Source: Candidatus Dormiibacterota bacterium (GTDB taxonomy: Bacteria > Acidobacteriota > Terriglobia > Terriglobales > Acidobacteriaceae). Taken from it: a stretch of 64,000 nt of DNA. The DNA is taken from NCBI GenBank assembly GCA_035632675.1, contig DASQGJ010000050.1, positions 69,619 to 133,618 on the forward strand. The letters are read 5' to 3'. Numbering within the stretch: position 1 is the first letter of the stretch; each line of letters begins with the position of its first letter. The notes under the pieces are model-generated. The model did no database searches. It saw only the letters and a program-made list of their open reading frames with translations, and was not told where the DNA came from. The position numbers and the translations under genes were made by a program. Shown here in pieces: positions 1-64,000 of the stretch.

Positions 1-209
1 TTCTGCCGGAAGCGTAGGAGCAGGCTTTGAGCGTCCGGCTTTTGTGTGGAGCGGGCACTCTTGCCCGCTGGTCCTTGGCAGGTGGTGAGAGTTCGCGGGC
101 AGGAGTGCCCGCGCCACATGCCCCTGACGTCCGACGCCCGGACTCCCCTTCCTTTCTCTCTTCTCGCCACAAGTGATATGTTTCCTTCAAGCCCCGAACC
201 GGAGATGCT

Positions 210-1601
210 GTGGCGCGGACTTCTGCCAAAATTGTGTGTGCGATGTTGTTGTTGTGGGCGGCTGCCACTGCCGCGGCGCAGAATTTTGGTCCGCCACGGC
301 TGATCAAGAGCGTGCGCATCGTGCATGAGAAGGGGGTTCCGGCGGTTGAGATTCTTTCCAGTGGCACGGTGATCCCCGAAATTCAATCGCTCGATTCCCC
401 GCCGCGGCTGGTCATCGATCTGCCCAACTCGCGGCTCGGACCGATCGAAAAGCGAATTGAGATCCAGAAGGAAAACATTCTGGCGATCCGAGTCAACCAG
501 TTCCGCAATAACCCTCCAGTCACGCGCATCGTGCTCGACCTGGTTGCGCCGTATGGCCATTCGTGGGACGGAGCGGGTAATCGTCTAATGGTGCGCCTGA
601 AGCCGCCCGAGGATGTGAATGCCGGGAAGAAGACGTCTCCGGAGCCGCTGACTGCGCCCGGATTCACGTTGACTGCGAACGCAGCGGTGGTGCCGGTCAC
701 GGGCGAAGCAGGCTCGGCGTCGATCGATGCGAACCGCCTGTCGACGGGATCATCGGTGACCGCAGGGTCGGATACAACGATTCTGCATCTTTCGCGCGGG
801 GGCGAAGTGCGAGTGTGCCCCGGGACCACGCTGTCGGTGAATGCATCGCAGAGCAAGCGCGATTTGATGTTTGGTATGAGCACGGGAGCGATGGAGGCGC
901 ACTACGCGCTGAAGGCGTCGGCGGACTCGGTGCTCACGCCGGATTTCCGCATCATGTTTGCGGGGCCGGGGGAATTTCACTACGCGATCAGCGCCGACTC
1001 GCACGGCAACACCTGTGTGCGTGCGCTGCGGGGGAATACCTCGTCGGCGATCGTTGCCGAGTTGATGGGCGACCGCATCTATCAGGTCAAGCCGAACGAG
1101 CAGGCCGTGTTCCGCTCGGGACAGATCGACAAGGTGGATACCGACGTTCCGCTGGAATGTGGATGCCCTCCTCCGCGACCTCTGTTGCAGGCCGACACGC
1201 CTCCGGTGCAGACTGTGCCCAACACGGAGTTGGCGGGGAAGGTGAGTTTGGGTGCGGGATCGGCAGGCGCGAGCGCCGGTAACAGCTCGGCTGCGAATTC
1301 CACAGGCACGCGGTTAACGAACGGTCCGGAGACGGCGCCACTGCCGCCTTCGCCAGCGAACGAGGTGCACGTCTCGGTCGATGCGCCGTTTGTGTTTAAC
1401 GCGAAGGATCGCGCCGCGGCCAAATCGGCGCCATCGCCGGTGCCGGATGCGCCCAGGGACTTACCGGCTGAGTCATCTCCGGAGCGGCAGGTTCATCTTG
1501 ATCCGGTGATTCAACCGCCGCCTCCGCCGGCGGAGGTCAAGCCGGAGCACCCCGGATTCTTCCGGCGGGTGGGGAGATTCTTCTCGGCGATCTTCAAGTG
1601 A
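210..1601 (+). CDS. AMIN domain-containing secreted protein
   Basis: N-terminal signal peptide ([12 protein letters not shown]). It is followed by an AMIN-like module ([18 protein letters not shown]...[13 protein letters not shown]...[22 protein letters not shown]). The C-terminus is Pro/Ala-rich. The start could be GTG 210 or ATG 243. Confidence 0.6.
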
Positions 1602-1941
1602 TCCGGGGTAGTAGTTGGCCCTGACGGGCTTTCCAAGTGAGGGTCTTCACATCGATGTCATCCTGAAACTCGGCGAAGCCGAGTTGAAGGACCGTACGTC
1701 GGTGTCAAGGCTTGATGCAGTGTACGGGAACCGTCTACGCTGCTTAGGTCAGAGGTATCCTCGTTCACGACCGAGCCTGGGGCGCGTTTCGTCGCGTTCC
1801 TCCGAGAGCTATCGCTCTCATCAGAATGACATCCCTCGAAGCGCACTGCTAAGTCTGTAGCCGAGTTCCCCCTCGGATATCCATTTTGTTCAATTCCGCG
1901 TCTTACTTTTCGATACACATCCCTGTCGGCAGGAGCGCGCC

Positions 1942-2757
1942 ATGACTGCAGCACCTCCGGGCCTCACTTTGTTTTCGATACTGAGGGGTGAAGAAGAGAT
2001 TCTTTCGCGAAGGCGAGAGACATTTGCGGCGTCCCTGATCGGCCAGGCCGGCATTCTGGCGCTGATCATCTACTTCACAACCTGTGTGATGGAAGGGCCC
2101 ACGCTCGTGCGCCCGATACTTGATTTGTCGAGGAACCCGATTTTCTACGGCTCCAACGGCGGGGGCGGAGGCAATCACGACGAGTTGCCGGCGTCGACGG
2201 GAAGCCTGCCGCGTGCGTCACTCGATCCACCCATCGTGCCCGCCACGGTGATCGTGCCGAAGGAGACTCACCGGTTGATGGTGGAGCAGTCCGTGGAAAT
2301 GGCTCCGGATGTGAGGTACCCCGTGAGCGGACAGATCGGCGACCCGAATTCACCATTCTCGCAGTGGCTTTCGAACGGCAAAGGTGGGCCGGGCGGCATC
2401 GGTGATCAGGGATGTTGCGACGGAGATGGGAACTCGCGTGGGCCATATGCCGGTAATGGAACGCCCGGGCTTCGTCCTGGCCGAGGCGGGGTGAGCATGC
2501 CGCAAGCCATTTACAGTCCGGAGCCGAGTTTCTCGGACGAGGCCCGAAAAGCCAAGGTGCAAGGGATTGTGCTGCTGATGGTCGTGGTCGGGAAAGACGG
2601 GCGTCCCTACGACATCCATGTGCGGCAGAGTTTAGGGATGGGGCTCGACGAGAAGGCGATCGAAGCGGTGAAGAATTGGCGCTTCCGCCCGGCGACCTTC
2701 AACGGCCAGCCGGTGGCGACGCAGATTGCGGTGGAAGTGGATTTCCACTTGTACTGA
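1942..2757 (+). CDS. energy transducer TonB family protein
   Basis: N-terminal TM helix, Gly/Pro-rich linker and a C-terminal TonB_C pattern (PEPSFSDEARKAKVQGIVLLMVVVGKDGRPYDIHVRQSLGMGLDEKAIEAVKNWRFRPATFNGQPV). Confidence 0.75.
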   Translation: MTAAPPGLTLFSILRGEEEILSRRRETFAASLIGQAGILALIIYFTTCVMEGPTLVRPILDLSRNPIFYGSNGGGGGNHDELPASTGSLPRASLDPPIVPATVIVPKETHRLMVEQSVEMAPDVRYPVSGQIGDPNSPFSQWLSNGKGGPGGIGDQGCCDGDGNSRGPYAGNGTPGLRPGRGGVSMPQAIYSPEPSFSDEARKAKVQGIVLLMVVVGKDGRPYDIHVRQSLGMGLDEKAIEAVKNWRFRPATFNGQPVATQIAVEVDFHLY

Positions 2758-2766
2758 GGGACAAGG

Positions 2767-2858
2767 CGTCAGACCTCAGACCGCGGACCTCAGGCCGCAT
2801 GCTGATCTGCACTGAGGTCGGAGGCTGAAGTCCGAGGTGCAACGCCTGAGGTCCGACG
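2767..2858. repeat. imperfect palindrome built from GACCTCAG/CTGAGGTC units
   Basis: cggacctcagg (2784-2794) is the exact reverse complement of cctgaggtccg (2845-2855). gacctcag (2772-2779) pairs with ctgaggtc (2812-2819). The element lies between convergent gene ends and is a likely bidirectional terminator. Confidence 0.6.
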
Positions 2859-2862
2859 TCCG

Positions 2863-3177
2863 CTAGCTTCGGGTGATCACGCGGCGCAGGGGTTCCGCCT
2901 TTTCTCGGAGATCGTCGGCGAGATCGACGCCACGGCTGGCGACATCGCGGACCTTCTCACCTACTTCGCGGGCGCGGTCCTTGGCTTCATCGGCCCAATC
3001 GCCGATGCTGTCCTTGGCGTCTTCGTATCCGCGCCGCAGGTCGCGGCGGAATTGCTTGCCGGTCTTGGGGGCGAGCAGCAGTCCGGCCAGCGCGCCGGCG
3101 CCCAACCCGATCAACAGAAACGTGATGGCGGTGCCGATGTGGCTGCCTTCGGAAGATTCATAGCGTCCGCTTGACAT
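2863..3177 (-). CDS. YtxH domain-containing protein
   Basis: TM helix followed by APKTGKQFRRDLRRGYEDAKDSIGDWADEAKDRAREVGEKVRD, the YtxH pattern. The internal ATG at 3177 (MSSGRYE) is preferred over the ORF-track start at 3294. Confidence 0.65.
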   Translation of the reverse strand: MSSGRYESSEGSHIGTAITFLLIGLGAGALAGLLLAPKTGKQFRRDLRRGYEDAKDSIGDWADEAKDRAREVGEKVRDVASRGVDLADDLREKAEPLRRVITRS

Positions 3178-3300
3178 AATGAAAACCTCATTTTCCCGCG
3201 TCCAGACGCCGGGTTGTAAACCGTGTCGACCCGGATAGGCGCGTTCAAACAATTCTAGTCCTATGGCGGGAAACGCGTGTATCCAGAGTTTCACCTAGAT

Positions 3301-3348
3301 CAAGGTTTCAAAGTTTCAAGGTTTCAAAAGGTTTCACGGTTCCAAAAC
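3301..3348. repeat. tandem GGTTTCA(A) heptamer/octamer run
   Basis: caaggtttcaaagtttcaaggtttcaaaaggtttcacggttccaaaac. It uses the same unit as the palindrome at 4715-4841. Confidence 0.5.
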
Positions 3349-3387
3349 GGGATGGAGTCGTTCGGCTAAAGACGACGGACTCCGTTC

Positions 3388-3463
3388 GTAGAGACGCTAG
3401 CAGCGCCACGAAAGCCGGAGTTTGAGCTTCTGCTGGCAGAGACGTTGCAAGCAACGTCTCTAC
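3388..3463. repeat. AGAGACGTTGC palindrome with alternative upstream partner
   Basis: agagacgttgc (3438-3448) and gcaacgtctct (3451-3461) are perfect complements. gtagagacg (3388-3396) is complementary to cgtctctac (3455-3463). Confidence 0.55.
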
Positions 3464-3607
3464 GAGAGGTACATTCGGGTTCCGCGGTTTCCTTTCCGGC
3501 GCAGCCGCGTGTAAAATAACGCTTTAGCCCCTGTGGCGGCGGAACTTGTGGCTTGCCCGCCTTCCGCCGGCTTCAACCAGCAATCGTACAAGGAGAGTTT
3601 TCGAGCG

Positions 3608-4168
3608 ATGTCGATCCCTGCCACCCAGCTACGTCCCGGCATGATCATCAAGCACAACAATGATCTGCATTCCGTTTTCAGCGTGGAGCACCGCACTCCG
3701 GGCAACCTGCGCGCCTTCATCCAGGCCAAATTGCGCAACCTGCGCACCGGCGCCATGTTCGAGCACCGCTTTCGCTCGCCCGACCCGATCGAGAAGGTCA
3801 ACGTGGACGAAGTCGAGATGCAGTTCCTCTACGCTGACGGCGACAGCTACTACTTCATGGACATCGCCAACTACGAGCAGACCCACCTGACCAAGGAAAT
3901 TCTGGGCGACGCGGTCGAGTACCTGATCCCGAACCTCGAGATCAAGGTGGAGTTTTTTGACGGCAAGGCGGTCGGGATCGAGCTGCCGCAGACCGTCATC
4001 CTGACCGTGATTGAGACCGAGCCCGGGCTGAAGAGCGCCACCGCTTCGAGCGTCACCAAGGCCGCGAGGACCGAGACCGGACTGGTCGTGCAGGTGCCGC
4101 CCTTCATCAACGAAGGCGAGAAGATCAAGGTGGATACGTCGGAAGGGGCGTATCTGTCGCGAGCGTAA
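3608..4168 (+). CDS. efp: elongation factor P
   Basis: Full-length EF-P pattern (MSIPATQLRPGMIIKHNNDLHSV...HRTPGNLRAFIQAKLRNLRTG...ETEPGLKSATASSVTKAARTETGLVVQVPPFINEGEKIKVDT). AAGGAGAG lies upstream of ATG 3608. The longer track ORF start at 3533 is unlikely. Confidence 0.9.
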   Translation: MSIPATQLRPGMIIKHNNDLHSVFSVEHRTPGNLRAFIQAKLRNLRTGAMFEHRFRSPDPIEKVNVDEVEMQFLYADGDSYYFMDIANYEQTHLTKEILGDAVEYLIPNLEIKVEFFDGKAVGIELPQTVILTVIETEPGLKSATASSVTKAARTETGLVVQVPPFINEGEKIKVDTSEGAYLSRA

Positions 4169-4173
4169 GTTTT

Positions 4174-4398
4174 TTGTCATCCTGAGCGAAGTTGCCGTCC
4201 GCGAAGCGGACGGCAGCGCAGTCGAAGGATCCCCTGTCTGTAGGTACCAGTGATGACATATCAGGAAGCTTCAGCCACGACATTCGACTGCATCGTGAGA
4301 ACGCCTCTTCCTGTCGATTGTTCTGCCGGCAGAAAGGGATCCTTCGACTGCGAATCAGCTTCGCTTTCGAGAAGTTGATTCTCCGCTCAGGATGACAA
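4174..4398. repeat. nested palindromic element with TTGTCATCCTGAGCG / CGCTCAGGATGACAA termini
   Basis: The termini at 4174-4188 and 4384-4398 are exact inverted repeats. Inner pairs are gccgtccgc/gcggacggc and gtcgaaggatccc/gggatccttcgac. A second, shorter copy lies at 17726-17814. Confidence 0.7.
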
Positions 4399-4405
4399 CT
4401 GCGAA

Positions 4406-4705
4406 ATGACTTCAGCCGACAAACCCATTCAGGCGCGCCGTTTTCTGGTGCGCGGACGTGTTCAAGGGGTGGGCTTCCGCTGGTTTGTGGAGCGCGAGGC
4501 GCATATCCTCGGCATCGCGGGGTGGGTTCGTAACAATCACGACGGCAGCGTGGAAGTTCTCGCGCAGGGAACGCGCGACCAACTTTCCGGGCTGCACTCG
4601 CGCTTGCGCGAAGGGCCGCGGGCAGCGCGAGTTGACGCCGTTGAAGTATCCGAGGCGAGCGCCGCTTCCGGGCTTAGTTCATTTCGAATTGAAGGAGCCT
4701 GGTAG
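4406..4705 (+). CDS. acyP: acylphosphatase
   Basis: 99 aa with VRGRVQGVGFRWFV...GWVRNNHDGSVEVLAQG, the two acylphosphatase signature stretches. Confidence 0.85.
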   Translation: MTSADKPIQARRFLVRGRVQGVGFRWFVEREAHILGIAGWVRNNHDGSVEVLAQGTRDQLSGLHSRLREGPRAARVDAVEVSEASAASGLSSFRIEGAW

Positions 4706-4714
4706 GGTGAAGAG

Positions 4715-4841
4715 CAAGGTTTCAGAGTTTCAACGTTTCAAGGTTGCAAAGAAACTGCGCGTGAGTCGTTGCCCACGACTTGAAGCCAAGTCTTTGAAAC
4801 CTTGAAACTCTGAAACCTTGAAACTCTGAAACCTTGAAACG
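4715..4841. repeat. palindrome built from GGTTTCA / TGAAACC units
   Basis: The left arm is caaggtttcagagtttcaacgtttcaaggttgcaaagaaac. The right arm is gtctttgaaaccttgaaactctgaaaccttgaaactctgaaaccttgaaacg. The central hairpin is agtcgt/acgact. Confidence 0.65.
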
Positions 4842-4862
4842 TTAACTCATAGGAGCTAGTGA

Positions 4863-5408
4863 ATGTCCCCTGTCTCGGCCGCAGAAGTCGATCATCTGAA
4901 GAAACTCATCCGCGAAGTGCCGGATTTCCCGAAGAAGGGGATTCTCTTCTACGACATCACGACGCTGCTGAAAGACAAGACCGGCCTCGCCATGCTGATC
5001 GACAAATTGTCGGAGCATTACATCGCGCAGGACGTCGATCTGGTGCTGGGGATGGAAGCTCGCGGATTCATCTTTGCCCCGGCGCTGGCTTATCGCTTGA
5101 ATGCGGGATTCATTCCCGTGCGCAAGCCCGGCAAGCTTCCAGCGGAGTGCGTGAGCTACGATTACGCGCTGGAATACGGCTCGAATACGCTGCAGATTCA
5201 CAAGGACGCGATACAGAAGGGGCAGCGTGTGCTGATCGTCGATGACCTGCTCGCGACCGGCGGCACGGCGGAAGCGACCGCGAAGCTGGCGGAATCTCTG
5301 GGCGCGAAGATCGCGGGGCTGGGGTTTGTGGTAGAGCTGGATTTTCTGAAGGGCCGCGACAAGCTGAAAGGCCATGACGTGATGTCGCTGCTGCACTACG
5401 ACAAGTGA
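4863..5408 (+). CDS. apt: adenine phosphoribosyltransferase
   Basis: 181 aa with the PRPP-binding motif [14 protein letters not shown] and the typical Apt N-terminus ([21 protein letters not shown]). Confidence 0.9.
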
Positions 5409-5424
5409 GTTTGGGAGGTTCGCT

Positions 5425-6414
5425 TTGAAGCTAACCGTCTACTTCCTGGTCGCCACCATCTTGGCGCCCTGCGTGAGTCTTGCCGAGGATGCTGCTCTTC
5501 AAAAAGAGGCGGGCGATTTGTTCGCTCAGGCTGCGACCCGTCAAGGTCTCCGGTCACCTGGAGACAAACCATATATTTTGCGAATACGGTTCCACGCTGA
5601 CCATATAGTTCCAAAACCAATAGATGGGCAGTACGAAGAGATATGGATCTCTCCCGACCAATGGCGAAGACAATTCGTGCTCTCGGGATTTAAGCAGGTC
5701 GAAATCGGAACTGCTGATTCGAAGTGGGTAAGCCGGAACCTTGATTTCAGGCCACAACCCGCGTACCTGTTGGCAGTGGCTCTCGATGCCTTTATCGAGC
5801 CCAAGCGGAGTTTGGAAGAAAAGTTCACGTCGATTCGCCGCAAGAAGAATAAGGGTTCGGAACTGCGTTGCGTCGAGCTAGAGACGGATAGCACAAGATC
5901 GAAACGTGAGTTCTGCTTCGATGACTCGGGTCTTCTGGTTTCTGAAGAATACGTGAAACAGCGGTTTGAGTACGCAGATTTCGGGAAGTTCGGCGAGAAG
6001 AGTTTCCCGCGAAGTATTCGCATCTATGAGGACGACAGAAAGGTCCTTGAGCTAAGCGCAGAAGATCCAACCGCCCCTGCTGAGCCTCGCCCCGAGGTGT
6101 TTCAGCCCGATGGCAGCGCTCGCCAGTTCGCTCCTTGTGAACGGTGGCCGGCGATCCCAACGAAAAAGGTTCCGCCACAATATCCCCGAGAAGCACGAGA
6201 CGCGCATCAACAAGGGACCGTAACAGTCTATGCGGTCGTGGCTGGCGATGGACGGGTAGGGAAAACAAAGGTGATAGAGAGCGCGGGCCCAGCTCTGGAT
6301 CAAGCTTCGCTCGACGCAGTCGGGCAATGGGTGTATGCGCCTGTCAGCTGCGGTACTCATCCGTTGGATACGGAGATTGAAGTTCGAGTGAACTACGCGC
6401 TGAGCCGCGATTAG
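5425..6414 (+). CDS. secreted TonB C-terminal domain-containing protein
   Basis: Signal peptide. C-terminal TonB_C-like pattern (PPQYPREARDAHQQGTVTVYAVVAGDGRVGKTKVIESAGPALDQASLDAVGQWVYAP). Confidence 0.6.
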   Translation: MKLTVYFLVATILAPCVSLAEDAALQKEAGDLFAQAATRQGLRSPGDKPYILRIRFHADHIVPKPIDGQYEEIWISPDQWRRQFVLSGFKQVEIGTADSKWVSRNLDFRPQPAYLLAVALDAFIEPKRSLEEKFTSIRRKKNKGSELRCVELETDSTRSKREFCFDDSGLLVSEEYVKQRFEYADFGKFGEKSFPRSIRIYEDDRKVLELSAEDPTAPAEPRPEVFQPDGSARQFAPCERWPAIPTKKVPPQYPREARDAHQQGTVTVYAVVAGDGRVGKTKVIESAGPALDQASLDAVGQWVYAPVSCGTHPLDTEIEVRVNYALSRD

Positions 6415-6459
6415 GACGAAACGGGCTGGAGCGTCCTCCCCTGAGTGAAGACGAAAATG

Positions 6460-6495
6460 GGGCCAGCGCTGGTTGACGCTGGCCCGTTTTCTTTT
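6460..6495. terminator. hairpin plus T-run between convergent genes
   Basis: gggccagcg (6460-6468) pairs with cgctggccc (6477-6485). It is followed by gttttctttt. Confidence 0.5.
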
Positions 6496-6514
6496 CGATC
6501 GATGAAAACCGTGG

Positions 6515-6862
6515 TTACTTCACAAGGCGCGCGATCAGCAGGGCCACGCCTGCCCAAAACGTGGCGCTGATGGCCAGCGAGAGCGCCAGGCCGGAAATCG
6601 CTCCCCAGTTGATGCGTCTGCGCACACTCGTTCCATCTGTGTGAGTGTCGTCCTCAAGCCAGGAACTCAGAAATCCGTTGTCGCCGAGGCCGCCATCGAG
6701 GCCGACCCAGCGCAGCGGGATTGCTCGCATGCGAACTGCGCGGGTGCTTGTCTGCGGGGGAAACTGCAGCAGCCTGGAACTCATGAAGCACCTCCTCGCA
6801 TCGGATTGCAACTCGCTTGCCATTTCAACCGCAGCGCAACTGCTTGAAACTAAGAGGAACAT
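6515..6862 (-). CDS. hypothetical tail-anchored membrane protein
   Basis: Only a C-terminal TM helix (WGAISGLALSLAISATFWAGVALLIARLV) is recognisable. The start is uncertain (6862, 6823 or 6784). No family was recognised. Confidence 0.3.
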   Translation of the reverse strand: MFLLVSSSCAAVEMASELQSDARRCFMSSRLLQFPPQTSTRAVRMRAIPLRWVGLDGGLGDNGFLSSWLEDDTHTDGTSVRRRINWGAISGLALSLAISATFWAGVALLIARLVK

Positions 6863-7019
6863 TGCCAGTGCAGGGTTGCTGAACTCCCGAACCGGGTCAA
6901 AAATCCCAACTCAGCCGGACCATTTCTGCGCGATTCTTCTTAACCCCATCGCTGGCATTACCCCGGCGACTGTCCTTTGGGACAAAACACCTTCTCTGCT
7001 GGGAAGTTTCGATCCGTTT

Positions 7020-7277
7020 TTACTTCTCTGCCAGTGACAAGTGCGAGTCCTTGGGCAGGTATCCCTTGCGGCGGAACCAGTCCTCCATGGATTCCCTGAG
7101 TTGCTCGAGGGAAACACTGGAGCCGATCTCCATCTCGCCGTCGGAAACAGGAAGCGTGTCGTCGAAGACGGAGGCATTGGTGAAATTGCGCATGGAGAAA
7201 GAGTCGAGCCACTTCAGCGGGCAGGAAAGGCGGCGGCCGCTGTCTTCGTACTCCACGCGAATCTTGCGGGCGAACAT
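7020..7277 (-). CDS. hypothetical protein
   Basis: 85-aa ORF from ATG 7277 (MFARKIRVEYEDSGRR...). Composition looks coding. No family was recognised. Confidence 0.35.
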   Translation of the reverse strand: MFARKIRVEYEDSGRRLSCPLKWLDSFSMRNFTNASVFDDTLPVSDGEMEIGSSVSLEQLRESMEDWFRRKGYLPKDSHLSLAEK

Positions 7278-7301
7278 GGATTGATTTAACCACAGAAGAC
7301 T

Positions 7302-7391
7302 GGCCACGGATTTGCACGGATTGTCACGGATACTTCTTGAGGGTTTTCTATTTCACGGTGTATCCGTGAATATCCATGAAGATCCGTGGCC
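7302..7391. repeat. CACGGAT/ATCCGTG-unit palindrome, copy 1
   Basis: ggccacggatttgcacggattgtcacggatac ... gtatccgtgaatatccatgaagatccgtggcc. Confidence 0.7.
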
Positions 7392-7575
7392 AGGGATTTT
7401 CAGACCGGCCATCTCGCCCGCTGCCGCCTGCATCCACGGCTGCAGGTACCGTGCTCGGTGTCTAAATGCTCGGGAACCGCCTGCGCAAGGAAAGGCGCGT
7501 CGCTCGTTCTTTCCATGACGTCGGAACATGACGTTGCATCTGGCCTTTCAGGCGGACTCGCTTGACGGAGGAACC

Positions 7576-9792
7576 ATGCGTTCGCTGAAAACTGCAGTGT
7601 TGTGGGTGGCTCTGGCTTCAATCTCGTTCGGACAGGCTTCGATTCTTACCACCGGTGCTGGGGACGCGGCTCGTCTGCCGGTGACGCGCGTCATTCTCTA
7701 CAAAAATGGCGTTGGATATTTCGAGCACTCCGGCCACGTGCGCGGCAGCCAGGACGTGAATGTCGATTTCACGACGGCGCAACTGAACGACGTGCTGAAG
7801 TCGCTCACCGTGCTCGATCTGGGCAAGGGACGCATCACCGGGGTCAGTTACAACTCTACGGCACCGCTCGAAAAGCGGCTGGGATCGCTGCGTTTGCCGG
7901 TGGGTGAGAATCCGACGACGGCGCAGTTTCTCGACGCGCTGCGCGGGGCCCGCGTAGAAGTTCACAGCGGATCATCCACAGCTTCTGGGCGGCTGCTGAG
8001 CATCGAGGAGCGGGAAGTGATCCGCGACGCGCCCAAGGGCGAAGGCGATGACGAAAGGCCGGGCGGAAAGATTGGGCTGACGCAGGTCTCGCTGGTCACA
8101 GATTCGGGTGAGGTGCGCATCTTCGACCTGACGCCGTCGACCACGGTGCGCGTCGTGGAAAAAGAGGTGAACGATGAAGTTGGAAAATATATGGGGCTGG
8201 TGGCCTCGACGCGGGATCAGGACGTTCGCCGCATGACGATCTCGACCGCAGGCGACGGCGAGCGCAATCTGCTGGTCAGCTACATCAGCGAAGTTCCGGT
8301 GTGGAAGAGTACGTACCGCATTGTGATTCCGAGCGAAGGCAAGCCACTGCTGCAGGGTTGGGCGATCGTCGACAATACGGTGGGGGAAGACTGGGACAAC
8401 GTTGAATTGTCGCTGGTGGCGGGGGCTCCGCAGTCGTTCGTGCAGGAACTATCGCAGCCGTACTATGCGCGGCGTCCGGTAGTGGGGCTGCCGGAGAATG
8501 CGATGCTGAGTCCGCAGACGCATGAGGCGACGATGGAGGAGCAGACAACCGTGGTGAATGGGCAGCTTATAGCGCCGACAAAAATTGTGCCGCCATCGGT
8601 TGGAATACCGCAGCGGACCCGTGCCGGTGTTGTGGGGGGAGCTGTTGGTGGTCCTGCTTACGGCGACAGAAAGCAGTTTGAGTACAATGCCGGTGAGATC
8701 GGCACCAGCACGGCCCTTGCTCTGCGGTCTCCGAAGCCGGCACCTCCGCCGCCGCCGCGCACGGATGCCAACGCCATCGTCGACAATCTCGAGTCGGGCA
8801 CCACCGTCGGCCAGTCCCAGGAACTGGGCGACCTGTTCGAATACAAGCTCAGCGATCGCGTGACCATCCGCAAGAACCAGTCGGCGCTGGTGCCGATTCT
8901 GCAGTCGCGCATCGATGCGGAGAAAGTTTCCGTCTGGAATCCTTCGGAGAGTTCCGTGCTGCGGGCTCTGTGGGTCAACAACACCAGCGACCTCACACTC
9001 GATGGCGGCAGCTTCAACGTTCTCGAAGGCGACGCTTTCGCGGGCGAGGGCCTGATGAGCGCCATCAAGCCGGGCGAGAAGCGCCTGCTGTCCTACGCCG
9101 CCGATCTGGGCGTGCTGGTCGACGCCAAACAGAAATTCGAGAACCAGCGCGTCACCAAGGTTGTGATCGCGCATGGCACGATGACGCAATCGACACAAGA
9201 ACGCCAGGAGAGCAGTTACACCATTCGCAACCGCGACACCGAAAAGCGGGTGCTGGTGGTGGAGCATCCGGCGCGCGCGGGCTGGAAACTCGCCGACGAT
9301 GTAACTCCGGTAGAGAGTTCCGCGTCGTACCATCGCTTCCGCATCGCGGTCGATCCCAAGAAGACGACGACGCTGACGGTGAAGGAGTATCACCCGATCA
9401 TGAATCGCTATGTCATCACCAACATCAGCGACGCCGAAGTCAAGATGTTCCTCGACCAGAAGATGATCAACACCGAGGTAGAGAAGGCGCTGCGCAAGAT
9501 CATGGCGCAGAAGAACGACATCGCCGTGATCGACGCGGTGATTACCGGCCGTCGCGGCCAGATCTCGAGCATCTCCGAAGATCAGCAGCGCGTGCGCGAG
9601 AACATGAAGGCGTTGAAGGGCAGTGCGGAAGAGAAAGCGCTGGTCGAGCGCTACGTCCGCCAACTGAACGAGCAGGAAGACCGCATGCAATCACTGCGCA
9701 AAGAGATCAGCGAGATGCAGCAGAAGCGCGACGCGGCGCAGAGCACGCTGAACGGCATGGTCGAAGCGCTGACCATGGACGTGACGCTGTAG
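7576..9792 (+). CDS. DUF4139-like large secreted protein with C-terminal coiled coil
   Basis: GGAGGA lies before ATG 7576 and a signal peptide follows. VTRVILYKNGVGYFEH..., LLVSYISEVPVWKSTYRIV... and GWAIVDNTVGEDWDNVELSLVAGAPQSF resemble the DUF4139 / MuiA-like family from memory. The last roughly 130 aa are heptad-rich. Confidence 0.55.
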   Translation: MRSLKTAVLWVALASISFGQASILTTGAGDAARLPVTRVILYKNGVGYFEHSGHVRGSQDVNVDFTTAQLNDVLKSLTVLDLGKGRITGVSYNSTAPLEKRLGSLRLPVGENPTTAQFLDALRGARVEVHSGSSTASGRLLSIEEREVIRDAPKGEGDDERPGGKIGLTQVSLVTDSGEVRIFDLTPSTTVRVVEKEVNDEVGKYMGLVASTRDQDVRRMTISTAGDGERNLLVSYISEVPVWKSTYRIVIPSEGKPLLQGWAIVDNTVGEDWDNVELSLVAGAPQSFVQELSQPYYARRPVVGLPENAMLSPQTHEATMEEQTTVVNGQLIAPTKIVPPSVGIPQRTRAGVVGGAVGGPAYGDRKQFEYNAGEIGTSTALALRSPKPAPPPPPRTDANAIVDNLESGTTVGQSQELGDLFEYKLSDRVTIRKNQSALVPILQSRIDAEKVSVWNPSESSVLRALWVNNTSDLTLDGGSFNVLEGDAFAGEGLMSAIKPGEKRLLSYAADLGVLVDAKQKFENQRVTKVVIAHGTMTQSTQERQESSYTIRNRDTEKRVLVVEHPARAGWKLADDVTPVESSASYHRFRIAVDPKKTTTLTVKEYHPIMNRYVITNISDAEVKMFLDQKMINTEVEKALRKIMAQKNDIAVIDAVITGRRGQISSISEDQQRVRENMKALKGSAEEKALVERYVRQLNEQEDRMQSLRKEISEMQQKRDAAQSTLNGMVEALTMDVTL

Positions 9793-9800
9793 GAGGAATG

Positions 9801-9895
9801 AATTGTTGATTGATGATTGATGATTGTTGATTGAAAAAGCCTCGCGTTCGCGCCTTGGTTTTCAATCCGCAATCAACAATCAAAAATCAGCAATT
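9801..9895. repeat. TTGATTG/CAATCAA-unit palindrome
   Basis: aattgttgattgatgattgatgattgttgattgaaaa ... ttttcaatccgcaatcaacaatcaaaaatcagcaatt. It lies between the convergent stops of the DUF4139-like gene and pckA and is a probable bidirectional terminator. Confidence 0.65.
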
Positions 9896-11474
9896 ACTTC
9901 TGCGCCTTCGGCCCCGCTGCCTTTACTTCCGGCGGGGCGTCGAAGTTCTCGAAGTTCTTGGCGAAGCGGTTGCGTAGGTCTTCGGCCGCTTTGTCGTAGG
10001 CCGCTTTATCGGGCCAGGCATTGCGCGGGTTCAGCACCTGCGGGGGAACGCCGTGGCAGCGCTTCGGAATGCTGAATCCAAATGTGGGTTCGACTTCGAA
10101 TTCCTCGCGGATCAATTGGCCTTCGACGGCGGCATCGACCATGGCGCGGGTGTGCGGAATGCTCATGCGCTTGCCCACGCCGTACGGTCCGCCTTGCCAT
10201 CCGGTATTCACCAGCCAGCATTGCGCGTTGTGTTCGCGCAGGCGGCGGCCCAGCATCTCGGCGTAGGTCTTGGGAGGCAGCGGCAGGAACGGGGATCCGA
10301 AACACGTCGAGAATGTGGCCGACGGCTCCTTCACCCCGGCTTCGGTTCCGGCAACTTTCGCGGTGTAGCCGGAGAGGAAGTGATACATGGCCTGCTCGGG
10401 CGACAGCTTCGAGATCGGCGGCAGCACGCCGAACGCGTCAGCGGTGAGAAATACGACATTCTTCGGATGCCCGCCAATGCCGGGGATTACTGCGTTGTCG
10501 ATGAACTCGACAGGATAGGCGGCGCGCGTATTCTCCGTCTTGCTGTCGTCGTCGTAGTCAGGGATGCGCGTATGCGAGTCGAGCGTGACATTCTCGAGCA
10601 CGCAGCCGAAGCGCAGCGCGTTCCAGATCTGCGGCTCGTTCTGCTTGGAGAGCTTGATGCACTTGGCGTAGCATCCACCCTCGAAGTTGAAAACGCCGTC
10701 GGCGCTCCATCCGTGTTCGTCATCACCAATCAGGTCGCGCGAGGGGTCGGCGGAGAGCGTGGTCTTGCCGGTGCCCGAGAGTCCGAAGAACAGAGCGCTC
10801 ACGCCGTTGTGTCCGACGTTCGCCGAGCAGTGCATGGGAAACACGTTGCGCTGGGGCAGCAGGAAATTCATGACGCTGAAGATCGACTTCTTCATCTCGC
10901 CGGCGTAAGACGTTCCGCCGATGAGTACGGTGCGGCGCATGAAGTTCAGCAGGATAAAGACTTCGGAGTTCACGCCGTCGCGCTTGGGATCGGCTTTGAA
11001 CTCCGGAGCGGAAATCACGGTGAACTCAGGGCGATGGACTCTCAGTTCCTGCGCGGTCGGCCGCAGGAACAACTGTCGCACGAACAGGTTATGCCAGGCA
11101 TATTCGTTCACGATCCGTACGGGCAGGCGATAGGCGGGATCGGCGCCGCAAAAAAGATCCTGCACATAGAGTTCGCGTCCGCGCAGGTGTTCCATCACGC
11201 GGGTATAGAGCGCGTCGAACTTGTCGGTCTCAAACGGGACATTGACCGCACCCCAGGCGACGGTGTGCGTGGTCATCTCGTCCTTTACGATGAACTTGTC
11301 TTTCGGAGAGCGGCCGGTGCGGTTGGTGTAGCCCACAATCGAGCCGTTGGACGCCATCTTGGATTCGTTGCGCCGGATGGAGTGCTCCACCAGCACCGCC
11401 GGGGAGAGATTGAAGTGGGTTCGGCCTTCGCTCAACAACTCGGCCACGTCGCTGACGTGCATGGTGGTCGCCAT
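9894..11474 (-). CDS. pckA: phosphoenolpyruvate carboxykinase (ATP)
   Basis: Kinase-1a motif [13 protein letters not shown] and full-length similarity to the ATP-dependent PckA pattern. The start is chosen at ATG 11474, 9 nt after AGGAG. The ORF is open to 11513. Confidence 0.9.
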
Positions 11475-11670
11475 GAGGGACATCTCCTGGGAAGTGCGCA
11501 AAAATAAGCGCAAAGCAAAAACGTTCTATTCTGCCTTAAAACGTCGGCCTTGCCAAGGAACGGGATCACACTTCGCGGAATGATCGCAAGAGAAACGATA
11601 TTGTGAAGCGAGAAGTGAAATCCCTGCGGACGCGCAGGGATGAGCGGTCCCCGGCGACGCGCCTTAATGC

Positions 11671-11853
11671 CTACTCTGACGTCTTGTAGTCGCAGGCGGT
11701 GCGGCAAGGTTCGCAGTAGTACAAACTGTCGTTGCAAAGGCGGACGTCGATCACCGACTGGCAAAGGCAGCAATATTTCTCGCACTGACAGTTGGATTCG
11801 GTTTGTTCGCACGATGCGCAGCGATATTTGGCGGAGCCGGTTCCGGTAGCCAT
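11671..11853 (-). CDS. small cysteine-rich protein (11 Cys in 60 aa)
   Basis: MATGTGSAKYRCASCEQTESNCQCEKYCCLCQSVIDVRLCNDSLYYCEPCRTACDYKTSE. Third-codon positions are GC-biased like neighbouring genes. No obvious SD is present. Confidence 0.5.
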   Translation of the reverse strand: MATGTGSAKYRCASCEQTESNCQCEKYCCLCQSVIDVRLCNDSLYYCEPCRTACDYKTSE

Positions 11854-11905
11854 GACACTAATCTAGCGTGCGCAGCGAGAAGTCGGAACGTGACGGAGGT
11901 AATTC

Positions 11906-12029
11906 GGGTCAGGGGTTAGGGATCAGAGGTCAGGGGTCAGTGTCACAGTCTTTGCTGGTTGTGCTGTTGTTCGGATCACTCTCGGTGACCTCTGAATACT
12001 GGCCCCTGACCCCTGATCCCCGACCTCTG
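11906..12029. repeat. GGTCAGGGG/CCCCTGACC-unit palindrome
   Basis: gggtcaggggttagggatcagaggtcaggggtcag ... ggcccctgacccctgatccccgacctctg. It lies in the divergent spacer upstream of murE. Confidence 0.65.
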
Positions 12030-12057
12030 CACTATGTGCCCTATATAATTTTAAGCA

Positions 12058-13557
12058 ATGACTTTTCAACATCTGCTGGATGGCGCGGAGTTTCTCAGCC
12101 AGAGCGGGAATCCGGACGTCAGCGGTGTCGAATACGACTCCCGACGCGTGAAGGCGGGCAGCGTATTCGTGGCCATGCAGGGAGAGACGTCCGATGGGAA
12201 TCGCTTCATCGACCAGGCGATCCGGGCGGGAGCGATTGCAATCGTCACGGATTCGCCGGCAGAAAAGCAGCGGGAGGGCGTCGCCTGGGCCCTGGTGCCG
12301 CACGGGCGGCGGGCGCTGGCGCGGCTGAGCGCGAATTTCTACAAGCGTCCCGCCGAGCGGATTGCGGTCACCGGGATCACCGGAACCAACGGAAAGAGCA
12401 CCACCGCTTTTTTGATCGAGGCGATTCTGACGGCGGCGGGGCGCAAGAGCGCGCTGATTGGAACAATCGAATATCACGTGGCGGGACGAGTCTATCCCGC
12501 GCCGCACACCACTCCGGAGGCGCTGGAACTGGCGCGCCTTTTCAGTGAGGCGCTGGGTGAGGGTGCAACGGATGCCGTGATTGAAGTTTCATCGCATGCA
12601 CTTGCGCAACAGCGTGTGTTCGGCGTGCCGTTTGACGTTGCCGTTTTCACGAACCTCACCCGCGATCACCTCGACTATCACAAGACGATGGAGGAATATT
12701 TCGCGGCCAAGCGCGTACTGTTCGAAGGCTGCGGGACCGACGCGCCCCGCGCTGTAGTGACGAATCTCGATGACGAGTATGGAGTGAAACTAGCGGAGTT
12801 CAGCCGCAAGCGCAGTTCCGTGGTCCTGACGTATGGCTGGACACGCGGAGATTTCCATGCGGAGAAGGCGGACGTCACGCCGCGCGGCACGCGCTTCGAC
12901 ATGATCACTCCGCAGGAAAAGCTGGCGATCTTCTCGCCGCTGATTGGCCGGGTGAACGTGTACAACATTCTGGCCGCGGCGGCGGCGTGCTTCGCGCGGG
13001 GGTGCCCGGCGGATGCGATCATGCGCGGAGTCGGCGCGCTCACCCATGTCCCGGGGCGATTTCAGCGTGTGGATTGCGGGCAGCCGTTCACGGTGGTCAT
13101 CGACTACGCGCACACCGACGACGCGCTGCGCAACCTCACCGGGCTGGCGCGCGAGTTCGTGTCGCGAGGCGGCGGGGGAGCGCGGGTGATCACTCTTTTT
13201 GGGTGCGGCGGAGATCGTGATCGTGCGAAGCGTCCGCTGATGGGCGAGGCTGCCGGGCGTGGCAGCGACTTTGCCGTGCTCACGTCGGACAATCCGCGAA
13301 GTGAAGACCCGCTGGCGATCATCAACGACGCGCTGGTCGGGCTGCAGAGGACAGGCGCGAAGTATTCCGTGGAAGTCGACCGCAGGAAGGCGATTGCGCT
13401 CGCGATTGGAGAGGCGCGCCCCGGAGACATTGTGCTGCTCGCGGGCAAGGGACATGAGAAGGTGCAGGTGACGCGCGATGGGTCGCATCCATTCGATGAT
13501 GTAGAAGTGGCGCGGGAAGTGTTGCGGGGTGCGGGGTTCGAGTGCGGAGCTAAATAG
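12058..13557 (+). CDS. murE: UDP-N-acetylmuramoyl-L-alanyl-D-glutamate--2,6-diaminopimelate ligase
   Basis: Mur ligase P-loop GITGTNGKSTT. A DNPRSEDP (DNPR) motif typical of meso-DAP-adding MurE. dcw context. Confidence 0.92.
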   Translation: MTFQHLLDGAEFLSQSGNPDVSGVEYDSRRVKAGSVFVAMQGETSDGNRFIDQAIRAGAIAIVTDSPAEKQREGVAWALVPHGRRALARLSANFYKRPAERIAVTGITGTNGKSTTAFLIEAILTAAGRKSALIGTIEYHVAGRVYPAPHTTPEALELARLFSEALGEGATDAVIEVSSHALAQQRVFGVPFDVAVFTNLTRDHLDYHKTMEEYFAAKRVLFEGCGTDAPRAVVTNLDDEYGVKLAEFSRKRSSVVLTYGWTRGDFHAEKADVTPRGTRFDMITPQEKLAIFSPLIGRVNVYNILAAAAACFARGCPADAIMRGVGALTHVPGRFQRVDCGQPFTVVIDYAHTDDALRNLTGLAREFVSRGGGGARVITLFGCGGDRDRAKRPLMGEAAGRGSDFAVLTSDNPRSEDPLAIINDALVGLQRTGAKYSVEVDRRKAIALAIGEARPGDIVLLAGKGHEKVQVTRDGSHPFDDVEVAREVLRGAGFECGAK

Positions 13558-13646
13558 GCATTTTGCAGGCTGCCCGCAGTGGGGGCGAGACGCCGTCACG
13601 ATAGCCGCCGGGACGGCGGCGCTACGTGTAGCGGTAAAGGAAATCA

Positions 13647-15026
13647 ATGAAGCTGGCGCTTTCGAAGATCGCGGATTTCACATCGGCTGCAGGTGACTTT
13701 CCTGGGGACGAAGTCGCGCAGGGATATTCCATCGATTCGCGCACGGTCGGGAAGGGCGAACTCTTCTTTGCGGTGAAAGGGGAGCGGCTTGACGGGCATG
13801 ACTACGTTGACGCGGCGCTGGAAAGAGGCGCGACCGCGGCGGTGGTGCGTAAGGACCAGGTCCACCGTTTCCCGGGCAAGAACAGGCTCCTTGCCGTCGA
13901 AGACACTCTTGTGGCGCTACAATCGCTGGCCACCGCAGTCCGCAAAGTCTGGGGCAAACCGCTGGTTGGGGTCACGGGCTCAGCGGGAAAGACTACGACC
14001 AAAGAGGCGATCGCGCACGTCCTCAGCTCGCGATTCCGTGTGCTCAAGTCCGAGGGCAACTTCAACAATCATTTTGGGCTGCCGCTGATGCTGCTGAAAC
14101 TCGAACTGGCGCACGATGTCGCCGTCATTGAGATGGGGATGTCGCATGCAGGTGAGATTCGGGCGCTGGCAAAAATCGCACAGCCTGAGATCGGCGCGGT
14201 GACCAACGTCGCTCCGGTGCATCTTGAGTTCTTTGATTCGCTGGCGGGAATCGCGCGCGCGAAGTACGAACTGGTGGAGTCGCTGCCGGCCAGTGGGACG
14301 GCGGTGCTCAATGCCGACGATTATTACGTCTCGCAATTCGGGCGTGACTTCAAAGGCAAAGTGATCGCCTACGGCACGAGCGCGACCGCCGACGTCCGCG
14401 CGGAGAATATACAGTCCTGCGGGGCGGAAGGCTCGAAGTTTGACGTGGTCACTGCGAACGGACGCGAAGCGGCAACGCTGCACATGGTGGGAGAGCACAA
14501 CATCTTAAACGCCCTTGCGGGGGTGGCGGTGGGGTTGGCGCGCGGCCTGACGCTTTCCGAAACCGTGGGCGCGCTCGCCACCTTGAAGCCGGCAGACAAG
14601 CGGGGGCAGGTTCTCCAGTTGGGTAACATCACCGTCATCAACGATTGCTACAATTCCAATCCGAAGGCTCTCAACGCGATGGTGGACGCGCTGGCGGCGA
14701 TGGTAGCGGGACGCCGCATCGTGGTGGCGGGCGAGATGCTCGAGTTGGGCCCGGCAGGAGAAGAGATGCATCGCGCCGCCGGGCAGCACGTCGCCGCGAA
14801 GAAGATCGACATGCTGGTGGGTGTCCGCGGCGTCGCGCAAGCCATGGTCGATGGTGCGAAGCAGTCAGGCGCACACGCACAATTCGTAGCGACGCCCGAG
14901 GACGCAGGCGAATGGCTCGCGCGCCATACACGCGACGGCGACGTGGTGCTGCTGAAGGCCTCGCGCGGCGTGAAGCTGGAAAAGGCGCTGGAGACGTGGC
15001 AAGAGAAGCTAAGAGCTAAAAGCTAA
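13647..15026 (+). CDS. murF: UDP-N-acetylmuramoyl-tripeptide--D-alanyl-D-alanine ligase
   Basis: GVTGSAGKTTTKE P-loop, MurF-length protein, positioned between murE and mraY. Confidence 0.9.
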   Translation: MKLALSKIADFTSAAGDFPGDEVAQGYSIDSRTVGKGELFFAVKGERLDGHDYVDAALERGATAAVVRKDQVHRFPGKNRLLAVEDTLVALQSLATAVRKVWGKPLVGVTGSAGKTTTKEAIAHVLSSRFRVLKSEGNFNNHFGLPLMLLKLELAHDVAVIEMGMSHAGEIRALAKIAQPEIGAVTNVAPVHLEFFDSLAGIARAKYELVESLPASGTAVLNADDYYVSQFGRDFKGKVIAYGTSATADVRAENIQSCGAEGSKFDVVTANGREAATLHMVGEHNILNALAGVAVGLARGLTLSETVGALATLKPADKRGQVLQLGNITVINDCYNSNPKALNAMVDALAAMVAGRRIVVAGEMLELGPAGEEMHRAAGQHVAAKKIDMLVGVRGVAQAMVDGAKQSGAHAQFVATPEDAGEWLARHTRDGDVVLLKASRGVKLEKALETWQEKLRAKS

Positions 15027-15047
15027 AAGCTGCAAGTCGGAGGCCGA

Positions 15048-16181
15048 TTGCTCTACTGGCTGTTGTTCGTCAAGCTGCAACATTACGTTGCGCCGTTCCG
15101 CATCTTCCGCTACGTCACGTTCCGCACGGCGTTCGCGAGCCTCACCGCGCTCTTCACCGCGCTCATCGTGGGGCCGCTCGTCATCGGTCGCCTGCGCGAC
15201 TTCCAGATTGGACAATTCATCCGCGAAGAAGGTCCGAAGGCGCATCAGAAAAAGGCGGGCACGCCGACCATGGGCGGGTTGCTGATCGTCATCGCGATTG
15301 TGGTTCCTACGCTGTTGTGGGCTGACCTGAGCAATCGCTTCATCTGGATCGCAGTTTTTTCTACGTGCGCGTATGCGGCCATCGGGTTCGCCGACGATTA
15401 CAGTAAGGTGGCGCACCGCCGCAACCTGGGCCTGACCAGCCGCGCCAAGTTTGGCTTGCAGGTTGCGGCCAGCATTGTGATCGCCTCGATGCTGATCGCG
15501 ATGCAGACGTACAACATGTATTCCACGAAGTTAATCGTGCCGTTCTTCAAGCATTTTCATCCCGACCTGGTGGTGCAGGGCTGGGAGCGCTTCCCGCATC
15601 TCTGGCCTCTGGCCTTCGTGCTCTTCATCGGATTCGTGGCGCTGGTCATTGTTGGCTCCAGTAATGCGGTGAACTTGACGGACGGCCTCGACGGGTTGGC
15701 GATCGGATGTACGGTCATCGCTGCCGGGGCTTTGACGGTGCTGACGTATGTCAGCGGCCACGCGACTTTTGCGACGTATCTGGAACTGCAGCGCATGCCG
15801 CAAGTCGCGGAGTTGACGATTTTCTGCGGGGCGATGGTCGGGTCGTCGATCGGATTTCTGTGGTACAACGCGCATCCCGCAGAAGTTTTCATGGGCGATG
15901 TGGGATCGCTGGCGCTGGGAGGGGCGATCGGCACCGTCGCGGTGATGATCAAGCAGGAACTGCTTCTGCCCTTCATTGGCGGAGTCTTCGTCATCGAGGC
16001 GCTGTCGGTGATTCTGCAGGTCGGCTCATACAAGCTGCGCAAGAAGCGCATCTTCAAGATGGCGCCGTTGCATCATCATTTCGAATTGCTGGGCTGGTCG
16101 GAGTCGAAGATCATCGTGCGCTTCTGGATCGCGTCGCTGGTGTTCGCCCTGTTCGCGCTGACGACGTTGAAATTGAGATAA
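15048..16181 (+). CDS. mraY: phospho-N-acetylmuramoyl-pentapeptide transferase
   Basis: Polytopic membrane protein with MraY motifs (KKAGTPTMGG, NAVNLTDGLDGLA, MGDVGSLALGG, APLHHHFEL). TTG start. Confidence 0.92.
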   Translation: MLYWLLFVKLQHYVAPFRIFRYVTFRTAFASLTALFTALIVGPLVIGRLRDFQIGQFIREEGPKAHQKKAGTPTMGGLLIVIAIVVPTLLWADLSNRFIWIAVFSTCAYAAIGFADDYSKVAHRRNLGLTSRAKFGLQVAASIVIASMLIAMQTYNMYSTKLIVPFFKHFHPDLVVQGWERFPHLWPLAFVLFIGFVALVIVGSSNAVNLTDGLDGLAIGCTVIAAGALTVLTYVSGHATFATYLELQRMPQVAELTIFCGAMVGSSIGFLWYNAHPAEVFMGDVGSLALGGAIGTVAVMIKQELLLPFIGGVFVIEALSVILQVGSYKLRKKRIFKMAPLHHHFELLGWSESKIIVRFWIASLVFALFALTTLKLR

Positions 16182-16193
16182 AAGAAGACCTGA

Positions 16194-16277
16194 GCCACGG
16201 ATTTTCACGGATCCTCACGGATAGACCTTTTAGTTTGTTCTTGGTGGATCCCTGGAAATCCGTGGCGATCCGTGGCC
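16194..16277. repeat. CACGGAT/ATCCGTG-unit palindrome, copy 2
   Basis: gccacggattttcacggatcctcacggatag ... ggatccctggaaatccgtggcgatccgtggcc. mraY-murD spacer. Confidence 0.7.
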
Positions 16278-16288
16278 AAAGTTTTTTG

Positions 16289-16324
16289 TTTTCTCCGTGT
16301 CTCCGTGACTCTGTGGTGAAATAG
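16289..16324. repeat. CTCCGTG-unit half element ending in GTGGTGAAATAG
   Basis: ttttctccgtgtctccgtgactctgtggtgaaatag. It ends 5 nt before the murD ATG. Confidence 0.6.
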
Positions 16325-16329
16325 ATTTA

Positions 16330-17709
16330 ATGGAACTCAACGGAAAACGCACTCTGGTGGTTGGCCTCGGCAAGTCCGGGGTGGCGTCAGCGCTGTTCAT
16401 GAAGGCGCGCGGGGCGCGGGTCACGGTTTCGGACACCAAAAGCGGGGACGAATTGCGGAACGAAATCCCTGTGCTGCTCGATCATGGCATCACGGTCGAA
16501 ACCGGGGGACACGGGGACCGCACCTTTCGCGGGCAGGACTTAATCGTTGTCAGCCCGGGCGTTCCCGTGGATGCGCCGCCACTGGTGCAGGCGCGGTCGC
16601 TGGGCGAGACCGTGATCGGCGAGATCGAACTGGCGGCGCAGTTCCTGCCCGGCCCCATCGTCGCCATCACCGGATCGAACGGCAAGACCACCACCACCAC
16701 TCTCGCGGGCGAGATCATGACGGCTGCTGGTTTCCCCACACTGGTGGGTGGCAACATCGGCACGCCCGCGATTTCGTTGGCCGAGCGCGCCAAACCCGAC
16801 ACGTTGATCGTTCTTGAGATATCGAGTTTTCAGCTGGAGACGATTCAGACCTTCCGTCCGAAGGTTGCAGTCGTGCTGAACGTAACACCCGACCATCTCG
16901 ACCGGCACCGCACGTTCGAGGTTTACACCGACGCGAAGGCCCGCATCTTCGAGAACCAGCAGGGAAGTGACTTCGCCGTGCTGAACGCCGACGATCCCAC
17001 GTGCGTCGCGATGGGCGCGCGAACCCGGGCGCAGGTCTTCTGGTTCAGCCGCCAGAAAGAAGTGCAGCAGGGTGCATGGGTGCGCGATGGCAACATAGTG
17101 TTCCGCAGGCCGGAAGGTCAGCACGAGATTCTGCAGGTTTCTGAGATTCCGCTCAAGGGCGCGCACAATCTGGAGAATGTGCTGGCCGCGGTTTGCACCG
17201 GTGTGCTGATGGGCTGCGCGCCGGAGAAAATTCGTCAGGCGGTCAGCGCCTTCAAGGCGGTCGAGCACAGGCTGGAATTTGTGGCGACCATTCGCGGCGT
17301 CGATTACTACAACGACTCCAAGGCCACCAACGTCGATGCCACGATCAAGGCGCTGGAGTCGTTCCCGGCCAACATCCACCTGATTCTCGGAGGCAAGGAC
17401 AAGGGCAGTGATTACACCGTGTTGAACGACCTGATCCGCCAGCGGGTGAAGCGCGTGTACACGATCGGCGCGGCCGCGGCCAAGATCGAGTCGCAAGTCG
17501 TTTCTTCGAAAATCGGGGGCGCGGAAATCGTGCACGCCGAGACGCTGGAGAATGCCATCCGAAAGGCAAACGCGATGGCGCAGCCGGGCGACGTGGTTCT
17601 GCTGGCTCCGGCCTGTGCCAGCTTTGATCAGTTCAAGAACTACGAGCACCGCGGGAAGGCGTTCAAGGAGATCGTGAAGGGACTGGCGAACGAAACCGGG
17701 AAGCCCTGA
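16330..17709 (+). CDS. murD: UDP-N-acetylmuramoylalanine--D-glutamate ligase
   Basis: N-terminal Rossmann GLGKSG, ITGSNGKTTTT P-loop, dcw position. Confidence 0.92.
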   Translation: MELNGKRTLVVGLGKSGVASALFMKARGARVTVSDTKSGDELRNEIPVLLDHGITVETGGHGDRTFRGQDLIVVSPGVPVDAPPLVQARSLGETVIGEIELAAQFLPGPIVAITGSNGKTTTTTLAGEIMTAAGFPTLVGGNIGTPAISLAERAKPDTLIVLEISSFQLETIQTFRPKVAVVLNVTPDHLDRHRTFEVYTDAKARIFENQQGSDFAVLNADDPTCVAMGARTRAQVFWFSRQKEVQQGAWVRDGNIVFRRPEGQHEILQVSEIPLKGAHNLENVLAAVCTGVLMGCAPEKIRQAVSAFKAVEHRLEFVATIRGVDYYNDSKATNVDATIKALESFPANIHLILGGKDKGSDYTVLNDLIRQRVKRVYTIGAAAAKIESQVVSSKIGGAEIVHAETLENAIRKANAMAQPGDVVLLAPACASFDQFKNYEHRGKAFKEIVKGLANETGKP

Positions 17710-17725
17710 GCCTTCTTCGATGCCC

Positions 17726-17814
17726 TTGTCATCCTGAGCGGCGTTCTGTGCCGCGAAGGACCTGTGCAATTCGCCGGGGAGTACACAGGTCCTTCGCTTC
17801 GCTCAGGATGACAA
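17726..17814. repeat. TTGTCATCCTGAGCG / CGCTCAGGATGACAA palindromic element, short copy
   Basis: The termini at 17726-17740 and 17800-17814 are identical to those of the 4174-4398 element. The inner stem is gaaggacctgtg/cacaggtccttc. Confidence 0.7.
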
Positions 17815-17885
17815 CGCAGCCTTTGCAGATACCACGTCCCCGAACCAAAACAATCAACACTCAAAACTCACAATCCATAATTCTT

Positions 17886-17918
17886 CCTCCGTGTCTCCGG
17901 GCCTCCGTGGTGAAATAG
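17886..17918. repeat. CTCCGTG-unit half element ending in GTGGTGAAATAG
   Basis: cctccgtgtctccgggcctccgtggtgaaatag. It ends 7 nt before the ftsW ATG. Confidence 0.6.
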
Positions 17919-17925
17919 GTGTCCC

Positions 17926-19017
17926 ATGGCGAAGCGCGTGAGTGTCGACCGCTGGCTGTTTACCGTCACCATGGTGCTCGTCTTTGTCGGATTAGTAATG
18001 GTGTTTTCCGCGTCGGCGGTGATGGCCCGCGAGCGCTTCGGATCGCCCTACGCATTCCTCTCGAAGCAGTTGATCTGGGCCGTGGCCGGACTCGCCGCCA
18101 TGGTCGTCACCATGCGCCTCGACTACCGCCGCTACAAGCATCCGGCGCTGGTGTTTTCGCTGATGGGCCTGACTACACTGCTGTTGATCTCCGTCTTCTT
18201 TCTCGACCGCTCGCACAATACGCACCGCTGGATTCATGCCGGAGGCTTCTCGTTTCAGCCGTCAGAGCTGGCGAAGCCGGTCCTGATCCTGTTCCTCGCG
18301 TATTTTCTGGAGAGTCGCGCCAAGACCATGGACGACGTGCGCAACACGCTGCTGCCCGCATCTGCACCGGTGCTGGTGTTTCTCGGCCTCATAGTTTTGC
18401 AGCCCGATCTGGGAACGGCCATTGCCTGCGCCGGCATTGCGGCCTGCATCCTCTATGTCGCCGGCATGCGCATGCGGTATTTCGGATACGCCTTCGCAGC
18501 GTCGCTGGTGCCGCTCTATTTCCTGATCTTCCACGTCAGCTTCCGGCGCGACCGCATCCTGGCATTTCTCAATCCCTACGCCGATCGTCAGAAGGCGGGA
18601 TTCCACATTATTCAGTCGCTCATTGCCGTGGGCACGGGCGGAATTACTGGCACGGGCCTGATGGAAGGCAAGCAGAAATTGTTCTACCTTCCCGAGCCGC
18701 ACACGGATTTCATCTTCGCGGTCACCGCTGAAGAATTGGGCCTGGTCGGCGCGATATTTGTTGTCACTCTGTTTGCCATCTTTCTCTGGCGTGGCATGCG
18801 CGCGTCGTGGCGCACCGGTGACCTCTTCGGCCGCTATCTGGCGGTCGGCATCACCAGCATGGTCGTGCTACAGGCGCTGATCAATATCAGCGTCGTGCTT
18901 GGCATGGTGCCGACCAAGGGCATTCCACTGCCGCTGGTTTCCTATGGTGGATCGTCTCTTTTTGTGACGCTGGCGTGCGTAGGTGTGTTGCTGAATATTA
19001 CGAAGCAGGCCGAATAA
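17926..19017 (+). CDS. ftsW: SEDS-family peptidoglycan glycosyltransferase FtsW
   Basis: 10-TM FtsW/RodA/SpoVE pattern (QPSELAKP, LQPDLGTA, PEPHTDFIFA, PTKGIPLPLVSYGGSS). Called ftsW from its position between murD and murG. Confidence 0.85.
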   Translation: MAKRVSVDRWLFTVTMVLVFVGLVMVFSASAVMARERFGSPYAFLSKQLIWAVAGLAAMVVTMRLDYRRYKHPALVFSLMGLTTLLLISVFFLDRSHNTHRWIHAGGFSFQPSELAKPVLILFLAYFLESRAKTMDDVRNTLLPASAPVLVFLGLIVLQPDLGTAIACAGIAACILYVAGMRMRYFGYAFAASLVPLYFLIFHVSFRRDRILAFLNPYADRQKAGFHIIQSLIAVGTGGITGTGLMEGKQKLFYLPEPHTDFIFAVTAEELGLVGAIFVVTLFAIFLWRGMRASWRTGDLFGRYLAVGITSMVVLQALINISVVLGMVPTKGIPLPLVSYGGSSLFVTLACVGVLLNITKQAE

Positions 19018-19053
19018 GGAAATTCCTAATTGCTGATTGAGATTCTCGCGGAA

Positions 19054-19440
19054 TCATCCCCGCGTGATGTGGGATCGCAACCAGGCCGCTAAGTTTTTCT
19101 CTGATAAGTCTCCGGCAGCGACGGATTCCATGGTCGAGATGCACTCGGCTTCGTCGGCATCAAGCGTCCATCCATTCAGATTCAGGAACAATTCCATCAC
19201 CACGAATGCGGTGCGCTTGTTTCCATCGAGAAAGGCATGGTTGCGAGCCAGGCCGAACGCATAGGCGGCGGCGAGATCGGCAGCATCCGGACGGTCGCCA
19301 TACGCTGCCAGGTTCTGTGGCCGAGCCATCGCGGATGAGAACAATCCTTCGTCGCGAAGACCCTGAATGCCGCCATGCTCCGCAAGTTGCGCCTCATGGA
19401 TGGCGAGTGCAACGCTGTCAACGACCCACGTCCAGCGCAT
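19054..19440 (-). CDS. doc: type II toxin, death-on-curing (Doc/Fic) family
   Basis: Doc-type Fic motif HAFLDGNKRTAF. 128 aa. Its start lies 4 nt after the stop of the upstream antitoxin gene. Confidence 0.85.
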   Translation of the reverse strand: MRWTWVVDSVALAIHEAQLAEHGGIQGLRDEGLFSSAMARPQNLAAYGDRPDAADLAAAYAFGLARNHAFLDGNKRTAFVVMELFLNLNGWTLDADEAECISTMESVAAGDLSEKNLAAWLRSHITRG

Positions 19441-19444
19441 GCTC

Positions 19445-19669
19445 TTATTTCGCCAATGCGCGCAGGACGTTGCGGCGCTTCTTCATGATGCGCTCAGCCA
19501 CCTTCATCTGCTTCTCAAAGGCAGGATCGTAAGGAGTGATGTGGTAGCCGTCGGGTGACTCGGTTAGAAATACAACATCGCCTTTTTCGACTTTGAGCCG
19601 GGACGCGGCTTCCTTGGGAAGGACAAACCCAACCGAGTTGCCGATCTGCATGAGCTTCAGAGAAATCAT
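19445..19669 (-). CDS. AbrB/MazE/SpoVT-family antitoxin
   Basis: MISLKLMQIGNSVGFVLPKEAASRLKVEKGDVVFL is a SpoVT-AbrB swapped-hairpin pattern. GGAG lies 5 nt before ATG 19669. Confidence 0.75.
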   Translation of the reverse strand: MISLKLMQIGNSVGFVLPKEAASRLKVEKGDVVFLTESPDGYHITPYDPAFEKQMKVAERIMKKRRNVLRALAK

Positions 19670-19786
19670 TCGATCTCCATGTAATAACATATGTTATTAC
19701 GCTGCAAACGGATAGTCAAGAATTCGGATTTGCGTGCACATCCGTGGTCATCCGTAGCGAGCTTCTGTGTAGTTTATAGTCACCAC

Positions 19787-20857
19787 ATGCGCGCAATCCT
19801 GGCGGGCGGAGGCACGGGCGGGCACGTGATCCCGGCACTGGCCATCGCCAACGAACTCAAGAAAAGTTACGCCGCCGAGGTGCTTTTCATCGGTACGGCG
19901 CGCGGCATCGAGAATCGGCTCGTGCCCGCCGCGGGATATCCGCTGAAACTGGTTCGTGTGGGCGCGCTGAAAAACGTCAGCCTCACCACGCGTCTGAAGA
20001 CGGCCTTCGATCTTCCTCGCGCGCTCTGGGACGCAGGCGGCATGCTCAGTGATTTCGCTCCCGACGTGGTGATCGGAGTCGGCGGATATGCGTCCGGCCC
20101 TGCGATGCTTTCGGCTGTGATCAAGCATATTCCGACGCTGGCCTTTGAGCCGAACGTCGTGCCGGGATTTGCAAATCGCATGGTGGCTCGCTTCGTCTCG
20201 GGCGCGGCCGTGCATTTCGAGGAGACCGCGAAATATTTCCGGCACGGCGAAGTCACGGGAGTTCCCGTGCGGCAGGCTTTTTTCGAGATCGCGCCCAAGC
20301 GCGGCGGGACGCCCACCGTCCTCGTATTCGGCGGAAGTCAGGGCGCACACGCCATCAACGAAGCGATGATTCGCTGCCTGCCGGTGTTGCAGCGGGAGGC
20401 GCCGGGGATTCGCATCATCCACCAGACGGGCGAGCGTGACTATAATGACGCGCTGGCGGCGTATCAGCCTTTGGGCGACGCCGCCGAGGTTTTCAAGTTC
20501 ATTGATGACATGCCGGCAGCGTTCGCGCGCGCCGATCTGGTCGTGTGCCGGTCGGGCGCGAGCACTGTCGCGGAAATTGCGGCGGCAGGGAAGCCGGCGG
20601 TCTTTGTCCCGTTTCCGCGCGCGGCCGACGATCACCAGCGGGTGAATGCGGAAGCGTTGGCCAAGCACGGCGCCGCCGTCGTAGTCGAAGAGTCGAAGCT
20701 GGAGGGAGTCTGGCTGGCGGAGACGATTGCGACGTTGTTGCAGGATTCCCGGCGGCTGCAGCAGATGAGCCAGGCCGCGCGGGAACTGGCGCATCCGAAC
20801 GCCGCGCGCGACATTGCGGCCATGGCGGCGCGGGTGGCTGGCGTGGAAGAAAATTAG
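19787..20857 (+). CDS. murG: undecaprenyldiphospho-muramoylpentapeptide beta-N-acetylglucosaminyltransferase
   Basis: [22 protein letters not shown]-terminus and the C-terminal GT28 pattern ([24 protein letters not shown]). The start at ATG 19787 is preferred to the track start at 19691. Confidence 0.9.
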
Positions 20858-20939
20858 CCACGGATTTACACGGATCTTCGCGGATAATTCTTTTTCTTTC
20901 TTGTTGATCTATCCGCGTCGATTTGCGTAAATCCGCGGC
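20857..20939. repeat. CACGGAT/ATCCGCG-unit palindrome, copy 3
   Basis: gccacggatttacacggatcttcgcggata ... tatccgcgtcgatttgcgtaaatccgcggc. murG-murC spacer. A fourth degenerate copy lies at 19725-19754. Confidence 0.65.
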
Positions 20940-20952
20940 AAGAAATTGACTT

Positions 20953-22356
20953 ATGTTCGCAAAAATTCAACGCATTCATTTCGTGGGCATCGGCGGCATC
21001 GGCATGAGCGGGATTGCCGAGGTGCTGCTGAACCTCGGCTACAAAGTTTCCGGGTCTGATCTGAAGAGTTCCGCGGTCACGCAACGGCTGGCGAGCCTGG
21101 GCGCTGCCACGTTCGAGGGCCACCGCGCCGAGAACATCGCAGGCGCCGAAGTTGTGGTGACCAGCTCGGCGATCGCCGCCGAAAATCCTGAGGTCACCGA
21201 GGCGCACAAGTTGCACATCCCGGTGATTCAGCGCGCGGAGATGCTGGCGGAATTGATGCGGCTGAAATACGGCATCGCCATCGCGGGTATGCACGGCAAG
21301 ACGACTACGACTTCCATGGTCGCGGCCGTCCTGGCGGCGGGAGGCCTCGATCCTACGGTCGTTGTCGGCGGACGCGTTGACGCCATGGGATCGAACGCGC
21401 GCCTCGGCAAGTCGCAGTATCTTGTGGCCGAGGCCGATGAAAGCGACCGGTCGTTTCTCAAGCTGTCCCCGATTCTCTCGGTCGTCACCAACATCGACCG
21501 CGAGCACATGGATACTTACCGCAACATGCGCGACGTGAAGAAAACGTTTCTCGAGTTCATGGATCGCGTGCCGTTCTACGGGATGATCGTGGCCTGCAAT
21601 GACGATCCGATGCTGCGGCGGTTGTTGACGGATGTGCAGCGGCGCACGGTGACTTACGGGACTAAGCGCGGGTCGGATTTCTGGATCAAAATTCCCACTT
21701 CTCGTGCCAACGACGCGCGAGAAATGGGGCACCCGCCCCTGAACAGATTCCATGTGAACTATCGCAAGCAGGGTCTCGGCGAATTCACGTTGCACGTGCC
21801 TGGCGTCCACAATGTGCTGAACGCGACCGCGGCGATTGCTGTCGGCATCGGCCTTGACGTCAGTGTCGATGCGATCCGCACCGCGCTCGACCAGTTCCGC
21901 GGCGTTGACCGCCGCTTCCAGTTGCGTGGGCGCGCCGCCGGCGTCAGCGTGATCGACGATTACGGGCACCATCCCACCGAAATCAAAGCGACGCTGTCGG
22001 CGGCGAGGCAGTGCGGCTTCGGAAAGATTCATGTCATCTTCCAGCCGCACCGCTATACCCGCACGCGCGATCTGCTGGAAGAGTTCACCACCGCGTTCGG
22101 CGATGCGGATTCGCTGGTCGTGCTCGACATCTATGCGGCGAGTGAGAGGCCAATCGAGGGGATCACAGGAGAAGCGCTCGCGCGACGGATTCGCGAGAGC
22201 GGGAAGAAGGTCGAGCATGCGCCGTCGTTTGCCGATGCCGTCAACGCGGCCGTCGGTGCGGCGCAGGAAGGCGACATGATCCTGACACTCGGCGCGGGTA
22301 GCGTCTCGCAGCTGGGGCCCATGATTCTGGAAAAGTTGAGGAGCAAGAGTCAGTGA
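20953..22356 (+). CDS. murC: UDP-N-acetylmuramate--L-alanine ligase
   Basis: IHFVGIGGIGMSGIAEVL Rossmann N-terminus, GMHGKTTTTSM P-loop, DDYGHHPTEI motif. Confidence 0.92.
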   Translation: MFAKIQRIHFVGIGGIGMSGIAEVLLNLGYKVSGSDLKSSAVTQRLASLGAATFEGHRAENIAGAEVVVTSSAIAAENPEVTEAHKLHIPVIQRAEMLAELMRLKYGIAIAGMHGKTTTTSMVAAVLAAGGLDPTVVVGGRVDAMGSNARLGKSQYLVAEADESDRSFLKLSPILSVVTNIDREHMDTYRNMRDVKKTFLEFMDRVPFYGMIVACNDDPMLRRLLTDVQRRTVTYGTKRGSDFWIKIPTSRANDAREMGHPPLNRFHVNYRKQGLGEFTLHVPGVHNVLNATAAIAVGIGLDVSVDAIRTALDQFRGVDRRFQLRGRAAGVSVIDDYGHHPTEIKATLSAARQCGFGKIHVIFQPHRYTRTRDLLEEFTTAFGDADSLVVLDIYAASERPIEGITGEALARRIRESGKKVEHAPSFADAVNAAVGAAQEGDMILTLGAGSVSQLGPMILEKLRSKSQ

Positions 22357-22493
22357 CTGTGTAGCGACGGACGCCTTGTCGCCCACCGCGGACGATCCTG
22401 ACTCTCACATTTACGGGCAATCGCGGCCTTCCCGTGATATCGTCTCCCAACTGTTCCGGCTCCGGCCCTCTATCGTGAACAGGAGGCTAGTCC

Positions 22494-24965
22494 ATGGGCC
22501 CCTTCATCGCTCAGCTTCGACAAGTAATCCGGCGGCTCATTCATACACCTCTGTTCACAGCGGTTACCCTCATAACGCTCGCAATTGGGGTGGGTGCAAA
22601 TACCGCAATTTTCAGCGTAATCGAAGGCATCCTGCTCAAGCCCTTGCCGTTTCGGCACTCGGAAAGCTTGGTGGCCATGCGCCTCACTGCGTCCGGTATG
22701 AACCTGTACGAGGTGCCACTATCGCCCTCGACCTACTTCATATTGCGCGAACAGTGCCGAGTTCTCGAGGATGTCGGTCTTTATGACTCGTATTCCGCAA
22801 ACGTCACCGGTGTGGCCGAACCGGAACGGGTGCAAGCGCTGAACATGACCGATGGCCTTCTCCCGATTCTTCGCGTTCGGCCGGTGCTTGGCCGCGGGTT
22901 CACCCGCGAGGACGACTCTGCGGGCGGCCAGGACGTCGTGATTCTCGGCTATGGATATTGGCAGCGAAAATTCGGTGGGGATCGATCCGCCATCGGAAGA
23001 AGCATCAAGGTGGATGGCAAGCCAGAGGAAATCATTGGTGTACTACCCCATGATTTTCGCTTCCTCGACGAGCCGGACCCGGCTGTGATCCTCCCCTTCA
23101 AGTTCGATCGGGCGAAGACGTTCTTAGGGAACTACAGCTACCATGCAGTAGCCAGGCTTAAACCCGGCGTAACACTGCCTGAGAGTGCTGCCGATGTCGC
23201 GCGCGTGCTTCCCCTCGTCCTGGAGAACTTTGGCCCTCCTCCAGGTTTCAGCCTCGCTTTGTTTGAGCAGGCGCATTTCGGCCCCAACCTGCGTTTCCTG
23301 AAACAGGATGTCGTGGGAGATATCTCCAGCACTTTGTGGGTGCTGATGGGCGGTCTCGGGATGGTGCTGCTGATCGCCTGTGCCAATGTTGCCAACCTGC
23401 TGCTCGTCAGGACCGAGTGCCGTCAGCAGGAGTTGGCAGTTCGTGCTGCGCTGGGTGCCAGCCCGCGTCGCCTCGCGGGCGAGATGCTGTTCGAAAGCCT
23501 GATCCTTGGATTGCTCGGAGGTGGGCTCGGGGTAGCGTTCGCAGGACTGGCGCTGCGCGTCCTCCTCGCGATAGCGCCCGCTAGTCTTCCTCGCCTGAAC
23601 GAGATTGGCCTGGACGGTCCAGTGTTGCTCTTCACATTCATCGTCTCTGCGGCCGCGGGCCTGCTGTTCGGTTGCATTCCGGTTCTGAAGTTCCCGGGCA
23701 CACGTCTTGGAACGGGGCTGCGCGAGGGCGGACGATCTCTCAGCGCAAGCCGCGAACGGCACCGGGCTCGCAACAGTCTGGTCGTTGTCCAGGTGTCGCT
23801 GGCCCTCGTTCTGATGATCGCCTCCGGACTCATGATCCGCAGCTTCCGCGCCATGACCCACGTTGAGCCTGGTTTCTCTGATCCGGCTGAAGTTCAGACG
23901 TTCCGCGTGATGATCCCCGACGCCCAAATTCCTGATCCCGAGCGGGTCATCCATACTGAGGAAGCTGTGCTGCGGAATTTGGCGGCCGTTCCCGGAGTGA
24001 CCGTGGCGGGGATCTCCACCAGCATCCCCATGGATGATAGTGGTTATATCGATCCGATTTATGCCAAGGATCGCTCCGATTCCGAAGGCGGTGTCCCGCC
24101 ACTCCGTCAGTTCAAATTCGTTTCACCCGGATACTTCAAAACCGTCGGCACGCCCCTGATTGTCGGCCGTGATCTGACGTGGCCTGATGCCTATGACAAG
24201 CGGTCAGTCGCAATCGTTTCCGAGAACTTGGCTCGCGAGTACTGGCACGATCCTTCCAATGCACTCGGCAAACAGATTCGTAACGGAACTACAGATGATT
24301 GGCGAGAAATCGTCGGCGTCGTCGGCGATGTTCGCCATAACGGTGTAGACCAGAAAGCTCCCTCCATTGTCTATTGGCCGCTGTTGCTCGTCCATTTCGA
24401 TGGAAACCCGGTCGAGGTGAGGCGTGAGATAGCCTTTGCTCTGCGTTCAAAACGGGCAGGTTCGCAAAGCCTGATGAGCGACGTCCGCCGCGCCGTGTGG
24501 TCGGTCGATGCCAATCTCCCCTTGGCGGAAATTCACACACTCGATTACTACTACCGTAAATCGATGGCGCGCACTTCGTTCACGCTAGTAATGCTCGCCC
24601 TGGCAGGGAGCATGGCCCTGCTACTCGGAATTGTTGGCTTGTACGGAGTCGTCGCTTACTCGGTCTCACAGCGCAGGCGTGAAGTCGGGGTGCGTATGGC
24701 ACTCGGCGCTCGCCGGGGAGAACTTGTCGGAATGTTCGTGCGCCATGCCTTGGGACTCACCGTGGTTGGAGTTACGTTGGGCCTTGGTGCGGCATTGGCG
24801 GTGATGCGCCTGATGTCGTCATTGCTGTTTGGAGTCAAGCCTGTTGATCTAGTCACTTACGGCGTGGTCACGGTCGTCCTCATCGCAACTGCGGCGCTCT
24901 CCAGCTATCTTCCGGCCCGCCGCGCCGCTACCGTGAATCCGGTCGAAACTCTGCGCGCGGAGTAG
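22494..24965 (+). CDS. ADOP-family duplicated ABC-type permease (two MacB_PCD/FtsX modules)
   Basis: 823 aa, with AGGAGG before the ATG. The N-terminus (LRRLIHTPLFTAVTLITLAIGVGANTAIFSVIEGILLKPLPF) and the two FtsX-type 4-TM halves fit the acidobacterial duplicated orphan permease family. No ATPase gene is adjacent. Confidence 0.8.
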   Translation: MGPFIAQLRQVIRRLIHTPLFTAVTLITLAIGVGANTAIFSVIEGILLKPLPFRHSESLVAMRLTASGMNLYEVPLSPSTYFILREQCRVLEDVGLYDSYSANVTGVAEPERVQALNMTDGLLPILRVRPVLGRGFTREDDSAGGQDVVILGYGYWQRKFGGDRSAIGRSIKVDGKPEEIIGVLPHDFRFLDEPDPAVILPFKFDRAKTFLGNYSYHAVARLKPGVTLPESAADVARVLPLVLENFGPPPGFSLALFEQAHFGPNLRFLKQDVVGDISSTLWVLMGGLGMVLLIACANVANLLLVRTECRQQELAVRAALGASPRRLAGEMLFESLILGLLGGGLGVAFAGLALRVLLAIAPASLPRLNEIGLDGPVLLFTFIVSAAAGLLFGCIPVLKFPGTRLGTGLREGGRSLSASRERHRARNSLVVVQVSLALVLMIASGLMIRSFRAMTHVEPGFSDPAEVQTFRVMIPDAQIPDPERVIHTEEAVLRNLAAVPGVTVAGISTSIPMDDSGYIDPIYAKDRSDSEGGVPPLRQFKFVSPGYFKTVGTPLIVGRDLTWPDAYDKRSVAIVSENLAREYWHDPSNALGKQIRNGTTDDWREIVGVVGDVRHNGVDQKAPSIVYWPLLLVHFDGNPVEVRREIAFALRSKRAGSQSLMSDVRRAVWSVDANLPLAEIHTLDYYYRKSMARTSFTLVMLALAGSMALLLGIVGLYGVVAYSVSQRRREVGVRMALGARRGELVGMFVRHALGLTVVGVTLGLGAALAVMRLMSSLLFGVKPVDLVTYGVVTVVLIATAALSSYLPARRAATVNPVETLRAE

Positions 24966-25022
24966 ACAGTCGCCGAAGCATTGCTGCGGTCGAGAATGAT
25001 GCCCGATTTCTGAACTAGACTG

Positions 25023-26123
25023 TTGTTCATGAAATTACCACGTCTCTTCCGCTCCCTCACTCTCGTATTGATGCTGGCCGGGATGTGCTTCGGCCAGGCG
25101 TCACCGTCTCTCGCAAAGCCCACTGCCACCGAAGGCGACTACGTCAGCCCGGGCTTCCACTTCAAGTCGGGCGAGACACTCCCCGAACTCCGCCTGCACT
25201 ACACCACCCTCGGCAAACCCGAGCATGACGTGAGCGGCAAAGTGACGAATGCTGTCCTGATCCTGCACGGCACGGGCGGCTCCGGACGCCAATTCCTCGC
25301 GCCGCAATTTGCCGACGTGCTCTTCGGCCCCGGCCAACTGCTCGACGTGACGCGCCACTTCATCATTCTTCCCGACAACATCGGTCACGGAAAATCCAGC
25401 AAGCCGAGCGACGGGATGCACGCGCACTTTCCTCAATACGACTACGACGACATGGTGGCGGCGCAGCACGAGCTGATCGAGAAGGGGCTCGGCGTCAACC
25501 ATCTGCGCCTGATTCTGGGCACTTCGATGGGGTGCATGCACTCCTGGGTCTGGGGCGAAACCTATCCCGACTTCATGGACGCGCTGATGCCGCTGGCCTG
25601 CCTGCCCGTGCAGATCGCCGGACGCAACCGCCTGTGGCGCGAGATGGTGATCGAGGGCATCCGCCAGGATCCGGACTGGAAAAATGGCGACTACACGACG
25701 GAGCCGCGCGCGGCGCTCCAGATCGGCGCGGATTTTCTGCTGATCGCTGGCAGCGTGCCGCTGCTGATGCAGAAGAATTTTGCCACGCGCGATGCCGCCG
25801 ACAAGTATCTCGACGATTCCATGAAGCGCATCACTGCGACGCTCGACGCCAATGATTTCCTCTACGCGGTGAATGCCTCGCGCAACTACGATCCGTCGGT
25901 GAAGCTGGAGACGATCAAAGCGCCCGTGATGTTCGTGAACTCCGCGGATGATTTCATCAACCCGCCGGAGTTAGGTATTGCCGAGCGTGAAATCAAGCGT
26001 CTCAAGAATGGGAAGTTTGTGCTGATTCCAGTGTCAGAGCAGACGCATGGTCACGGGACGCATACCTGGGCCGCGATTTGGCAGCAGTATTTGCAGGAAC
26101 TGCTGGCGAAGAAGCACGAATAA
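25023..26123 (+). CDS. secreted alpha/beta-fold hydrolase (MetX / homoserine acetyltransferase-like)
   Basis: Signal peptide, HG oxyanion region LILHGTGGSG, nucleophile elbow GTSMGC, C-terminal HGHGTH. Confidence 0.75.
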   Translation: MFMKLPRLFRSLTLVLMLAGMCFGQASPSLAKPTATEGDYVSPGFHFKSGETLPELRLHYTTLGKPEHDVSGKVTNAVLILHGTGGSGRQFLAPQFADVLFGPGQLLDVTRHFIILPDNIGHGKSSKPSDGMHAHFPQYDYDDMVAAQHELIEKGLGVNHLRLILGTSMGCMHSWVWGETYPDFMDALMPLACLPVQIAGRNRLWREMVIEGIRQDPDWKNGDYTTEPRAALQIGADFLLIAGSVPLLMQKNFATRDAADKYLDDSMKRITATLDANDFLYAVNASRNYDPSVKLETIKAPVMFVNSADDFINPPELGIAEREIKRLKNGKFVLIPVSEQTHGHGTHTWAAIWQQYLQELLAKKHE

Positions 26124-26228
26124 AATATCGGAAGCCGTGCTAGTTTTTTTCTGCCCGTCCCGTGTCTCCACTCCTATCAAGGGTCTAACCCGACCAACTG
26201 CGTGCTATGATTCGGGGCAAATTCAGTC

Positions 26229-27764
26229 GTGGCAATTTCATCCCCAAGCGGGGTGCCGCCGCCGCATCGGAGGGTCGCTGAATCCGTGGAAGTGTGTGCC
26301 ATAGGCGACCAGATTGACCGAATCCTCCGCAGCCAGACATTCGCCGGAAAGGCGCAACTTCGGAAGCTGCTGGGAATCCTGTCGAAAAACATAGATTCGC
26401 AGGGCGCGTTGAGCCCTGAGCTCGTGATCAGGGAACTATGGCCGGACGAGATCAAGACGAAGCGTTCGGCAGATGTGGCGACCGAGATGAACCGGCTGCG
26501 TCATGCGCTGAAGACTTATTACGACAGTGAAGGCTCGAACGACCCCATTACGATTAGCCTTCCCAATCGCGCGGCGGGCGTGAGTGGGACGCACGATCGG
26601 CCATGGATTGTCGCGCAACCTCGCACAGCTGCCGAGGATGGCGCGGCCAGAGACCATCCGTCCGGCTCGCAAGTGGATCGTCCGCCAGCAGATCGCGGCG
26701 GGCGAAAGAAGGCCACCGCATTCGCTGCGCTGTGCGCCGCCGTCGCCGTCGCTATTGCCGCCTACATTTCCATCCGAGTGCTGGCGGTTCACAATCCGCC
26801 GAAGTTCGGGCGGCTGGACGGTTCGACGCTTCGGATCATGGATGCAGACGGAAAGGAATTGTGGAGCAAGAGTTTCCCCTACGCATTCTCGACCGACTGG
26901 TATTACCCGCAAGGCCTGATCTGGATCGGGGACCTGGAAGGAAAAGGCCATACCAGCGTTCTCTTCGTTTATTCTCCCGCGCTCTCGCAGCCGCACTCGA
27001 CGACTCTGATCTGCTACTCCGATAGAGGCCAAGAAAAATGGCGTTGGACTCCCGGGAGAGAGCTGCCGGAGCTCGCAGGCAGCCCCGCAACATACAGGAC
27101 GCATGCCCTTGGTGTGCTCAGAGCCACGGCAAAGACGCCGCCACGAATCGTCGCCTTGAGTCAGCATGATCCCTGGTGGCCCAGCCAGATCGCGCTGCTC
27201 GATGCCAATGGGAAGTTAATCTCCGAGTACTGGCATTCGGGAGGCATAAATTCCATGGTATTGGCCGACCTGGATGGCGATGGTAGGGAGGAGATCATCG
27301 CCGCAGGCGTGAGCGAGTACGATCATCAGGCGACATTGGTGGTGCTCGATTCGGACCGGGTGTTTGGTGCTTCCACTGAAACGCGGCCGGAGTTTCAAAT
27401 CCACGGCTTCGGGGTTGCTCAGGAGCGGTTGCGCTTGCTGTTTGTGCGGAGCGACTTGAACCGGGCGCTGTTCCAGTTCAATATCGCCATCGAACTGACC
27501 GTCGAGCAGAGCATCGTTCGATTCACGGTGCTGGAATGCATTACCCCGCCAGGCTGTCGCGTCTGGTACGAATTCGACAAGAACTTTCGTCTGATTGCGG
27601 CCTTTGCGGGGGGCGACGAATTTCGCAGCGCCCACGAGAAGTTCTATCAAACCGGCAAAGATGCGCATACCCTCAGTGCGGAGGAGCAGGCGGCATTCCA
27701 AAAAGTCCGCTGCCTGGTGGGATGTAAATCCGAGTTCGTCCCGGTCGGAAAGCTGGTTCCGTAA
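26229..27764 (+). CDS. membrane protein with N-terminal regulator-like module and periplasmic FG-GAP/VCBS-like domain
   Basis: The N-terminus ILRSQTFAGKAQLRKLLGILSKN...VATEMNRLRHALKTYYDSEGSNDPITISLP resembles the module found N-terminal in many acidobacterial/proteobacterial TPR or TolB-like regulators. One TM follows (ATAFAALCAAVAVAIAAYISIRVL), then LADLDGDGREEIIAAGV. Confidence 0.5.
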   Translation: MAISSPSGVPPPHRRVAESVEVCAIGDQIDRILRSQTFAGKAQLRKLLGILSKNIDSQGALSPELVIRELWPDEIKTKRSADVATEMNRLRHALKTYYDSEGSNDPITISLPNRAAGVSGTHDRPWIVAQPRTAAEDGAARDHPSGSQVDRPPADRGGRKKATAFAALCAAVAVAIAAYISIRVLAVHNPPKFGRLDGSTLRIMDADGKELWSKSFPYAFSTDWYYPQGLIWIGDLEGKGHTSVLFVYSPALSQPHSTTLICYSDRGQEKWRWTPGRELPELAGSPATYRTHALGVLRATAKTPPRIVALSQHDPWWPSQIALLDANGKLISEYWHSGGINSMVLADLDGDGREEIIAAGVSEYDHQATLVVLDSDRVFGASTETRPEFQIHGFGVAQERLRLLFVRSDLNRALFQFNIAIELTVEQSIVRFTVLECITPPGCRVWYEFDKNFRLIAAFAGGDEFRSAHEKFYQTGKDAHTLSAEEQAAFQKVRCLVGCKSEFVPVGKLVP

Positions 27765-27820
27765 GTTCGAGCGGAACGGAGCATCCCTGCCCAGCGAGAT
27801 CAGCCGATTTCATACGAAAT

Positions 27821-27880
27821 TCATATCATCTCTGCGCCGCACCCATTGACGTGACTTCAATCTCTTGCCAGCATCGACCG
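27821..27880 (+). promoter_or_regulatory. conserved 60-nt upstream element, copy A (possible promoter TTGACG-17-CAGCAT)
   Basis: 48 of 60 positions are identical, without gaps, to 28651-28710. It ends 46 nt before the ATG at 27927. Confidence 0.4.
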
Positions 27881-27926
27881 AATCACAGCTAGCCCATCCT
27901 GGAGACTTCCGACAAGGGGCATTGCG

Positions 27927-28583
27927 ATGAAAAAGTGGACCCTGTTGCCCGCATGCTTGTTGATCGTTTCAGCCACCTTCTGCCAAGCCCGATCTCGCGA
28001 GCCACTGTTTGCCTCTCCGGACTTCAATCCGGCGCTCGTTGACTGGGTCAGTCTATTCGTCGTCGACCTGAATAAAGACGAAGCAAACAACAAGGAATGT
28101 ATAGGAGCCGCGGCGAGCGGCCAGGGAAACGGCGCTCTCGGTGCCTTAGGATCGCTGAACAAAAGAGGCTACAGCAGGAAGGGAAAAGTCAGGGAGAACA
28201 CCCGGCTTTATGTAACGCAGCCCAATCCATCCGCAGAGATGCTGGCCAACCCCACCAAAGAATGGCTGCAAGACATTGCCAACCGGAAGTATCTCGATCA
28301 TAAGGGAAAGGAAGTGCCATCACCGGAGCGCTGGATGATGTTCATCACCATCGATGAGCTTGGATCCAGGCAAGATGCCATCAAGGGTTTGGGCCGCGCC
28401 ACCCTATCGATGTATTTGTATGACCGTGACCAAGGCACCCTCTTGTGGCATGATCAGGCCACGGATGAACACATGTGGGGAGGCCTGATGGGCAACGTCA
28501 TGCAAAAGGGAATGATAAAGGCGGACGCATGCGCGACGCTGGCTGAAATCATGATCCTGAAACTGCCGAAGCGTAAGAGGTGA
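27927..28583 (+). CDS. hypothetical secreted protein/lipoprotein
   Basis: Signal peptide MKKWTLLPACLLIVSATFCQA. No family was recognised. Confidence 0.5.
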   Translation: MKKWTLLPACLLIVSATFCQARSREPLFASPDFNPALVDWVSLFVVDLNKDEANNKECIGAAASGQGNGALGALGSLNKRGYSRKGKVRENTRLYVTQPNPSAEMLANPTKEWLQDIANRKYLDHKGKEVPSPERWMMFITIDELGSRQDAIKGLGRATLSMYLYDRDQGTLLWHDQATDEHMWGGLMGNVMQKGMIKADACATLAEIMILKLPKRKR

Positions 28584-28650
28584 CGGTCGGAGCCAATCAC
28601 TTGTGTGCTGTTGCCTTCAACGGGTGAGCGGTTCTTTTTTCATGCCCAAC

Positions 28651-28710
28651 TCATATCATCTCAGCCACGAGCCCCCTGACGTGGCTTCGATATCTTGCCA
28701 GCATCGGCCA
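28651..28710 (+). promoter_or_regulatory. conserved 60-nt upstream element, copy B
   Basis: See copy A. It ends 48 nt before the ATG at 28759. Confidence 0.4.
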
Positions 28711-28758
28711 ACCGCGAAGTTGAGCTTGCGTTTTGGGCCACCGCAAAGAAGTGCGCGT

Positions 28759-31464
28759 ATGAAAAGTCAATTCCGCAGGGGGCTTCTCTGTTTTGGGTTG
28801 AGCGCCGGTTTGTGCCTTGGGTCGTCGTGCGGGGCCTTGGGAGGGAAAGGGGGAGGCGGCGGAAAGAACATCACAGACCCGGTCACTGGGCTGACGGCAA
28901 CCGGGGGTAACGCCCAGATAACGTTGAACTGGAACGCCTATGCGGGAGCGACTAGCTACGCAGTCTTGCGCTCGGCGACGAGCGGCGGCCCTTTCACCTA
29001 CATCGACATCAGTTCGTTTGAACCTCCGATCACCACGACGTCTTATACCGACGCCGGCATACCGAACGGCACGACCTATTATTACGAGGTCGTAGCCGAT
29101 GGCAGTTGGGGTGTAAGCAACCCGTCCAATCCGGCGTCCGCAACGGCTGCGGGACCGAGCACGAGCATCGCGGTGACGGTTGATGTGCTCGCCAACCAAC
29201 ATTCTCTGAGCCGTTACGTCTACGGTGGCGCTTTTCCCGAAAAGCTGGCCACGCCAGTCAATGCCCAATCCACCGCCCTCAATGTTGACCTGACCGCTGT
29301 GCGATGGGGCGGAAATGCCAGCTCAACCTATAACTGGCAACTGGGCACATCCAATGCGGCCAGCGATAACTTCTTTGAAGATCTTACGTTTTGCGGAGTG
29401 GGAGGCCTGCCGACCAATAGTCCCTGCGCCGAGAGCGACTCTGTACAGTTCATCAAGGACGCTGACACCGCGCAAACGGCTCCGGTGATGACGATGCCCA
29501 TGCTGCCCTGGGCCGCGCAAGGCCCAGCGAGCAACGGAAACGGGCACTGGAGCTTTTCGGTCGCCAGAGATGGTGCGCAGTGTCATACCGATCCCCACAA
29601 CTCCGACGCCGGAGATGGCGTAGCGTTGACCTCCAATTGCAATACACTGCCGGCATACCTGGCGGCGAGTTCGACTGACATCAACGACGCCTATGTCCCC
29701 CTGCTGGATGACCACTCCCAGACCTGCCCTTCCGGAACAAGCTGCGTGTACCGCAGCGATTGGGCGACCGCGCTGGCGGCTGCCTTTGCCGGGAACTCGT
29801 TCTTCCCGCATTTCTATGAGATGGACAACGAGATGGACATGTGGGGAGTCACGCATCGCGATATTCATCCCAACCCTTCCGGGTACGACGAACTGGCCAG
29901 TGTTTATCTGACGGAGGCGAACAAACTGAAAGGCTGGGACCCGCAAGCCGTGCGGCTGGGACCTGTCAGTTGTTGCTGGTGGTTGTATTGGAACGGCGCG
30001 AATAGCAACGACAAAGCCGCGCACGCGGGTGAGGATTTCCTGCCCTGGTGGCTGAACCAGATTTATTGGCAGGACCAGATTTCCGGGGCGCGCTCGCTCG
30101 ACGTGTTCGACATCCACGCATTCCCGGACGCAACGACTACCGACAGCAAAGGCAATCCCCTGCCCAAAGCGCAACTGCAGGCGCTGGCGGGCAGCATTTT
30201 CCGCGACTACTGGGACCCGACGTTTGTAAGTCCTTCCACCACGATCAACCAGCAGAGTGCGACCAGCATCCAGCCCAACAAGACCATTCCCTTCCGCATT
30301 CCGCGCATGCGCGCCCTCGCCAACACGATTTATCCCGGAACTCCGCTGGCCATTACAGAGTGGGGCGCGGCTTTCGCCGGCGAATCGGATTTCTCCACGG
30401 CGCTGGCTGACGCCGATGCCTACGGCATCATGGGCCGCGAGAATATATACGTTGCATCCCGATGGAACGCGCCCAATCCCGCGAACCCGAACTACTGGGC
30501 CCTCAAGCTTTACACAGACTACGATGGCCTGGACGACGCATTTGGATTCATTGCGGTCTCTGATACCCACAATGGTGATCCAAATCTGTTTAGCAGCTAC
30601 GCGGCCCTGGGGGGATTCAGCGTGAACCAACCGAATATCATGGTGATCAACAAAGATCCCCAGAACTCGGCGCAAGTGCAGTTCACGCTCAAGAATTTCA
30701 ACCCCACTACATACCAGAGCTATACACTGGCCTCGCCGTCCCCGACTGTCATCACCGGTTCCGCTCAGCAACCCTGGTCGGCCGTCCAGTACTTCCCGCC
30801 GTACAGCATCACGTTGCTCGCGGTCAGCGGCAGCATCCCGTCAGCTGGCCCTGGCTTTAGCCTCAACCCCGACACAATCATGGTCCCGGCTGGCGGAACT
30901 GTCACTTTGGAAGCGACCGGCAACGGCAATGTCACGCTGTCGTCGGCGGTGTTCGATGCCTTTGAAGGAGCGGCCGCTTGTTCCGGCAGCATTGTGCTGA
31001 CAAATCCCACGATCACTGCCTCCCAACCGGCCCAGCTTACGGTGAACGCGGGCAACACGCAGGGCTTCTGCCACTTTACTGTGACCGAGAGCAGCGGCAG
31101 CCTGACTGAGGGTGGCTGGATTATCGTCGGCAATCCCGCGGCAGGCCTGACGGCCACAGGCGGCAATCACCAAACCGGCATGCACGGAACAACGTTGCCG
31201 CTGGCGCTGGCGGTGAGTCTTGCTCCGGGCAGCTCCGGTGGCGCGAATCCGGCCAGCGGCGCCAGCATACTGTTCAGCACCAATGCCGGCACCGTGTCGA
31301 ACGGCACGACCAGCGGCTCGAAGGTGATCGCGACTACCAATAGCTCGGGTGTCGCTTCAGTGACGCTAACGCTGCCTTCCGCGGCGGAGGCCGTTACGGT
31401 CACCGCCGAAGGTCCGTACGGCCTCGGGCATCCCACGGTTACGTTCACCGAAACTTCGCAGTGA
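28759..31464 (+). CDS. secreted clan GH-A glycoside hydrolase, GH44-like, with Fn3 and C-terminal Ig-like domains
   Basis: Lipoprotein-type signal (LCLGSSC) from ATG 28759. Fn3-like segment (LTATGGNAQITLNWNAYAGATSYAVLRSATSGGPF). YEMDNEMDMWGVTHRDIHP (acid/base NE) and LAITEWGA (nucleophile) fit a (beta/alpha)8 GH. The GH44 assignment is from memory of the DNEP..W..TH.D.HP motif. Confidence 0.55.
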   Translation: MKSQFRRGLLCFGLSAGLCLGSSCGALGGKGGGGGKNITDPVTGLTATGGNAQITLNWNAYAGATSYAVLRSATSGGPFTYIDISSFEPPITTTSYTDAGIPNGTTYYYEVVADGSWGVSNPSNPASATAAGPSTSIAVTVDVLANQHSLSRYVYGGAFPEKLATPVNAQSTALNVDLTAVRWGGNASSTYNWQLGTSNAASDNFFEDLTFCGVGGLPTNSPCAESDSVQFIKDADTAQTAPVMTMPMLPWAAQGPASNGNGHWSFSVARDGAQCHTDPHNSDAGDGVALTSNCNTLPAYLAASSTDINDAYVPLLDDHSQTCPSGTSCVYRSDWATALAAAFAGNSFFPHFYEMDNEMDMWGVTHRDIHPNPSGYDELASVYLTEANKLKGWDPQAVRLGPVSCCWWLYWNGANSNDKAAHAGEDFLPWWLNQIYWQDQISGARSLDVFDIHAFPDATTTDSKGNPLPKAQLQALAGSIFRDYWDPTFVSPSTTINQQSATSIQPNKTIPFRIPRMRALANTIYPGTPLAITEWGAAFAGESDFSTALADADAYGIMGRENIYVASRWNAPNPANPNYWALKLYTDYDGLDDAFGFIAVSDTHNGDPNLFSSYAALGGFSVNQPNIMVINKDPQNSAQVQFTLKNFNPTTYQSYTLASPSPTVITGSAQQPWSAVQYFPPYSITLLAVSGSIPSAGPGFSLNPDTIMVPAGGTVTLEATGNGNVTLSSAVFDAFEGAAACSGSIVLTNPTITASQPAQLTVNAGNTQGFCHFTVTESSGSLTEGGWIIVGNPAAGLTATGGNHQTGMHGTTLPLALAVSLAPGSSGGANPASGASILFSTNAGTVSNGTTSGSKVIATTNSSGVASVTLTLPSAAEAVTVTAEGPYGLGHPTVTFTETSQ

Positions 31465-31716
31465 ATGCCTTGCGCAACTGCGATCCGTCGGCGAATCTGG
31501 GAGACGATCAAGGTGCCCGTCATGTTCGTGAACTCCACCGACGATTTCATCAACCCGGCGACGTTGGGGAATCGCCGAGCGCGAGATCAAGGGCGTGAAG
31601 CATGGCAAGTTCGTGCTGATAACGGTGTCAAGCAGACGCATGGGCATGGGACCCACATGTCGGCCGCCGTGTGGCAGGAGCATTTGAAGGAGTTACGGTC
31701 CACGAAGAGCGAATGA
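31461..31716 (+). pseudogene. frameshifted 3' fragment of a paralogous alpha/beta hydrolase gene
   Basis: Nucleotide-level homology to 25870-26123, the last ~84 codons of the hydrolase at 25023-26123. ETIKVPVMFVNSTDDFINP and QTHGHGTHMSAAVWQEHLKEL are in frame. The middle IAEREIKGVKHGKFVLITVS is only readable in another frame. Confidence 0.7.
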
Positions 31717-31806
31717 GGAGAGCCTCACCGATTGTGCCGAAGTAAAACGTGGGCTCAATAAAATTCTGGTGAGCCGCAATACTGCGGGCTTTCTGCCAAT
31801 CGCGTT

Positions 31807-32628
31807 CTACGCTAGCGACGGCTTCGCTTGCTGCGAGCTCGGCTGATTATTCGGGACTAGTCGTTGCCGGGCGGCGAGCCACTCTGCGACGATCCACGCA
31901 GCGCCTATCGCTGTCAGGTTGTACGCGTTGGCGCCCCAGGACGCATGCTCGCGGGGAGAAGAAAATATCAAAGGTGCCAATGCCAGGGCACTAAAGACGA
32001 GCAGCATCAGCCCAAGGAGTCTGGCGGCGAGAACGTCGAGCACCCCCGTTATGATGCCCAGGCCCGCAAGAACGAATGCGATTCCGGTGAGCACCGCCCA
32101 GAAGGTTGCACCGAACGGCATCCATTTGGGAATCATTGGAACCACCGTCCAGACGGCGGTCAGGTGCGCCAGGCCGAAATCGATAGAGCAAAGCCCGAAC
32201 GTCCAACGAACGAGCCTGGCTGCTCGCTGCGAAAGTGAATCTAGTCCTGACAGTGCTTTCCAGACAATCACTGCCGCGACGAAAAGGATGATTTCCTGGC
32301 AGACATCCCCGAGAACACCGAAGTAGACATAGGCTCGATGTCCGAGGACGTGGGGCCCCCAGTAGAGGCGTGGCAAAGGAAACAGCACAAAGATGCCGTA
32401 CAGGATGGTCAGCGATGTCGCGCTTGAGCGCCTGCTCCAGCGCCACAACAGGGCTGCGCCCGCGACCACGAGCCAGATGGCGGCAATGTACGCAAAGATC
32501 CTGGCACCGGGAATGTGGTCGCCCCAAGCCTGAAGGGGCTGATCGGAGGGATCGAACTCACCCCAGACGAGGTCCGTGATGCCATAGGCGACGGCTGCGA
32601 TGCCATATACGTAAACGCCGATTTTCAT
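31807..32628 (-). CDS. polytopic membrane protein (about 8 TM), family not recognised
   Basis: Alternating hydrophobic helices throughout. Coding-like composition. Confidence 0.5.
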   Translation of the reverse strand: MKIGVYVYGIAAVAYGITDLVWGEFDPSDQPLQAWGDHIPGARIFAYIAAIWLVVAGAALLWRWSRRSSATSLTILYGIFVLFPLPRLYWGPHVLGHRAYVYFGVLGDVCQEIILFVAAVIVWKALSGLDSLSQRAARLVRWTFGLCSIDFGLAHLTAVWTVVPMIPKWMPFGATFWAVLTGIAFVLAGLGIITGVLDVLAARLLGLMLLVFSALALAPLIFSSPREHASWGANAYNLTAIGAAWIVAEWLAARQRLVPNNQPSSQQAKPSLA

Positions 32629-32864
32629 GATCGTTCTGCCTGGCGTTCCGACGCAGCAATCTTAGGCCAGTTCGTGGTTCGTCGGCAAAGCGGAAGCTAT
32701 CGGGTTAGTTGGCGTAATATCTCCACTACGCTCCACATGGGCACGCCGCTAGGAAGATCCCACCATCCTGCTTCCTCCGGGAACTTTCCTGCCGCCCCAT
32801 CCGTATCTTCCCTTGCTAACGGATTCCAACGCCCTTCGTCTATTTGGCATAAGGGGTTAAGGCA

Positions 32865-33392
32865 ATGAAAACACAAGCATTGGGATGGCTGGCCGCTGGG
32901 GTGCTTGCAGCCGGACTGAATTCGAGCTATCAGAATGGGGGCATGCAGTGGGCCCACCGGATCGCGGACCGGGTCGAATACCGCACCAGCGCCGTGCTGG
33001 CCCTGGCCACCGGACGCGCCGACAGGTTTCTGACTGCCGAGCAGTCGATGAGCAGCGATAGTGAAACCCTTCCGTCGCAGTGCCAGCTGAGGACCGCTCT
33101 GGTAAAGATTCAAACGTCGATGACGGGGGCGCACTCCGAGTTTGACCGCTTCGAGGCGATGACGGCGCGGCAAGAGGCGCAACTGGCAAGGCTTGAGGCG
33201 AACCGGGCGCGGATGGAAGCCCAACTCGTCCGGGTTCGCATTCCCGCAGTCAACATCAATCCCGTGGTGGTTCGGGTGCCGAACGTCAATGTGTGTCCCC
33301 GGGTGCGCGTGAATGTTCCCCGCGTGCCGCGAGTCACGATTCCGTCGGTTCCGGTTGTCCATGTCGAGTACTCGGGACCGGGTCCGGTCTAG
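32865..33392 (+). CDS. hypothetical secreted protein with coiled-coil and PxV repeats
   Basis: Signal peptide. EAMTARQEAQLARLEANRARMEAQL is followed by repetitive VRVPNVNVCPRVRVNVPRVPRVTIPSVPV. Confidence 0.4.
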   Translation: MKTQALGWLAAGVLAAGLNSSYQNGGMQWAHRIADRVEYRTSAVLALATGRADRFLTAEQSMSSDSETLPSQCQLRTALVKIQTSMTGAHSEFDRFEAMTARQEAQLARLEANRARMEAQLVRVRIPAVNINPVVVRVPNVNVCPRVRVNVPRVPRVTIPSVPVVHVEYSGPGPV

Positions 33393-33422
33393 CGCAAAGA
33401 TAGTTCTTATCCTCCTGGAAGC

Positions 33423-33456
33423 ACGGGCGCGGAAAACAAGCCGCGTCCGTTTTTTA
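33423..33456 (+). terminator. rho-independent terminator-like hairpin
   Basis: acgggcgcgg / ccgcgtccgt form an imperfect stem with one mismatch, followed by tttttt. It separates the accessory block from ftsQ. Confidence 0.5.
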
Positions 33457-33670
33457 ATTGCGCGCGAAATACGTTTACGGGGGTGGCCGGGCTTCGCCAT
33501 GGCCGGACAGCCGAGGCGGCTGTCGCTGCGTGAGCTGATGAGCGCGCGAGCATTGGTACCCAACCCGGTTCCTGGCTGTGCAAAACGGACGATTTTTGAT
33601 CCTTCTCATTTCGAGAATTCGGCTATAGTGAAAAGGCTCAGCGATTCCTGACGACAACTGACCTGAACTG

Positions 33671-35005
33671 ATGGCGAGGAAGAGTCCCACCATCTTGCAG
33701 GAGGAGTTGTACCCGTCTCACGCCGGGAATTCCAGCGCAGAACCTGCGCGCGAGGAACTGGATGACGCGCGCCTGGTCGACCTGGACGTTGCCGAGGAAT
33801 CGCCTTTTCTGCGCGGGCAAAAGCGTGTCCCAGCCCGCCGCAGTTCGCTCCCCAGGAAAACCGCCAGCCGCCTAATCTGGGCTTCGGTCGCCGCCGTAAT
33901 TCTCGGCGCTGCGACCGTTGCCGCGGCCACCCTGTACAACTACGGCGAACATTCGTGGCGCTTCCGCATTGAGTCGAGCGACAACATCGAGGTCGCGGGC
34001 ATCGAGAACGTGACCAAGGCGCAAATCATGGAAGTGATGGGCGCCGACATCGGCCGCAACATCTTCTTCGTGCCGCTCACCCAGCAGAAGTCGCAACTCG
34101 AACAGATTCCGTGGGTGGAGTCGGCCAGCGTGATGCGCTTCGTGCCCAACCGGCTGAAGATCGAAATCCACGAACGGACTCCGGTGGCGTTCGCTCGTGT
34201 GGGCCCGCGCATTTTCCTGATCGATGCTGGTGGCACGCTCATGGAGTTGCCGCAGAAGCACAAGTATTCCTTCCCCGTGATTCTCGGGATGTATCCCGGC
34301 GAACCGCTCTCGACACGCGTGCCGCGCATGCGGGCCTACAACGGACTGGTACAGGAACTCGACTCGGGAGGGGCGCGCTACTCACAGGACCTGAGTGAAG
34401 TTGATCTCTCGGATCTCGAGAATCTGAAAGTGCGGGTGAATGATCCCGCGGGCGACGTGCTGGTGGAACTCGGGTCGTCAGACTATCTGAAGCGCTACAA
34501 AACCTACATCAGCCACGTGCAGGAGTGGCGGCAGCAGTTCCAGAAACTCGAGTCGGTGAATCTGCGCTACGACAATCAGGTGATCGTGAATCCTGACATG
34601 GAAGGGAGACCGAAGCCGGCGGCGCTGACGGCGGCAGCGGCGCGCGCGGCGGTGGCGGCCGGCGTGAAGCCGGCGGCGTTGATCACCAAGATCAATCCGC
34701 ATGATCGTTCGATTCCGAAGCCGGCGTTTGAGCTGACGGAGAAGAAGCTGGACCCGAAGGCGGCGGCTGCGAAGAGGCCAACTGCGCATGCCCGACCAAA
34801 GAAGACGGTAGCGAAGAAAACACCTCCGAGGAAGGACACCGCGAAGCATCCTGCAACGGCAAAAGCGAGCGCCGGGCCGGCGCATGCTGCGCCTGCAAAG
34901 ACGGTGGGGCCAAAGCCGGTGCAATCGGCGCCGGTGGCCGCGAATACGACTCCGAAGCCGAGCGCGGCAGTTGTGAAACAGCCGGGGAGCACAGGGCGCA
35001 ACTAA
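33671..35005 (+). CDS. ftsQ: cell division protein FtsQ (POTRA domain) with long Lys/Ala/Pro-rich tail
   Basis: Cytoplasmic N-terminus, one TM, POTRA-like IEVAGIENVTKAQIMEVMGADIGRNIFFVPL...IPWVESASVMRFVPNRLKIEIHERTPVAF. It lies immediately upstream of ftsA. Confidence 0.8.
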   Translation: MARKSPTILQEELYPSHAGNSSAEPAREELDDARLVDLDVAEESPFLRGQKRVPARRSSLPRKTASRLIWASVAAVILGAATVAAATLYNYGEHSWRFRIESSDNIEVAGIENVTKAQIMEVMGADIGRNIFFVPLTQQKSQLEQIPWVESASVMRFVPNRLKIEIHERTPVAFARVGPRIFLIDAGGTLMELPQKHKYSFPVILGMYPGEPLSTRVPRMRAYNGLVQELDSGGARYSQDLSEVDLSDLENLKVRVNDPAGDVLVELGSSDYLKRYKTYISHVQEWRQQFQKLESVNLRYDNQVIVNPDMEGRPKPAALTAAAARAAVAAGVKPAALITKINPHDRSIPKPAFELTEKKLDPKAAAAKRPTAHARPKKTVAKKTPPRKDTAKHPATAKASAGPAHAAPAKTVGPKPVQSAPVAANTTPKPSAAVVKQPGSTGRN

Positions 35006-35042
35006 TTGATGTGACGGAATTCATAAAACGGTATTCATAAAT

Positions 35043-36263
35043 ATGGGGAACCAGCAGGGAAGTTTTCTCACGGCAATCGATGTTGGCAGCGCCAAGACCT
35101 GTGCGCTGATGGCGGAGCTGACAGACGCCGGGCTGCGCTATCGCGGTCACGGTGCAGCCGAGTCGCGGGGCTCGCGCAAAGGTGTCATCGTAGAACTCGA
35201 CAAAGCGGTGGCGGCGATTCAGAAGGCAGTCGAATCTGCCGAAGACATCGCGGGCGCTCCGGTCGAGCACGCGATTGTCGGCATCGGTGGCGCGCACGTG
35301 CGCGGCGTCAACAGTCATGGAGGCATCAGCCTGGGCACGCGTCCACGGGAAATCGGGCGCGACGAGATCAAGCAGGCCGTCGAACGCGCGCGCGCTATTC
35401 CGCTGCCCGCTGACCGCGAGATTCTGCATCTGTTGCCGCAGGAGTTCATTCTCGACGATCAATCTGGCGTGCATGATCCGCTCGGCATGATGGCCGCGCG
35501 GCTGGAAGTGCGCGTCCACATGGTGACGGCTGCAACCAGCGCCACCCAGAATGTCATCACCGCGGTCAACCGAGCCGGAGTGCACGTTGACGACACCGTG
35601 TTTGAGCCGCTGGCGGCGGCCGATTCCGTGCTGCGCAACGACGAGCGCGAACTCGGCGTGTGTCTCGCGGACATCGGCGCGGGTTCCAGCGAACTCATCG
35701 TCTTTCAGCAAGGTGCGGTGGCATGGACCGGAGTCATTCCCGTCGGCGGAGATCACTTCACCAGCGATCTGTCCGTGGGCCTGTGCACGCCGCTCGCGGA
35801 AGCGGAAAAGATCAAGAAGGTCTACGGCAACGCGATCGTCACGCTGATTCCGGAAGGCAACGAAGTGGAGGTGCCTTCGGTGGGGGATCGTCCGTCGCGC
35901 CTGATGCCGCAGCGGCTCGTCGCGGAAATTCTCGAACCGCGTGCCCGCGAACTTTTCGAGATGATGCGTGACGCGTTGCGCCAGAGCGGCATGTTTGAAG
36001 TCTGCATCGCCGGAGTCGTGTTGACCGGAGGAGCTTCACGCCTGCCGGGAATCTTCGACGTGGCGGAGTCGGTGTTACGGCGCTCGGTCCGGCTGTCCTG
36101 GCCGGCGCCGTTGGCCAAGATGCCGTCGACGTTGTCGGAGCCCGAGTTTGCCACCGTGCTGGGCATGGTCAACTACGGACACCGCGCCCGTATCGCCCGC
36201 GGCCTGCAGGAAGACCGCTGGGGGACGAGGTTGAAAGCGTTGTTGGTGGGCAAGGGAGCATAA
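35043..36263 (+). CDS. ftsA: cell division protein FtsA
   Basis: Actin-fold FtsA pattern (AIDVGSAKTCALMAE, VGIGGAHV, DIGAGSSELIVF, VLTGGASRLPG). Confidence 0.92.
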   Translation: MGNQQGSFLTAIDVGSAKTCALMAELTDAGLRYRGHGAAESRGSRKGVIVELDKAVAAIQKAVESAEDIAGAPVEHAIVGIGGAHVRGVNSHGGISLGTRPREIGRDEIKQAVERARAIPLPADREILHLLPQEFILDDQSGVHDPLGMMAARLEVRVHMVTAATSATQNVITAVNRAGVHVDDTVFEPLAAADSVLRNDERELGVCLADIGAGSSELIVFQQGAVAWTGVIPVGGDHFTSDLSVGLCTPLAEAEKIKKVYGNAIVTLIPEGNEVEVPSVGDRPSRLMPQRLVAEILEPRARELFEMMRDALRQSGMFEVCIAGVVLTGGASRLPGIFDVAESVLRRSVRLSWPAPLAKMPSTLSEPEFATVLGMVNYGHRARIARGLQEDRWGTRLKALLVGKGA

Positions 36264-36305
36264 GAGAAGTGCAAGTGAATGAAGGAACGCGGGAGGAATG
36301 GAGAT

Positions 36306-36426
36306 TTCTCAGCGTTCTCAGCGGATGTTCTCTGCGGCCTCCGCGGTTAAAGGCTCTCGTTACGCTGACGACTGCAACACTTTAACCGCAGAGAACGCGG
36401 AGAAGATCCGCTAAGAACGCAGAGAA
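36306..36426. repeat. CTCAGCG/CGCAGAG-unit palindrome
   Basis: ttctcagcgttctcagcggatgttctctgcggcctccgcggttaaag ... ctttaaccgcagagaacgcggagaagatccgctaagaacgcagagaa. ftsA-ftsZ spacer. Confidence 0.65.
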
Positions 36427-36457
36427 AAAGAGCGCAGGAGAACGGAATTCAATCGAG

Positions 36458-37804
36458 GTGGACGACATGAGCAACGATTCCAAGATTCGCATCAGCTTCA
36501 ACGAGGAAGCCCGGAACGACGCCAAGATAAAAGTCATCGGAGTTGGCGGAGGCGGAGGCAACGCGGTCAACCGCATGATCGATGCCGGAGTGGAAGGCAT
36601 TGAATTCATCGTTGCCAACACCGACCTGCAGGCGCTGCGCATGTCGCACGCGCCCGTGAAACTGCAGCTCGGAGTGAAGCTGACGAACGGACTCGGCGCT
36701 GGCGCGAATCCGGAAGTTGGACGCAAGGCTGCGCTCGAAGACTCCGACAAGATCATCGAAGCGCTCGAAGGCGCCGACATGGTATTCGTCACCACGGGCC
36801 TTGGCGGAGGCACCGGCACGGGAGCCGCTCCCATCATCGCCTCGCTCGCCAGTGAAATGGGTGCGCTGACGGTTGCGGTGGTCACCAAGCCGTTCTCGTT
36901 CGAAGGCAAGCGCCGCATGCAGCAGGCCGAGCGCGGCATCTCGGAGCTGATGGAATCGGTCGACACCACCATCGTGATCCCGAACGAAAAGCTGCTCGCG
37001 GTCGCCGAAGACGCGGGCTTTTTCGAATCGTTCCGCATTGCCGACGACATTTTGCGTCAGGGCGTGCAGGGAATATCCGACATCATCACCATCCCCGGCA
37101 TCATCAACCGCGACTTTGCCGATGTGAAGACCATCATGGCCGGCATGGGCTACGCAGTCATGGGTACGGCTTCGGCGTCCGGAGCGAAGCGCACGATCGA
37201 AGCCGCTCAGCGCGCGATCGCTTCGCCGCTGCTTGAAGCCGGAGCCATCGATGGCGCCCGCGGCATTCTCATCAATATCACCGGATCTACGTCGCTCAAA
37301 CTGGCCGAAGTGCAGCAGGCGTGTTCGATCATCCAGAGCGCCGCGCATGAAGACGCCAATATTATTTTCGGCGCAGTGATGGACGAGAAGATGAAAGACG
37401 CCGTGAAGATCACCGTGATTGCCACGGGATTCCGCGAAGTGGCCAGCGCACGCCACCGGCATCAGGAAGTGCGCCCTTCATTCTCGGCTGCGCACGACGA
37501 CGCCATGGATTTTCCCGATGCTCTCGGCCCGCGCGATCCCGAACCGCCGAAGCACATCATGTCTGAGTCGCAGATGTCGAGCTCCATCATGAACGACGGC
37601 ATGAGCGAGGATCGTGGGTTTGAAGATCGTGCTTTTATGGACGACCCCACTCCGATTGCCATGGCGCAAACTTCCGAGCGCGTCCCGGAGGTGGTCTCGC
37701 TCGACTCGATGCGATCGAGTGTTCTCACAAATCTGAGCACGAACTTCGAGCAGGACGATCTCGATGTCCCCGCGTTCCTGCGCAAGCGCAACGATGTAAT
37801 GTGA
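36458..37804 (+). CDS. ftsZ: cell division protein FtsZ
   Basis: Tubulin signature [14 protein letters not shown]7 loop region, conserved C-terminal peptide [10 protein letters not shown]. Confidence 0.95.
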
Positions 37805-37820
37805 AAAACGTGTCCTATGA

Positions 37821-37883
37821 CCACGGAGTCACGGAGGCACGGAGAAAAGACAAAGATTTCTCCGTGGCTCTGTGCCTCCGTGG
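37821..37883. repeat. CACGGAG/CTCCGTG-unit palindrome, probable terminator after ftsZ
   Basis: ccacggagtcacggaggcacggagaa ... ttctccgtggctctgtgcctccgtgg. Confidence 0.6.
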
Positions 37884-38164
37884 TGGAGCCGGTTGGTACG
37901 CAAAGCTTTTCACACAGGGTAGTACCTTTCCAGTAACGTGGTAACGCATTACCGAAAGGGCGGAACCCACGTAATCTCCGCGTATATTGCTGTTTCGGAG
38001 TAAGTTAGATCAGAAAGACGGTTTTTGCCGATCTAAACTTTGAGATTGCCAGAACATGGTAAGTCTCGTAGTATCAGCGCAGTCGCACCGTGGGGAGGGG
38101 TTACCACCCGCTGGCCCGTTGCGTGCATCGAAGTACATAGATTTCTGGAGAGTAATCAACCAAG

Positions 38165-39382
38165 ATGTTTAGGGGAAGCCTGCTTCGTCTGGTCCTAGCT
38201 TTTTGCGCGTGTCTGCCCCTGGCAGGCATGAGCTGGGCGGCACACATCAACACGCACGCGCCCACGAAATCCAAATCCCAGAAGGTCAGTGAGACTGCGC
38301 GCACGCGGCGCCGCATGCATCACCTGGCGCGCAGCCGCTCGGCGACGGTCAAACCGGTTTCGGTTTCGACCCGGCGCCATCGCTATCATGAGCGCTTCCA
38401 CATGAGTTCGTTCGCCGAAGATATTACCTCTGGAGACGTCACTACCGGCGAAGACCCGGTAGTTCGTCAGGCCGCGGTTGATGCTCTCGGCAACATGAAC
38501 GGCACGGTGGTCGCGATCGAGCCGACCAGCGGCCGCGTTCTGGCCATGGTCAATCAGAAGCTGGCATTGTCGAGCGGTGCGCAGCCCTGCTCGACCATCA
38601 AACTTTCCGTGGCCCTGGCCGCTCTGAGCGAAGGCCTGGTTTCGAAAGAAACGCCGGTCGCTCTCGGCGCGCACTACCGCATGAATCTGACCACGGCGCT
38701 GGCGAAATCGAATAATGCCTACTTTGAGGCTCTCGGACGCAAGCTCGGTTTTGAGAAGGTCGCCTACTACGCCCATGAATACGGGTTGGGCGAACTCGCT
38801 GGATACGACATTGCCGGCGAACAGCTGGGTGAATATCCCGATGAGGCGATTCCCACCAAGCTCGGCGGCGTAGGCAAGATGTGTTCGTTTGGCGAAGGCG
38901 TTTCCATGACACCGTTGCAGCTCGGCGCCATGGTTTCCGCAATTGCCAACGGCGGCACACTTTATTACCTGCAGCATCCCACGAGTCCCGACGAAGTCGC
39001 GAGCTTCCAGCCGCGCGTAAAGCGGCAGCTGGATATCGCTCCTATCATCCCCGAGCTTTCCGACGGAATGGCGGGGGCCGTGCAGTACGGCACCGCGCGC
39101 AGTCTGCGGCTCAACTTCAACGAGGAGGAGATTCTGGGCAAGACCGGAACCTGCTCGCACGAAGGGACGCGCTACGGCTGGTTTGCCTCGTATGCCAACA
39201 CCAGCATCGGCCGTGTCGTCGTCGTGATCTTCCTGCAGGGTGGACGGCCGACGTTTGGCCCCAAGGCCGCCGAGATTGCCGGACGCATGTACCGCAACAT
39301 GTACGATCACAATTTTTTCGTTGCCGGTCACGCAACGCCATCGGATACGGCGGACGCCAACACGGTGACCACGACTCCGTAA
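38165..39382 (+). CDS. penicillin-binding transpeptidase-domain protein (no PBP dimerisation domain)
   Basis: Signal/anchor, then SxxK (STIK), SxN (SNN) and KTG (KTGT) motifs in canonical order. At 405 aa it is too short for a class B PBP with the N-terminal module. Confidence 0.75.
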   Translation: MFRGSLLRLVLAFCACLPLAGMSWAAHINTHAPTKSKSQKVSETARTRRRMHHLARSRSATVKPVSVSTRRHRYHERFHMSSFAEDITSGDVTTGEDPVVRQAAVDALGNMNGTVVAIEPTSGRVLAMVNQKLALSSGAQPCSTIKLSVALAALSEGLVSKETPVALGAHYRMNLTTALAKSNNAYFEALGRKLGFEKVAYYAHEYGLGELAGYDIAGEQLGEYPDEAIPTKLGGVGKMCSFGEGVSMTPLQLGAMVSAIANGGTLYYLQHPTSPDEVASFQPRVKRQLDIAPIIPELSDGMAGAVQYGTARSLRLNFNEEEILGKTGTCSHEGTRYGWFASYANTSIGRVVVVIFLQGGRPTFGPKAAEIAGRMYRNMYDHNFFVAGHATPSDTADANTVTTTP

Positions 39383-39524
39383 CGGAATTTCACTTCTGTA
39401 AAGAAGCGCAGCTCAGGCTGCGTTTCTTCTTTTTGCGGCGCATCCTGCTTGCGGCCCATCCTGCGAATCTCACCTGCCCTGGTTGGGATTCATGATCGAC
39501 TTCTAATAAGACTTCAAGACCACT

Positions 39525-41267
39525 TTGCCGATGTTACCTGCAGTGCTTCCTGCAAACCGGGGAGTGCCGCGTTTGTGTATGCGGATGGGCAAGGAGGCCG
39601 ATACGCCAGACTCGATGATGCTCCACGGAAGCTACGTTTACGGAATGGCATGCATCTGCGTCGCGCTGGCGATCATCGGCGGATATGTGGCCAGGACTTT
39701 GGCAAGGCGAATCAGTGCCGCACGCAACGACGAAGCCCGATTCCGGACGCTGGCCGAAGCCATCCCGGAAATTGTGTGGACTGCCAGCCCAGAGGGGACC
39801 GTGGACTACGCGAATCGGCGCTTGACCGAACTTACGGGGCTAAGTCCGGATCGGGTTAAAGGAATGTCGTGGCAGCAGATTATTCACCCGGACGATCTGC
39901 CTGTGGCACTGCAAAAATGGGAGAACTCCCTGCGCACAGGAACGGTCTTTGAGATCGAATATCGTGTGCGCGTGGCCAGCGGCGACTATCGCTGGTACCT
40001 GATTCGGGCGACTCCGATGCGGGATGCCGTCGGAAAGATTGTGAAATGGTTTGGGTCCGGCACCGATATCGACAACCAGATGCGGACGCAGCAAGTGCTC
40101 GAGGAGCAGATCAAGCAGCATACTGATGCGTTGGTGGAGGCCAACACGCGCCTCGAGACCGAGATGCGCGAACGCTCGCAGGCCCAGCAGGAACTCAACC
40201 GGCAGAACGAACTCATGCTGCGCGAACTCACCAAGCGTTCGAACCGCGCCACGCGGCTGGCCAAGCTGGCGGAGTTGCTCCAGAGTTGTGCCGATCTGCA
40301 GGATGTTTTTTCCGTGGTCGCGGGCATGGCGCCGAAGATCTTTCCGGAACTTCGCGGAGCGGTGCTGCTGTTCAATACATCCCGCGATGTGCTCGAAGTC
40401 GCCGCGTCGTGGTCGGACTGCGTCGTCCCGGCGTCTGTCTTTGCCCCCCACGACTGCTGGGCACTGCGTACCGGACACATGCATCGGGTGACGGCGGGCG
40501 ATCACACCGCCAACTGTAAGCACGTGGGAGATGTTTCCCACTCGTATTTCTGCCTGCCGCTGATATCGCAGGGAGAAGCCATCGGTGTTCTCCACTTTCA
40601 ATGCATCGGCGCAACCGAGCCTCCGGACTCAGAGATGCTGGTCGCGGGCACGTTCGGCGAGCAAGTCGGCCTGTCGGTTTCCAATCTGAGGTTACGCGAA
40701 GCGCTCCGCAGCCAGTCGATTCGCGATCCATTGACCAGCCTGTTTAACCGGCGTTACCTCGAAGAGATGATGGAGCGGGAGACTCGCCGGGCCGTGCGCG
40801 CCGAGCATGGTCTGGGCGTGCTCATGCTCGATCTGGATCACTTCAAGAGGTTCAACGACACCTATGGACACGATGCCGGAGATACAGTGCTGCGCGAGAC
40901 CGCGGCGTTTCTGGTAAAAAGCGTTCGAGCCGAAGACATTGTCTGCCGCTACGGTGGCGAGGAATTTGTTGTCATTCTGCCCATGGCTGACCTTAAAGCG
41001 ACGCATGCCCGCGCCGAACGCATTCGCAGCAAGCTGCGCGAAATGATCGTGCTTCATCAGGGACAGTCGGTAGGTATGATCACCGTTTCCATCGGTGTCG
41101 GCGCGCTTCCCGAGCATGGCACGGCGCCCAAGGCGCTGCTGGAGGCTGCGGACGGCGCACTCTACCGGGCGAAAAACGAAGGCCGAGACCGTGTGGCGGT
41201 GGCCGACGCTCCGGTGCTCGCGGAAGTTCAATCAAGCGCAATCGCGATGGGAGCCAGCAAGGAGTAA
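39525..41267 (+). CDS. PAS-GAF-GGDEF diguanylate cyclase, membrane anchored
   Basis: TM helix, PAS (FRTLAEAIPEIVWTASPEGTVDYANRR), GAF-like middle and a GGDEF domain with RYGGEEFVVILP and DHFKRFNDTYGHDAGD. The start is uncertain, with several in-frame Met in the first 32 codons. Confidence 0.85.
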   Translation: MPMLPAVLPANRGVPRLCMRMGKEADTPDSMMLHGSYVYGMACICVALAIIGGYVARTLARRISAARNDEARFRTLAEAIPEIVWTASPEGTVDYANRRLTELTGLSPDRVKGMSWQQIIHPDDLPVALQKWENSLRTGTVFEIEYRVRVASGDYRWYLIRATPMRDAVGKIVKWFGSGTDIDNQMRTQQVLEEQIKQHTDALVEANTRLETEMRERSQAQQELNRQNELMLRELTKRSNRATRLAKLAELLQSCADLQDVFSVVAGMAPKIFPELRGAVLLFNTSRDVLEVAASWSDCVVPASVFAPHDCWALRTGHMHRVTAGDHTANCKHVGDVSHSYFCLPLISQGEAIGVLHFQCIGATEPPDSEMLVAGTFGEQVGLSVSNLRLREALRSQSIRDPLTSLFNRRYLEEMMERETRRAVRAEHGLGVLMLDLDHFKRFNDTYGHDAGDTVLRETAAFLVKSVRAEDIVCRYGGEEFVVILPMADLKATHARAERIRSKLREMIVLHQGQSVGMITVSIGVGALPEHGTAPKALLEAADGALYRAKNEGRDRVAVADAPVLAEVQSSAIAMGASKE

Positions 41268-41303
41268 CAACGGTCGTTGCCGTCGGGATGGCGGCCCTAC
41301 AGC

Positions 41304-41337
41304 AAAAACGCCCAGCCGTTCGGCTGGGCGTACTTTT
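41304..41337. terminator. bidirectional rho-independent terminator
   Basis: cgcccagcc (41309-41317) pairs with ggctgggcg (41322-41330) around loop gttc. It is flanked by aaaaa and tactttt and lies between convergent genes. Confidence 0.6.
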
Positions 41338-41351
41338 CTCGATACAGAAGC

Positions 41352-42110
41352 CTAGCTGCGCTGCCCTGGTCCCTTGCTCTCGTCGCTGGCGATTACACCG
41401 TCCTTGATGTGAATCACGCGGTGGGCGTACTCGGCGATATCGCCTTCGTGCGTGACCAGAATGATGGTGTTGCCCTCCGCCTGCAGCCGGTCAAACAGCG
41501 CCATGATTTCAATGCCGGTCTGTGAGTCCAGGTTTCCGGTGGGTTCGTCCGCCAGGATGATCGATGGCTTGTTCACCAGCGCGCGCGCAATGGCTACGCG
41601 CTGCCGTTGTCCGCCGGAGAGCTCGTTGGGTTTGTGGTGCATGCGCGATTCCATGCCCACGGCGCTCAATGCGCCCTTGGCGCGCTCAATCCGCTCTTCG
41701 GTCGGAATGCCGGCATAGATCAACGGGAGTTCGACGTTGTGGAGCGCGGTGGCACGGGCCAGCAGGTTGAAGGTCTGGAACACGAATCCGATTTCTTTGT
41801 TGCGAATCCGCGCCAGCTCGTCGTCGTCGAGTTCGCTGACCAGCTGGCTGTTCAGCCAGTACTTGCCCTGGGACGGTGTGTCGAGGCAGCCGATCAGGTT
41901 CATGAGCGTGGACTTGCCCGAGCCCGACGGCCCCATGATGGCGACGTACTCGTTGCGCTGAATGCGCAGGTTGACGCCGCGCAGGGCGTGGACCTGCTGC
42001 TCCGAGCCCATGTCGTAGGTCTTCCAAAGATCTTCGGCCGCGATCATGCACGATTCCGGTGGTGCCAGAGTCGCGGTATTCGGCATATTGAGGACTTCTG
42101 CGGTTGCCAT
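41352..42110 (-). CDS. ABC transporter ATP-binding protein, MacB/LolD-type
   Basis: Walker [11 protein letters not shown], signature [15 protein letters not shown], Walker [18 protein letters not shown] lies before ATG 42110. No permease domain is present and none is encoded downstream. Confidence 0.88.
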
Positions 42111-42229
42111 TTTTTTCTCCTGGTCCGGTGCCACTGACCTCTCCGATCTTTGGCTGTTACTTCTGCTGTCGGCTCCGATTTCTGAGACCTCTACCGGCTT
42201 CCCGTTTGGACGTTTCACCCCGGCTAAGG

Positions 42230-43636
42230 TTATGACGATTCTTCTTCTTTCTTTGGCGCTGTATTGTCGATTTTGACGCTGCTTCCCGGCTTCAGAGTGC
42301 GCAAAACCTTGTAACTCCCAGTGATGATTTCGTCCCCTTCTTTCAGGCCGTCGAGCACTTCAATATCGGTGGTTCCGGTAACCCCGGTCGTAACCGGGAC
42401 GAAGATCGCCTTCTTGCTGCGGATTACGAACACTCCCTGCAGGTCATCGTCCTTCTTCGACTTGGATGCAACTTCCTTGGCCGCAGGTGTCGCAGCGTGC
42501 ACCGAACCCGGCGCATTATTCTGCTGGTCCATCTGCTCCTTGGTGCGCAACGTCAGGGCCTGGATCGGAACCGCCAACACGCTGGTCCGCGATGCGGTCG
42601 TAATCTTGGCGGTCGTCGACAGGCCCGGCCGCAGATCTTGCGGAGCATCCGACACGGTCACGACCACTTTGAAATCTTTTGCTTCTTCACTGGCGGTAGC
42701 CTGCTGCGAAGTCGAGACGCCGGTGGAGCGCACAATTGCGTTGTCTCCAATCTGAGACACCGTGCCATGAAAAATTTTCTTGGGCATGGCGTCGATGGTG
42801 ACCTCGGCGGGCTGTCCCAGATGCACATTCACGATATCGGTCTCATCGACTTTGACTTCGGCCGTGATGACTGACATATCCGCGATCGTCATCAACGTAC
42901 TGCCCTGCGCGTTCTGAATGCCGATGACGACCGTCTCTCCCTCACGTACTGGAAGGTTCGTCACCACGCCATCGAACGGCGCCGGATACGTGGTCTTCTG
43001 CAGCAAGTCCGTGTAGTGGGTCAGCGTGGCTTTCGCCTGCGTGACGCGCCGCTCAGAGGAGTCCTGTTGGGCCTTCGCCTGCGCCACTCGCGCCTGAGCC
43101 TGATTCAAGCCCGCATCGGCCGTGGCCCATGCATTCTTGCGGCTGTCGAAATCCGATTTCGAAATCAGCCCATCCTTATAGAGGCTTTGCGCGCGTTCCC
43201 AATCCAGCTTGTTGCGGTCGTAGTCGGCCTGGGCGCGCAGCAAGTCGGCCTGTGACGTTTTCAACCCGGCCTCCGCCGCCAGTGCGTCGGTCTGCGCCGC
43301 CTGCACCGAGGCTTCGTTGGCGTTGACGTCCGCCGAGGACTGCACGTTTTCCAGTTGCGCCAACAATTGACCCTTCTTCACGTGATCGCCCTCCTTCACA
43401 AACAGGTGGGTGATCTTCCCAAAGGCGTTCGCACCGACGTTGACGTACGTCTTCGGCTTGATTTCGCCGGAGGCGCTTACCACCGTGGCCAGATCCTGAC
43501 GCGCCGCTTTCGCGGTTTGAACGGTCACGACATTCTTACTGCTCTGGCGAACCGTGAAACCGATGATGCCTGCCACTGCAGCTAAGATTACGGCGCCAAT
43601 TGCTATTTTTTTCCAGGCTTTCATAGCTCCCGTCAC
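42230..43636 (-). CDS. HlyD/MacA-family periplasmic adaptor subunit
   Basis: N-terminal anchor, long alpha-hairpin coiled coil ([41 protein letters not shown]), and beta-barrel and lipoyl-like segments. Confidence 0.8.
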
Positions 43637-44103
43637 AGCCGGAGGATTGACTTAAATTTCCCGCCAGATAAGCGACCAAAACGTTTATCTAGTGGCAAAT
43701 ACTCCTCTCCCATCGGACCGGCTAGCGGACACACATTCTCTATTACGATCCTGCTGCGAAGAAAGTTCCGATCGAATCCTAGGATCGAACCAGAAGGAGT
43801 GCCGAGACCCGTTACGGTGGGGAGTGTTACCGCCGCCCCCGGAACTCAACATTATAGCCCGTCGTTCAAGCAATCTACAGGCGATCTGCAGCACGTGGCC
43901 CTGCCATCGGCCGCAGGGTGGTTACCCCATCGCAACCACATGGCGCGACTTTGTTTCCCTCAGGCAACTCGGTGGGACATCCCGTGCTTCATAGCAGAAG
44001 TGGTAAGGGCTCAATCGGTTCTCCGGGCACGACTTAACCTTGCTTTCACACAACTAAGGGCCTAAAATAGGCAGACGACGGTTGTCTGGCAGGAGTCCCT
44101 CTC

Positions 44104-45897
44104 ATGTTCCGGGTAGCGTTTAATCGAATTTCCCAAATTTTGCTCATCTCGATTCTGGGCTTAGCTGCTTCCAGCGCCGTCGCCCAGGATCCGGCCAAAG
44201 ATCCAGCGAAAGATCAGCCGAAAGACGAAATCCAGGCCCAGCAATCCGCCGACAAGTCGGCGAAGGGCACGACGACTTCGGCTCAGGCACAGGCCACCGA
44301 TGCCGTCGATCCGCTCAAGAAGCCGCTGAGCGAGAAGCAGCGCAACCAGCAAAAGCGCGCCCTCAAGATCGAGTTGAGCAAGCCCTACAAGAAGTGGCTT
44401 GAGGAAGACGTGCCCTACATCATCACCGATGAAGAGCGTGCCGCCTTCCGGCAACTGTCCAACGACGAAGAGCGCGACAATTTCATTGAAGCGTTCTGGC
44501 AGCGCCGCGATCCTACGCCTGATACGGAAGAGAACGAATATAAGGAAGAGCACTACCAGCGCATCGCCTACGCCAACGAGCACTTTGCGGCGGGCGTGCC
44601 GGGATGGAAGACCGATCGCGGCCGCATCTACATTGTTTTTGGCAAGGCGGACGAGATTGACTCCCATCCTTCCGGCGGCACCTACGAACGCCCCATGGAC
44701 GAGGGAGGCGGTTCGACTTCCACCTTCCCCTTTGAAGATTGGCGCTACCGCTATATTGAGGGCATTGGCCAGGAAGTCATCATTGAATTCGTCGACACCT
44801 GCATGTGCGGCGAATACCACATGACGATGGACCGCTCCGAAAAAGACGCGCTCCTCATGACGCCCAACGCCGGCCTCACCATGTGGGAACAGATGGGAAT
44901 GGCGAACAAGGCTTCCCGGTTCAACGGCGGCGGTATTGAGCGTCTTGGCCTGGGCCCACAGAGTTCCCAGCTGGAGTCCAAAGAGTTCGATCGTCTCGAG
45001 CAGTTTGCCAAGCTGCAGCAGGCTCCCAAGATCAAGTTCACCGATCTCGCGGAAGAAGTCCAAAGCAAGGTGATCCTCAACCCGATGCCCTTCGACGTGC
45101 GATCGGACTACGTGAAGGTCACAAGCGAGATGGTTCTGGTGCCGGTGACGATTCAGATGAGGAACCGCGATATCACCTTCGTCAACAAAGACGGGGTGCA
45201 GCGCGGGACGGTGAATATCTACGGCAAGCTGTCGACCTTGACCAACAAGATTGTGCAGACCTTTGAAGACACCGTGCAGGTCGATGTTCCTGCGGAACTG
45301 CTGCCGCGCACGGCTGAAAACGCCTCGGTCTACTGGAAAGCGCTTCCGCTCCGCGCCGGCCACTACAAGCTGTACATCGCCGTGAAGGATGTGAACGGCG
45401 ACCGCAAGGGCGTATGGAGCCACAGCATCACGGTTCCGGAATACTCCGAAGACAAACTCGCGACCTCATCTTTAATCGTTGCCGACCAGATGGAGCCGGT
45501 TCCGACCAAGGCGATCGGCAGCGGCAGCTTCGTGATCGGTACTACCAAGGTCCGTCCGCGTGTGGCCCCGGCCGATGGCAAGCCGGCCATGTTCAAGCGC
45601 GACAAAGATCAGAAGTTGAATTTCTGGATGCAGGTCTATAATCTCGGCGTGGACGAGAAGACGCACAAGCCTTCCGCCACCTTTGAATACGACATCACCA
45701 ACATCGCGACTAACAAGCAGGTCGTCAAGCAAGTCGAGAATACAGATACCATGGGCAACCTAAGCGATCAGGTGACGCTTCAAAAGTCCATAAAGGCTGC
45801 GAATCTTCAGCCCGGCGTGTATAAGATTCAGATCAAGGTGAACGACAACGTTTCAAAGCAGACGATTGAAACGCCAGCAACGTTTGCAGTAGAGTAA
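44104..45897 (+). CDS. GWxTD domain-containing protein
   Basis: Signal peptide. WQRRDPTPDTEENEYKEEHYQRIAYANEHF...GWKTDRGRIYIVFGKADEID matches the GWxTD domain signature. Confidence 0.75.
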   Translation: MFRVAFNRISQILLISILGLAASSAVAQDPAKDPAKDQPKDEIQAQQSADKSAKGTTTSAQAQATDAVDPLKKPLSEKQRNQQKRALKIELSKPYKKWLEEDVPYIITDEERAAFRQLSNDEERDNFIEAFWQRRDPTPDTEENEYKEEHYQRIAYANEHFAAGVPGWKTDRGRIYIVFGKADEIDSHPSGGTYERPMDEGGGSTSTFPFEDWRYRYIEGIGQEVIIEFVDTCMCGEYHMTMDRSEKDALLMTPNAGLTMWEQMGMANKASRFNGGGIERLGLGPQSSQLESKEFDRLEQFAKLQQAPKIKFTDLAEEVQSKVILNPMPFDVRSDYVKVTSEMVLVPVTIQMRNRDITFVNKDGVQRGTVNIYGKLSTLTNKIVQTFEDTVQVDVPAELLPRTAENASVYWKALPLRAGHYKLYIAVKDVNGDRKGVWSHSITVPEYSEDKLATSSLIVADQMEPVPTKAIGSGSFVIGTTKVRPRVAPADGKPAMFKRDKDQKLNFWMQVYNLGVDEKTHKPSATFEYDITNIATNKQVVKQVENTDTMGNLSDQVTLQKSIKAANLQPGVYKIQIKVNDNVSKQTIETPATFAVE

Positions 45898-45929
45898 CTC
45901 CCTGCATTCCCCCAGGGGGTGGGGCGAAG

Positions 45930-47594
45930 TTGAAGCTGAGTAAGCTCGCAACTTGGGCAATGGTCTTCGGGTTGTCTGTTCCTGTCCTGGCCGCCGAGCG
46001 GCCCGGGGAGATCTCCGGATTCGTGCGCACTGAGACGGGCGCCCCGCAGATGGGCGCCATCGTGCAGGTCCTGGGCGCGGCCAACCAAGCCCTCGTCGTA
46101 TTCACCGATGTCGCTGGACATTACAGTGCCACTGGCCTGGTGCCCGGTCTTTACACCCTCAAAGTTACAGCTCCATCTTTTCTTCCGGCATTGCGGGAAA
46201 AAATCGGACTCGCCCCCGGTGCCAGTCTCAAAGTCAACGTCACACTCAGCACCTTGCTGGGCGTGATGCAACTCGGCCCCGCCCGCCACCTTCCCGATGA
46301 CGACGACTGGAAGTGGACGCTGCGTTCGGTCGCGAATCGGCCCATTCTGCGCGTATTCGACGACCCGCTTGCCCCAGAGGGCGACAACCACGAACTTCGC
46401 GGGACCGTTTCCTTCCTGGCTGGCTCGGCGAATGCCGGATACGGCCCCGGGTCTGACATGACCACGGGCTTTACCCTGGAGCGCTCCATCTTCTCCGACG
46501 GACGCCTCGTCTTCAGCGGCAACGTCGCTTACGGCGAGAGCCTGCCCGCTGCCGTGCTCCGCACCCGCTACTCTCATCGTTTGCCTAACGGTTCCGAGCC
46601 GGCGATGGCTCTGACGCTGAGCCGCTTCGCTCCCTCCGATCCCAACCTGCACAACGCCGCGCTGCAGGCCCTGGCACTCTCTGCCTCCGACGATTTTGCC
46701 ATCGGCGATGTGCTCGAACTCAAGTTCGGAAGCGAGTTGCAGACGATCCAGTTCCTGGGACATCTCAGTGCGTTTCGCCCCTTCGCATCGGCCAATTTTC
46801 ATTTTTCTCCGAATACCGTGGTCGAGTACGACTACACGACATCGCGTCCTGATACCCGAAGAGAAAAGGGTTTTGATTCCGCGCCCAATGATTTGAGCGA
46901 ATCGAATCCACGAATCAGTCTGCTCGGATTCTCGCCCAAGATTGAGAGCGCGCATCACCAGGAAGTCAGCGTGTCGCACCGCGCCGGAAACACCAATGTG
47001 CAGGTTGCCGTGTTCTCCGATCGCGTTACCGACCCTGCTCTGACGGGCATTGGAGATGTTACGGCCGCTGGCGGCTTCCTGCTGCCCGACCTCTCTTCCG
47101 GCACTTTCAGCTACGCTGGCCGCACCCTCGACAGCAACGGCCTTCGCGTCGTGCTGCAGCACAAGTTTGCTTCCGATCTGACGGCCACACTCGATTACGC
47201 TTACGGCGGAGTGCTCGATCTTTCCCGTCCCGACGTTCCCCTGCAGCAGGCGCAGCAATGGCTTGCGGTGGAACGCCGTCACGCCCTGGCCGCCAAGCTA
47301 AGCGGCACTGTCACCCGCTCTCATACGCGATGGATCGCCTCTTATCGTTGGGTGAGTGGCCCGGCGGTTACGCCGGTCGACATGTTCAACGCCTCCGCTG
47401 GTCAGAGCGATCCCTTCCTGAATGTGTTCATCCGGCAACCGATTCCCAGCTTCGGCGGACACATGGAAGCCCTCATCGATCTTCGCAACCTCCTCGCGCA
47501 GGGGTATGTTCCGGTGTTGGGACAGGACGGCCAGACCGTCTACCTGGTTGACTCCGTGCGTTCGATCCGCGGTGGCGTGTCGTTCAGCTTCTGA
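45930..47594 (+). CDS. carboxypeptidase-regulatory-like domain protein, probable outer-membrane beta-barrel
   Basis: TTG start and signal peptide. CarboxypepD_reg pattern (ISGFVRTETGAPQMGAIVQVL...VAGHYSATGLVPGLYTLKVTAPSF). C-terminal GGVSFSF ends in aromatic Phe, as in OMPs. Confidence 0.55.
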   Translation: MKLSKLATWAMVFGLSVPVLAAERPGEISGFVRTETGAPQMGAIVQVLGAANQALVVFTDVAGHYSATGLVPGLYTLKVTAPSFLPALREKIGLAPGASLKVNVTLSTLLGVMQLGPARHLPDDDDWKWTLRSVANRPILRVFDDPLAPEGDNHELRGTVSFLAGSANAGYGPGSDMTTGFTLERSIFSDGRLVFSGNVAYGESLPAAVLRTRYSHRLPNGSEPAMALTLSRFAPSDPNLHNAALQALALSASDDFAIGDVLELKFGSELQTIQFLGHLSAFRPFASANFHFSPNTVVEYDYTTSRPDTRREKGFDSAPNDLSESNPRISLLGFSPKIESAHHQEVSVSHRAGNTNVQVAVFSDRVTDPALTGIGDVTAAGGFLLPDLSSGTFSYAGRTLDSNGLRVVLQHKFASDLTATLDYAYGGVLDLSRPDVPLQQAQQWLAVERRHALAAKLSGTVTRSHTRWIASYRWVSGPAVTPVDMFNASAGQSDPFLNVFIRQPIPSFGGHMEALIDLRNLLAQGYVPVLGQDGQTVYLVDSVRSIRGGVSFSF

Positions 47595-48125
47595 AAACCA
47601 GAATTTAGAATTGATCATTCAGCCAAGCTGAGGTCCGTGCCTGCCCTTTCTCGAAGAGCCGCGGGGAAAGCGCCAGGCGCTAACGGCTAACTGTTGCTGT
47701 TCCGACCGCAAGAAAATCGTTGACTCGTTCAGACGGTTTCAGTAATGTTCTTGTCGGTGATTTTGAGGGTCGGGTCGGCATCTTGTTGGTATGCAAGGAA
47801 TTGCAAGCCCCCAGCACGTGGCCTGACATCCTGTGAAAGTACCAACTCCCTCCGACTTGGCCTGGTTTTTCAAGGAGACTGCATAAAGGCGCGCAGATGG
47901 ATCGCGGCGCTCTATGGGTTTCCATATATCCCTTTGCGTTTGCGTATTTTTCAAGCTGGCGGTCAGGCTAACCTATTGAAAAAGAGCAGTGTGCGAGCGA
48001 TCCAGCTTTTGGATGAATAAGTGCAACGAGTGATAACACAAGTAGTCCCAGGTTTCTGGCTCCATGTCCGAGCCGACGTTTCAGAAAACAACAAAATTCG
48101 AGATTTTGCCAGAGAGGCGATGACG

Positions 48126-51100
48126 ATGAGGCACCTTTTTTGGACCACGATCCTTGTGATGCTGGTTGCTACCACCCTGTTGGGCCAGACATTCCGCGGC
48201 GCGATTAATGGCACGGTAACGGATGCTTCCGGCGCAGTAGTGAACGGCGCCAGTGTCAAGGCCACGAATTCAGCGACGGGTGTCGCCGTCTCAACCGTGA
48301 CCACCAGTGGGGGCCAGTTTGCCTTCCAGGATCTGCCACTTGGTTCGTACAAAGTTGAGGTCACGGCCAGCGGATTCCGTCCCGCGGCAGTCGACAAAAT
48401 AGATGTTACCGCCGGCGGCGCCTACACCCTGCCTGTAAAACTCTCACCGGGAGCTGCCGGAACAACGGTGGTTGAAGTTTCGGCCGCCGCCTTGACTCTC
48501 GACACGACCACTGCTGCGCAAGACAACATCCTGACGACCGAGGCTGTGCAGGACGTTCCTATGAACGGGCGCGACTTCACACAGTTCGCCGCGATCCAGC
48601 CCGGCTACGGCGGATATTCCGTTGGCGGCTTCGGCTCACTTAACGGAACCCGCGCCAACCAGATGAACTGGCAGATTGACGGCGTCGATAACAACGACTT
48701 CTGGCATAACATTCCCGCCGTCAACCAGGGCGGCGTCTCCGGCATCGCCGGCATCATCATGCCGCTGGATGCGATCGACGAATTTGCCGCGCAGACCAAC
48801 TCCAATGCCGAGGGCGGACGCAACGCCGGCGGCATCGTGAACGTGGTCTTGAAATCAGGCACTAACCAGCTCCATGGTTCTGCCTATTACTTCAACCGAA
48901 ACGAGGCCTACGGTGCAGCGTCGCCGTTCTTGCCCGCCGGTGTTCACAAGCCAGAACTGCGTAATCAGAATTATGGATTCTCGTTGGGTGGGCCGATTTT
49001 CAAGGACAAGACTTTCTGGTACGTGGGGTTTGAGAAGCAGCAATATGTGATTAGCGTGTCGGGCTTGGCGACGGAACCGACTGGCACCTACATTGCCGAC
49101 GCGCAGAATCTTTTGACGGCGAACGACGTTACGCCGAGCCAGATTTCGACCAACCTTTTGGCAAACCTCTGGCCGACAAGTGTTACTGGGAACACGGCTG
49201 CTGGAGCAGATTCTCCGAACAATTTCTTTGGTACCGATCCCTCCACTGGCTACAGCTATAACGGGATCATTAAACTCGATCACAACTTCAACGAAAAGAA
49301 CCATTTCAACATACGATGGTTCGGCGGGCAGGGTAGCCAGACCGCTCCGCTGGGCGCAAGTGCCGCACTGGCAACCGCCAGTTCGAACTTGTCGTACTAC
49401 TTCGAGAAGGCTCCGATCCACGTCTATAACTACGCCGCCACCCTAAACACGGTGCTGACTCCGAACATGACCAACCAAATCCTGTTCGGCGTCAACTACT
49501 TTAACCAGACATTCAACGACGCCAATCATAGCTTCGATACGCACTCCATGGGGTTGTATCTGAGCCAGGACGCCTTGATTCACAACCAGCCGATCCTGGG
49601 TGCGCCGAACATTGCCATCAGCGGGTTCGAGCAGGTTGGGATCACTCCGCCTGAAGGCCGTAACGACATTACCGGCATGCTGACCGACATTGTTTCCTAT
49701 ACCGTCGGCAAGCATCAGTTCCGTTTCGGAGGTGAAATGCGTCAGGGGCATGTCGACGAGTTTTATTTCCGGCACTCTTTGGGCAGCTTTACCTTCGATG
49801 GTTCTCAAGGTCCGTGGGAACTTTGCAACGTGAACTGCGGCGACCCGAACGTTTTTGCTTTGGCTGATTTCCTGGCGGGCGACGTCGCTTCAAGTTCTAT
49901 CGCCGTTGGAAACGCCGAACGAAAGGTCGTCGTCAACGGGTTCGATTTCTTCGGCCAGGACTCCTGGCAGCTTTCCCCACGGCTGAACGTGAATTGGGGT
50001 CTGCGTTGGGATTACTTCGGTCCATTGCACAACGGCAGCAAGGATTTGGCCGTATTCATTCCCGGGAAGGGAATGGCAATCCAAGGAAACGGCGTCAATT
50101 CACTGTTTGCTCCCGACAAGAATAACTTCGCTCCACGCCTTGGTTTCGCCTACCAGCCCACGACCCGAGGGGATGTGGTGATTCGCGGTGGAGTGGGCGT
50201 TTACTACGACCAAATCAATATGAATCCGTTCCTTGATTTCCGTCCGCCGAACGGAGGAGCTGATGGCCTAGAGAACAACCCTGCTGGGCCGTCACCTGTG
50301 TCTGTATACAACGCAAATGCAGCGGGTGAGACGTCATACACTTGGCAGTTTCAACAGAACATCTTCCCGGGCGTTGCCACCTGCGTTACCGGTCAGGTCG
50401 CCGAGTGCGGTGCCAACAGCTACAGCGTCTTTTCTATCAATCAGAACTTCCGCACTCCCTACTTCTACAACTACAACTTGAATGTGCAGAAGAGCTTCGG
50501 GAACGGCAAGGCGGTGTGGCAGGTGGGCTACGTGGGCAGCGAGGGCCGCAAACTCTCGGTCATGCTGAACCTGAACCAATTCGCGAATACGGCGTTTGGG
50601 GGGGGCAACGGGGTCTACTTTAGCCAGTACCCGAGCTTCTCCTGTCCTGGGTGCTCGATCAATCAGCTCAACAGCGTCGGCACCTCGAACTACAACGCGC
50701 TGCAGACGACGTTACGACTTCAGGCTTGGCACGGGCTTAGTTCTCAATTCGTCTACACCTGGGCCCATTCGCTGGACGACATCAGCGCCTATCGGGGTGC
50801 GATTCCACTGGATAGCACGAACCTGAAGGCCGAATACGGGAACGGCGACTTCGACACTCGGCATAACTTCTCCGCCACGTTCACCTGGGACATCCCGGGT
50901 TCGTCGCACGGGCCCAAATTCCTCACTCATGGATGGTCCGTGAACAGCTTGATGACTTTCCACGGTGGCCAGCCGATTGATGAAGTTCGTGGAGAATTCA
51001 ATAGCGTCGGAATCGACCAGATCGGCAATCCGTTTGCCGGCGTTTCTCACTCCTTCAACAAAGCTGGCGTCACGTGGATTAACCCGGCTAACTTCGTTTC

Positions 51101-51392
51101 TCCGGGAGCGACGTTCCTCGGGACTTTGCGCCGCAATCAGATCTACGGACCGGGCTTCTCCGACGTCGATCTCTCCGTGTTCAAGAACATCCCGATCACC
51201 GAGCGGATCAAGGCACAGTTCCGCATTGAACTGTTCAACGCGTTTAATCACATCAATCTCGCTTCCGGTGTTGGCGCCACCACTACCAGCGGGGGCGTCA
51301 TCAGCGACACCATCGGCGACTTCAACGGCGCCCCCGGTATCGGGCCCGGAGAAGCCTTTAACATGCAGCTTGGACTGAAGATTCTCTTCTAG
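48126..51392 (+). CDS. TonB-dependent receptor-like outer-membrane protein with N-terminal CarboxypepD_reg domain
   Basis: Signal peptide from ATG 48126. INGTVTDASGAVVNGASVKATNSATG...LPLGSYKVEVTASGF, then plug-like TEAVQDVPMNGRDFTQF. A long beta-barrel follows. The C-terminal LGLKILF ends in Phe. Confidence 0.7.
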   Translation: MRHLFWTTILVMLVATTLLGQTFRGAINGTVTDASGAVVNGASVKATNSATGVAVSTVTTSGGQFAFQDLPLGSYKVEVTASGFRPAAVDKIDVTAGGAYTLPVKLSPGAAGTTVVEVSAAALTLDTTTAAQDNILTTEAVQDVPMNGRDFTQFAAIQPGYGGYSVGGFGSLNGTRANQMNWQIDGVDNNDFWHNIPAVNQGGVSGIAGIIMPLDAIDEFAAQTNSNAEGGRNAGGIVNVVLKSGTNQLHGSAYYFNRNEAYGAASPFLPAGVHKPELRNQNYGFSLGGPIFKDKTFWYVGFEKQQYVISVSGLATEPTGTYIADAQNLLTANDVTPSQISTNLLANLWPTSVTGNTAAGADSPNNFFGTDPSTGYSYNGIIKLDHNFNEKNHFNIRWFGGQGSQTAPLGASAALATASSNLSYYFEKAPIHVYNYAATLNTVLTPNMTNQILFGVNYFNQTFNDANHSFDTHSMGLYLSQDALIHNQPILGAPNIAISGFEQVGITPPEGRNDITGMLTDIVSYTVGKHQFRFGGEMRQGHVDEFYFRHSLGSFTFDGSQGPWELCNVNCGDPNVFALADFLAGDVASSSIAVGNAERKVVVNGFDFFGQDSWQLSPRLNVNWGLRWDYFGPLHNGSKDLAVFIPGKGMAIQGNGVNSLFAPDKNNFAPRLGFAYQPTTRGDVVIRGGVGVYYDQINMNPFLDFRPPNGGADGLENNPAGPSPVSVYNANAAGETSYTWQFQQNIFPGVATCVTGQVAECGANSYSVFSINQNFRTPYFYNYNLNVQKSFGNGKAVWQVGYVGSEGRKLSVMLNLNQFANTAFGGGNGVYFSQYPSFSCPGCSINQLNSVGTSNYNALQTTLRLQAWHGLSSQFVYTWAHSLDDISAYRGAIPLDSTNLKAEYGNGDFDTRHNFSATFTWDIPGSSHGPKFLTHGWSVNSLMTFHGGQPIDEVRGEFNSVGIDQIGNPFAGVSHSFNKAGVTWINPANFVSPGATFLGTLRRNQIYGPGFSDVDLSVFKNIPITERIKAQFRIELFNAFNHINLASGVGATTTSGGVISDTIGDFNGAPGIGPGEAFNMQLGLKILF

Positions 51393-51410
51393 CTCACGCT
51401 TGAAACCGCG

Positions 51411-51440
51411 GCCCCCGCTTTCTCTAGCGGGGGCTTTTTC
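51411..51440 (+). terminator. rho-independent terminator
   Basis: gcccccgc (51411-51418) pairs with gcgggggc (51427-51434). It is followed by ttttt. Confidence 0.65.
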
Positions 51441-51798
51441 TTGCGCGACACTGCACTGATCCAGTGGAAATCCACACCCGGTGTGACGTCTGACCTTGCT
51501 TTCCACAAACCCTTTGCGGCATGATGTGCGCCACGCGCCAGCGTGACAACGCGAGTCTCAGTGTGCTGACAACTTATTTATAATCAGTAGTTTACTGTGA
51601 TATTGTCGTAAACAGAATGTTACGGGCCGAGACGCGTCAGGAGTCTCCCGGGTTGAGGATTGATTGCGGAAATGCCCCTCGCTGATTCGCCCGTTCCCTC
51701 GCGGTCCAGCGCCTTTCGTCACCTCGCCCCGCGATTACGCCGATGTTACGCTCGTCTAGTTATCCCTCCCCACTAAAGCTTGGTTCCGGAGATCGCTG

Positions 51799-53265
51799 AT
51801 GCGCTGCACTCTTACCTCGAAGTCCTGCGCAGTTCTGGCCTTCGCTCTGTTTCTAGCTGTGCCCTCATTCGCGGGCCACGTCAAGAAGGGCCAGTCCGCC
51901 ACGCTGCCGATCACGACATCTTCCCCCAAAGCGCGCGAGCTGTACATCAAGGGCATGGAAGACTACGAGAATCTTTATCTCGAGCGCTGCAATGACGATT
52001 GGCGCGCAGCGGTGAAGGAAGACCCCAATCTCGCCGTGGCCTGGGCCTGGATCGCCTTTAACAGCAGCAATCCTCAGGAAATCAGCGCTGCGCGCGCCAA
52101 AGCCAAGGATCTCGCGCCGAAGACCACGCCCGGCGAGCAGCTGATGGTGGCCTGGGTCGTCAAGGTACAGGAAGGCGACTTTCTCGGCGGCATCACCGCC
52201 ATGAACGACATGCTCGAGATGTATCCGCACGACAAGCACCTGTTCTATCTCGCGGGCAACTGGCTGATGGGAGAAAACGGCAACGACCAGGCGCAGCACA
52301 TGATGGAAAAGGCGCTCGTCATCGACAAGAACTTTCCCGCGGCTCTGAACGATCTGGCCTACGTCGAAGCGCGCAACCGCGAGTTTGACAAGGCGTTCGT
52401 GGCCATGGATCGCTACGTCGCCCTGCTCCCCAAAGAGCCCAATCCGCAGGATTCTTACGGAGAACTGAAGCGCATGGCGGGTGACTTCGAGAGTTCTCTC
52501 CAGCACTATCGCGCCGCGCTTAAGATGGATCCCGACTTTGTAACGTCGCAGCTTGGCTTGGGCGACACCTATGCCCTGATGGGCAACCAGGAGCAGGCCC
52601 GCGTCGAATACGACAAGGCTGTCCGATTTGCCCATAACGAAGCCGACCGTCTGACCTATGGCATGCAGAAGGCGATGACCTACGTCCGCGACGGCAACTA
52701 TGCCGAAGCCGACAAGCAGTTCCAGCAGATCGCCGAAACCGCCCACGCCAAGGAGCAGGACCTGCAGGAAGCGCAGGCGCTACGTCATATGGCGGAGTAT
52801 CAGGCCGACGACACCATTGCTCTGAAGCACCTGAAGCTGGCGGAGGAGTCGCTCAACCATCGCTCGACGATCTCGATCTCGGACCGCGACGAGGAGCTCT
52901 CGCGCATCCTCCGCAACCACGTCGTGCGTGCGGTCAGCTCCGGAAACCAGCAGGCTGCCGACAAGGCCTTGCAGCAACTCGAAGCGCTCGCCAATGGCAG
53001 CCGGAACCGCGTGATTCAGAGTTCGTATCAGGGCGCGGCCGGAACGCTCTTGATGAATGAGAAGAAGTACGAAGACGCCATCGCGCACCTCGAAGAAGAT
53101 CAGGACAACCCATTCACCATGGAATTGCTGGTGCAGGCCTACTACCAGACCATGCAGACCGAGAGGCTGCATGCAGTCGAGGCCAAGCTTCGCGGCTGCA
53201 ACGTGCCCACCATAGAGCAAGCCCTGGTGGTGCCCAACGCCCGCTCCAAGCGCCCAACCATCTAG
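51799..53265 (+). CDS. secreted tetratricopeptide (TPR) repeat protein
   Basis: Signal peptide. Multiple 34-aa TPR-like units (e.g. ALNDLAYVEARNREFDKAFVAMDRYVALLP, YRAALKMDPDFVTSQLGLGDTYALMGNQEQA). Confidence 0.7.
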   Translation: MRCTLTSKSCAVLAFALFLAVPSFAGHVKKGQSATLPITTSSPKARELYIKGMEDYENLYLERCNDDWRAAVKEDPNLAVAWAWIAFNSSNPQEISAARAKAKDLAPKTTPGEQLMVAWVVKVQEGDFLGGITAMNDMLEMYPHDKHLFYLAGNWLMGENGNDQAQHMMEKALVIDKNFPAALNDLAYVEARNREFDKAFVAMDRYVALLPKEPNPQDSYGELKRMAGDFESSLQHYRAALKMDPDFVTSQLGLGDTYALMGNQEQARVEYDKAVRFAHNEADRLTYGMQKAMTYVRDGNYAEADKQFQQIAETAHAKEQDLQEAQALRHMAEYQADDTIALKHLKLAEESLNHRSTISISDRDEELSRILRNHVVRAVSSGNQQAADKALQQLEALANGSRNRVIQSSYQGAAGTLLMNEKKYEDAIAHLEEDQDNPFTMELLVQAYYQTMQTERLHAVEAKLRGCNVPTIEQALVVPNARSKRPTI

Positions 53266-53358
53266 ACCCCGTGGTCCCGATTCCGGACGCCTTGTACCCT
53301 GGTTAAGGCAGGCGCGCCCGGAATCGCTCGTCCAAGTTGACGACTTGGTGTACAGTAG

Positions 53359-53697
53359 GTGGGCCTTTTCGACCGCATGAAGCCCGACACCGAGCGCCGC
53401 TCTGGAACCAGAATCCCCACGCGCGTCTCTACGCGCGTGCGGACCGCCCAGGGAGTCGACCAGACCGCCCAAACCCGCGATGTGAGCGCCAACGGCGTGT
53501 TTCTCTACACGAACTCGAAGATGGAGAAGGGTGCCGAAGTCGAACTGGTGCTGATTCTCCCCCCTGAACTGACCTCCGGCGAGAAGTGCTGGGTCTGCTG
53601 CCAGGCGACCATCGTACGAGTCGAGGAGAAGGGAACTGATTTTGGCGTGGCGGCCCAGATCCGCCGCATGGATATCCTCCCCGAAGTGACCGCCTGA
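53359..53697 (+). CDS. PilZ domain-containing protein (c-di-GMP receptor type)
   Basis: RRSGTR (RxxxR) and DVSANG (DxSxxG) motifs at canonical spacing. 112 aa. Confidence 0.7.
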   Translation: MGLFDRMKPDTERRSGTRIPTRVSTRVRTAQGVDQTAQTRDVSANGVFLYTNSKMEKGAEVELVLILPPELTSGEKCWVCCQATIVRVEEKGTDFGVAAQIRRMDILPEVTA

Positions 53698-53888
53698 GGA
53701 GGGTAGCCCCGTCCCAGGTCGGTCCGCCGCCTTTCCCGAAATTTCACGGTCGAAGCGTCGCTCAGGCGGCTTCCCGAGGAATTGTCGGCGAAACTGTGAA
53801 AAAAAGCTTCCCATTGCATCGGGCGTGGTGCAATAATGGCGGCCCTAGAATTGCTCTGGCCAATTTCAGGTTTCAGGTGGGCCCAGGT

Positions 53889-54227
53889 ATGATCGACAAA
53901 CTGGCGGCTGGTGTGGTGCAAGTACAAACCCCCATCGGTCCGCGCTATGTACTGCCATCTTTTCTACAGCGGGTTTATCTGTTATGGATGTTCCGCAATT
54001 TCCCCATTCTCCCTCACGCCGTGTTGAGCAGCCGTCAACAGCGCATGATTGACCGCATGTGCAGCGAGCAGAACTTTGCTTCGCTGCCCTACGTTGATGA
54101 TCTCGATGTGGCGCCGGTCATCGGCACGGTCGAGCATCGCCCGGCGATTGGAAGTCAAACGTTGCCGCCACGTCGTCCCGCCGCAAGCGAGACTGGTCTG
54201 GTGGCGGAAGCTCGCCAGCGTTCCTAG
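53889..54227 (+). CDS. hypothetical protein
   Basis: ORF from ATG 53889 (MIDKLAAGVVQVQTPIGPRYVLPSF...) with one hydrophobic helix. No family was recognised. Confidence 0.3.
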   Translation: MIDKLAAGVVQVQTPIGPRYVLPSFLQRVYLLWMFRNFPILPHAVLSSRQQRMIDRMCSEQNFASLPYVDDLDVAPVIGTVEHRPAIGSQTLPPRRPAASETGLVAEARQRS

Positions 54228-54347
54228 CTTCGTCAGCGAGCAAGTTCACTGCCGCGCAGGGTGAATGAAGCCTGGAGGCGTCGCGTTATGCGCGTACTTT
54301 TCTCGCACAGGCTTACGTGTCGGAAAGCGTTCACTCCGGAGTGAGAC

Positions 54348-54827
54348 TCAGTTCGCTGGTGGCGGATTGTTTCCGTTTGCGTCTGGAGTTTCGCTGGGCG
54401 GTCGCGTCCCATTGTTCTGCGGCTCGCCGCATCCACCTCTGGGCCCGCCAAAGCCGCCTGCTCCCGCGTGGCCTCCCATGCGTTCGTCGCGGCAGGCCAT
54501 CAGAGACTTCTGCTGATCGGGAGTGATCAGACCTGCAATTTTCTGATGCGCCTGTTCTCGAATCTCATGTGTCTGCTGATGCTTTTGCTCGGGCGTGAGG
54601 GACGTGTTGGAGCAGACGTCTTCGACCCGGGTGCGCATGTCGCGCTGGATCGACCAGAGTTGTTCCATCACGGACCTGTCAATGCCGGCCCGTTGCCAGC
54701 AAGACGGGAAGTTCCCGCGCCGTGCGGGACGCGCGGGCGAAGGCGAGTTTGCCGGCGGAGCGGTTTGCGCCACGAGCGGCGCCGCGCAAACCACCAGTAC
54801 GGACGCAAAGAAATATTTCCTCAACAT
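54348..54827 (-). CDS. periplasmic LTXXQ-motif (Spy/CpxP-like) protein
   Basis: Signal peptide. Two LTXXQ-type motifs (SLTPEQKHQ, LITPDQQKS). Gly-rich tail. Confidence 0.5.
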   Translation of the reverse strand: MLRKYFFASVLVVCAAPLVAQTAPPANSPSPARPARRGNFPSCWQRAGIDRSVMEQLWSIQRDMRTRVEDVCSNTSLTPEQKHQQTHEIREQAHQKIAGLITPDQQKSLMACRDERMGGHAGAGGFGGPRGGCGEPQNNGTRPPSETPDANGNNPPPAN

Positions 54828-55167
54828 GGATCAGCCTCCGGAAACTGCAACCCGGCAAGAAAAGCCGTGAAGAGAGTATAGAGGCGGCGCGGGCGCAATC
54901 CAGTCGCTAGTTGGGCAGTGCTTCGTTTTCACTTTCGTGATGCAGACAAGCGAGATGGCTGGAATGAAGGAATTTGAGATCAGGGTGAGTTTCGTGGAGA
55001 TTGAATTCAGCCCGAGCCCGCATGCTGTTGTGATGACGACCTCACGCAATTGTGCGTAGCAAGAGTCGAACGCGCGACGATTGGCTGGGCCAATCGCACA
55101 GGATCCTGCAAAATTCTCTATACGGATTTTGTCTTGATCGATCCCCGCGAAAAGGGCAAGCGAATGC

Positions 55168-55173
55168 TATAAT
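55168..55173 (+). promoter_or_regulatory. TATAAT -10-like hexamer upstream of tRNA-Lys
   Basis: Exact TATAAT 34 nt upstream of the tRNA 5' end. No good -35 is found at 17 nt. Confidence 0.3.
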
Positions 55174-55206
55174 CTTCGTTCGTCCTTTCCAGCCAGTCCC
55201 CACCGT

Positions 55207-55282
<76 letters not shown>

Positions 55283-55314
55283 CTCCTTTTTATACCACTG
55301 CTTGCCGGAGTGGT

Positions 55315-55581
55315 TCATTGCACGGAGCTTGAGTTGCTACCAATTGGTAGGGACGGTCTGCCTACGGCATCGAGTGCCCGGCGTTTTTCATCCCTGGTTG
55401 CTCGGTCATAAGGTTCGGGTGAACGCTCGGCCCGCTTGTGACCGACTATCGCGCTGACGACGACCGGATGCACTCCTCTTCTCCGCACTCTACGAATCAA
55501 GGGGCAGCGAAAATCGTGCCAGCCGCCAATCTTGATTCCGAGACCCGCGGCCGCAAAACGTAGGTGCAGGCGTCTTGCGTT
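55315..55581 (-). pseudogene. 5'-truncated tyrosine recombinase (phage-type integrase) remnant
   Basis: The frame open between the stop at 55582-55584 and 55315 reads ...LRFAAAGLGIKIGGWHDFRCPLIRRVRRRGVHPVVVSAIVGHKRAERSPEPYDRATRDEKRRALDAV. This follows the integrase C-terminal pattern (aGi...HDLRHT......Gv....v...lGHk....T..Y.h.....). Only about 89 codons remain and several catalytic-box residues are degenerate. Confidence 0.55.
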
Positions 55582-55646
55582 TCATGCGAGAGAATGCCTA
55601 GCGATCGAAGGCGGCCAAAGCAAAGGACGCGATGGACCGCGCATGA

Positions 55647-56825
55647 TCAACAGATCAGGGGGGTACGGGGAGCTACGCCTGATTTCAGAAGACCCTCAAT
55701 GAGGGAAATGCTCGGAGTAGTCTCCTCATATCGCCGAAATATCGTCTGCATCCGCTTTACTGCATGATGAATATGTTCACTTGTCGCAACCTCTTCTATA
55801 GTGGACGGTAATGAACCGATTGCATCGACCGAACACTTCCTGCCAAGACAATGGTGCTCAACCCGGTCGGCATTTGCTGGCTGGTCATTCAGGAAGGGGA
55901 AAACGAGCATTGGGACACCGTTAAGAATGGATTCTTTGATTGTGCCAAGCCCGCCATGAGTGATCACGAGTGAAGCGCGCTTTATTATTTCGAGCTGAGG
56001 CACACTCCTAAACGCCAATATATTGGCCTCTTCGCATGTAATAGCCGCCGGGTCCATGTGTCCCCCGACACTTACAATCAATTGATACCTGTTCCGGTTG
56101 CTCAGATCGCGGAATGCGGATACGACACTCGCCAGAAGGGAGCCACTGTCAGTGTAAGCGGTGCTTTGCGTGCCCAGGCTAAAGTAAATGAGCTGTTTTG
56201 AAATCGCGACTTTGCTGTAGTTGAACTGTTGGTCGATGCGTGGACAGAACACTGAGGGTTCGACAAAGTAACTCCGCTCCCCGTGACTCGTGTTGGGGAG
56301 ATCCAGTTCCCTGGGACACAAAACAATCTCGGGCACGTTCACGAAAGAAGTCGAACTGGAAAACTCTTTGCCAGGTTTCGTCGAAAGGGGTTTGGGGCGA
56401 AAGAAATCTTGAAAAGCAGTGCTGAGCCGTACAAAGCGGAAACGTTGAAATGCGTTGAGTAGGTGTCCGATTACGGGCCCGAACGCACTATCAACAAGGA
56501 TGCAATCCGTCTGAAGCGACTTGATCTCCCTTATAATAAGCTGCTCCAAACTGATTCCGTTAGTCGCGCAGTAAGCTAACACAACGCTTAATACTTGCAC
56601 CCCAGCATGACTGGTTTCAGCGATCGCCACGAGCTCTTGCCTCATTGACGTGAGGAAACTCAACACGGGAACGCAGTCGAACCCGAGTCTTCCCAGGAAA
56701 GGCGCATATTCGCTTGTAGTTATGTAGCGGATACGATGTCCGCGCTGCTTCAATAAAGATGCGACACGCAACGTCGGCAGCAAGTGTCCCGGCTCGGGGA
56801 GCATCAAAAAGCAGATGTCGGACAA
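55647..56825 (-). CDS. GT1-family (MGT/UDP-glycosyltransferase-like) glycosyltransferase
   Basis: N-terminus FLMLPEPGHLLPTLRVASLLKQRGHRIRYIT. C-terminal nucleotide-sugar motif THGGLGTIKESILNGVPMLVFPFLNDQPANADRVE. Confidence 0.8.
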   Translation of the reverse strand: MSDICFLMLPEPGHLLPTLRVASLLKQRGHRIRYITTSEYAPFLGRLGFDCVPVLSFLTSMRQELVAIAETSHAGVQVLSVVLAYCATNGISLEQLIIREIKSLQTDCILVDSAFGPVIGHLLNAFQRFRFVRLSTAFQDFFRPKPLSTKPGKEFSSSTSFVNVPEIVLCPRELDLPNTSHGERSYFVEPSVFCPRIDQQFNYSKVAISKQLIYFSLGTQSTAYTDSGSLLASVVSAFRDLSNRNRYQLIVSVGGHMDPAAITCEEANILAFRSVPQLEIIKRASLVITHGGLGTIKESILNGVPMLVFPFLNDQPANADRVEHHCLGRKCSVDAIGSLPSTIEEVATSEHIHHAVKRMQTIFRRYEETTPSISLIEGLLKSGVAPRTPLIC

Positions 56826-57904
56826 AGTTCTGTCTCCGCTATTCCGGTTGAAGCGAAAAGTCTACCACAGTTAGTCTGGCTAATAAGTGTGCGTGTTCGT
56901 GAGAAATCGTAAACGTCGTAGGTTAAGCGATTAGAGCCAGTCGATCCTAATGTCTTAAAGCAACTTCACATGAAGTATCGGCAGCAAGGAATCGTTACAC
57001 AGGGAGTTACTTGTGAAAGTTGGAGAAGTGAGTGTTGACCGCGGCAGACGTCAGCATCTCTTTTGAGCAGAAGTTGCTCCCGGTGCTTCATTGTGGAGGT
57101 GGAGGCAAGGCGGTAAGAAGTTCCCATTGCTCGCCAGAGCCTCGCGAGTGTTTCAGCCAGGCAACACCGCCGATTCGCTTTTCCGGGGAGTGAAATCGGA
57201 CCTTTGCTTTTGATGACGAATCAGGTTGGCAGGCTCCTCATGGGCCACGATGGGGGAACCGAGAGGATGGCGGGACGCCGGCACACAGCGCATTCAGAAA
57301 AATCAGATGGAAGCAGCTTGTTAGAATAGTGAGTCGCAGGACCCAACCCTTCCGGTCGCCCGATCTTAGGAGCTGAGTATTGTGTTGGACTGAGTATTGC
57401 TTTTTTTGGAAAGTCAGTATATAGTTTTTCCCCGTTCCCAGAACGGTGCCACAGTTATCGGGTAAGGGAAATATTTTGAGTCGCGGAGTTTGTCGCGTTC
57501 TGTGGAAAAGTCCCGGCGTCATTCAGGAAGCGAAGCTGTGCCTTTCCCCTTTTCGTCCCCTTTCAAAGATGGTGTGAGAGTGGTTGCTGGCTGATTAGTC
57601 CTTGTGCCTAATCATTCATCCAGAGAAGTTTTGCCAGTCGGTCCAGTACCGTCCGGGAAAGGGTTTTCGGGGCTCTGGACCCGGCATGCGACGGTCTCAA
57701 ATGACTATCAGCGCTGGCAGAAGTTTGCGCGCGTTGCCATCATACCAACCAAGAAATACCAACCAATTAAATCCAATGGCCGCTGCATGGACGGAAATCG
57801 GTCCTTGCCTACTGCCAACTAGAGTTGCGAGCAGTAGAAACCCAGTGCAACGTCTCAATCGAGGCAAGCGTTATCTGCTTTGGCGCGGACAAACGTAACC
57901 ACTC

Positions 57905-58576
57905 GTGCGACTCTCCTCCGTCATTCTCGCCAGAGTTCTTGCGTACGTAGAAATCGTCGACCTCAATCCGAGGGGCCGGGTTTACTATCCAGATATCGCT
58001 CGGGCTCTCGCGCAAAGGTACAGCTTCCAGAGGTATCCACAGTCAGCAGACCAACTCGACTTGCAAAAAGGTGTCGAGTTTTATGAGGGAAAGTGGAAGG
58101 GAGTTATCATTCAAAACTTCACTATATTCAGTACGATGCTGGCGTTGGAGACGCGCTGTGACACTGATGACTCTAAGAAAATTCTCGACGACATACTCGC
58201 ATGGTGTGTGGAGAAGTTTAAGCTTACGTACAATCCAGAAATGATTTCTCGTTTTGGTTACGTCAGCTCTCTGACGTTCTACAGCGACGCCCCGTTGTTA
58301 GATGGGAACGCAGCAATGACAAATCTGGCAGGGCGAACCGCGCAATTAGTGTCCGATATATGGAAAGAGCCGGTTGAATATAGCGGCGTGAGCATCGCAG
58401 TGGGTCACGAACCGTTGAGCAGGAAGTACCCCATTGCAAGGTTCACCATCCAGCGACGAGCTGACACTAAGTTTGCTGAAAACAAATATCTGTCCGAAGC
58501 GCCATTGCCCACGAATGCCCACCTTGAATTGCTGGAAATGTACGAGCGGGATATTGGGGGCGCACGATCTTTCTGA
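57905..58576 (+). CDS. hypothetical protein (223 aa)
   Basis: GTG start directly after an in-frame stop. Soluble, with no recognised family. Co-oriented with the acylase gene. Confidence 0.4.
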   Translation: MRLSSVILARVLAYVEIVDLNPRGRVYYPDIARALAQRYSFQRYPQSADQLDLQKGVEFYEGKWKGVIIQNFTIFSTMLALETRCDTDDSKKILDDILAWCVEKFKLTYNPEMISRFGYVSSLTFYSDAPLLDGNAAMTNLAGRTAQLVSDIWKEPVEYSGVSIAVGHEPLSRKYPIARFTIQRRADTKFAENKYLSEAPLPTNAHLELLEMYERDIGGARSF

Positions 58577-58723
58577 GGACATTCCTATCCGTCAGGGGTT
58601 CGAGAAAGCCAGCTGCTGGATTCGGAACGTGGTGACAACACTTCGCAGAGACACGTTCATGCGGAGCGGAAATAGAGCCAGAACAGGTAGGCGAGTCACG
58701 AAAGTATCGCGAGGACTAATTAC

Positions 58724-60871
58724 ATGTGTAGAACAGCGCAAAGGCTGTATGTCACTGCTTCTCTGCTGGCTGGAGTTGTCTTCGTTGCTGGGCTTGACGT
58801 TTGTACCGGGCAGACAGGATCCGGTGGGTCCCCGGACCCGGCGAAGACGGTTACAATCCCGACGTGCCCGGACTGTGCAGCACATGCGGTGATCCGGCGC
58901 GATCAATACGGGGTACCTCACATATTGGCGGATACGGAAGAAGCCGCTGCCTACGCTCAAGGGTATGCCACGGCAGAGGATCATGGGGCGCTTCTGGCCC
59001 GCGCATTCCTTCGAGCCCGCGGTCAGCTGGCCTCCGTATTCGGCGCTGCCTACGTGCACGAAGATGTTCACAGTCGTACGCTTCGAATTTACGATACCGC
59101 TGCTGAGCGTTTTGGAGACCTGCCGCCGTTCATGCAGGCGATCGTCAACGGGTATGCCGCTGGCTTTAATGCCTACTTAGCGAGCCACCGGACCGAGTTT
59201 CCGGCTTGGGCGACTCTGATAACCGGCGTTGATGTGGTGGCGCACGCGCGTACCGTGCTGCTGCTCGACTTCGCGCTAGACCCCAGACCCTGGGAAGAGT
59301 CTGAGCACGGAGGAGCTTCGAACATGTGGGTAATCGGGCCCGCGGTGTCTGCCACGCATCATGCCATGCTTCTGGCAAATCCACACCTGAGCTGGAACTC
59401 GGAGACACCACCGCTACAGGAAGTCCAGCTGACCGTTCCTGGAGTGATCAATGTGAGTGGGGCAGCCTTCGTGGGGACACCGATTGTGGCCATGGGATTT
59501 AATGACTCGCTGGGCTGGACTCACACTGTAAACCGTTTCAGCTCGGATGATGTTTACGAACTGACCCTCGATAGCTCCGGGAAAAAATACAAGTACGATG
59601 GCCAATGGCTGCCGCTCATTCCACATTCCATGTCCATTCCGGTACGGGAAGGCGAGCAGATGCGATCCGAAGAACACACAGCATTCTGGTCACATTACGG
59701 ACCTATTATCCGTATTGATGGCAACAAGGCCTATGCATACCGGTCTCCCAACCTGAACTTGGTGAACTTCCTGACTGAATATAACGAAATGGGGAAGGCA
59801 AGCTCCATAAATGCGTTTAGGGCAGCCCTGGACATGCAGCAAATTCCGATGTTTAACATCGGCTATGCGGACAAGGCTGGGAACATATGGTACGTGTTCA
59901 ATGCCCGCATCCCGATTCGGCCCCCGGGGTTCAACTGGCCCGGGCCAGTCGCCGGAGATACGAGCAAATCGGAATGGTTTGCGGTGTGGCCAATGACTGC
60001 GCTGCCCCAGCTCGCCAATCCGAAATCCGGATACTTGCAGAACTGCAATGATGCTCCTTGGTACACGAACTTGGAGCAGCCGATCGACCGTAGTCGTTTT
60101 GATGGCTATCTAAACACAGATGACATTACCTGGCGCGGCATGTTGAGCTTAACAATACTTAGCGCTGCGAAGGGCATGACACTCGAGAATCTGATGGCTT
60201 ATAAGTACAACTCTGAACTAATCATTGCCGATCGCCTAAAGGGAGAGCTTGTCAGCAAGCTGCGTGCGGCGGGGAACCAGTTTGGGGAGGGCATTGACGT
60301 ACTAGAGCGGTGGGACAACTCCACTCACGCCAGCAGCCAAGGCGCGGTCTTGTTCTTGGCCTGGTGGGATGAATATTCAAACAGCACCCCGCAGCCTTTC
60401 CGCGTTCCATTTGATTCGACCGACCCGATTCATACTCCAGCCGGAATTGGCGACCCGGAAAGAGCGGTTGATGCTTTCCGGAAGGCAGTCGTGACGGTAA
60501 AGGAAAAGTACGGTCACTTAGATATTACGTGGGGAGAGGTGCATCGAGCGCGGCGAGGTGGGCTCGATCTGCCTGTCGGTGGTTCCGACTTCACATTTGA
60601 GCGGATGGCCTATCGGCCCGACAAGGATGGGAAGGAGGTCGCCACGGCAGGGGATGCGTATGCTCTAGCCGTGGAATTCGGGGAGGCGCCCAGCGCCTAT
60701 AGTGTATTGCCGTACTCGGAAGCGTCTCAGCAGAGCTCACCCTACTACAATAATCAGCTCCCAATTTATGCGCACGAGAAATTCAAGCCGGACTGGTTTA
60801 CTGAGCGCGACATCCTGAGCCATCTCGATCGCGCATACCGGCCGCAGCCATCGGATGCCGGCGGCCGATAG
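58724..60871 (+). CDS. penicillin acylase-family Ntn hydrolase (S45), secreted
   Basis: Signal peptide. The internal GGASNMWVIGP contains the SNMWVIG motif, which I recall as the beta-subunit N-terminal nucleophile of E. coli penicillin G acylase. 715 aa is family-typical. Confidence 0.85.
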   Translation: MCRTAQRLYVTASLLAGVVFVAGLDVCTGQTGSGGSPDPAKTVTIPTCPDCAAHAVIRRDQYGVPHILADTEEAAAYAQGYATAEDHGALLARAFLRARGQLASVFGAAYVHEDVHSRTLRIYDTAAERFGDLPPFMQAIVNGYAAGFNAYLASHRTEFPAWATLITGVDVVAHARTVLLLDFALDPRPWEESEHGGASNMWVIGPAVSATHHAMLLANPHLSWNSETPPLQEVQLTVPGVINVSGAAFVGTPIVAMGFNDSLGWTHTVNRFSSDDVYELTLDSSGKKYKYDGQWLPLIPHSMSIPVREGEQMRSEEHTAFWSHYGPIIRIDGNKAYAYRSPNLNLVNFLTEYNEMGKASSINAFRAALDMQQIPMFNIGYADKAGNIWYVFNARIPIRPPGFNWPGPVAGDTSKSEWFAVWPMTALPQLANPKSGYLQNCNDAPWYTNLEQPIDRSRFDGYLNTDDITWRGMLSLTILSAAKGMTLENLMAYKYNSELIIADRLKGELVSKLRAAGNQFGEGIDVLERWDNSTHASSQGAVLFLAWWDEYSNSTPQPFRVPFDSTDPIHTPAGIGDPERAVDAFRKAVVTVKEKYGHLDITWGEVHRARRGGLDLPVGGSDFTFERMAYRPDKDGKEVATAGDAYALAVEFGEAPSAYSVLPYSEASQQSSPYYNNQLPIYAHEKFKPDWFTERDILSHLDRAYRPQPSDAGGR

Positions 60872-61055
60872 GGTCTTCGTCCAAACTGTAAGGGAACTTG
60901 TTCGGTTTTGTCAGCCCAAACGCCCACTTCGCTGTGCGCCCTAAGAGGCGAGAGATCTTCTACCCCACCAAGAGGCTAGAGCAGTCGAGAAAGGCTGTGC
61001 CGGGGACGCGTGTGTCATAAACACGGCTTAGTACTTACAACTGGAGGTTAGGTAT

Positions 61056-61703
61056 ATGAAAACAACTACGCAGCTTACATGGTCCGGGCTTCGAATGGTC
61101 GGAGTATGGCTACTGTTTGGCGTGCTTGCTGCCATCACGGCCGCGGGAGGTGATACGGGTAAGACACAACAGCAGCTAAAGGCGGCGTTGGAGGCTCATC
61201 AAGGCGAGTTCGACTACTTGCTGGGCGACTGGCAGTTCACGGCTAACAGCAAGCAGTTCGGGCGCATGAAAGGCTATTGGAGTGCGGTGAAGCTTGGCGA
61301 TGGCGGGCAGGTCCTGGATGAATTTCGGGTGGTAGGCGACAAGGGGCAGACGCTATATTCCAGCCTGACGCTGAGAGTATACAATCCATATCTTGAGCGC
61401 TGGGAGCTTGTAACTCTCGATCGGCGGGACGGATTGCAGAACTTCGGTACAGCTCGGCGGGAGGGCCCGGAGATGTTGATCGAGCAGAAATTCGGAGCGG
61501 TTACTCCCGAGCCTTCACTTTGGCACATCCGGTACCACGACATCAAGGCGGATTACTTTTCCTGGAGTGCCGATCGTTCGAAGGATGAGGGCAAAACGTG
61601 GCAGAAAGACTTTGAGACCATCGAGGCCAAGCGTATCGGGCCGCCGCGAACGATGGAGCCGCTAACTGCCGGACATAAAGCTACAGCGTCAGTGTTGCCC
61701 TAG
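61056..61703 (+). CDS. hypothetical secreted protein (possibly DUF1579-like)
   Basis: Signal/anchor helix. FDYLLGDWQF...GYWSAVKLGDGGQVLDEF is a lipocalin-like pattern. The family call is tentative. Confidence 0.45.
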   Translation: MKTTTQLTWSGLRMVGVWLLFGVLAAITAAGGDTGKTQQQLKAALEAHQGEFDYLLGDWQFTANSKQFGRMKGYWSAVKLGDGGQVLDEFRVVGDKGQTLYSSLTLRVYNPYLERWELVTLDRRDGLQNFGTARREGPEMLIEQKFGAVTPEPSLWHIRYHDIKADYFSWSADRSKDEGKTWQKDFETIEAKRIGPPRTMEPLTAGHKATASVLP

Positions 61704-61791
61704 CTTATAGCTTGTGCGACGAGTTACGGATAGGGCTGCACGCGCGTGAGCGTGCTGTTTAAGGCGCGGCACCTCATGATGGCTGCCGAGT

Positions 61792-62859
61792 TTATGAGCT
61801 TGCGGCGACCGCGGATGCTTGGATTGCGTCTCGCGCACGTGCGACATCTAATCGCCATGCGGTGGCCGCGACCCATGGCTGGAATCCGAGAGCGCGATTC
61901 AAGCTCAGAATCGGCTGATTCCAGCTGGCGTTGCCGGTGTGTAATTCCTGAACGTGGGGCAGTTCGGAGATGATCTCCTGCAGCATGGCTGCTTTCAGCC
62001 ATTTGGCGAGACCAAGTCCGCGATGATTAGGATGCACAATGGTTGCCGCCTGATAGACCAAATCCGGGTCGGAGCCGCGGAAGTTTAGTTCTGTGAAGCC
62101 AGCAAGCTCATCCGACTCTCGTGGGCGCACGATGATCGACCACCTGCGGCGCTCAGTTGGCCACCAGGCCTCCAGAGCCCGCGCCTCCTCTATCGTCGTA
62201 ACCGGGAGTTCGTGTAGTAACTCATCGCCATTTATGGTGCGAGTGCTATTGCGCAACTCGAAAACAGCCGCCAGGATTTCTTCGGGGTAAGGACCCTCGA
62301 TCAGGAGCATGCGGTAATCGCCAGAAGATGCAACCTCGTTGGTCGTCCATTGCATGATCAGCGGCCGGTTGACTTCTGACAGCACGAGCCGATTCAGTAT
62401 TAGCTCATCAAGCCTCTCTGCCCCGAGCATTTTCGCGAATTGTGATCCCGCATCCACACGGTCTGTAGTCCAACCGACCATCGTAGAACGGTTATTACCT
62501 TCCGCAACTCCTACCAGCAGCGATAGCATCGAACGCGCTAATCCTTTCTTTCGCCATTGGGGGTGGACGGAAATGTGGATTTGGCAATTCCGCTGCTGAT
62601 CCATCGAAGTTGCCATTACGATTTTTCCTTCCGCAGTGACCTCCCCACCGGAATCGCGGCCAACGAACAACTGCACACTGACTTGTGCGGGAAGACTGTT
62701 TAGACTGGCGCGTGCTAATTGGAAAGGAACGAGCGGGGATTCTTCACACATGAGGGCATCGTACCTAAGCCACGCCCCGATTTCGTCGGGCGTTACGTCG
62801 TTGAAGTTCACCTCATGGATAACTGCCTCGCTCGCGTGAAACACCTTTCCGTGTGGCAT
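61792..62859 (-). CDS. tandem GNAT-domain N-acyltransferase
   Basis: Two GNAT acyl-CoA loops (HPQWRKKGLARSML and HPNHRGLGLAKWL) about 170 aa apart. The start is preferred at ATG 62859, which is preceded by GAGGA. The Arg/Trp-rich 90-codon extension to 63129 looks non-coding. Confidence 0.65.
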   Translation of the reverse strand: MPHGKVFHASEAVIHEVNFNDVTPDEIGAWLRYDALMCEESPLVPFQLARASLNSLPAQVSVQLFVGRDSGGEVTAEGKIVMATSMDQQRNCQIHISVHPQWRKKGLARSMLSLLVGVAEGNNRSTMVGWTTDRVDAGSQFAKMLGAERLDELILNRLVLSEVNRPLIMQWTTNEVASSGDYRMLLIEGPYPEEILAAVFELRNSTRTINGDELLHELPVTTIEEARALEAWWPTERRRWSIIVRPRESDELAGFTELNFRGSDPDLVYQAATIVHPNHRGLGLAKWLKAAMLQEIISELPHVQELHTGNASWNQPILSLNRALGFQPWVAATAWRLDVARARDAIQASAVAASS

Positions 62860-63110
62860 GGGGAATCGTCCTCTGTAGTGACGTTTTAAGCTCTCGGCAG
62901 GGCTAACTAGTGCGCGGCAGATGTTGTCGGACAAAGACGGGCGCAGAGATTTGCGGCACTCGTTGTGGGACAGCACGGGGATCGTGAAAGGCGGGCGTAG
63001 TCCAAGGTTGGAGCGGCGAGACCACGCACGGGACGCCGCCCAGCGCGCTGTCAATACAACCTTCCTATAGACCCAGCTCCGAGCCCTCACCCTGGCGTTC
63101 CGTAGGAGGA

Positions 63111-63224
63111 TCAGCAGACGGAAGACCATAGACTGCCCCGGGCGTGGAGGTCAACGATTGCTGAGATCAACCGGACTCGCCGATATCGCTTGAAGTGACC
63201 TGCAAGGAGATCGAAAGCTAGCAT
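63111..63224 (-). CDS. candidate 37-aa peptide ORF coupled to the LanB-like stop codon
   Basis: The arrangement is GGAGGG-TAA-gtttcca-ATG. The translation is MLAFDLLAGHFKRYRRVRLISAIVDLHARGSLWSSVC. There is no independent support. Confidence 0.2.
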   Translation of the reverse strand: MLAFDLLAGHFKRYRRVRLISAIVDLHARGSLWSSVC

Positions 63225-63231
63225 TGGAAAC

Positions 63232-64000
63232 TTACCCTCCTTCTGGTTCTACGGATCTGGCAACCGCCGCGTGACTTGTATCCAGCGCAATGCAGCGCAG
63301 TTCGCACGTGTAGCGCTGATCACGCGCGTCGGGAAGCCAGAGTTGATCGATTGCAGGCAGCATTTCTGAAATTTCCACACTCCCGGTATTTGCCTGCGGA
63401 TCATCGAGAGCTCGCCTAACCAGTCTCGCAAAGATATCGACGAAGATTGGACTGTCAAAGTCTAAGTAGGAAGGCTGTCTTTCCAGTGGAATTTTGACAA
63501 ATACGAACCGTGGAATTCCCCGATCACTCGCCCACGTTCTGGTCTCAAGGAAAAGTTCGGCAGAATCGAGACCCTTCAAGAAATGCAGGTCAGTCAGCGG
63601 GATGCGCCAGGTCTCGCGGCTAATGACCAAGCGTTCGATGGAGATTCGCGGAATATGGTCGCGCTGTAAAAGTCCTCCTTTGAAGCAATGTGCCGCGGCC
63701 AAACTAAGGAGCCAGCCGGTTAGCTCGATCAATGGCATGTGGAAGGTGCCATCCCGAGAGCGAGCCATGATTTCATCGTCTTGATTTTCCAGGACCAGCG
63801 AGGACAGCGGTATGACACGGCTACGGTCGGTTGCAAAAGCAGATTCGGAATACTCCAAGAAATAGGTTGAATTCGTCAGGAACGAATACGCACTTCGACT
63901 GCCGAGCGTTTCGGCGGATGGAGATACGGGCAGAATGTGGATTCCGGCGTAGTCCTGTTCGGTCGCGTCCAGTAAATCCTGGGGTGACGGGTGTTGGTTG
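63232..64000 (-). CDS. LanB-like (Lant_dehydr_N-type) protein, C-terminal part; no elimination domain
   Basis: The frame is open to the window edge (checked codon by codon from 63859 to 63999). ...HIPRISIERLVISRETWRIPLTDL...GIPRFVFVKIPLERQPSYLDFDSPIF...VEISEMLP matches my memory of the end of the lantibiotic-dehydratase N-terminal domain. The stop comes 40 aa later. Confidence 0.45.
   Translation of the reverse strand, partial: NQHPSPQDLLDATEQDYAGIHILPVSPSAETLGSRSAYSFLTNSTYFLEYSESAFATDRSRVIPLSSLVLENQDDEIMARSRDGTFHMPLIELTGWLLSLAAAHCFKGGLLQRDHIPRISIERLVISRETWRIPLTDLHFLKGLDSAELFLETRTWASDRGIPRFVFVKIPLERQPSYLDFDSPIFVDIFARLVRRALDDPQANTGSVEISEMLPAIDQLWLPDARDQRYTCELRCIALDTSHAAVARSVEPEGG

What the first reader, a model, noticed from the sequence alone, without database searches (positions are those of the whole stretch)
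61792..64000. Elimination-domain-less LanB-like enzyme followed by a coupled mini-ORF and a tandem-GNAT protein: candidate undescribed peptide-modification system
A minus-strand ORF is open to the window edge, so its N-terminus lies outside. Its last ~190 aa read ...LLQRDHIPRISIERLVISRETWRIPLTDLHFLKGLDSAELFLETRTWASDRGIPRFVFVKIPLERQPSYLDFDSPIFVDIF...VEISEMLP.... From memory this is the pattern that closes the Lant_dehydr_N (LanB glutamylation) domain: LPRvryGR.VLspA.Wrl ... W...glPR.V.L.e.D..L.LDLd.p ... E.lP. The protein stops 40 aa after EMLP. That leaves no room for the roughly 250-aa elimination (Lant_dehydr_C/SpaB_C) domain. It would therefore be a small or split LanB, as used by thiopeptide pathways and by PEARL peptide-aminoacyl-tRNA ligases. 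What follows on the same strand is not an elimination-domain or LanC gene. It is a stop-coupled 37-codon ORF and a protein with two GNAT folds. I know of no described RiPP class that pairs a small LanB with a tandem GNAT. The locus sits in a low-GC island next to a GT1 glycosyltransferase and an Ntn acylase, all plausible tailoring enzymes.
Basis: partly seen in the sequence, partly recalled or inferred. Interest (0 to 1): 0.72.

Follow-up and report, generated by a model that had tools for sequence, protein, structure and literature searches.

The report
PEARL-type small LanB with tandem GNAT
The window ends inside the gene for a stand-alone LanB-like enzyme that looks like a peptide aminoacyl-tRNA ligase (PEARL), followed by a two-domain acetyltransferase. 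In related soil-metagenome contigs this pair closes a roughly 13-kb radical-SAM-rich biosynthetic cluster, so it is a sound genome-mining lead of a known kind and not a new class of system.

Summary
The minus-strand ORF 63232-64000 is open to the window edge. It matches the last 80 positions of Pfam Lant_dehydr_N (31.1 bits, cut-off 28) and stops 40 aa after EMLP.

Orthologues on metagenome contigs (88% and 69% identical) are 877 and 896 aa and contain PF04738 only. None of 152 family members has more than 42 residues after the C-terminal E-x-R motif.

The family keeps the residues that the literature gives as PEARL-specific (Asp, E-x-H, E-x-R). No PF14028 or LanC gene was found in the contexts I scanned. 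I therefore read it as a PEARL-type ligase, not a dehydratase.

The GNAT is a genuine Orf14-like tandem GNAT. Its real start is 62859 (355 aa), not 63129.

LanB followed by GNAT recurs in four related contigs, but is absent from more distant LanB relatives and from more distant GNAT relatives. The conserved partners lie upstream, beyond the window: rSAM-SPASM, B12-rSAM, LysA-like decarboxylase, CPBP protease and ADOP permease. The GT1 and the acylase are not syntenic.

The mini-ORF looks protein-coding in two lineages and is absent from two others.

Verdict: a new variant of the known PEARL/pearlin kind, product unknown, moderate interest.

The parts
63232..64000 (-). C-terminal 255 codons plus stop of a stand-alone LanB N-domain protein (PEARL-type small LanB). 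The N-terminal ~620 aa lie beyond the window edge.
   Evidence: Frame open to the edge. PF04738 at 31.1 bits, above GA 28. 88% identical to the 877-aa L006 protein and 69% to the 896-aa L024 protein. Family profile 299.6 bits.
63295..63303 (-). E-L-R codons (fragment residues 233-235): the family-invariant E-x-R motif, equated with TglB Glu801/Arg803 of PEARLs.
   Evidence: E855 is present in 148 and R857 in 149 of 152 family members. The spacing from the LP motif to E is 18 residues, as in TbtB; anchors R743 and F783 are aligned. PEARL residues are taken from PMC11117183 and PMC11962472.
63111..63224 (-). 37-codon mini-ORF (MLAFDLLAGHFKRYRRVRLISAIVDLHARGSLWSSVC). Its ATG lies 7 nt after the LanB stop.
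   Evidence: A 24-codon core is conserved in L024. The ORF is absent from L006 and L025.
63144..63215 (-). Conserved 72-nt core of the mini-ORF (codons 4-27). It also contains the palindrome CGATATCG and a -35-like TTGACC.
   Evidence: 74% nt and 75% aa identity to L024 17464-17535. In this frame only: 8 synonymous and 6 non-synonymous codon changes with no stops, permutation P ~0.003. The promoter-like site is not above chance.
62860..63110 (-). Non-conserved spacer between the mini-ORF and the GNAT start, wrongly included in the 445-aa ORF.
   Evidence: It does not align with L006 or L024, except for the last ~60 nt holding the RBS and start. No Rfam match and no repeats.
61792..62859 (-). 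Tandem GNAT acyltransferase, 355 aa, Orf14-like. Both domains carry the R-x-x-G-x-A acyl-CoA motif (WRKKGLA and HRGLGLA).
   Evidence: Pfam PF00583 and PF13508, two stretches each. PDB 2WPW at E 1.4e-16. AlphaFold pLDDT 84.3, Foldseek 2WPW E 2.5e-24, TM 0.74-0.80. Start codon conserved. P0051 is 100% identical.
61056..61703 (+). 215-aa secreted protein of unknown function, convergent with the GNAT. A syntenic neighbour whose membership of the cluster is unproven.
   Evidence: 76-86% identical copies in the same position in L006, L008 and L024. Replaced by an ADOP permease in L025. No Pfam family.

Best explanation
The ORF at the window edge is the C-terminal quarter of a stand-alone LanB N-domain enzyme of about 880 aa. 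It most likely works as a peptide aminoacyl-tRNA ligase (PEARL). Such an enzyme phosphorylates a substrate carboxylate with ATP, most likely the C-terminus of a small ribosomal scaffold peptide held by an internal PqqD-like recognition domain. It then transfers an amino acid from aminoacyl-tRNA onto that carboxylate.

It is the penultimate gene of a conserved same-strand cluster, seen in orthologous contigs: GT2, DUF3050 (haem-oxygenase-like), rSAM-SPASM, an 86-aa ORF, an ApyD-like B12-rSAM, a LysA-like PLP decarboxylase, a CPBP intramembrane protease, an ADOP (MacB/FtsX-type) permease, the small LanB and the tandem GNAT.

By analogy with pearlin pathways, the appended residue would be tailored by the radical-SAM, oxygenase and decarboxylase enzymes. 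It would then be cut off or matured by the membrane protease and exported. The Orf14-like tandem GNAT, a clade-specific addition, would acylate a free amine of the product or an intermediate, either as maturation or as self-protection.

**Shown:** domain content, absence of an elimination domain, conserved residues, synteny, and the GNAT fold.

**Inferred:** ATP and aa-tRNA chemistry, the substrate, the order of steps and the role of the GNAT.
For: **1. No elimination domain.**
- The fragment ends 20 aa after E-x-R.
- The orthologues contain PF04738 only.
- All 152 aligned family members have at most 42 aa after E-x-R; their median length is 859 aa.

**2. No PF14028 or LanC gene in the contexts examined.**
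- The 19.4-kb L024 contig has none.
- L005/L009, L015, L016 and L027 have none among the genes scanned.
- PMC11212132 states that PEARLs differ from dehydratases in exactly this respect, and in having extra conserved residues for ATP use.

**3. PEARL-type residues are nearly invariant.**
- In L006 numbering: R42, D587, E608-x-H610, R750, F789 and E855-x-R857, each present in 148-152 of 152 members.
- The profile alignment to TbtB places R750 on TbtB R743 and F789 on F783.
- Spacing places E855 on TbtB E851 and R857 at the position where split LanBs have Leu.
- The D, E-x-H and E-x-R pattern and its spacing match TglB D542/E564/E801/R803 and BhaB7 D558/E575/H577/E813/R815 (PMC11117183, PMC11962472, PMC12945691).

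**4. A peptide-recognition domain.** Profile positions 268-340 match PqqD, an RRE fold, at E 1.6e-4.

**5. Family contexts typical of PEARLs.**
- Three paralogues per cluster in L014-L016.
- Fusions to an NRPS C-A-T module.
- An NRPS-type neighbourhood for the closest representative.
- These agree with bioRxiv 10.1101/338681 and PMC11212132.

**6. Cluster logic parallels the tmo pearlin cluster.** That cluster has a PEARL, a B12-rSAM, a membrane metalloprotease and a transporter (PMC9303977).

**7. The LanB-GNAT adjacency is conserved.**
- Same strand and same order in the window, L006, L024 and L025.
- This holds while the downstream neighbour changes.
- L026 has a 30-aa remnant of the LanB N-terminus between an ADOP permease and a GNAT.
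Against: - No characterised PEARL sequence was available. The residue equivalences rest on published numbering, motif spacing and a partial TbtB alignment, not on a direct alignment.
- D587, E608 and H610 lie outside the window and are inferred from orthologues.
- No scaffold or precursor peptide could be identified with confidence.
- The window's own upstream sequence could not be retrieved, so the cluster is inferred from contigs that are 59-88% identical.
- The GNAT is absent from all LanB relatives at 48% identity or less.
- GNAT relatives at 35% identity or less occur without a LanB, next to penicillin-amidase acylases.
- In the window and in L024 the GNAT is separated from the LanB by 300-370 nt and may have its own promoter.
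- ADOP permeases are very numerous in Acidobacteria, so the adjacency of one may be incidental.
Confidence: 0.55

Rival explanations
1. The enzyme is a split-LanB glutamylation subunit, as in thiopeptide and goadsporin pathways. It would use Glu-tRNA to dehydrate Ser/Thr in a precursor peptide, with its elimination partner encoded elsewhere.
For: The only solved structures that the family profile finds are split-LanB glutamylation proteins: TbtB (6EC7, E 1e-17) and the goadsporin protein (9JHQ, E 1e-7). An RRE-like domain is present. A GNAT relative in L026 lies near a LanC-like gene.
Against: No PF14028 gene was found in L024 or among the scanned neighbours in the five other family contexts. 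Arg is invariant where split LanBs are reported to carry Leu. The Asp and E-x-H of the ATP site are invariant (PMC11117183). No Ser/Thr/Cys-rich core peptide was seen.
Confidence: 0.08
2. The LanB is a PEARL-type enzyme, but the tandem GNAT is an unrelated neighbour. It could be a stand-alone acyltransferase for resistance or housekeeping, functionally tied to the acylase and ADOP permease genes, so the pairing has no mechanistic meaning.
For: More distant GNAT relatives lie beside Penicil_amidase acylases, MM-CoA mutase and further GNAT paralogues, without a LanB. The window also has an acylase 1 kb away. LanB relatives outside the clade lack the GNAT. The gap between the two genes is 300-370 nt in two lineages, with a promoter-like site.
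Against: The order and strand are kept in four contigs whose GNATs are 59-84% identical. In L025 the gap is only ~52 nt and in L006 150 nt, which suggests co-transcription. The adjacency survives replacement of the downstream gene. L026 keeps a LanB remnant next to the GNAT. GNAT and LanB diverge in parallel: 84% with 88%, and 59% with 69%.
Confidence: 0.3
3. The PEARL-type enzyme acts on a small molecule or a non-ribosomal intermediate, not on a ribosomal scaffold peptide. Examples would be a decarboxylase- or rSAM-derived amino acid, as SinB1/SinB2 do in sinefungin biosynthesis or SnaE on an NRPS product.
For: No convincing scaffold gene was found. The closest family representative sits in an NRPS-type context, and two members are fused to C-A-T modules. 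PEARLs acting on small molecules are reported (bioRxiv 10.64898/2026.05.21.726688; PMC11212132). The cluster has a LysA-like decarboxylase, an enzyme type that normally acts on free amino acids.
Against: An internal PqqD-like RRE is present. The cluster has an rSAM-SPASM and an ApyD-like B12-rSAM, both typical of peptide maturation. It has a CPBP protease but no NRPS in 19 kb. A conserved small ORF lies next to the LanB in two lineages.
Confidence: 0.2
4. The mini-ORF encodes the scaffold or precursor peptide of the small LanB.
For: It starts 7 nt after the LanB stop behind a GGAGG. Its 24-codon core is conserved with L024, with a coding-type substitution pattern (P ~0.003). PEARL scaffold peptides are small and are encoded beside the PEARL gene (bioRxiv 10.1101/338681).
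Against: It is absent from L006 and L025, which keep LanB and GNAT. The C-termini, which would be the site of PEARL chemistry, differ completely between the window and L024. It has no Pfam family. The conserved stretch also holds a palindrome and a -35-like hexamer, so it could be regulatory.
Confidence: 0.15

Closest known systems
PEARLs (LanB_C enzymes: TglB, TmoB, BhaB1/4/5/7, AmmB1-4, SnaE, SinB1/2) and their pearlin gene clusters
   Same: A stand-alone PF04738 protein of about 860-900 aa with no elimination domain. Invariant Asp, E-x-H, Arg, Phe and E-x-R with PEARL-like spacing. No PF14028 gene nearby. Relatives occur as multiple paralogues per cluster and in NRPS contexts. The cluster pairs it with a B12-rSAM, a membrane protease and a transporter, as in tmo (PMC9303977).
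   Different: No NCBIfam family matches it, and a single-sequence search finds no PDB relative. The tailoring set (rSAM-SPASM, DUF3050, LysA-like decarboxylase, GT2, tandem GNAT) is not that of any characterised pearlin cluster. No MNIO (DUF692), flavoenzyme or glycine oxidase is present. The protease is a CPBP-type enzyme, whereas TmoG is described only as a membrane-bound metalloprotease; I did not test whether the two are related. The scaffold peptide is unidentified. The lineage is acidobacterial.
Split LanB glutamylation proteins (TbtB of thiomuracin, PDB 6EC7/6EC8; goadsporin protein, PDB 9JHQ)
   Same: Same domain and similar length. They are the best solved-structure matches to the family profile (E 1e-17 and 1e-7). 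The adenine-binding Arg and Phe are shared.
   Different: No partner elimination protein. Arg and Asp occupy the positions where split LanBs are reported to have Leu and Tyr (PMC11117183). No thiazole/oxazole or pyridine-synthase genes are present.
Orf14, the tandem GNAT of the clavulanic acid cluster (PDB 2WPW/2WPX)
   Same: Two fused GNAT domains in about 340-355 aa. 22% identity, E 1.4e-16 by sequence, TM 0.74-0.80 by fold. Acyl-CoA motifs in both domains. Encoded in a secondary-metabolite cluster that also contains an ATP-dependent amide ligase (GcaS, an ATP-grasp enzyme) (PMC8788787).
   Different: The substrate of Orf14 is itself unknown. There is no beta-lactam context here. The partner ligase here is tRNA-dependent.
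Class I lanthipeptide dehydratases (NisB, MibB)
   Same: They share the PF04738 N-terminal domain and an RRE-like element.
   Different: This protein lacks the ~250-aa PF14028 elimination domain. No LanC and no Ser/Thr/Cys-rich precursor are present. This protein is not a member.

Membership tests
Pfam PF04738 Lant_dehydr_N superfamily | Significant match to the family HMM above the gathering score | tested here: met
   Window fragment: 31.1 bits against GA 28, profile positions 570-647 of 649. L024 orthologue: 108.5 bits. P0083: 98.3 bits.
Full-length class I LanB dehydratase | C-terminal elimination domain (PF14028, SpaB_C) fused to the N-domain | tested here: not met
   The protein ends 40 aa after EMLP. 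The orthologues are 877 and 896 aa with PF04738 only. None of 152 relatives has more than 42 aa after E-x-R.
Full-length class I LanB dehydratase | A LanC cyclase and a Ser/Thr/Cys-rich precursor in the cluster | tested here: not met
   No PF05147 in L024. A LanC-like gene appears only in the distant L026 context.
Split LanB (thiopeptide / goadsporin type) | A separate elimination-domain protein encoded in the same cluster | tested here: not met
   No PF14028 among the genes scanned in L024, L005/L009, L015, L016 or L027.
Split LanB (thiopeptide / goadsporin type) | Tyr and Leu at the positions that are Asp542 and Arg803 in TglB (PMC11117183) | tested here: not met
   D587 is present in 152 of 152 members and R857 in 149 of 152. 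The position equivalence is inferred from TbtB anchors and spacing, not from a full alignment.
PEARL (peptide aminoacyl-tRNA ligase, LanB_C) | Glutamylation-like domain only, with no co-occurring PF14028 (PMC11212132) | tested here: met
PEARL (peptide aminoacyl-tRNA ligase, LanB_C) | ATP-grasp-like phosphorylation residues: Asp, Glu-x-His and Glu-x-Arg (TglB D542, E564, E801, R803; BhaB7 D558, E575, H577, E813, R815) | tested here: inconclusive
   All are present and nearly invariant, with matching spacing. Only E-x-R, R750 and F789 lie inside the window. No characterised PEARL sequence was available for a direct alignment.
PEARL (peptide aminoacyl-tRNA ligase, LanB_C) | An adjacent scaffold or carrier peptide gene | tested here: inconclusive
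   The candidates are the mini-ORF (conserved in 2 of 4 lineages) and the 86-aa ORF in L024. Neither is validated.
PEARL (peptide aminoacyl-tRNA ligase, LanB_C) | ATP- and aminoacyl-tRNA-dependent amide bond formation | not testable with these tools
   This needs an in vitro assay or co-expression followed by LC-MS.
Tandem GNAT (Orf14-like) | Two GNAT folds in one chain of about 340-355 aa, similar to Orf14 | tested here: met
   Pfam gives two stretches. 2WPW at E 1.4e-16 over residues 25-337. Foldseek E 2.5e-24, TM 0.74-0.80, pLDDT 84.
Tandem GNAT (Orf14-like) | Acyl-CoA pyrophosphate-binding motif (Q/R-x-x-G-x-G/A) | tested here: met
   Read directly from the sequence: WRKKGLA in domain 1 and HRGLGLA in domain 2. 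R103, G106, R280 and G281 are invariant in 19 homologues.
Fem / aa-tRNA-dependent GNAT-fold transferases | Closest fold and sequence similarity to FemX-type proteins, and lack of the acyl-CoA motif | tested here: not met
   FemX appears only at rank 30, with TM ~0.5. No PF02388 hit. The acyl-CoA motifs are present.

The most novel reading that the evidence does not exclude
The cluster makes a new pearlin-type metabolite by a route not yet described. The PEARL would load a diamino or basic amino acid onto a small scaffold peptide, possibly the mini-ORF or the 86-aa ORF product. Two radical-SAM enzymes, a DUF3050 oxygenase and a LysA-like decarboxylase would remodel it, and a CPBP protease would release it. 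The Orf14-like tandem GNAT would N-acylate it as a pro-drug or self-protection step, which a periplasmic penicillin-amidase-type acylase reverses after ADOP-mediated export. That acylation-deacylation cycle would explain why this GNAT family recurs next to acylases and ADOP permeases.
Probability: 0.12. Interest if true: 0.7.

Novelty: new variant of a known kind. Interest (0 to 1): 0.42.

Why it matters
PEARLs are a recently recognised way of making amide bonds without the ribosome or NRPSs, and only a handful of pathways have been worked out. This locus, with its orthologues, gives a compact and conserved cluster from Acidobacteriota, a phylum with few characterised natural products.

The cluster combines a PEARL-type enzyme with two radical-SAM enzymes, a PLP decarboxylase, a DUF3050 oxygenase and a tandem GNAT. 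That enzyme set differs from all characterised pearlin clusters, so it probably encodes new chemistry. It also offers a natural test of what Orf14-type tandem GNATs do, since their substrate is still unknown even in clavulanic acid biosynthesis.

It is a useful target for heterologous expression. It does not overturn current understanding.

Tried and rejected
**Searches that gave nothing**
- *Retrieving the window's own contig beyond 64000.* The GNAT is 100% identical to P0051 (NCBI MAG, 264-kb contig), but that gene is not in the contig index. The GTDB-representative scan found only a relative 40% identical.
- *Word-indexed protein search with the fragment.* It missed the relatives that are 88% and 69% identical. 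They were reached through the GNAT instead.
- *phmmer of the 877-aa orthologue against PDB.* No hit; a family profile was needed.
- *NCBIfam.* No family for the LanB.
- *Direct alignment with TglB, BhaB7 or AmmB.* Their sequences were not obtainable. The supplements of PMC11962472 hold no sequence text.
- *Rfam and repeat searches of the LanB-GNAT spacer.* Nothing found. An apparent 'CPTTSAA' repeat in one reading frame is not a DNA repeat.

**Ideas rejected or left unsupported**
- *Integrase remnant next to tRNA-Lys.* No Pfam support.
- *GT1 and acylase as cluster members.* Rejected for lack of synteny in L008, the only related contig that runs past p215. The recurring GNAT-acylase neighbourhood in distant relatives is nevertheless noted.
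- *GNAT as an aa-tRNA-dependent Fem-like enzyme.* Rejected on fold rank and on the acyl-CoA motifs.
- *The 445-aa GNAT ORF.* Rejected in favour of the conserved start at 62859.

The last homologous-protein search was left unused. Short-peptide queries were unlikely to be informative.


Full report
**1. The observation**

The minus-strand frame 63235-63999 contains no stop codon up to the window edge, and the ORF ends with TAA at 63232-63234. The 255-aa fragment matches Pfam PF04738 (Lant_dehydr_N) at E 9.4e-8 and 31.1 bits, above the gathering score of 28. Residues 109-188 align to profile positions 570-647 of 649, the very end of the domain.

A 37-codon ORF (63111-63224) starts 7 nt after the LanB stop, behind a GGAGG. 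The next large ORF has two GNAT domains.

One correction is needed. The 445-aa reading from 63129 is an over-extension. The ATG at 62859, preceded by GAGGA, aligns with the start codons of the orthologous genes in L006 and L024, and the sequence upstream of it does not align. The GNAT is therefore 355 aa (61792-62859). It is separated from the mini-ORF by 251 nt and is not translationally coupled to it.

**2. What lies beyond the window edge**

The window's own contig could not be fetched. The GNAT is 100% identical to P0051 from an NCBI MAG contig of 264 kb, but that gene is not in the contig index. The GTDB scan returned only a relative 40% identical.

Close GNAT homologues led to orthologous metagenome contigs: L006 (GNAT 84% identical), L024/L007/L008 (59%) and L025 (74%). 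The window's LanB fragment is 88% identical to the 877-aa L006 protein and 69% identical to the 896-aa L024 protein. Both contain PF04738 only.

The complete 19.4-kb contig L024 shows one same-strand array:
- GT2
- DUF3050 (haem-oxygenase-like)
- radical SAM/SPASM
- an 86-aa ORF
- B12-binding radical SAM; the best NCBIfam match is the RiPP enzyme ApyD, E 3e-82, below the cut-off
- LysA-like PLP decarboxylase
- Rce1-like CPBP intramembrane protease
- ADOP-family duplicated permease (TIGR03434, above the cut-off)
- small LanB
- tandem GNAT
- a convergent 215-aa secreted protein, also present in the window at 61056-61703

L006 has the same order from the B12-rSAM onwards. There is no PF14028 and no LanC.

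**3. What the LanB-like enzyme is**

An exhaustive HMMER search with the L006 orthologue finds 2743 representatives of 50%-identity clusters at E <= 1e-3, and 1217 at E <= 1e-30. The best 150 are 689-901 aa and align end to end, apart from two proteins in which an NRPS C-A-T module is fused in front of the LanB part. In an alignment of 152 members, no protein has more than 42 residues after the C-terminal E-x-R motif.

The following residues (L006 numbering) are nearly invariant:

| Residue | Members with it (of 152) |
|---|---|
| R42 | 149 |
| D587 | 152 |
| E608 | 151 |
| H610 | 151 |
| R750 | 152 |
| F789 | 149 |
| E855 | 148 |
| R857 | 149 |

A single-sequence search finds nothing in the PDB. 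A family profile finds the split-LanB glutamylation proteins TbtB (E 1e-17) and the goadsporin protein 9JHQ. It also finds PqqD at profile positions 268-340 (E 1.6e-4), which indicates an internal RiPP-recognition-element fold.

In the TbtB alignment, R750 falls on TbtB R743 and F789 on F783, the adenine-binding pair. The distance from the LP motif to E855 is 18 residues, the same as to TbtB E851.

The literature states that PEARLs differ from split LanBs in two ways. They have Asp and Arg (TglB D542, R803) where split LanBs have Tyr and Leu. They also have an ATP-grasp-like set: D542, E564 followed by a conserved His, and E801-x-R803. In BhaB7 the same set is D558, E575, H577, E813 and R815 (PMC11117183, PMC11962472, PMC12945691). 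The literature also states that PEARLs do not co-occur with PF14028 (PMC11212132).

The D587 ... E608-x-H610 ... E855-x-R857 pattern and its spacing fit the PEARL state. No PF14028 gene was found in L024 or among the scanned neighbours in L005/L009, L015, L016 and L027.

The family contexts are also PEARL-like:
- three paralogues per cluster in L014-L016
- an NRPS-type neighbourhood for the closest representative
- half-size relatives such as P0017, of the kind noted in PMC11117183

I could not align a characterised PEARL directly, so the residue equivalence is an inference. Only R750, F789 and E-x-R lie inside the window itself.

**4. The GNAT**

The 355-aa protein matches Orf14, the tandem GNAT of the clavulanic acid cluster (PDB 2WPW), at E 1.4e-16 over residues 25-337. 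An AlphaFold model built from 19 homologues (pLDDT 84.3, pTM 0.82) has Orf14 as its top fold match (E 2.5e-24, TM 0.74-0.80). VipF, MshD and other tandem GNATs follow, and FemX appears only at rank 30. Both domains carry an R-x-x-G-x-A acyl-CoA motif. It is therefore an acyl-CoA-dependent tandem GNAT. The substrate of Orf14 itself is unknown (PMC8788787).

**5. Is the LanB-GNAT pair meaningful?**

*For.* The same order and strand occur in four contigs whose GNATs are 59-84% identical to the window's.
- L025 begins with the last 13 codons of a LanB (...LRCIAVDANARHA*), only about 52 nt before its GNAT.
- In L025 the downstream gene differs: an ADOP permease instead of p215.
- L026, with a GNAT 35-42% identical, has an ADOP permease, a 30-aa remnant of the small-LanB N-terminus (E 0.0015 against the family profile) and then the GNAT, with a LanC-like gene upstream.

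*Against.*
- Every LanB relative at 48% identity or less lacks the GNAT.
- GNAT relatives at about 33-35% identity lie with further GNAT paralogues, MM-CoA mutase, a CPBP protease and, notably, penicillin-amidase acylases.
- The window also has such an acylase 1 kb away (58724-60871). It has no counterpart in L008, the one close relative whose contig extends past p215.

The pairing is therefore a clade-specific feature and not a property of either family. The GT1 and the acylase cannot be counted as cluster members.

**6. The mini-ORF**

A 24-codon core (63144-63215) is 75% identical at the protein level to L024 17464-17535. In that frame the two copies differ by 8 synonymous and 6 non-synonymous codon changes with no stops. 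Four of the other five frames give 1 synonymous against 12-13 non-synonymous changes, one minus-strand frame gives 6 against 7, and all five contain stops. A permutation test gives P of about 0.003. This points to a real small coding gene.

Several observations argue against an essential role:
- It is absent from L006 (150-nt gap) and from L025 (about 52-nt gap).
- The C-termini differ between the window and L024.
- The stretch also holds the palindrome CGATATCG and a -35-like TTGACC, although promoter-like matches are not above chance.

Its role, whether scaffold peptide, another small protein or a regulatory insert, remains open. No Rfam family and no repeats were found in the spacer.

**7. 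Most likely mechanism**

*Shown:* the window's fragment is the end of a stand-alone LanB N-domain protein with PEARL-type conserved residues. Orthologous contigs embed it in a conserved cluster with two radical-SAM enzymes, a decarboxylase, an intramembrane protease and a permease, followed by an Orf14-like tandem GNAT.

*Inferred:* the enzyme would phosphorylate the C-terminal carboxylate of a scaffold peptide held by its RRE, and ligate an amino acid from aminoacyl-tRNA. The radical-SAM, DUF3050 and decarboxylase enzymes would tailor the appended residue. The CPBP protease would release it and the ADOP permease export it, as in the tmo and tgl pearlin pathways (PMC9303977). The GNAT would acylate a free amine of the product or an intermediate.

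My confidence figures:

| Hypothesis | Confidence |
|---|---|
| LanB is a PEARL-type enzyme | about 0.7 |
| GNAT belongs to the same pathway | about 0.55 |
| Whole picture | about 0.55 |
| Rival: split-LanB dehydratase with a distant partner | about 0.08 |
| Rival: GNAT is an unrelated neighbour | about 0.3 |
| Rival: substrate is a small molecule or NRPS product | about 0.2 |
| Sub-hypothesis: mini-ORF is the scaffold peptide | about 0.15 |

**8. Comparison with what is known, and novelty**

The enzyme fails the tests for a full-length class I LanB and for a split LanB. It meets the testable PEARL criteria: domain content, neighbourhood and conserved-residue pattern. The chemistry cannot be tested here.

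I found no paper that pairs a PEARL with a GNAT, and the tailoring set differs from every characterised pearlin cluster. The general logic, however, is described: a small LanB with a B12-rSAM, a membrane protease and a transporter. Small LanBs are known to be abundant and to occur in many contexts (bioRxiv 10.1101/338681).

I rate this a new variant of a known kind, with moderate interest (0.42). It is a good heterologous-expression target from an under-explored phylum, not a categorically new system.

Noticed in passing
window 55207-55282 (+), and 55300-64000: A tRNA-Lys(CTT) gene sits exactly where GC falls from about 0.58-0.63 to 0.51-0.56. The stretch from GT1 to the LanB may be a genomic island inserted at a tRNA. 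A 61-aa ORF beside the tRNA gave no integrase match.
   Followed up: partly
window 58724-60871 (+); L020 9035-11317; L022 ~12036-13445: Penicillin-amidase (Ntn) acylases lie next to tandem GNATs of this family in distant, LanB-free contexts as well as in the window. This recurring GNAT-acylase neighbourhood might reflect an acylation-deacylation cycle. It has no counterpart in L008.
   Followed up: partly
L026 1-5601: LanC-like gene (PF05147, 100.9 bits), then an ADOP permease, then a 30-aa remnant of a small-LanB N-terminus (E 0.0015), then an 80-aa ORF, then a tandem GNAT. It looks like a decayed version of the ADOP-LanB-GNAT arrangement in a lanthipeptide-like setting.
   Followed up: partly
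P0196 (2001 aa), P0197 (1894 aa); L027 3322-5952: Two family members are fused behind an NRPS C-A-T module. The closest 50%-cluster representative (47% identical) sits with a type II thioesterase, a CmlA-like hydroxylase, an Asp/Glu racemase, MbtH and an M28 peptidase. The same small-LanB family therefore also serves non-ribosomal pathways.
   Followed up: partly
L014, L015, L016: These clusters carry three small-LanB paralogues each, together with a B12-rSAM, an alpha/beta-hydrolase-GT28 fusion, an MBL-fold protein, HlyD/OEP export genes and small (120-132 aa) weakly PDZ-like ORFs placed just before the LanB genes.
   Followed up: partly
L001 10001-11173 (P0017): A 390-aa 'half-size' LanB-like protein that matches only the C-terminal half of the family. 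It lies next to an ECF sigma factor and an ADOP-like permease. Similar short relatives are mentioned in PMC11117183.
   Followed up: no
window 61056-61703 (+): A 215-aa protein with a signal peptide and no Pfam family is the conserved convergent neighbour of the GNAT in L006, L008 and L024 (76-86% identical). It is replaced by an ADOP permease in L025.
   Followed up: partly
window 22521-24962 (+): A second ADOP/MacB-FtsX-type duplicated permease, 27% identical to the cluster's permease. This fits the known expansion of the family in Acidobacteria, and means that the adjacency of one such permease is weak evidence for an export role.
   Followed up: no
P0051 (source record of the window's GNAT): NCBI labels the source MAG 'Candidatus Dormibacteraeota'. 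The ADOP permeases and most taxonomically labelled LanB relatives point to Acidobacteriota, so the bin's taxonomic label may be wrong.
   Followed up: no
window 55647-56825 (-) and 57905-58576 (+): A GT1 glycosyltransferase of the macrolide-GT (MGT) type (TIGR01426, 141 bits, below the cut-off) and a 223-aa protein with no family lie in the lowest-GC part of the window. Neither has a counterpart in L008.
   Followed up: partly
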